Positions 1 through 26,179 of a stretch of DNA of 26,179 nucleotides are shown here, piece by piece (within the stretch, counting starts at the first letter, position 1; each line of letters begins with the position of its first letter). This DNA comes from Deltaproteobacteria bacterium (GTDB taxonomy: Bacteria > Desulfobacterota > GWC2-55-46 > DRQE01), in the NCBI GenBank assembly GCA_016219165.1, contig JACRCB010000013.1, forward strand, positions 1 through 26,179. The letters run 5' to 3'. A program made the position numbers and the translations under genes. A model generated the notes under the pieces. That model saw only the letters and a list, made by a program, of their open reading frames with translations, was not told the DNA's origin and did not search any database.

Positions 1-227
1 ACCTGCCCCCTCTTTACCATGGCCTTAAGGAGTTCTATGTATCCCGGACGCCATTCGGAGAGCCAGTCCAGCAGGAACCCGGATGTATGGAAACAGAATT
101 TGAAAGACGGTTTTTCGTAGAGTTTCTTAAGGAGGGGCTCGTATGCCTTACTGTAGGCATGTTCGAGGACATAGCCGAAGTTCCCCGCCGGCTGGTGGTT
201 ATGGACGCAGAATATAAAATATGTCAT
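1..227 (-). CDS. Glycoside hydrolase family 57 (alpha-amylase/4-alpha-glucanotransferase), 5' part only, runs off the window; absent from the ORF track
   Basis: Manual translation from ATG 227: MTYFIFCVHNHQPAGNFGYVLEHAYSKAYEPLLKKLYEKPSFKFCFHTSGFLLDWLSEWRPGYIELLKAMVKRGQ. HNHQP-GNF, H-SG-LL-WL and GQ(VE) are typical GH57 N-terminal motifs. ATG overlaps the TGA at 224-226 (ATGA). Confidence 0.82.
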   Translation of the reverse strand, partial: MTYFIFCVHNHQPAGNFGYVLEHAYSKAYEPLLKKLYEKPSFKFCFHTSGFLLDWLSEWRPGYIELLKAMVKRGQ

Positions 228-382
228 AAGAGTTCGACTACGTGCATAACCTTTGCCTTTACGCCGAAACGGTGGAGGGCGTCTTTAATCTGTATTATAC
301 ACCCGGGGCACGCCGTCGCAACCACGTCGGCGCCGGTTTTTCTCACGTCCTCGGCCTTCATCCGCGCTATATCCATGGAGAG
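224..382 (-). pseudogene. glcF: C-terminal 52 codons of the GlcF-like gene, stranded behind an in-frame TAA
   Basis: Same frame as ORF 383-1495, after TAA 383-385: LSMDIARMKAEDVRKTGADVVATACPGCIIQIKDALHRFGVKAKVMHVVELL-TGA. ATACPGC and HVVELL are canonical ends of CCG-domain proteins. Confidence 0.85.
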
Positions 383-1495
383 TTAGTAGTTTTCAAGGCT
401 TAACCCTCCGCCAAGCCCGCAGCACCTGCATGGGTGCTTCAACCCCTTGAACCCCGCGCCGCAAGCGGCAAGAAGCCTTCTGGGTTGTTCGCTCACCCCC
501 TGGTATCTTCTCAGATGGCAGGGGTCGTGGTAGGTCACAACGAGGTTGCGGTTACCTTCCTTGACGCCGCCCTTGTATGGAAGTTCATGTGTGAGGAGTT
601 CCGTTATGTCCCTCACCTTTGAGACAAACCTTTCAACGCGGGAGCGAATCTCGGGCCCTTCGGTTGAAAGGAGGACTCTAAAGACGTTCTTAAGGCCGTG
701 GCCGCATGTGGCGCATGAGGTGACGATAAAGTCGGCGCCGGTTTCCTCAAACGCCTCGATATTTTTTATCGCGAGGGATTTTGCGGTCTCCCTGTCTCCT
801 GCGGAGAAGGCCGGCATGCCGCAGCAGACCTGCCCCTGCGGCACGATAATATCCGCCCCGCCTTCCTTAAGAAGGCGGATGGTGGCCTCTCCTATATCGG
901 GCAGGAAATAGTTTATGCCGCACCCTGCATAGAAAGCGACCTTCGCGGCTCCTCCCTTCCCCTCGCGGCGCGCCTCGGTAGAAAGGGCCTTTACATGCTT
1001 ACGGTCGAGAAAAAATCTTTCGGACAGTTCAGGGAGAAGCCTTCCGTCGCCTACAACCGGGAGATTGAACCTGCTTAAGAGTCCGCATTCTTCGCCTGCG
1101 CCTTTGAAAAACAACCCCTGAAGTTTCGAGGCGAACCGAAGGGCCAGGGGCATGAGTTTCTCGGAGGCGAGGAAATTCTTCAACACGAACGAAGCCGGAA
1201 ATGTCATCCCCTCTTTCTCCACTATTTCGGCCCTCGCCGCAAGCACAAGTTCCGGCACATTGACCCCGTTGGGGCAATTCGAATAACATGCCCCGCAAAG
1301 GGTGCATTCCTTCATGTGCCTTACGTATGCCTCCTTAAAACCACCCTCCCCCCCGAACCTCGACTCCACCAAAGAGAGCCGCCCCCTCGGGCTTCCTCCT
1401 TCCCTCCTTAAGACGTCGTAGGTGGGGCAGAAACTCTTGCAGATGCCGCACCTTACGCATTTGGACGCTTCCATTATGTATGCGCTCTTATCCAT
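383..1495 (-). CDS. glcF: Glycolate/lactate oxidase Fe-S subunit (GlcF-like; 2x[4Fe-4S] plus CCG domains), prematurely terminated; full gene would span 224-1495 (423 aa)
   Basis: CVRCGICKSFCP and CTLCGACYSNCP ferredoxin motifs; CCG motifs (QVCCGMP, YHDPCHL, CRCCGLGG); downstream of glcD. Confidence 0.88.
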   Translation of the reverse strand: MDKSAYIMEASKCVRCGICKSFCPTYDVLRREGGSPRGRLSLVESRFGGEGGFKEAYVRHMKECTLCGACYSNCPNGVNVPELVLAARAEIVEKEGMTFPASFVLKNFLASEKLMPLALRFASKLQGLFFKGAGEECGLLSRFNLPVVGDGRLLPELSERFFLDRKHVKALSTEARREGKGGAAKVAFYAGCGINYFLPDIGEATIRLLKEGGADIIVPQGQVCCGMPAFSAGDRETAKSLAIKNIEAFEETGADFIVTSCATCGHGLKNVFRVLLSTEGPEIRSRVERFVSKVRDITELLTHELPYKGGVKEGNRNLVVTYHDPCHLRRYQGVSEQPRRLLAACGAGFKGLKHPCRCCGLGGGLSLENY

Positions 1496-1515
1496 TCTTC
1501 TCTTTTAGGGAAGCT

Positions 1516-1794
1516 CTGATTAATTCTTTTGAGAGAAACTTTTTATAAAAAGTTTCTCTCAAACTCTCTTCAAAAATTTTCAGTTACTATAGGTGGCTGC
1601 CACACCCTAACCGGAAAACCATATGAATTTATTGACAAAAATAACCGGGTGGGGCAGCCACCTATAACTGAAAGTCTTTGGAAAGAGGCAGGGCTCCCAT
1701 TGCTGCGCAGCAATTGCAATGGGAAGTGGAGAACCTTTCCGACCCACCCTGCGGGTGGGTGCCCGAAGGTTTCCCCCAAAAAGCATTTAATCAG
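1516..1794. repeat. Composite inverted-repeat element (family I, REP/BIME/MITE-like): two inverted units around a 39-bp AT-rich spacer
   Basis: Left unit 1516-1607 and right unit 1647-1794 (reverse complement) share CTGATTAA..TTTTG(A/G)G(A/G)GAAAC at the outer end and TTTCAGTTA(C)TAGGTGGCTGCC.CACCC at the inner end. Perfect 36-bp palindrome at 1528-1563. Confidence 0.85.
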
Positions 1795-1801
1795 AAGTTG
1801 C

Positions 1802-3202
1802 TTAAATATAACCGGGGCTCCGCTCCTTTGAAAATATCTTGCCGGGATTAAGTATCCCGTTCGGGTCGAGTGTTCTCTTTATCTTCCTCATTACCTCGAT
1901 GGTATCAGGGGTAAGTTCCATTGAGAGGTAAGGCAGTTTGGCGATACCGATGCCGTGTTCCCCCGAGATGGTTCCGCCCAGACTCAAGGTAAGTTCAAAT
2001 ATATCTTTTACCGCATCCTCCCCGCGTCCGGTTTCATCCGCGTTAGTCTTGTCGAACATGACGTTTACGTGAATATTGCCGTCTCCCGCGTGTCCGAAAC
2101 TCGCTATCAGGACCCCTCTCGTTTCCGCTATACCCCTTATGCCCCTTACCAGTTCCACAAGGCGGGACCTTGGAACAACAACGTCCTCGTTCAATTTGTT
2201 GGGCCTGACCCTATTAAGGGACGGAGAGACGTTCCTCCTCACCCTCCAGATGTCCTTTACTTCGTTCTTTGTAGAGGCGACCCTGAATCCCACGGCCTTG
2301 TTTTCCGTGGAGATACGTCTTATGTCCTCTACATCCGCCCCCACACCGTCCTCCCTTCCATCTACCTCGACAAGGAGGACGGCCTCAACGCCGCCGAACC
2401 CCGCCTTTACGTACTCCTCCACACACCTCAAACATACGCTGTCCATAATCTCAAGCGTTGCCGGCACTATCTTTGCGTTTATTATTGACGACACCGCGCC
2501 TGCCGCATCCTCAAGGCTTTTAAAGGTAATGAGCATGGTTTTCTGCGCTGGAGGCAGAGGCAGGAGTCTTAAGAACGCCCTCGTTACAACCCCGAGCGTC
2601 CCCTCGCTTCCGACGATAAGCCTTGTAAGGTCATAGCCCACAACCCCCTTGAGTGTCTTCCTCGTCCCTGTAAAGACAATCTCGCCCGTCGGCATGACAA
2701 CCTCAAGGCCCAGGACATAATCCCTCGTAACCCCGTATTTTATCGCCCTCGGTCCTCCGCTGTTTTCGGCGATGTTACCGCCTATGGTCGAAAACTTAAC
2801 GCTCGTAGGGTCGGGCGGATAGAAAAGGCCGCGGCTTTCGGCCTCGGCCTGCAAATCCCCGGTGATAACGCCGGGCTCGACATCCGCCGTGAGATTTTCC
2901 GCGTCTATCTCCCTTATATTCCTCATCCTTTCCAATGAGAGCGTAAGCCCCCCCTCGATTGGGAGGCTTCCCCCGGTAAACCCGGTGCCCGCACCCCTCG
3001 GCACCACCGGGAAGTTCTCTCTGTTCGCCATCTTTAGTATACGGGAGATATCCCCGGCGCCGCCGGGGAAGGCGACTCCGTCCGGAGGATACTTCCTGTT
3101 CATCGCATCGTAGGAATAGGAAACGAGAGCCTCCCTTTCAAAGGAGACGTTCCCTTTTCCGAGTATCTTCACAAGTTCGCCTCTGAGCGCGGCGGACAGC
3201 AT
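1802..3202 (-). CDS. glcD: FAD-linked oxidase, glycolate oxidase subunit GlcD family
   Basis: PRGAGTGFTGG FAD-binding motif, YPPDPTS, STIGGNIAENSGG, GSEGTLG, HAGDGNIH, SGEHGIG, LDPNGILNPGK. Confidence 0.9.
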   Translation of the reverse strand: MLSAALRGELVKILGKGNVSFEREALVSYSYDAMNRKYPPDGVAFPGGAGDISRILKMANRENFPVVPRGAGTGFTGGSLPIEGGLTLSLERMRNIREIDAENLTADVEPGVITGDLQAEAESRGLFYPPDPTSVKFSTIGGNIAENSGGPRAIKYGVTRDYVLGLEVVMPTGEIVFTGTRKTLKGVVGYDLTRLIVGSEGTLGVVTRAFLRLLPLPPAQKTMLITFKSLEDAAGAVSSIINAKIVPATLEIMDSVCLRCVEEYVKAGFGGVEAVLLVEVDGREDGVGADVEDIRRISTENKAVGFRVASTKNEVKDIWRVRRNVSPSLNRVRPNKLNEDVVVPRSRLVELVRGIRGIAETRGVLIASFGHAGDGNIHVNVMFDKTNADETGRGEDAVKDIFELTLSLGGTISGEHGIGIAKLPYLSMELTPDTIEVMRKIKRTLDPNGILNPGKIFSKERSPGYI

Positions 3203-3207
3203 ATTTC

Positions 3208-3882
3208 CTACGCTTCCTCCTCTTTGAGCACATAACCGACCCCCCTGACCGTGTGTATGAGCCTCTTTAAGGGGTCTTTGTCAATCTTATTCCTCAAGTG
3301 GTTTATGTAAACGTCAACGACGTTTGTTTCCGTGTCGAAACTCTGGCTCCATACGTGCTCCGCTATGAGAGTCCTCGAAAGGACCCTGTTGGGGTTCCTG
3401 AGCAAATACTCAAGGAGGGCGTATTCCTTTAGCGTAAGTTCGACCTCAACACTCCCGCGCCGGGCCTTCCTCGTTTGCGAGTCGAGGCTTAAGTCCGCAA
3501 ACTTCAACAGCGCAGACCCCTGCGAGACCCTTCTCGTAAGCGCCCTTATCCTTGCGAGCAACTCCTCGAAGGCAAACGGTTTTGTAAGATAATCGTCCGC
3601 CCCCAGATTAAGCCCCGCCACTCTGTCCTCGACCGAATCGCGCGCCGTCAAAAGCAGTATCTGGCTCTTGACCTTCCCCTGTTTAAGAAGTTTTAGGACC
3701 TCAAGCCCGCTCTTCTTCGGCAGCATTATGTCGAGCACTATGACATCGTACTCGCGGCCCTGTGCATACTCTTCGGCCTCTACGCCGTCGGTCGCCATAT
3801 CAACGCCGTAACCCTCCTGTTCAAGCCCGCGTTTTACGAACCGGGCCACTTTCTTTTCGTCTTCGACTACAAGCACCCTCAT
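3208..3882 (-). CDS. OmpR-family response regulator (CusR/CzcR-like)
   Basis: MRVLVVEDE receiver start, VLDIMLP phospho-acceptor, GADDYLTKPF, winged helix LTLKEYALLEYL...VDVYINHLRNKID...TVRGVGY. Start moved to ATG 3882. Confidence 0.92.
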   Translation of the reverse strand: MRVLVVEDEKKVARFVKRGLEQEGYGVDMATDGVEAEEYAQGREYDVIVLDIMLPKKSGLEVLKLLKQGKVKSQILLLTARDSVEDRVAGLNLGADDYLTKPFAFEELLARIRALTRRVSQGSALLKFADLSLDSQTRKARRGSVEVELTLKEYALLEYLLRNPNRVLSRTLIAEHVWSQSFDTETNVVDVYINHLRNKIDKDPLKRLIHTVRGVGYVLKEEEA

Positions 3883-3890
3883 AGAGCCGA

Positions 3891-5162
3891 TTACCTCCCG
3901 TGACAATACCTTATGAAGGAAACGGGCAGGTCGTTCTCTGAAACCCTGCCTATTGCCGTCATCGAAATGTTGCCGGGCTTGAGAAGCCTTGCGGCTAACT
4001 CCCTTACATCCGCCGCCCTTACGCCGTCTATCGCCGATATTATCTCTTTTACAGGCACTACCCTCTTAAAGTATATCTCATCCCTCGCGAGTTTGGTCAT
4101 CCGGGCATCGCTTGCCTCGAGCCCCAACAGCATCCCGCCCTTTAACTGCTCCCTCGCCACCTTAAGTTCCTCTCTCCCGACAGCCCTCGCCAGACCCTTC
4201 CATTCCTTGATTACAAGGCTTACGACCTTCTTGAAATCCTCCCTGGATGTGCCTGCATAAACAACAAGGGCGCCCGCGTCCTTCATGAGGTTGAGATAAG
4301 AATAGACCGAGTACGCAAGCCCCCTCTTCTCCCTGATTTCCTGAAAGAGCCTCGAACTCATCCCCCCTCCGAGGATGTTGTTAAGTATGTAAAGTTTATA
4401 CCTGTCTTCATGGGATTGAGCGGGCGCAGGCACCCCGATGCACAGATGTACCTGCTCAAGTTTCTTCCTTACAAGCCTGACGCCGCTTTCCGGCCTCGGG
4501 GGTGTGGAGGGATTGCCGCCTCCCTTCCCCTTTGCCCCCTTGAGGGCCTTCTCTAATAATTTTACCACATTTTTAGCCTTTATTCCTCCTGCGATGGATA
4601 TAAAGACATTCCCTGCGTGGTAGTGCCTTCCGAAATAATCGAGCACGTCGCCCTTCATGAAAGAACCAACGGTCTTTTTGCTGCCCAGGACCGGAGTCCC
4701 GAGGGGATGGCCATGCCACATGTATGCCGCAAAGAGGTCATGTATGAGGTCGTCCGGGGTATCGTCGACCATCTTTATCTCCTGTAGAACCACCATCCTT
4801 TCCTTTTCGAGTTCCACCGGGTCGAAGACGGAATTGAGGAATATGTCGGAAAGGATGTCCATGGCAAGGGGGACGTCTTTATTGAGGACCTTCGCATAAA
4901 AGCAGGTATATTCCCTGCTCGTGAAGGCATTGAGTATACCCCCGACACTCTCTATATCCTTTGCTATGTCGAGCGCGGTTCTTTTGCGCGTGCCCTTAAA
5001 GAGAAGATGCTCTATGAAATGGGAGATTCCCCTCTCTTTAGCCTCCTCGTCCCTTGAGCCGTTTTTGACCCACACCCCGACGGTGGAGGATTGGCACTCG
5101 GGCATCTCCTCTGCGATTACCTTAACGCCGCTCTCTAAAATGGTCTTATGGATGCGTGACAT
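3891..5162 (-). CDS. M16 (pitrilysin-family) zinc peptidase
   Basis: Inverted zinc motif HFIEH in GISHFIEHLLFKGT, NAFTSREYTCFY, LGGGMSSRLFQEIREKRGLAYSV. Start moved to ATG 5162 (MSRIHKTILESG); the upstream 30 codons are hairpin DNA. Confidence 0.92.
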   Translation of the reverse strand: MSRIHKTILESGVKVIAEEMPECQSSTVGVWVKNGSRDEEAKERGISHFIEHLLFKGTRKRTALDIAKDIESVGGILNAFTSREYTCFYAKVLNKDVPLAMDILSDIFLNSVFDPVELEKERMVVLQEIKMVDDTPDDLIHDLFAAYMWHGHPLGTPVLGSKKTVGSFMKGDVLDYFGRHYHAGNVFISIAGGIKAKNVVKLLEKALKGAKGKGGGNPSTPPRPESGVRLVRKKLEQVHLCIGVPAPAQSHEDRYKLYILNNILGGGMSSRLFQEIREKRGLAYSVYSYLNLMKDAGALVVYAGTSREDFKKVVSLVIKEWKGLARAVGREELKVAREQLKGGMLLGLEASDARMTKLARDEIYFKRVVPVKEIISAIDGVRAADVRELAARLLKPGNISMTAIGRVSENDLPVSFIRYCHGR

Positions 5163-5190
5163 AAAGGGGTTCTTATGTGAGAGAAACTTC

Positions 5191-5249
5191 CGGATTAAGG
5201 GGAAGGTCCCAGAAGGAGCGGGACATTCCCCTGTACGTGAGTTAATCCG
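5191..5249. repeat. Nested stem-loop upstream of the M16 peptidase gene
   Basis: CGGATTAA (5191-5198)/TTAATCCG (5242-5249) enclosing GGGGAAGGTCCC (5199-5210)/GGGACATTCCCC (5220-5231). Confidence 0.6.
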
Positions 5250-5274
5250 CACAGATTAAGAACGGTTTGGGATT

Positions 5275-5306
5275 AAAATTCTCCGCCATAAATGACGGAG
5301 AATTTT
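5275..5306 (-). terminator. Probable intrinsic terminator downstream of pnp
   Basis: Perfect 11-bp stem AAAATTCTCCG/CGGAGAATTTT. On the minus strand the stem extends through a U-G pair (GUCA/UGGC) and ends in a U run. Confidence 0.6.
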
Positions 5307-5334
5307 GATGGCAAGGTGTGCCGTCTTTTATATT

Positions 5335-5400
5335 TGCCCGCCCGACCCATCCTTCGGCTGGGTACCCCGCGCCCTTGAAAGGGCGGGATTGCGGCGGGCA
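5335..5400. repeat. Multi-hairpin element just downstream of pnp
   Basis: Outer stem TGCCCGCC/GGCGGGCA enclosing ACCCATCC-TTC-GGCTGGGT and GCCCT-TGAA-AGGGC hairpins. Confidence 0.6.
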
Positions 5401-5424
5401 CTCCATTCCAAAGAACTAAAGAGG

Positions 5425-7518
5425 CTAACCCTGGGGAAGGGTCTGTCCGAGGGCATCTTTTCTCGAAAGTTTTATCTTGCCGTCCCTGTCGACATCTATG
5501 ACCTTAACGAGGACTTCATCTCCTTCCTTCAGGATGTCCCTCACGTTCTTTACCCTTTCTTCGGCGAGTTGGGATATGTGTATAAGGCCGTCGGTGCCCG
5601 GGAATATCTCCACGAAGGCCCCGAATTCCATTATCTTTCTCACCTTTCCGAGGTAAAGTTTCCCGACCTCCGCCTCCTGCGTCAGCCTTCTTATAATCGC
5701 TATCGCTTTCTTTGCGGCATCTTCGTCGACGGAAGCGATATTCACCCTGCCGTCGTCCTGGATGTCTATCTTTACCCCTGTCTCATGCACAATGGCCTTT
5801 ATGTTCTTCCCGCCTGGCCCGATTACGTCTTTTATCTTCTCGATTCTTACCTGTATCGTGATAATCCTCGGCGCATAGACGGAGAGTTCAGCCCTGGGTT
5901 TATCTATGGCCTCCTCCATCTTGCCGAGAATCTTCAACCTCCCTTCCCTTGCCTGGAAGAGCGCCTCGCGCATTATCTCGGCGGTAACGCCCCCTATCTT
6001 TATGTCCATCTGGAGGGCCGTAACCCCGTCCTTTGTGCCTGCCACCTTGAAGTCCATATCCCCGAGATGGTCTTCGTCCCCGAGTATGTCCGAAAGCACA
6101 ACGTATCTTTCGCCCTCTTTGATAAGTCCCATCGCAATGCCCGCGACATGGCACTTGACCGGCACCCCGGCGTCCATAAGGGAAAGCGACGCCCCGCAGA
6201 CCGTGGCCATCGAAGAGGAGCCGTTACTTTCGAGGATGTCCGAGACGACCCTTACGGTATATGGGAACGCACCCTCCTCGGTCGGGAGTATCTTCGAGAC
6301 CGCCCTCTCCGCGAGTGCGCCGTGCCCTATCTCCCTCCTTCCGGGCCCTCTCAGAATCTTAACCTCCCCCACTGAAAAAGGCGGGAAGTTGTAGTGCAGC
6401 ATGAACGTCTTGTATTCCCATCCCGAGAGCGCGTCTATCTTCTGCTCATCCTCCGATGTGCCCAGCGTTGTCGCTACCATGGCCTGTGTCTCTCCCCTGG
6501 TAAAAAGCGCCGAGCCGTGGGTTCTCGGAAGTATCCCGACCTCGCAGTTTATCTCTCTTATGTCCGTCGGACTCCTGCCGTCCACCCTTGCGCCGTCGAG
6601 GACATTCTTTCTCATTATGGCGTACTTAAGGTCGCCGAATATCTGGATTATATCCCCTTCCCTGCCCTCGAACTCGCCCGAGAGGGCGGATAGAACCTCT
6701 TTTTTAATCTCGCCGATTCTCCCGTATCTCTCGAGTTTCGTCCTGATGCCGAGCGCCTCCTTGAGTTTATCCTCCGAGAGTCCCCTGACCCTTCCCTCAA
6801 GCTGGGGGTCGGCGGGCGCAACATCGACTGCTATCTTCTCAACCCCGCATTCCTTTATAATCCTTTTTTGCAGTTCCAATATGCCGCGCATGCTCTCCTG
6901 AGCAAACTCAAGCGCCGCAACAAGGGTATCTTCCGGAATGAACCTCGCCCCTCCCTCGACCATGATGATGCCGCTTTCCGAGCCGGCCACGAGAAGGTCT
7001 ATATCGTTCGCTTTCTGCTCGGCGAGGGACGGGTTGCATACGAAGGCTCCGTTGAGCCTGCCGACCCTCGCGGAGGCTATGGGGCCGTCGAAAGGGATGT
7101 CCGAAATCCCCAATGCAATGGATGCCCCGATTGCAGCGATAATCTCCGGGTTGTTTTCCTGGTCTACGGAAAGCACCGTTGAAACGACCTGGGTTTCATG
7201 GCTGTACCCTTCTTTGAAGAGCGGCCTTAAGGGCCTGTCTATGAGCCTCGAACATAAAACCTCCCTCTCGCTCGGGCGCCCTTCGCGTTTAAAGAACCCG
7301 CCTGGGATCTTTCCCGCGGCATATGTCATCTCAAGATAATTCACGGTAAGGGGGACGAAGTCGAGCCCCTCCTTAGCCTCAGCGGCCCTGCACGCCGTCG
7401 TAAGCACGACCGTATCGCCGTATCTTATGGTGCAACTGCCGTTGGCCTGTTTCGCCATCTTTCCCACCTCTATCCTGATGGGCCTGCCAGCATAATCCAT
7501 CTCGTATATCTTTACCAT
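5425..7518 (-). CDS. pnp: Polyribonucleotide nucleotidyltransferase (PNPase)
   Basis: [54 protein letters not shown] and S1 domains; follows rpsO. Confidence 0.98.
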
Positions 7519-7629
7519 CTCAATCCTTTCTACCCGTTAGTAAAAACCCTAAAGTCAAAAAATATAAGTTCGCGCATAACATCGCGTCCGTCCGCGCAGG
7601 CGCGATAACGGCCGGCTTTGAGGCCTTCG

Positions 7630-7896
7630 CTACTTTCTCAGCCCGAGTTTGGTGATGAGTTTTTCGTAACGGCTTCCGTCCTTTCTCTTCAGATACTCAA
7701 GGAGCCTTCTCCTGTGCCCCACCATCTTAAGAAGCCCCCTCCTCGAGTGGTGGTCCGAGGTGTGCACCTTGAGGTGTGAGCCAAGGTAGTCTATCCTGCC
7801 GCTTAAGAGCGCCACCTGCACCTCGGCGGAGCCGGTATCTCCCTCATGGGTCTTGAACTCCCGTATAATCTCCTGTCTCTTTTCGCTGGTAATCAT
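7630..7896 (-). CDS. rpsO: 30S ribosomal protein S15
   Basis: [39 protein letters not shown]; 88 aa. Confidence 0.98.
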
Positions 7897-7970
7897 CTCT
7901 CTTTATTAACCTCCTTAAAAAGTCTTTACCGTGGGGAACATCTTTACAAGAGAATTCCGGCCAAATGTTA

Positions 7971-8720
7971 TCATCTATTTTCAAAAGAGTGAAGCAAAAA
8001 CCCGGTCCACCCCTCTTCGGGCTCCACTCCCCCGGCGGCATCGAGGATAAGCGCCTCAAGGGGAATTATCCTTTCCCTGAGCAAACCCTCCGGACAATCG
8101 GGCAAGACCGCCGTATCGAGTGTGAATCTGCCGCTCCTGGTGCGTTTGAGTTCCTTAAGATACGCCCCGCAGCCCAAGGTCTGCCCCGCATCATGGCAGA
8201 GGGTCCTTACGTATGTTCCCTTTGAGCAGACGGCCCTGAATGTGACGCAAGGGAGTCCTATTGCGAGCACATCCATCGAATAGACCTCTATCTCCTTGGG
8301 CTCGCGAGGAACTGTAATCCCCTTCCTCGCTAATTTGTAAAGGGGAACCCCGTTTTTCTTCACGGCGGAGAACATCGGCGGAATCTGTTTTATCCTGCCG
8401 CAAAAACCCTTCAGAACGCGCTCCACATCTTCAGCCCCCACCCCCCCTGTTGCAAAGGTCTTTACCACCCTCCCTTCACCGTCAAACGTGTCTCTTTCCT
8501 CTCCGAGTTTGAGGGTGGCGACGTATTCCTTGCTGCCGCCCGAAAGCAGGTCCGCATACTTTGCGGCGCGGTTTATGACGAGCGGCAACACCCCGGTTGC
8601 CATCGGGTCAAGGGTTCCTAAATGTCCCACCTTCTTTGCGCCGAGGACCCTTTTTGCCCTCAAGACGACGTCGTGGGATGTAAGCCCCTTCGGTTTGTCT
8701 ATTATAAGCACCCCGTCCAT
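7971..8720 (-). CDS. truB: tRNA pseudouridine(55) synthase, short form
   Basis: DKPKGLTSHDVV, GHLGTLDP, QIPPMFSAVK, CSKGTYVRTL, LKRTRSGRF; 249 aa with no PUA-length tail. Confidence 0.96.
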   Translation of the reverse strand: MDGVLIIDKPKGLTSHDVVLRAKRVLGAKKVGHLGTLDPMATGVLPLVINRAAKYADLLSGGSKEYVATLKLGEERDTFDGEGRVVKTFATGGVGAEDVERVLKGFCGRIKQIPPMFSAVKKNGVPLYKLARKGITVPREPKEIEVYSMDVLAIGLPCVTFRAVCSKGTYVRTLCHDAGQTLGCGAYLKELKRTRSGRFTLDTAVLPDCPEGLLRERIIPLEALILDAAGGVEPEEGWTGFLLHSFENR

Positions 8721-8738
8721 TTTTCTTGGTATCCCCCC

Positions 8739-9740
8739 TTAAGAGGGGCCTCCGGCGCGGGCCTTTTTAGCGCCGCCTATGGGCCCGAGAAGGGCCTCTG
8801 AGACGGACGTCCTTACCTCTTCGAACCCGCCTTTGATATTAAACCCCGCGGCATGGGAGTGACCGCCCCCGCCGAACCTTTCAGCCACTGACGAGACATC
8901 AACTTCCCCCTTGCTCCTTAAACTCACCTTGTATTCGCCCGCAGCGCATTCCCTGAAAAGCACCCCCACTTCCACTCCCTCTATGGCCCTTGCGTAATTT
9001 ACAAACCCGTCCGTAAGGTCCTTATCGCCCCCCACACTCTTTAGCATGTCGAGCGTTACCCTCACGACCGCCACCTTGCCCCCGTTAGCGAGTTCGAGAG
9101 TGGAGAGCACCGCACCGAGGAGTTTAAACTTCTCTGCCGGATAGTTTTCGTATACCTTCATGGCTGTATCCCATGGGTCCGCGCCGCACCTTACAAGCTC
9201 CCCCGCCTTCCTGAAGGCCTCCGGGGTCGAGGAACTGTAGCGGAAGGAACCCGTGTCCGTATGTATGGCCACGTAGAGATTTGTGGCCACGTCCTTGGTT
9301 ATCTTTATGCCTGCGCTCACCAGAAGGTCAAAGACTATCTCCCCTGCGGCGCTGGCCTCTGGTACGACTATATTTATGTCCCCGAAGTTGTCGTTGGTTA
9401 CATGATGGTCCATGTTTACTATCTTTCCGCGGCCTTTGAAGGAGGCAAACCCTTTGCCGAGCCTCTCTAACTGCCCGCAATCGACGGCAAAGGTGGCATC
9501 CACCTCCCCCGCGCCGGAAAGCGTGCGGCAGAGGAGTTCGCTGCCAGGCAGAAATCTATAGATGTCCGGCAGTTTGTCTTCGAGATACGGTATGACCTCT
9601 TTCCCTATCCCTTTAAGCGCCAGGGAAAGCCCAAGGAGAGAGCCCACGGCGTCGCCTTCGGGGCTTACATGGGATACGACGATAAACCTTTTCCCCTTCC
9701 TTATCTCTTCTACCGCGGCTCTAAATATGACCTTAACCAT
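8739..9740 (-). CDS. nrnA: DHH/DHHA1 phosphoesterase (NrnA, oligoribonuclease/pAp phosphatase)
   Basis: HVSPEGDAVGS, MDHH, TDTGSFRY, SLRS, GGGHSHAAG; usual position between rbfA and truB. Confidence 0.9.
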   Translation of the reverse strand: MVKVIFRAAVEEIRKGKRFIVVSHVSPEGDAVGSLLGLSLALKGIGKEVIPYLEDKLPDIYRFLPGSELLCRTLSGAGEVDATFAVDCGQLERLGKGFASFKGRGKIVNMDHHVTNDNFGDINIVVPEASAAGEIVFDLLVSAGIKITKDVATNLYVAIHTDTGSFRYSSSTPEAFRKAGELVRCGADPWDTAMKVYENYPAEKFKLLGAVLSTLELANGGKVAVVRVTLDMLKSVGGDKDLTDGFVNYARAIEGVEVGVLFRECAAGEYKVSLRSKGEVDVSSVAERFGGGGHSHAAGFNIKGGFEEVRTSVSEALLGPIGGAKKARAGGPS

Positions 9741-9813
9741 AAAAGTTTTTCTGACGGTCCTTGTACTCGAAAGTTTCCGGAGATGGTCAATAGAGAATCT
9801 TTACAGAAAAGTC

Positions 9814-9958
9814 CGCGTCCAGCACCACTTTTGACACGCACGCCTCGCGCCTGCGTCGACGCCTCACGGCGCGGCGACCCTCGGCTTCGCCGAGAGGCGA
9901 GCGCGGGTTGGCTTTAAATGTTATAGAGAAAGTCCTGTCAAAAGTGGTGCTGGGCGCG
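9814..9958. repeat. Family II palindromic element with two 24-bp internal inserts
   Basis: 22-bp arms CGCGTCCAGCACCACTTTTGAC (9814-9835) and GTCAAAAGTGGTGCTGGGCGCG (9937-9958), 1 mismatch. Core is collinear with the reverse complement of 22331-22423. Confidence 0.88.
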
Positions 9959-9987
9959 CCGGAAAGTCCCTCCCGGGAATCGGCGTT

Positions 9988-10344
9988 TTATCCGCCGCCC
10001 TTCTCCTTTATCTCCTTAATGACCCTCTCTATATGCTCCGAGTATTCGAGGGAGTCGTCGAAGGTAAACGTAACCGACGGTATAAACCTAAGGGACACCC
10101 GCTTTGCGAGGGTTCTTCTTATATAGCCGCTTGCGCTCTGAAGCCCCTCTCTCGTTTTTTCAACCTCTTCCTTCGTTCCTATGAGGCTGAAAAAGACCCG
10201 AGCCTCCTTAAGGTCTCCGGTCATCCTGACTTTCGTAATCGTTATGAAACCTATCCTCGGGTCCTTTATGTCGCCGTGGAGTATCATGGACGCTATTTCT
10301 TCCCTGATGAGATCCCCCACCCTGTCCGAACGCTTGTAGGCCAT
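9988..10344 (-). CDS. rbfA: Ribosome-binding factor A
   Basis: RSDRVGDLIREEIA, IKDPRIGFITITKV, LQSASGYIR, PSVTFTFDDS. Start moved to ATG 10344. Confidence 0.96.
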   Translation of the reverse strand: MAYKRSDRVGDLIREEIASMILHGDIKDPRIGFITITKVRMTGDLKEARVFFSLIGTKEEVEKTREGLQSASGYIRRTLAKRVSLRFIPSVTFTFDDSLEYSEHIERVIKEIKEKGGG

Positions 10345-10435
10345 GGCACCCCACCCTCGAGTCCCTTGCATATTCCGATTATTTGCCGAAGAAGCGGAAA
10401 ACGGGCAATACGGCCGTGGACATATCCTCTCCGCC

Positions 10436-10735
10436 TCATTTAAAAGGAGAACAGTTTATCAGTTCGATATCGTGCTCAATCACCTCAACCATATTAAGAC
10501 CCTCTATGAAATTGAGCACCCTGTCCATGACGGAATTGATGGTGGCCCCGTCGCTTCCGATGGCAGAAACCCCTATCTCCGCCTTCTGCCAGAGGTCCTG
10601 ACTGCCGACCTCCGCCACGGAGACGTTGAAGCGGTTTTTGACGTTCTCTATGACCTTTTTAAGGACATGCCTTTTGCCCTTGAGCGAGCAACTATCGTGT
10701 ATTATAACACCTATATGGCATACTCCTACCACCAT
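10436..10735 (-). CDS. DUF503 (YlxP-like) protein
   Basis: MVVG...SLKGKRHVLKKVIENVKNRFNVSVAEVGSQDLWQKAEIG; usual position between infB and rbfA. Start moved to ATG 10735. Confidence 0.9.
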   Translation of the reverse strand: MVVGVCHIGVIIHDSCSLKGKRHVLKKVIENVKNRFNVSVAEVGSQDLWQKAEIGVSAIGSDGATINSVMDRVLNFIEGLNMVEVIEHDIELINCSPFK

Positions 10736-10801
10736 GGCAAAGACTGCTGAACCCTCGGGGCAAAGAAACACGGCGGCCCTTATACTCAAGATGGGACAAC
10801 C

Positions 10802-13090
10802 TTACAATTTGGCGGCCTCTTCCTTCAATTCGTACGCCTCTATTATATCCCCCTTCTTTATATCGTTGTAACCCTCGATACTGATGCCGCATTCGTAGCC
10901 GGCCGCCACCTCTCTCGTGTCCTCCTTGAATCTCTTAAGGGACGCGATCTTTCCGTCGTATATTACTACGTTTTCTCTTATAAGCCTCACCTTCAGGCTC
11001 CTCTGTATCTTCCCGTCGACGACAAAACATCCGGCGATATTGCCGACCTTGGAAATCCTGAAGACCTCCCTAACCTCCGCCCTTCCGCTCGTCTCTTCCC
11101 TTACTATCGGCTCGAGCATGCCCTCCATGGCGTTTCTTATGTCATCGGCCAGGTTGTAGATTATATTGTAGAGCCTTATATCCACCGATTCATTCTGGGC
11201 AAGCATCTGGGCCTTTGCCTCAGGCCTTACGTTAAACCCTATAATAATAGCGTTCGAGGCCGCGGCCAGCATGACATCCCCTTCGTTTATGCCGCCCGCC
11301 CCCGCGTGTATCACCTTTATGGCGACCTTATCTCCCGAGAGTTTCCCCAGGACATCCTTGACGGCCTCGATAGAACCCTGAACATCGGCCTTTACCACGA
11401 TGCTCAATTCTTTCACCTCGCCCTTGCTTATCCTGTCATACAGGTCGGCGAGGCTTACCTTGGCGGTCTTCAAAAGTTCCTTCTCGTGGCTCTTCCTCTC
11501 CCTCATGGCGGCGATCTGCTTTGCCGTGGCCTCATCCTTTACAACGGCAAACGTGTCTCCCGCCTGCGGCACCCCGGAAAGCCCCAGAACCTCCACGGGC
11601 ATCGAGGGGCCCGCCTCTTCAATCCTTTTACCCCTGTCATTTGTAAGCGCCCTCAGTCTTCCGGAATAAATGCCGGCGACACAGGCATCCCCCACCCTTA
11701 AGGTGCCGTTCTGGATAAGGACGGTGGATACGGGGCCCCTGCCCTTGTCGAGTTTTGCCTCGATTATAACCCCCCTTGCATGGAGGGCGGGGGATGCATT
11801 AAGTTCCAGCATCTCGGCCTCGAGAAGCACCATCTCGAGAAGCTCTTTTATCTTTATCCCCTTCTTTGCCGATACCTCGACAAATATCGTTTCTCCGCCC
11901 AATGGTTCCGAAACGAGTCCGTACTCCATGAGCGCCTGCTTTACCCTGTCCGGGTTGGCCTGCGGGAGGTCTATCTTGTTTATGGCGACCATGATAGGCA
12001 CACCCGCGGCCTTCGCATGGTTTATGGCTTCTACTGTCTGGGGCATAACGCCGTCATCCGCGGCGACAACCAGGACCACTATATCCGTTACCTTCGCGCC
12101 CCGGGCCCTCATCGCCGTAAACGCCTCGTGCCCCGGGGTGTCGAGGAAGGTTATATCGCCCCTGTCAAGATGCACATGGTACGCGCCTATATGCTGGGTT
12201 ATGCCGCCGGCCTCATCGCTTGCGACGTTTGTCCTCCGTATCGCGTCGAGGAGCGAGGTTTTCCCGTGGTCGACATGCCCCATGACCGTAACCACCGGAG
12301 CCCTCGGCTTAAGTTCTCCCGCCTGTGCATCGGGTGCGGCTTCGATAAGCGATTCTTCCTCCACCGCGACATTTTCAACCCCGTATCCGTAATCCTGCGC
12401 CACGAGAGACGCCGCCTCGACGTCTATGAGTTGGTTGACCGTGGCCATGATGCCGAGCCCCATGAGTTTCTTTATTATCTCGCTCGCCTTCACCCCTATC
12501 CTCTGTGAAAAGTCGCTTACGCTTATGGCGTCTTCGACCTTTACCACCCTCTTTTCCGCCTTCGGAACGGTGATCTCGGTCTTTTTAAGCGGCCTCAGGT
12601 GCTGGGGAGACTGTTTGGGATGGGGCTTCTCCTTCACTTCATAGCGCTTGCCCTTTCTGTAGAGCTGTTTTACAGGGAAGCGCTTTTCTTTCCTGACTTC
12701 CTCCTTGAATATCTTAACCTCTCTTTTCGGAACCTTTTCCTTGAGCCTCTCTTTTGCCGGCTCTGCCGCTTTTGCAACCCCTTTTTCCGGAACCGTGGGG
12801 ATTCCGGCCTCTTTCGCCGGGGCCTTTGAGGGCTTTTTGCCGCCTGCCATGGCCCTCTTTTTTTTACCTTCCACCTCTTCCCCTGCTTCTCTCAAAGGTG
12901 TCTTCTTTCCCGGGGCTTCGGCTTGAGCCTCTTTGGTTTCTTCGATTCTGGATGCTTCAGGCAAAACGCTGCCTTTGGCCTTCTCCTCTTTCTCGGGAAG
13001 AGGCCCGGCCGCACGCCTCCTTATGACAGCGGGCTTAATACGCTTTTCCTCAACCTCTGCGGTTGTCTTTTTTTCCTCTTTTTCAGCCAT
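10802..13090 (-). CDS. infB: Translation initiation factor IF-2
   Basis: [62 protein letters not shown]. Confidence 0.98.
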
Positions 13091-13192
13091 TTATATAAAG
13101 ACCTGACGCCCTCTCTTTTTCACCTGTCAGGGTGAAAATCTTTTCGTAAAAATCTTTTTTCCGGAAGTCTTTTAACGGCGCGGCGGGTGCGC

Positions 13193-14512
13193 TTACGCAG
13201 GACCGCCGGGCTTTGCAAATTCCCTCGCGGCCTTGATTATGGCCGCGGCCTTCTTCTCTCCTATCCCCTCTATCTCCCGAAGGGCTTCGGGGGTCGAATT
13301 GAGAATATCCCCCACGCTCTTATAACCCGCCTTGGAGAGCGCCTTGTGTGTTTTCTCCCCGATGCCCTTAAGTCTCATGATATCCTCATTCAAAAGGGCC
13401 TCCTCCGCCTCTCTTAAAGAAGCGGCCGCGACCTCTTTCCTCAGCGACTCCTCAGGCGAAAGTTCCTCTTTATGTGTCTCCTTCGCCTCGCTCTCGGTGT
13501 GGATGTCTATCTTCCACCCCGTAAGTTTCGCGGCGAGCCTTACGTTCTGCCCCTTCCTGCCGATGGCGAGAGAGAGTTGCTCGTCCGGCACTATGACCTC
13601 CATGCTTTTTTCGTCCTCGTCCACGACAACCTTGCTTATCTGCGCAGGCGAGAGGGCGTTTTTTGCCAGTATCGCCGGGTCTTCGGACCAGCGGATGATG
13701 TCTATCTTCTCCCCCTTGAGTTCCTGCACCACCGCCTGAACCCTCGAGCCCTTAAGCCCCACACACGCTCCGACCGGGTCCACGTCGGGGTTGTTAGAAT
13801 CGACCGCTATCTTCGCCCTCTCGCCGGGCTCCCTGGCGGCGGCCTTTATCTCGACTATCCCCTCGTATACCTCCGGCACCTCCATCTGAAATAGTTTCAT
13901 GAGAAATCCGGGGTGGGTCCTGCTCATGGCAACCTGCGGCCCCTTGCTGTCGCTCCTTACGTCCAGGACTATCCCCCTTATCCTCTCACCCTGGCGGTAG
14001 ATTTCCCTCTTTACCTGCTCTTTTTTGGAAAGTACCGCCTCGGCCCTGCCGAGGTCCACCACCATGTCTCCCCTCTCAAACCTCTGGACGATGCCGGTTA
14101 TTATCTCGCCTTTCTTCTCCCCGTACTCCTTGGAGATTATGTCGCGCTCCGCCTCTCTGACCTTCTGGATGATAATCTGCTTTGCCGTCTGCGCGTCTAT
14201 ACGCCCCAACTCGCGCGAATCGAGTTTAAGCCCGAGGCTGTCGCCGACCCTTGCCTCGGGGTCGTGAGTATGGGCGCCTTCAAGAGAGATTTCCCTGTCG
14301 GGGTCCACTACATCCTCCACAACGGATTTGAACACAAAAAGTTCTATCTCGCCGGCCTCTTCGTTATAGCGCGCCTCTATCGCCTTGTTGGGGCCGAACC
14401 GTTTTTCGGCGGCCTTTACAAGCGCGGACTCCAGTGCCTCTACGAGTATCTTCTTGTCAATACCCTTGTCTTTTTCCACCTGCTCTATTATCTGCGCCAG
14501 GTTCGCAAACAT
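13193..14512 (-). CDS. nusA: Transcription termination factor NusA with C-terminal helix-hairpin-helix extension
   Basis: FGRID-like AQTAKQIIIQKVREAER, S1 domain, REPGERAKIAV, VDPVGACVG, LAIGRKGQNVRLAAKLTGWKIDI, then two GIGEK HhH motifs. Confidence 0.97.
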   Translation of the reverse strand: MFANLAQIIEQVEKDKGIDKKILVEALESALVKAAEKRFGPNKAIEARYNEEAGEIELFVFKSVVEDVVDPDREISLEGAHTHDPEARVGDSLGLKLDSRELGRIDAQTAKQIIIQKVREAERDIISKEYGEKKGEIITGIVQRFERGDMVVDLGRAEAVLSKKEQVKREIYRQGERIRGIVLDVRSDSKGPQVAMSRTHPGFLMKLFQMEVPEVYEGIVEIKAAAREPGERAKIAVDSNNPDVDPVGACVGLKGSRVQAVVQELKGEKIDIIRWSEDPAILAKNALSPAQISKVVVDEDEKSMEVIVPDEQLSLAIGRKGQNVRLAAKLTGWKIDIHTESEAKETHKEELSPEESLRKEVAAASLREAEEALLNEDIMRLKGIGEKTHKALSKAGYKSVGDILNSTPEALREIEGIGEKKAAAIIKAAREFAKPGGPA

Positions 14513-14573
14513 CTAACTTCCTCCTTACAAAAGACCCTCTTGCCGGGGATATTAAATACGGGGCAGGTATATT

Positions 14574-14647
14574 CGCCCCAGCACCACTTCGGGTGCCGGC
14601 GGTGTCAGTAAACAACCAGCGTTTGATATCCGAAGTGGTGATGGGCG
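14574..14647. repeat. Family II variant palindrome between rimP and nusA
   Basis: CCCAGCACCACTTCGG (14577-14592)/CCGAAGTGGTGATGGG (14630-14645), 15 of 16 complementary; shares CAGCACCACTT with 9820-9830. Confidence 0.75.
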
Positions 14648-14654
14648 CTCCATT

Positions 14655-15119
14655 TCAGATAACTATCTCAAGCCTCGCCCTGTCTATATTCGATAATTCT
14701 ATCTGACAGAGTTTGCCGTCCGCGTCCTTTACGACGATATTGCCTTCCTCTATCCCCTCAAGAGTGGCGTTCTTAAAATTCCTTCTGCCCTCAACGGGTT
14801 TTTTAGTCCTTATGCGCACCTTATGGCCGACCGCCCCGATAAAATCCTTTTCCCTGATAAGGGGCCTGTCGAGGCCCGGGGATGAGACCTCAAGAGAATA
14901 ACTCTCCGGCATCATGTCTTCCACATCGAGGATGGTTGAGAGTTCACGGCTGACCTTTGCGCAATCCTCAACCGTCACCCCTCCCGGTTTGTCTATCAAT
15001 ATGCGGAGCACCCTCCTGCCCTCCTCAAAAACATATGCAATATCGACGAGACGAACGCCGTACCCCTCCGCCACCGGCAACGCAAGTCCCCTTACCTTCT
15101 CCTCCAGACCCTGTATCAT
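14655..15119 (-). CDS. rimP: Ribosome maturation factor RimP
   Basis: LRILIDKPGGVTVEDCAKVSRELS, YSLEVSSPGLDRPL, GRRNF; first gene of the nusA-infB operon. Start at ATG 15119 (15134 is possible). Confidence 0.96.
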   Translation of the reverse strand: MIQGLEEKVRGLALPVAEGYGVRLVDIAYVFEEGRRVLRILIDKPGGVTVEDCAKVSRELSTILDVEDMMPESYSLEVSSPGLDRPLIREKDFIGAVGHKVRIRTKKPVEGRRNFKNATLEGIEEGNIVVKDADGKLCQIELSNIDRARLEIVI

Positions 15120-15145
15120 CAAGGATATTCCCATGCGCTTTAATG

Positions 15146-15172
15146 AAAAAAGTGGGCCTTCGCCCACTTCTT
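15146..15172 (-). ncRNA. rimP leader attenuator hairpin
   Basis: Minus strand AAGTGGGC-GAAG-GCCCACTT followed by TTTT, between the promoter and rimP; matches the conserved GGGC...GCCC rimP leader. Confidence 0.72.
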
Positions 15173-15180
15173 AAATTATT

Positions 15181-15209
15181 AATCTATCACATGAAAAAAA
15201 TCTTTGCAA
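15181..15209 (-). promoter_or_regulatory. Sigma70-type promoter of the rimP-nusA-infB operon
   Basis: TTGCAA (15209-15204), 17-bp spacer, TAGATT (15186-15181) with TG extended -10, just upstream of the leader hairpin. Confidence 0.65.
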
Positions 15210-15244
15210 GAGTAAAGTTGACCGTCCCCGCATACGGCCGTTCT

Positions 15245-15889
15245 TTACTTCAATGCCGCGAGATACTCCACTATGGCCGCCCTTTCTTTTTTGGAGAAGG
15301 GGTAGGCAGGCATGAACGTGCCCGGTTTTACGGACTGCGGGTCTTTAAGCCATTTATCGAGCCATTTTCTGCTTCTTTTCTGCCCCTCACGCGTCAAATC
15401 CGGGTATCTGGCCCTTCCCGATAGCGGGTCTTCTATCCTGTGGCAGGACTTGCAGTCATACTCCTCTATAAGCCTTTTGCCGGCCTCCTTTTTTGAAACC
15501 TTTCCGAGGAAGTCTTTCCTTATATCCTTCTTGAATGTCTTAAACAAGGCTATGAGGTCTAAAACTTCCTCCTGTGTCTTCCACGGAACCTTCGGCATAT
15601 CGGTATCTTTCAGAATGGAAGGCGGGTCATTGAGCCATCTTACGAGCCATTCGTCAGTCCGTCTCATGGTAACATGGGTAAGGTCAGGGCCGAGAGCGCC
15701 CCCGGACAACTCTATGCTGTGGCATGCCGGACAGCCCCTGCCCCTGAATATCTCCTTACCTTTTTCCGGGTCTCCCGATACCCCGGGCGTCTGCGCAAAG
15801 ACGCTTTGGCAGAGTAGTACAAGGAGGACTAAAAAGATTATCCTTGATGACATAGCCGCCATCCGATGTCCGTTCAACTTATATCTCAC
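15245..15889 (-). CDS. Periplasmic diheme class I cytochrome c
   Basis: Signal peptide (SSRIIFLVLLVLLCQSVFA), CPACH and CKSCH, each followed by PDLT...WL..P...MP, i.e. two tandem His/Met-type domains. Exact start uncertain (GTG 15889 or a downstream ATG). Confidence 0.85.
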   Translation of the reverse strand: MRYKLNGHRMAAMSSRIIFLVLLVLLCQSVFAQTPGVSGDPEKGKEIFRGRGCPACHSIELSGGALGPDLTHVTMRRTDEWLVRWLNDPPSILKDTDMPKVPWKTQEEVLDLIALFKTFKKDIRKDFLGKVSKKEAGKRLIEEYDCKSCHRIEDPLSGRARYPDLTREGQKRSRKWLDKWLKDPQSVKPGTFMPAYPFSKKERAAIVEYLAALK

Positions 15890-15954
15890 TTACACCTCCC
15901 AAGATAACAAGATAAGGCGGCTTGAGAATTATCCGCCGTGTTCCCCCTTGGACA

Positions 15955-16554
15955 TTACATGGCCCCGGGCACCGGTTTAGGAAGTTTCTTCTTTGCCCCC
16001 ATATCTATCCTTCTTCCCTTGCTCAAAGAATAGACGTACGCCTCAAGGTCAACGGCCTCCTGGCTGTTTAAGTCAAGCGGGGCTCCCTTTAGAAAGGTCA
16101 TTATGCAAATGTTATTCTGCCCTCCGACGGTTGAGACGGCCTTCATGGGCCCTATAGGCTTGGGAAAACCAGCGGCCGCGCCGATAAGGGTCGGGATGGC
16201 CGCCTTCATGGCCATTCCCTTCCACTCCATCTCGGCTGCCCCGCCTATGGTGCCCCCTTTAGGATGGCAGGTAGAGCAACTCGTGCCGGTTGCGTTATTG
16301 CCCAGGGTCGTGTCGTTAAAGAGCCCCTCCCCCCTCTTTATCGACGCATCGAGGGTATCGGGCTGCATCTCCATCATCGCCTTCTTCATCGCCTCCACCT
16401 TTTCCGGGGGCATCAATCCATGCCCATCCCGGGGGCCATGGGGCTCCGTCATTTTTTCCATACCCGTCTTTTCCGCGCCCATTTCCGCGGCAACCACGTA
16501 GCCGCCGAGCGCAAGTGAGATAAAAAACGCCATTGCCAATGTTTTTGCCTTCAT
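15955..16554 (-). CDS. Periplasmic monoheme cytochrome c, SoxA/TsdA-like domain
   Basis: Signal peptide, RGEGLF, CSTCH, LIGAAAGFPK, QNNICI (extra Cys), PLDLNSQEAVDLEAYVYSLSKG. GGAGG RBS 8 nt before ATG 16554. Confidence 0.75.
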   Translation of the reverse strand: MKAKTLAMAFFISLALGGYVVAAEMGAEKTGMEKMTEPHGPRDGHGLMPPEKVEAMKKAMMEMQPDTLDASIKRGEGLFNDTTLGNNATGTSCSTCHPKGGTIGGAAEMEWKGMAMKAAIPTLIGAAAGFPKPIGPMKAVSTVGGQNNICIMTFLKGAPLDLNSQEAVDLEAYVYSLSKGRRIDMGAKKKLPKPVPGAM

Positions 16555-16575
16555 ATCCCGTCCCTCCATGAAAGA

Positions 16576-16605
16576 AAGTTAATCACTCCATTGCGGGAAT
16601 GTCAA
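16576..16605 (-). promoter_or_regulatory. Putative sigma70 promoter of the cytochrome pair
   Basis: Perfect TTGACA (16605-16600), 18-bp spacer, TAACTT (16581-16576). Confidence 0.5.
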
Positions 16606-16636
16606 GGCAGGCGGTAAAGGAAAGGACCCGAGACGC

Positions 16637-16665
16637 TTGTTTAACGGAAAAACCTCTGCTATACT
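16637..16665 (+). promoter_or_regulatory. Putative sigma70 promoter of the BON gene
   Basis: TTGTTT (16637-16642), 17-bp spacer, TG-extended TATACT (16660-16665); GGAGGTG RBS at 16684-16690. Confidence 0.6.
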
Positions 16666-16694
16666 CGCCTTACTCGATTGATTGGAGGTGTTCC

Positions 16695-17363
16695 GTGAAA
16701 GAAGATGCAAGGCTAAAAAAACTCGGCGCCCTGATGACCGAGAACCTCCGCATAGACTTAAAGAAGAACCTCATACGCCTCAATATGGAAGGCGACTCCA
16801 TAGTCATTGAGGGGACGGTAGAGAGGGTCGCGGACAAGAAAAGGGCTCTTCTTTTAGCGATGGGGATAGAGGGGACATCAGGGGTTATTGACCGGTTGAA
16901 GGTTAAGCCGGCAAAGACCATGAGCGATAAGGAGATTTACAGCCACCTTGTAAATGCGATTTCAGAAGAACCAACCCTCGCCTCTTCGGACATAAAGATA
17001 GAGGTCAGAGACGCGGTTGTTGACATAGAAGGGGGCGTCGGGTCGCTTAGCCACAAACGCCTCATGGGTGTCTTTGCATGGTGGGTCCCGGGGAGCATGG
17101 AAGTCATAAACTCGCTTGAGGTCGAACCCCCTGAAGAGGACTCGGACGATGAAATAAGCGACGCATTACGGGTTGTGATGGAAAAGGACCTCCTCGTTGA
17201 TGAGTCTACTATCAGGGTTTCCACAAAGAACTGGGTTGTAACATTATCCGGGACTGTAAGAAAAGAAAGCGAAAAAGAAGCCGCTGAAAACGACGCCTGG
17301 TATGTATGGGGAGTGAACGGGGTGGTAAACAACATCGTGGTTGCCGGCAAAAGGGCCGGGTAG
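16695..17363 (+). CDS. Triple BON-domain protein (OsmY-like)
   Basis: Three repeats of I.V.V..G.V.L.G.V....K..A...A..V.GV..V.N.L.V. GTG start at 16695 has a strong RBS; the ORF-track start at 16599 lies inside the promoter region. Confidence 0.85.
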   Translation: MKEDARLKKLGALMTENLRIDLKKNLIRLNMEGDSIVIEGTVERVADKKRALLLAMGIEGTSGVIDRLKVKPAKTMSDKEIYSHLVNAISEEPTLASSDIKIEVRDAVVDIEGGVGSLSHKRLMGVFAWWVPGSMEVINSLEVEPPEEDSDDEISDALRVVMEKDLLVDESTIRVSTKNWVVTLSGTVRKESEKEAAENDAWYVWGVNGVVNNIVVAGKRAG

Positions 17364-17372
17364 ATATATTCC

Positions 17373-17518
17373 AAGCCCCGGGCATGCCCTTTAGAGATTT
17401 CGGTGTGTCCCCGCGTCGCCGCGAGGCGTGCTCACACCGAAATATCATAGCCTCCCTTTCGGGAGGACTCCGGGGTTGTTTCGGCGAGGGGACTCACCGA
17501 AACATCAACTCCCGGCTT
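17373..17518. repeat. Multi-hairpin mosaic element between the convergent BON and cyclophilin genes (may also act as a bidirectional terminator)
   Basis: ATTTCGGTGTG (17397-17407)/CACACCGAAAT (17433-17443); CCTCCC-TTTC-GGGAGG (17451-17466); TGTTTCGG (17477-17484)/CCGAAACA (17497-17504). Confidence 0.75.
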
Positions 17519-17544
17519 GCCCCTTTCTTTAAAGTTAACCGACC

Positions 17545-18135
17545 CTACTCTACCACCCTCACCTTTATCTCGATTCTTTCCTCCGGGACGTCCCTTGAGT
17601 CCCTGGGCTGTTCAACTATCTTATCGACGACGTCCATCCCCCTTACCACCTCGCCGAACGCGGTATACTGCCCGTTTAAGGAAGATACGTCCTTCACCAT
17701 TATGAAAAACTGGGAGCCGCCGCTATCGGGTTCGCTTTTCCTCGCCATGGACAACACCCCGCGCTTATGGGGCATCTGATTGAACTCCGCGGGTATGGTG
17801 TAGCCTGGGCCTCCCATCCCGTATGTCGCCCTGTCAGGCGTTTTTGTGTTCGGGTCCCCCCCCTGTATCACAAAGCCCGGTATCACCCTGTGGAATACCG
17901 TTCCGTCATAGAAGCCCTCTTTTGCGAGTTTTACGAAATTCCTTACATGCCCCGGAGCGGCGTCGGGATAGAACTTGAGTTCTATCTCGCCGAACTTCGT
18001 TTCTATAACGGCCCTCACCTTCTTAATATCTTTCACATCCATGGTATCCTTCTGTCCTCCTTTGGCTGAAACCGGGAGTAATGCAAGCATAAAAACCGCT
18101 GCCAAAACAGCCCCGGGTACCCTCGCAATCTTCAT
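17545..18135 (-). CDS. Cyclophilin-type peptidyl-prolyl cis-trans isomerase with signal peptide
   Basis: FYDGTVFHRVIPGFVIQGGDP, GVLSMAR, SQFFI, YTAFGEVVRGMDVVDKI; hydrophobic N-terminus. Confidence 0.95.
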   Translation of the reverse strand: MKIARVPGAVLAAVFMLALLPVSAKGGQKDTMDVKDIKKVRAVIETKFGEIELKFYPDAAPGHVRNFVKLAKEGFYDGTVFHRVIPGFVIQGGDPNTKTPDRATYGMGGPGYTIPAEFNQMPHKRGVLSMARKSEPDSGGSQFFIMVKDVSSLNGQYTAFGEVVRGMDVVDKIVEQPRDSRDVPEERIEIKVRVVE

Positions 18136-18193
18136 ATGACTCGCTCCCTCCTTTTAAATGTACCTTTAGTTTTAATACCGTTTGCATGGAAAA

Positions 18194-19684
18194 TCAAGAG
18201 GGTTTTATCCCCTTCCCTTTTAGATGCCTCCTTACGTAGGCCACGGCGTCTTTCTTGGTGCGGACGGCCCCCTCCTCGACCCCCTCTGAAATCTCTCTCA
18301 TTATCTCTCCCACGGCCGGGCCCTCGTCCACGCCGAAGACGTGTTTTATCTCATCCCCGCTTAGAAGGGGCTTCGGCTTTCTCTTCGAATACACGTCGAA
18401 ATAAAAACCGAGCATATCCAGAACCACCCTGAGGAGCCTTTCGTCCTCCCCTCCCCCCGTAGCCCTCGCATCGCTCAGGCCTATTAAAAGAAGGTCGCAC
18501 CCCAACTCTCCGCCGGCCGAATTGAAAAAATGCGACCTTGCCCTCAAGGAAGGTTTAGGGAGGCCGGCGAGGGTAAAGATGCGGTGGTGGTTCCTTACCA
18601 GTGTCGCCACGGCCTTTACGGCCTTGCGGCTCATCTTAAGCCTTTTCAATACCCTCTTTACCGCGGCCTCGCCTTCCACCTCGTGCCCTATGAATCCAAG
18701 GACACCCTCTTCGAACTTCATTGCGGCCGGTTTTCCGATGTCGTGGAGGAACGCCCCGATTTTGAATACCGCCTCCCTCCCGATACCTCCGGTCATTCCC
18801 TCAAAATGTCCTTTAAGCCCGGCGTGGAGGGGCCTGCCGGACAGAATGACCTCAGCCTCTCGGAGCGTATTCAGAGAATGGCCGAGGAGGTCGTAACCGG
18901 CAAGAGACCCCCACCCCTTCAACTCAGGAAAGATAACACCTAAAATACCCGCCTGAAATAATTTCTCTATGCTCCCCCACGACCCCGGATGCGAAAATAT
19001 CAGCGCCACCTCGTCCCTTATCCTCTCGGCCGCGCTCTCCGATAGGAGCGCCCCTTTTTCCTTAATGAGCGCTCCGGTCGATTCCTCTATCCTGAAGGCA
19101 TATTGCTGGGAGAGCCTTATGGCCCTCAAAAGCCTCAAAGGGTCTTCATCAAAGACCCTTGGGGATACCGCCCTCAATACCATCTCTTCTATATCCCTCA
19201 ACCCCCGGTGGGGGTCTATCAGTCCGGGTATTTCTTTCCCAAAAAGGTCCGGGATACTCAAGGCAATCGCATTGACGGTAAAGTCCCTTTTCCCGAGGTC
19301 TCTTAAGACATCGCCGTCCTTAAGTAAAGATATATCGATTGTGGCGATGGGCCCCTTCTTTATTACAATCCTCCATGTGGGGGACTCTTCGTCCAGAAGG
19401 AAAAAACTCCCTCCGAGGGCCTTACTGAGCCCCTGCGAAAACCCCCGTACATCCCCAAGGAGAGAAAAGTCATAATCCCGCCCCGGTTCCTTTTTAAGAA
19501 AAATATTTCTTAAAGCGCCCCCGACCATGTAGACCGGGGCCTTAAGCCCATTGCTCAGGCTGTATACTTCCCTGACAATCCGGTCTCCCCTGAGAATGGA
19601 AAAGACATTTGCCAATACGCCCGAAAAACAAAAGGCCGGCTCCGGCCGGCCTTTTACGGTATTGCCTTTCCTGCCACTCGTCAT
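18194..19684 (-). CDS. Class II tRNA nucleotidyltransferase with HD domain (probably CC-adding)
   Basis: VGGALR...DYD, KRDFTVNA, EDPLRLLRAIR, ERIRDE, GHSL...LHDIGKP. Start overlaps the TPR gene stop (ATGA); the true start could be downstream. Confidence 0.88.
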   Translation of the reverse strand: MTSGRKGNTVKGRPEPAFCFSGVLANVFSILRGDRIVREVYSLSNGLKAPVYMVGGALRNIFLKKEPGRDYDFSLLGDVRGFSQGLSKALGGSFFLLDEESPTWRIVIKKGPIATIDISLLKDGDVLRDLGKRDFTVNAIALSIPDLFGKEIPGLIDPHRGLRDIEEMVLRAVSPRVFDEDPLRLLRAIRLSQQYAFRIEESTGALIKEKGALLSESAAERIRDEVALIFSHPGSWGSIEKLFQAGILGVIFPELKGWGSLAGYDLLGHSLNTLREAEVILSGRPLHAGLKGHFEGMTGGIGREAVFKIGAFLHDIGKPAAMKFEEGVLGFIGHEVEGEAAVKRVLKRLKMSRKAVKAVATLVRNHHRIFTLAGLPKPSLRARSHFFNSAGGELGCDLLLIGLSDARATGGGEDERLLRVVLDMLGFYFDVYSKRKPKPLLSGDEIKHVFGVDEGPAVGEIMREISEGVEEGAVRTKKDAVAYVRRHLKGKGIKPS

Positions 19685-21498
19685 AAAAATTCCACTTCTA
19701 TCATGTCATCGTCTTTAGGGACATCGTCCTCTTCTTCAGAAAATTCCTTTACCTTGTCAGATACCTCTCTATATTCGGGGTCCGTTCCATAAACCGTCCT
19801 GAACATCTCCACGGCTTCCACCGAGTTGCCCGCGGCCTCATATGCAAGCCCGAGCTCATAGAGGAGCCCTTTCCTTTCCTCATCGCTCCGCCCCTGCGCC
19901 TTCAGTGCCTTTAAATAATAACTTATCGCATCGCCTGGCGCGCCCGTCGACATCGCGCAGAGCCCCAACCTTGTGTAGGCGTCGAACTCGAAGAGGGGGT
20001 TCTGAACTGAAATCTTGAATTCCCTCAAGGCGTCAGCGAAGAGTTCCATCTCCATATACGCCTTTCCCATATTATGGTGGGTTTCGGCATCCTCGTGTCC
20101 CAGCCGTTCCCCCATACCGGCCTTTATCTCCTCGACCGTCTCCCTTGCCTCCCCCTCGGGCCATGCGCTTACTATCTTATCTACGGCCTCTTCGAGGCCG
20201 AGTTCCTTGGAGAGGTCTACAAAATCTTCCTTGCCCTCTTTTTCCGCAGGTTCTCCTTCAGATGCGGCGAGGGAGGGCATTGCGGGAAGCCCTTCTTCCT
20301 CCTTTTCCTCCAATCCGGCTTCAGGCGCCTCTGCCCCTTCCTCTTCCCCCGCCCTTTCTATAATCTCCTCTATCGATGCCTCCTCCACAACCTCTTCCAC
20401 AACCTCTATCGGCTCCAATACCTCGGCCTCTTCCTCCTCTCCGATAGACACCTCGAAAAACTCCTCTTCCCCATACGTAGAGGGAACACTCTCTCCCCTC
20501 TCTCCCCCCGCCCTTTCCATGACCTCTTGTTTTTTTACTTCTTCCCCGGGAAGAACGGCGGACTTCTCCTTCCCCCCGGCGTTAGGCAAAGGCGTCTCTT
20601 TTGGAACGCTTCCTTGCGGCGAGATTACCCCTTCCCCGGCTTGGGGGGACGCCTTTTCTTTAACCGCTCCACATTGCGGCGGCGCCGCCTCTTTTGCCTC
20701 TTCCCCCGCCTCGATATTACGCAGTATCCCCCTTGCCTTCTCGTTGGCCGGGAAGACTTCGAGTACGGCTTTGGACAAGGCCTTCATCTTCTCTTTATCC
20801 AGTCTTTCCGTATATACGTCTAAAAGGGACTGTGCATAATCCGAAAACCGGGATGTCTCGCCCTTCCTTCTGTAAAGTTCACAGAGCCCCTCCATGACCA
20901 TGGGCTCTTTCCCGTGGGATTTGTAAAGTTCCAGGAGTATCTTCTCGGCCTTATCGAGTTTGGCCTGCAGAAAAAACCTGTCCACAACCCAGCAATACTC
21001 GGAGAGCGCATCCTCTTTGTAGCCGGAATTTTTGTACGTCTCGGCGAGTTTAAGTTTAAGACCCACGTTCTCAGGGTCGATAGAGACCATTTTTTTAAGG
21101 AGTTCCAGCACATCGGAGGTCTTTCCCTTCTTCTCAAATGCGCTTACAATGTGGCTGTACTCGCTTACGGCGTCGACAATGAGCCTCTGCCTGGTATAGA
21201 GGTCTGCGAGTTTATGGTGGACATCGAGGCTTGTCTCATCGAGTTTCATCACCTGCTTGTATACGGCTATCGCCTTCAGATAGAAGCCCTTATGCGCGTA
21301 TATCCTCGCAACCTCGCCGTACTCTTTTATGGCGCCTTCTTTCTGGTTTGCCTTTACCAGCAGGTCCCCCAATCTCAGGCGTATTGAGATATCGGCGGGG
21401 TCCATCTCCGATATCTCCCTGTAATCGGCAATGGCCTTGTCGAGATACCCTTTCTGGATGTATTTTTGCGCCCTGTCTATTAACTTTTCTTTATTCAT
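19681..21498 (-). CDS. Multi-TPR protein with acidic linker, SgmX-like
   Basis: N-terminal TPRs (AQKYIQKGYLDKAIADY, GFYLKAIAVYKQ), Glu-rich middle, three C-terminal TPRs (DAETHHNMGKAYMEMELFADALREF...LLYELGLAYE...DPEYREV). Confidence 0.75.
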   Translation of the reverse strand: MNKEKLIDRAQKYIQKGYLDKAIADYREISEMDPADISIRLRLGDLLVKANQKEGAIKEYGEVARIYAHKGFYLKAIAVYKQVMKLDETSLDVHHKLADLYTRQRLIVDAVSEYSHIVSAFEKKGKTSDVLELLKKMVSIDPENVGLKLKLAETYKNSGYKEDALSEYCWVVDRFFLQAKLDKAEKILLELYKSHGKEPMVMEGLCELYRRKGETSRFSDYAQSLLDVYTERLDKEKMKALSKAVLEVFPANEKARGILRNIEAGEEAKEAAPPQCGAVKEKASPQAGEGVISPQGSVPKETPLPNAGGKEKSAVLPGEEVKKQEVMERAGGERGESVPSTYGEEEFFEVSIGEEEEAEVLEPIEVVEEVVEEASIEEIIERAGEEEGAEAPEAGLEEKEEEGLPAMPSLAASEGEPAEKEGKEDFVDLSKELGLEEAVDKIVSAWPEGEARETVEEIKAGMGERLGHEDAETHHNMGKAYMEMELFADALREFKISVQNPLFEFDAYTRLGLCAMSTGAPGDAISYYLKALKAQGRSDEERKGLLYELGLAYEAAGNSVEAVEMFRTVYGTDPEYREVSDKVKEFSEEEDDVPKDDDMIEVEFL

Positions 21499-21501
21499 AA
21501 T

Positions 21502-22311
21502 TCATATGCCGAAAGAAGCGAGCCTCCTCTCTATATCCCCTGCGGCCCCGTCCATGTTCCAGCCGCTCTTTGAATATCTCTCTTCTCTAACGAGGTCTTT
21601 AAGCCGCCTCTCCTCGGAGCTCAGGGCGGATTCCTTGAACCTGACCTTAAGCCCCTCTTCGAGCCTCTCTGCAAGTATGCCTCTGAACCCTTCCTTTCCC
21701 GCGTCCGAGAAGGCCCCCACCCACGACATCTTTTCAATCGCCGCGGCGCCGAAGATACGCCGGACTAAATCTTTGTCGACGCCGAAGAGGATAGAGCCGT
21801 GCTGAAGGAACGTCTTCTTAAAGCGCCTCTGGCAGCTGCCGACTATCTTCCTGCCATCCGCGAGTATTTCATACCTCCGAGGGGCATGGAAACATGACTC
21901 TCCGGCTTCCGGACGGGTTCCCCGCTTATCTGAAATCTCCGGGTCCGGAAAAGAGGCCTCTATGCCGATTCCCCGGAGCGCATTCACGATGCAACCCGAT
22001 ATCGTCATATACGCGCCGAGTATCCCGGCTGAAAAGAGCGGATGCGTAGAGTCGCACACCAGAGAATATGTAAGTTCCGCATGATGGAGCACGGCCCTTC
22101 CTCCGGTTATCCGCCTTACAAACGGAACCCCGCACCCCGCAAGGGACATGGGATTCTGCCTGTAGCCTATGGACAGTGTTGGGGTTATCCATTCATAGAG
22201 CCTGACCGCCGGGGTAAAGCCGCCTCTCTCCCCCGCCCGGAGAATGGCCTCGTCTTTAGCCATGTTCTCGACCCCGCAATCCGGCCCGTCCAGAATAAGC
22301 CTCCATTCCAC
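21502..22311 (-). CDS. Lipoate-protein ligase A / LipM-like octanoyltransferase
   Basis: ENMAKDEAIL, RLYEW...LSIG, RRITGGRAVLH...ELTYS, KIVGSCQRR, LQHGSI. GTG 22311 has AGGAGG 9 nt upstream; the ORF-track start at 22410 lies inside a repeat. Confidence 0.88.
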   Translation of the reverse strand: MEWRLILDGPDCGVENMAKDEAILRAGERGGFTPAVRLYEWITPTLSIGYRQNPMSLAGCGVPFVRRITGGRAVLHHAELTYSLVCDSTHPLFSAGILGAYMTISGCIVNALRGIGIEASFPDPEISDKRGTRPEAGESCFHAPRRYEILADGRKIVGSCQRRFKKTFLQHGSILFGVDKDLVRRIFGAAAIEKMSWVGAFSDAGKEGFRGILAERLEEGLKVRFKESALSSEERRLKDLVREERYSKSGWNMDGAAGDIERRLASFGI

Positions 22312-22330
22312 TCTCGATAACCTCCTGTAA

Positions 22331-22446
22331 GCGCCCGGCACCACTTTTGACAGGGCTTCCTCCATAACATTCAAAGCCAACCCGCGTCGCCGCGAGGCGT
22401 GCGTGTCCAAAGTGGTGCTGGACGTGTCGAAAGTGGTGCCGGGCGC
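22331..22446. repeat. Family II palindromic element with a tandemly duplicated arm
   Basis: Left arm GCGCCCGGCACCACTTTTGACA (22331-22352); right arms GTGTCCAAAGTGGTGCTGGAC (22403-22423) and GTGTCGAAAGTGGTGCCGGGC (22424-22444). Confidence 0.88.
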
Positions 22447-22469
22447 GGAAAAAAGGGCGATTATATATT

Positions 22470-23804
22470 TTACGAAAATCTCGAGAGGAAATCTATGTCT
22501 ATGGTGCCGGCGATGAAGTCGTGGTCTTTCATTACCTCAATAAGAAGCGGTATGTTTGTCTGTATGCCCGATATCGCGAACTCCTCGAGTGCCCCGGACA
22601 TCTTCTTTATGGCCTCTCTTCGCGTGGATGCGTGGACTATGAGTTTTGCGAGCAAGGGGTCGTACTGGCTCGGCACGGTGTAGTTGCAGTAGATGGCGGT
22701 ATCCACCCTCACGCCCGGCCCTCCGGGAAGATACAGGGCTGTAATCTTTCCGGGGGATGGGACAAAGGTTTTAGGGTCTTCGGCGTTTATCCTGCATTCA
22801 ATGCTGTGCCCCTCCATCCTGATGTCTTCCTGCTTGAAGGGGAGTCTTCTGCCGGCGGAGATATTTATCTGTTCCTTGAGGATATCGATGCCTGTTGTCA
22901 TCTCCGTTGCCGGGTGTTCCACCTGGACCCTGGCGTTCATCTCCATGAAATAGAAATTTTTGTCCTTATCGACGAGGAATTCCACGGTCCCGATGTTCGT
23001 ATAGCCTATGGCCTTGCAGAGCCTGACCGCGGCCTCTCCCATCTTATCCCTCAGTTTCTCGTCAACGACCGGCGATGGTGATTCCTCGATTATCTTCTGG
23101 TGTCTTCTCTGGATAGAGCATTCCCTCTCGCCGAGGTGCACGATATTACCGTGCTCGTCCGCCATAATCTGGATTTCTATGTGCCTCGGCCTTTCGCAGT
23201 ATCTCTCTATAAAAACCTCTCCATCGCCGAATGCGCTCCTGGCCTCTCTGCCCGCCATGTGGAATGCGCTCCCGAGGGACGCCTGTGTGTGCACGAGCCT
23301 CATCCCCCTCCCCCCCCCGCCGCAAGAGGCCTTTATTATCAGGGGGAACCCCACCTTCTTTGAGACCTCGAGCGCTTCCTTCTCATCCGTCAGCCCGCAC
23401 CCGCTCCACGGCAAGACCGGCACATTTGCCTTCTCGGCCTCTTTCTTCGCCTGAATTTTATTTCCCATGAGCCTGATAATCTGGGAGGAGGGGCCTATGA
23501 ACTTCAGCCCGCATTTCTCGCACACCTCGGCAAAAGCCGCGCTCTCGGCGAGGAATCCGTATCCCGGGTGCACGGCCTCGGCATCCACAACCTCAACGGC
23601 GCTGATTATCGATGATATATTGAGATAACTCTCGGAACTCTTCGCCGGGCCTATGCATATGGCGCCGTCGGCAGACTTTGCATGGAGGGATTCCCTGTCG
23701 GCCTCCGAATAGACCGCAACGGTTTTGATGTCGAGTTCCTTGCAAGCCCTCATAATCCTCAGGGCTATCTCGCCGCGGTTGGCAATAAGTACCTTGCTGA
23801 ACAT
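22470..23804 (-). CDS. accC: Acetyl-CoA carboxylase, biotin carboxylase subunit
   Basis: KVLIANRGEIALR, HPGYGFLAE, GGGGRGM, ERECSIQRRHQK, EMNARVQVEHP, RINAEDP, YDPLLAKLI. Confidence 0.96.
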   Translation of the reverse strand: MFSKVLIANRGEIALRIMRACKELDIKTVAVYSEADRESLHAKSADGAICIGPAKSSESYLNISSIISAVEVVDAEAVHPGYGFLAESAAFAEVCEKCGLKFIGPSSQIIRLMGNKIQAKKEAEKANVPVLPWSGCGLTDEKEALEVSKKVGFPLIIKASCGGGGRGMRLVHTQASLGSAFHMAGREARSAFGDGEVFIERYCERPRHIEIQIMADEHGNIVHLGERECSIQRRHQKIIEESPSPVVDEKLRDKMGEAAVRLCKAIGYTNIGTVEFLVDKDKNFYFMEMNARVQVEHPATEMTTGIDILKEQINISAGRRLPFKQEDIRMEGHSIECRINAEDPKTFVPSPGKITALYLPGGPGVRVDTAIYCNYTVPSQYDPLLAKLIVHASTRREAIKKMSGALEEFAISGIQTNIPLLIEVMKDHDFIAGTIDIDFLSRFS

Positions 23805-23822
23805 AGGAACCTTTAATGTCCG

Positions 23823-23917
23823 GGGAGAACCTTTTGTTAAAGGTTTCCCATGGGAACGGATATGTTTTGAAAATCTTTGAAGGGCGGACGATGGAAACCT
23901 TCCACAAAAAATTCCCC
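23823..23917. repeat. Degenerate family I units between accB and accC
   Basis: GGGAGAACCTTT/AAAGGTTTCCC hairpin (23823-23849). The reverse complement of 23869-23917 gives GGGGAATTTTTTGTGGAAGGTTTCC...CCCTTCAAAGATTTTCA, matching the family I unit. Confidence 0.65.
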
Positions 23918-23922
23918 TCGGT

Positions 23923-24360
23923 TCAGACCTCTATCTGAAAAAGCGGCTCTCCGTACTCAATGGGGTGGCCGTTCTCAACGAGGATAGCGATGACCCTGCC
24001 CGCATACTCGCTTTCCACCTCGTTCATGATTTTCATCGCCTCTATTATGCAGACGACCTGCCCATGTTTCACCTCGCTCTCCACATCCACAAAGGGAGGG
24101 GAATCAGGCGAAGCCGCCCTGTAAAACGTGCCCACCATGGGGGAGGTTATGGTCTTTATCCTCGACTCTTTCTCCTCTTTAGCCTCTTCTTTCCCCTCTG
24201 GCCTCGCGGGTTTTGGAATGGCGGCATCGGGAAGAGGCTTCTCCTTTACGGCCTCCCCCCTTCTGATTCGTATCTTCCCATGAGGGTCTTCGAGCTCAAA
24301 CTCGATAATATCGGTTGAACTAAGGAACCGGTAGAGCGCCCTTATCTCTTTAAGGTCCAT
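23923..24360 (-). CDS. accB: Biotin carboxyl carrier protein
   Basis: MDLKEIR start, ITSPMVGTFYRA, IIEAMKIMNEV biotinylation motif, EYGEPLF. Confidence 0.97.
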   Translation of the reverse strand: MDLKEIRALYRFLSSTDIIEFELEDPHGKIRIRRGEAVKEKPLPDAAIPKPARPEGKEEAKEEKESRIKTITSPMVGTFYRAASPDSPPFVDVESEVKHGQVVCIIEAMKIMNEVESEYAGRVIAILVENGHPIEYGEPLFQIEV

Positions 24361-24371
24361 CTAACTGCCTC

Positions 24372-25439
24372 CTATTCAAGAATGCGTAGTTCCCTCGACC
24401 CCCCGGTCAATATCTCGCAGCCGCCGCTTCTTACGACGACCATATCCTCGATGCGTACCCCCCCGAAATCCTCGATATATATGCCTGGCTCCACAGTAAC
24501 GACCATCCCCTCTTCGAGCACATCCCGGCTAATGGGGTTTATGGCGGGCCTTTCATGCACCTCAAGTCCCACACCGTGGCCTGTGCCGTGGGTAAAGAAC
24601 CTGCCGTAGCCGGCCCGTCTTATATAATCCCGCGCCGCCACGTCCACCTTCTTTGCGGCTACCCCGGCCTTGATATTCTCTATCGCCTTCTCCTGTGCGT
24701 TCTTTACGATATTATATATCTTTTTATGCAGCGCCGACACCCTGCCCACCGCGTATGTGCGGGTTTTATCGGATTTGTAGCCCTCGAATGAAACCCCCAT
24801 ATCAACAATCACGAATTCACCCTTTTTAATCCTCTTTGCCGAGGCTACCCCGTGCGGCAGCGCGCTCCTTTTGCCCGATGCAACGATGACATCGAAGGCC
24901 ATGGCCTCCGCCCCCTTTTTCTTGACCCCCTCTTCTATTGACAGGGCCACCCCTTTCTCGGTCTGCCCCAAAGTAATCTTTGCCTCTGCCTTTCTAAATC
25001 CGATATCCCCTATCTCTACGGCCTTGCGGATATGCCCGAGCTCGGACGAGTCCTTGACCATTCTTTTCTTTTCCACTACATCCGTTGTCGGCTTAAGCCG
25101 GACTCCGGGCAATGCCCTCTTTAATTTCCTGTAGGTATCATAAGTTAACACCCTGGACTCAAAACCAACATCTTTAAGTCCCAGACCCTTGATGACGCCT
25201 GCAATCCCCTCGGCAGGCCTTCTGTATACCCTTATCCCGAACCCCTTCACCTCGGACCGGGCCTGAAGGGTGTATCTCGGGTCAGTAATAAAAAAGTTTC
25301 TGCCGGACGACAAAACGATACTGCCGCTCGTTCCGGTAAAACCGCACAGGTACCTTACGTTATGTAAAGATTGGACGAGGAACCCGTCAACGCCGGTCAG
25401 AGACAGTTCGTCCCGTAAATTTTCCGCCCTCTCCTCCAT
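24372..25439 (-). CDS. Xaa-Pro aminopeptidase (M24B)
   Basis: YLCGFTGTSG, ITDPRY, SALPHG, DMGV...YKSDKTRT, HGTGHGVGLEVHERP, TVEPGIY, GVRIED. Confidence 0.94.
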   Translation of the reverse strand: MEERAENLRDELSLTGVDGFLVQSLHNVRYLCGFTGTSGSIVLSSGRNFFITDPRYTLQARSEVKGFGIRVYRRPAEGIAGVIKGLGLKDVGFESRVLTYDTYRKLKRALPGVRLKPTTDVVEKKRMVKDSSELGHIRKAVEIGDIGFRKAEAKITLGQTEKGVALSIEEGVKKKGAEAMAFDVIVASGKRSALPHGVASAKRIKKGEFVIVDMGVSFEGYKSDKTRTYAVGRVSALHKKIYNIVKNAQEKAIENIKAGVAAKKVDVAARDYIRRAGYGRFFTHGTGHGVGLEVHERPAINPISRDVLEEGMVVTVEPGIYIEDFGGVRIEDMVVVRSGGCEILTGGSRELRILE

Positions 25440-25453
25440 AAAAGCCGGCCGTA

Positions 25454-25819
25454 CTATCTTAAAAGCTCCTCTCTAACGGTTTTTGCCGCCTTGCCCGCAA
25501 GATACCTTGCCCTTCCCAAAACCGCATCCCCTGAAACCACGAACGCAAGAAAGTAATCCGGAGATACAAGCCTCATTATAACCCTGCTATTCCCGGATAA
25601 TACCACAATCTCCTCAACCTCCCCGAGATTCAAAACCATGGAGGCCTTCCTTATCTCCCCCAGCACATTCCCGTACTCGACCCCCAATGCTTCGATATCG
25701 CAGACGGAACCCTCTTTTACATAATCCTCGACCGTAATGCCGTCCATTTCCATTATTGTGCCGGCATATCCCCCTGCGACCCCCTTGACCATATCTTTCA
25801 ATATCTTCTTGAATCCCAT
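25454..25819 (-). CDS. mglC: Roadblock/LC7 protein, MglC-like
   Basis: M.F...L...V..V.G..A...M..DGI.V N-terminus and MRLVSPDYFL, G..RY motifs as recalled from Myxococcus MglC; upstream of accB/accC and an SgmX-like gene. Confidence 0.75.
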   Translation of the reverse strand: MGFKKILKDMVKGVAGGYAGTIMEMDGITVEDYVKEGSVCDIEALGVEYGNVLGEIRKASMVLNLGEVEEIVVLSGNSRVIMRLVSPDYFLAFVVSGDAVLGRARYLAGKAAKTVREELLR

Positions 25820-25868
25820 ATTGCGCTCGTTACCCGCGCTTGCGGAAAAATCCGCAAGGTTCCTCTAA

Positions 25869-26078
25869 TTATCTCTTTTTATTGAAAACGCTTCTTTTCC
25901 ATGCGATTTCCTTAAGACTTTTCACCTTTTCCCTCAAAGACGGGTCTTCCGGACTCGAATCCGAAAGGATCTTGTAGATTGCGAGGGCATCCTCCATGCA
26001 CCCCTGTCTTTCGAGCACCTCGGCCATGGAGCGGGTGAAAAAAATATCGTCCTTGACGTTCAACTTAAACCTTTCCAT
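25869..26078 (-). CDS. Small single-TPR-like hypothetical protein (69 aa)
   Basis: FFTRSMAEVLERQGCMEDALAIYKILSDSSPEDPSLREK has a TPR-type pattern (A.V...QG..E.A..IY......P). Start ATG 26078 or 26102. Confidence 0.6.
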   Translation of the reverse strand: MERFKLNVKDDIFFTRSMAEVLERQGCMEDALAIYKILSDSSPEDPSLREKVKSLKEIAWKRSVFNKKR

Positions 26079-26114
26079 AGCCGGTAAGCCCGCTGAGTTC
26101 AAAAGTTGAAACCT

Positions 26115-26179
26115 CTGAAAAAAGCATTTTTGGGGGAAACTTTCTGTAGAAAAGTTTCCCCCAAACCCCTTTCAAAGAC
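26115..26179. repeat. Family I unit, cut by the window end
   Basis: Perfect 15-bp stem TTTGGGGGAAACTTT (26129-26143)/AAAGTTTCCCCCAAA (26151-26165), then CCCCTTTCAAAGAC; collinear with both arms of 1516-1794. Confidence 0.85.

Follow-up and report, generated by a model that had tools for sequence, protein, structure and literature searches.

Nested insertion of short hairpin modules within a palindromic repeat of a groundwater deltaproteobacterial genome

A palindromic repeat in the genome of a groundwater deltaproteobacterium has probably been invaded in succession by three small modules, L1, ins1 and ins2, which on comparison of their copies appear to be discrete, non-autonomous mobile units directed to hairpin loops. 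The window, which is the whole 26,179-nucleotide stretch of DNA that was analysed, is contig C42 of a 1.56-Mb metagenome-assembled genome (MAG; here G000) in 209 contigs, 91% complete and of 53% GC. The element of interest occupies plus-strand positions 9814-9958 within an infB-rbfA-...-pnp gene string. It is bordered by two minus-strand genes, rbfA (9988-10371), with its stop towards the element, and an nrnA-like gene (8739-9740), with its start towards it. In the nearest relative, G004 (77% DNA identity), the gap between rbfA and the nrnA-like gene is only about 45 bp and lacks the element.

This 145-bp element consists of E68, a palindromic repeat of about 68 bp resembling REPINs and MITEs, together with the three modules. 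The nhmmer and alignment census placed the left arm of E68, with the terminal inverted repeat CCAGCACCACTTTTGACAC, at 9817-9837 and its centre and right arm at 9907-9955. Between them is L1, whose intact form is the 21-mer GCACGCCTCGCGGCGACGCGG and which is here cut into three pieces by two 24-mers: a 5' part GCACGCCT at 9838-9845, a middle part made up of CGCG and the loop GCGA at 9870-9877, and a 3' part CGCGG at 9902-9906, the last two assigned from the sequence and the alignment. The 24-mers stand at the two edges of the GCGA loop of L1, ins1 (9846-9869) at the 5' edge and ins2 (9878-9901), a hairpin CTCGGC-TTC-GCCGAG, at the 3' edge; all of these parts are on the plus strand. The boundaries of ins1 can slide rightward by up to 4 bases (CGCG) and those of ins2 by 1 base (C).

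A sister copy of E68 is found in the window at 22333-22423 on the minus strand, in an intergenic region with accC on one side and a lipoate-ligase-like gene on the other. The preliminary description had aligned the flagged copy with the reverse complement of 22331-22423 and found the two collinear apart from two blocks of exactly 24 bp, the second being a hairpin with GCGAAGC on its minus strand. Our alignment bears this out: after removal of 9846-9869 and 9878-9901 the remaining 97 bp gave 87 matches and 6 mismatches without an internal gap, and both the hairpin and its minus-strand motif were confirmed. The sister copy had also been regarded as the empty core, and in this the description was mistaken. 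Compared with 48 insert-free E68 copies it carries a 21-bp insert at 22382-22402 (minus strand), an intact L1 at base position 20 of E68, and it is therefore itself a filled form. Both of the nested inserts first proposed are real, but the count rises to three modules since the sister already holds L1. The sister copy has in addition a 21-bp tandem duplication of one E68 terminus (22424-22444, minus strand), and duplications of the same kind are present at C19:3344, C27:10461 and C46:7217.

The nhmmer census identified 69 E68 loci in the genome, 48 of them without any insert of 6 bp or more, and the E68 termini GCACCACTTT and AAAGTGGTGC occur about 100 times genome-wide. L1 is present in 13 E68 loci, at base position 20, 38 or, once, 17. 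With up to two mismatches allowed it has 23 copies in the genome, hosted by E68, by the loop of a second hairpin, REP-B (in two subtypes), by ins2 and by four other settings. REP-B (TTTCGGTG...CACCGAAA) is unrelated to E68; one copy with L1 in its loop is in the window at 17398-17442 on the minus strand, and in the genome seven copies are filled with L1 as against 17 that are empty. We found 11 copies of ins2, six of them exact, within L1 (in either orientation), ins1, another ins2, REP-B and elsewhere. The 12 copies of ins1 (up to four mismatches) are mostly free-standing, and twice they form 24-bp tandem doublets. Chance can be excluded as the source of the six exact ins2 and twelve ins1 copies, because the expectation for a particular 24-mer over the 3.1 Mb of both strands is about 1e-8 occurrences. 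Independent insertions are fewer than copies, since certain identical composites may have been propagated as intact blocks.

The copies form a graded paralogous series with identical junctions, from empty E68 through E68 with L1 (the sister copy, one copy on C112 and two on C200) and E68 with L1 and ins1 to the full composite, of which the flagged copy is the only example. The state with L1 and ins1 is represented by C154:13539, which is the flagged composite minus exactly the 24 bp of ins2; both copies have the rare CACGG variant of ins1, and C154:13539 holds a second L1 at base position 38. Pairwise divergence is 8.9% among the E68 parts of the L1-bearing copies, and the L1 21-mers are essentially identical; as far as sequence divergence can tell, the L1 modules are younger or more constrained than their E68 hosts.

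We give almost no credence to the converse reading, in which the long form is ancestral and 22331-22423 was derived from it by deletion. Direct-repeat deletions do occur (C112:5619 and C198:650, each with 18 bp lost), but the insert-free loci are the large majority, a single copy holds all three modules, each module is found independently in unrelated hosts, and an insertion within a gene (see below) is missing from seven orthologues. The census, the other contexts, the helicase orthologues and the C154 intermediate together refute it. Uniqueness of each 24-mer in the genome, or an ancestral majority of the long form, had been named beforehand as outcomes that would overturn the idea of inserts. 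Neither was encountered: each 24-mer is multi-copy and stands in unrelated contexts, the short form predominates, and filled and empty states at identical junctions exist in the C154 paralogue and the helicase orthologues. This recurrence, the filled and empty junctions and the short-form majority support the original proposal of tiny cassettes that insert into larger palindromes.

Several other features of the E68 family were observed. At C112:5619-5691 and C198:650-722 a single L1 joins E68 position 20 to position 38, the intervening 18 bp being gone; these forms look like products of L1-L1 recombination in an element that, like C154:13539, was filled twice. The junction region of E68 holds other inserts at C185:7733-7842 and C116:8921-9122, one of them a 45-bp mini-palindrome with two shortened E68-like arms and the other a 132-bp composite containing a module of the ACCCA type described below. 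The terminal 21 nt of E68, GTCCAGCACCACTTTGGACAC, is itself a small hairpin unit, and for this reason E68 can be regarded as REPIN-like, with two inverted 21-nt units and a spacer. A 13-nt terminus, CCAGCACCACTTT, is common to palindromic elements whose interiors are otherwise dissimilar, both in several genomes across the order (such as G043, with about 100 hits, G053, G013, G004 and G042) and in other families of G000 (on C9, C113 and C116). It behaves like the conserved end signal of a superfamily; G043 gave no RAYT-like hit. The genes between closely spaced E68 copies are ordinary housekeeping genes (such as rpsB, tsf and pyrH), which ruled out nuclease genes at these places.

Short repeats are liable to misassembly, and the nested interior of the flagged copy could be an assembler chimera in a MAG of about 6x coverage. 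We compared the window from 9000 to 23000 with Logan contigs (contigs only, no reads) from four groundwater runs, and those of the likely source run end at 9845 and begin again at 9917, with breaks inside the repeat and very high local word depth, as a chimera would predict. Because of these breaks the Logan contigs provide no independent check of the assembly of the flagged copy or of presence and absence alleles. When JGI metagenome contigs were searched for alleles through the element's unique left-hand flank, none matched. An artefact is nevertheless very improbable, since the junction of L1 with ins1 is also present on C154 and C185, that of ins1 with ins2 is found in other MAGs and metagenome contigs (L105, L212, L231), and ins2 occupies the same position in L1 on C19.

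The three modules are related to one another. L1 and ins1 have the 13-mer ACGCCTCGCGGCG in common, and the minus strand of ins2 reads as the same core with one change, giving a 13-nt family core CGCCTC(G/T)CGGCGA. L1 and the minus strand of ins2 fold alike: each has a 5' tail of 4-5 nt and a stem whose CC/GG foot contains a bulged T, closed by a loop of 3-4 nt, GCGA in L1 and GAA in ins2. The GAA form corresponds to the GCGAAGC motif of the preliminary description, and hairpins of the d(GCGAAGC) type are unusually stable as DNA. The tail reads GCACG in L1 and, on the minus strand, CTCG in ins2; in ins1, CGTC/GACG is confined to the centre. Folded as single-stranded DNA, the composite is strongly structured (z = -7.9). 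A compensatory variant of the ins2 stem (CTTGG/CCAAG) exists, and the module hairpin is under constraint. No Rfam family matched the modules at either the gathering threshold or a permissive threshold.

The genome also contains a second, larger superfamily of mini-hairpins of about 27 nt, with the stem ACCCAnnC, a loop TTCG, TGCG or GAAG, and the arm GnnTGGGT. There are more than 100 copies genome-wide, with many compensatory stem variants, and two are in the window at 1742-1760 and 5345-5363. These ACCCA modules are situated in the centres of other abundant palindromes (the CTTAAGGAACCTCTGAAAAA... and GAGAGAACCTTTTTATAAAAAGGTTCTCTC families) and are also free-standing after genes.

Whole modules insert into hairpin loops or palindrome centres. 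When the junctions were tabulated, those with a readable host hairpin or palindrome fell within or at the apical loop or the palindromic centre of that host. The target sites comprise the stem/centre junction and the apical loop of E68, the loop of REP-B, both edges of the L1 loop, the centre of ins1 (GTCGA^C), the loop of ins2 (GGCTT^CGCC) and GC palindromes in coding sequence; the palindromes entered at their centres are CGCG, GTCGAC and GGCGCGCC. Nesting is reciprocal, with ins1 and ins2 found within L1, ins2 within ins1 and within ins2, and L1 within ins2. As the modules enter loops and palindrome centres, the composite remains an extended hairpin.

From metagenome contigs of 35-66% GC, more than 120 in number, we collected 122 exact copies of the ins2 24-mer. 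Fifty-nine of these are in the loop of another ins2-like unit, in stacks up to 3-4 deep in which repeats of the 10-nt left half precede repeats of the 14-nt right half. Such runs are what insertion of whole modules predicts, and correction from arm to arm of a palindrome or slippage does not fit them. The base 3' of ins2 is C in about 90% of the copies, often as CGC, and CGCG always directly follows ins1. The four bases 5' of ins2 are variable; outside the self-nested copies, which have GCTT (59/122), no tetranucleotide was found in more than 8 of the 122. Between 1 and 11 bases of homology are found at the junctions, and a target-site duplication of fixed length is therefore lacking.

Such variable homology would also fit microhomology-mediated copying, and modules might be inserted without any transposase if, during replication of DNA prone to hairpins, a nascent strand switched at microhomology of the CGCG type onto a related module elsewhere, copied about 20 nt and returned. 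On this view palindrome instability would generate the modules as by-products. Besides the range of junction homology, the invariable CGCG after ins1, the 9 shared bases at the helicase site described below and the existence of tandem 24-bp arrays all agree with template switching, and the 13-nt core that the modules share could seed a strand switch. We consider this explanation unlikely, though not to be set aside lightly. The donors are unlinked and on other contigs, and self-nesting of whole modules with asymmetric 10- and 14-nt halves is not expected from arm-to-arm correction.

Insertion of whole modules is also evident inside a gene. The DEAD-box helicase gene at C95:726-2423 (minus strand) contains two tandem in-frame ins1 units (48 bp, C95:1000-1047), which are situated in a linker and encode a repeated 8-residue peptide. 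Exactly those 16 residues are absent from all seven helicase orthologues, which are from other genera of the family. In G000 the insertion site is a palindrome of the GGCGCGCC type, with 9 bases of shared sequence at the junction. Copies of ins1 were also seen within long open frames at C47:12693-12740 and C11:482-505, and a copy of L1 at C115:15487-15507, in each case without orthologue comparison.

Hairpins in operons may have roles as RNA, and the repeats could be selected stabilisers or terminators, internal to operons, that have been homogenised by recombination and are not mobile. Using crude open-frame calls, we found 33 of 53 scorable E68 loci to be intergenic within co-directional operons; the loops are of the GNRA or triloop type, and the compensatory change in the ins2 stem is of the sort that selection on RNA would leave. 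Against this, the orientation of E68 relative to transcription is mixed (22 the same, 11 opposite), ins1 occupies one and the same host hairpin in either orientation (G000 and G004), some module copies are in frame inside genes, and Rfam has no match. A function in RNA would in any case leave the arrival of identical 24-mers at new sites unexplained, and we regard this alternative as improbable.

The distribution of the modules is patchy. Among 77 genomes of the order, ins1 is found in only six and L1 in three; the search for ins2 was limited within the order to the family, where four of 17 genomes have it. Nearly unchanged copies of ins1 and ins2 are present in MAGs of the Nitrospirota and Omnitrophota (taxon labels are those of the public records), and for ins1 the complete unit, flanks included, was seen in Omnitrophota MAGs and in those carrying the label Nitrospirae, Nitrospirota or Nitrospiraceae. 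One Omnitrophota genome of about 45% GC has 43 copies of ins2 and 13 of ins1, including four-unit tandem arrays of ins1. The junction of ins2 inside ins1 that is seen on C185 recurs in other MAGs and in metagenome contigs. An all-against-all BLAST of the loci confined the cross-phylum similarity to the modules themselves. No conserved neighbour of ins1 was found across phyla, and the flanks of the Omnitrophota arrays are ordinary genes. Sequences so nearly identical, distributed patchily across phyla, favour horizontal spread and sequence-specific recognition. The pattern also counts against template switching, since 24-mers that remain nearly unchanged across phyla and in contigs of 35-66% GC point to sequence-specific recognition or very recent transfer.

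Scans for ins1 with short patterns must be treated with caution. Its first 19 bases match a frequent way of encoding the ferredoxin motif C-R-A-C-V-D-A-C-P at high GC, and because of this such scans bring up numerous false matches in Actinomycetota and in other genomes of high GC. Our own 19-mer scan of genome contigs was overwhelmed by chance or coding matches, for the most part to the ferredoxin motif, and in it we counted only the full 24-mer with its flanks. The Gemmatimonadales were not accepted as a fourth phylum, the contig concerned (L132) being syntenic with Nitrospirota contigs. The loci L062, L125 and L132 show synteny of 74-80% over about 1 kb, and the bin label of L132 is doubtful. 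At the site that these three loci have in common, the copy number of ins1 is one versus two, and one ins1 has a nested ins2-like unit.

The enzyme that would mobilise the modules has not been identified. The genome has two Y1 genes, of which the one on C168 (178 aa) passes the NCBIfam RAYT model NF047646 with 108.9 bits against a cut-off of 80. In this REPtron (G000:C168:6647-7296; locus L015, 1441-2094) the RAYT gene lies between 53-nt inverted hairpins of the REP-B type, each with L1. Its closest orthologue, in G008 (60% identity), has REP-B-like flanks with compensatory stem changes and without L1, so that REP-B, and not L1, is the conserved partner of the C168 RAYT.

Neither type of Y1 gene co-occurred with the modules across the 77 genomes of the order. 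A search with Pfam PF01797 covered ten module-bearing genomes; of 11 module-bearing genomes examined, five had no Y1 gene that we could find (the absentees include G013, G015, G078 and G080), and Y1/RAYT genes are present in many module-free genomes. On ins2-bearing contigs Y1 genes are rare (2/120) and not flanked by modules, and no Y1 gene found in other genomes is flanked by ins1 or ins2. With no co-occurrence across genomes and no flanking by ins1 or ins2, RAYT/Y1 was rejected as the dedicated enzyme of the modules. Nor did we find in the genome a parent insertion sequence with ends like half-sites of ins1. The absence of an enzyme is a point in favour of template switching. The connection to HUH enzymes that had been proposed is only weakly supported, in that L1-bearing hairpins flank one RAYT, but across genomes the occurrence of Y1 genes does not follow that of the modules. 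Our best guess is still an enzyme of the HUH/Y1 (RAYT-like) kind; without such co-occurrence it remains a guess by analogy and a doubtful one.

Our preferred interpretation is that of successive insertion, by which a whole module would be copied into a second DNA hairpin, either in the single-stranded loop at its apex or at its palindromic centre. The targets would include the loops of other modules and, occasionally, short GC palindromes within genes, which may be entered in frame. A sequence-specific enzyme, supplied in trans, may act on single-stranded or cruciform DNA; this is inferred, the enzyme being unidentified. The preliminary description had the cassettes mobilised in trans, and of this claim insertion is established by comparison, but mobilisation in trans is an inference that has not been demonstrated. 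That the modules are still mobile is likewise only inferred from comparisons among sequences, with neither read-level evidence nor data on population polymorphism. More speculatively, L1, ins1, ins2 and their relatives could constitute an unrecognised class of structure-directed mobile DNA that crosses phyla, made up of loop-invading hairpins of 21-24 nt, possibly moved by an unknown sequence-specific enzyme other than RAYT, spreading horizontally in groundwater and sediment, building hairpins in the manner of Russian dolls and adding peptide segments to proteins. We consider this possible, though less likely than not.

The material available for further work consists of three related modules with a shared core, a target rule, a graded series of filled and empty forms, an orthologous empty site in a gene, and 24-mers common to three phyla or more, one genome alone having over 50 copies. 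The search for the enzyme is thereby made tractable, through phyletic profiling of module-rich versus module-free genomes and through oligonucleotide assays. The system bears on the origin of REP-like repeats, on the growth of intergenic hairpins in operons, and on the source of short in-frame insertions in proteins.

Among known repeats, REPs and REPINs with RAYT (TnpA-REP) transposases (Bertels & Rainey 2011, PMC3116915) resemble the modules in several respects, and REP dimers inside longer palindromes and REPs inside genes have been described (Di Nocera et al. 2013, PMC3733652). The modules are dispersed, extragenic and of the 20-40 nt class of imperfect hairpins, each with an unpaired tail of a few bases. 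E68 resembles a REPIN in being a doublet of inverted 21-nt units, and one RAYT is flanked by inverted hairpins containing L1, although the flanks of its G008 orthologue lack L1. Unlike REPs and REPINs, the modules have no GTAG (or CGTC) tag beside the hairpin, they insert into one another, they do not co-occur with Y1 genes, and ins1 and ins2 never flank a Y1 gene. Like MITEs and the Rickettsia palindromic elements (RPE), they are non-autonomous, palindromic and tolerated inside operons, and according to work cited in PMC3733652, RPE also insert in frame in genes. The modules differ from MITEs in being 3-10 times smaller, in having no fixed target-site duplication and in that no parent insertion sequence was found. 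They differ from miniature elements derived from IS200/IS605 in that there is no conserved tetra- or pentanucleotide 5' of ins2.

To our knowledge, cyanobacteria are the only bacteria from which mobile DNA as small as this had been described, and we know of no accepted mechanism for it. The cyanobacterial small dispersed repeats (SDRs) were reportedly described by Elhai et al. in 2008 (Genome Res 18:1484). As cited in later papers, SDR1-8 of heterocystous cyanobacteria (Nostoc and relatives) are 21-27 nt in length, with many near-identical dispersed copies that are embedded in other repeats (PMC3116915, PMC4390886, PMC13756078), and SDR5 is inserted precisely between bases 3 and 4 of the HIP1 palindrome (PMC4390886). 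No enzyme is known for SDRs, and their function was given as unknown as late as 2026 (PMC13756078). We found no mention of our module sequences in the literature searched. The preliminary description had spoken of an undescribed system, which is too strong given so clear a precedent in the SDRs. By analogy of behaviour, and not of sequence, SDRs are the closest precedent for the modules. Judged from these citations, the modules fall within the same 21-27 nt range (L1 being 21 nt and ins1 and ins2 24 nt), are found nearly identical in many unrelated contexts including the inside of other repeats, and insert precisely into short palindromes. The modules differ in being GC-rich and in the hosts that carry them, which are labelled Thermodesulfobacteriota/Deltaproteobacteria, Nitrospirota and Omnitrophota and are not heterocystous cyanobacteria. 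What is new relative to SDRs is thus these host phyla, the rule of targeting hairpin loops, reciprocal nesting and self-nesting 3-4 deep, in-frame insertion in a gene with an orthologous empty site, and the sharing of 24-mers across phyla.
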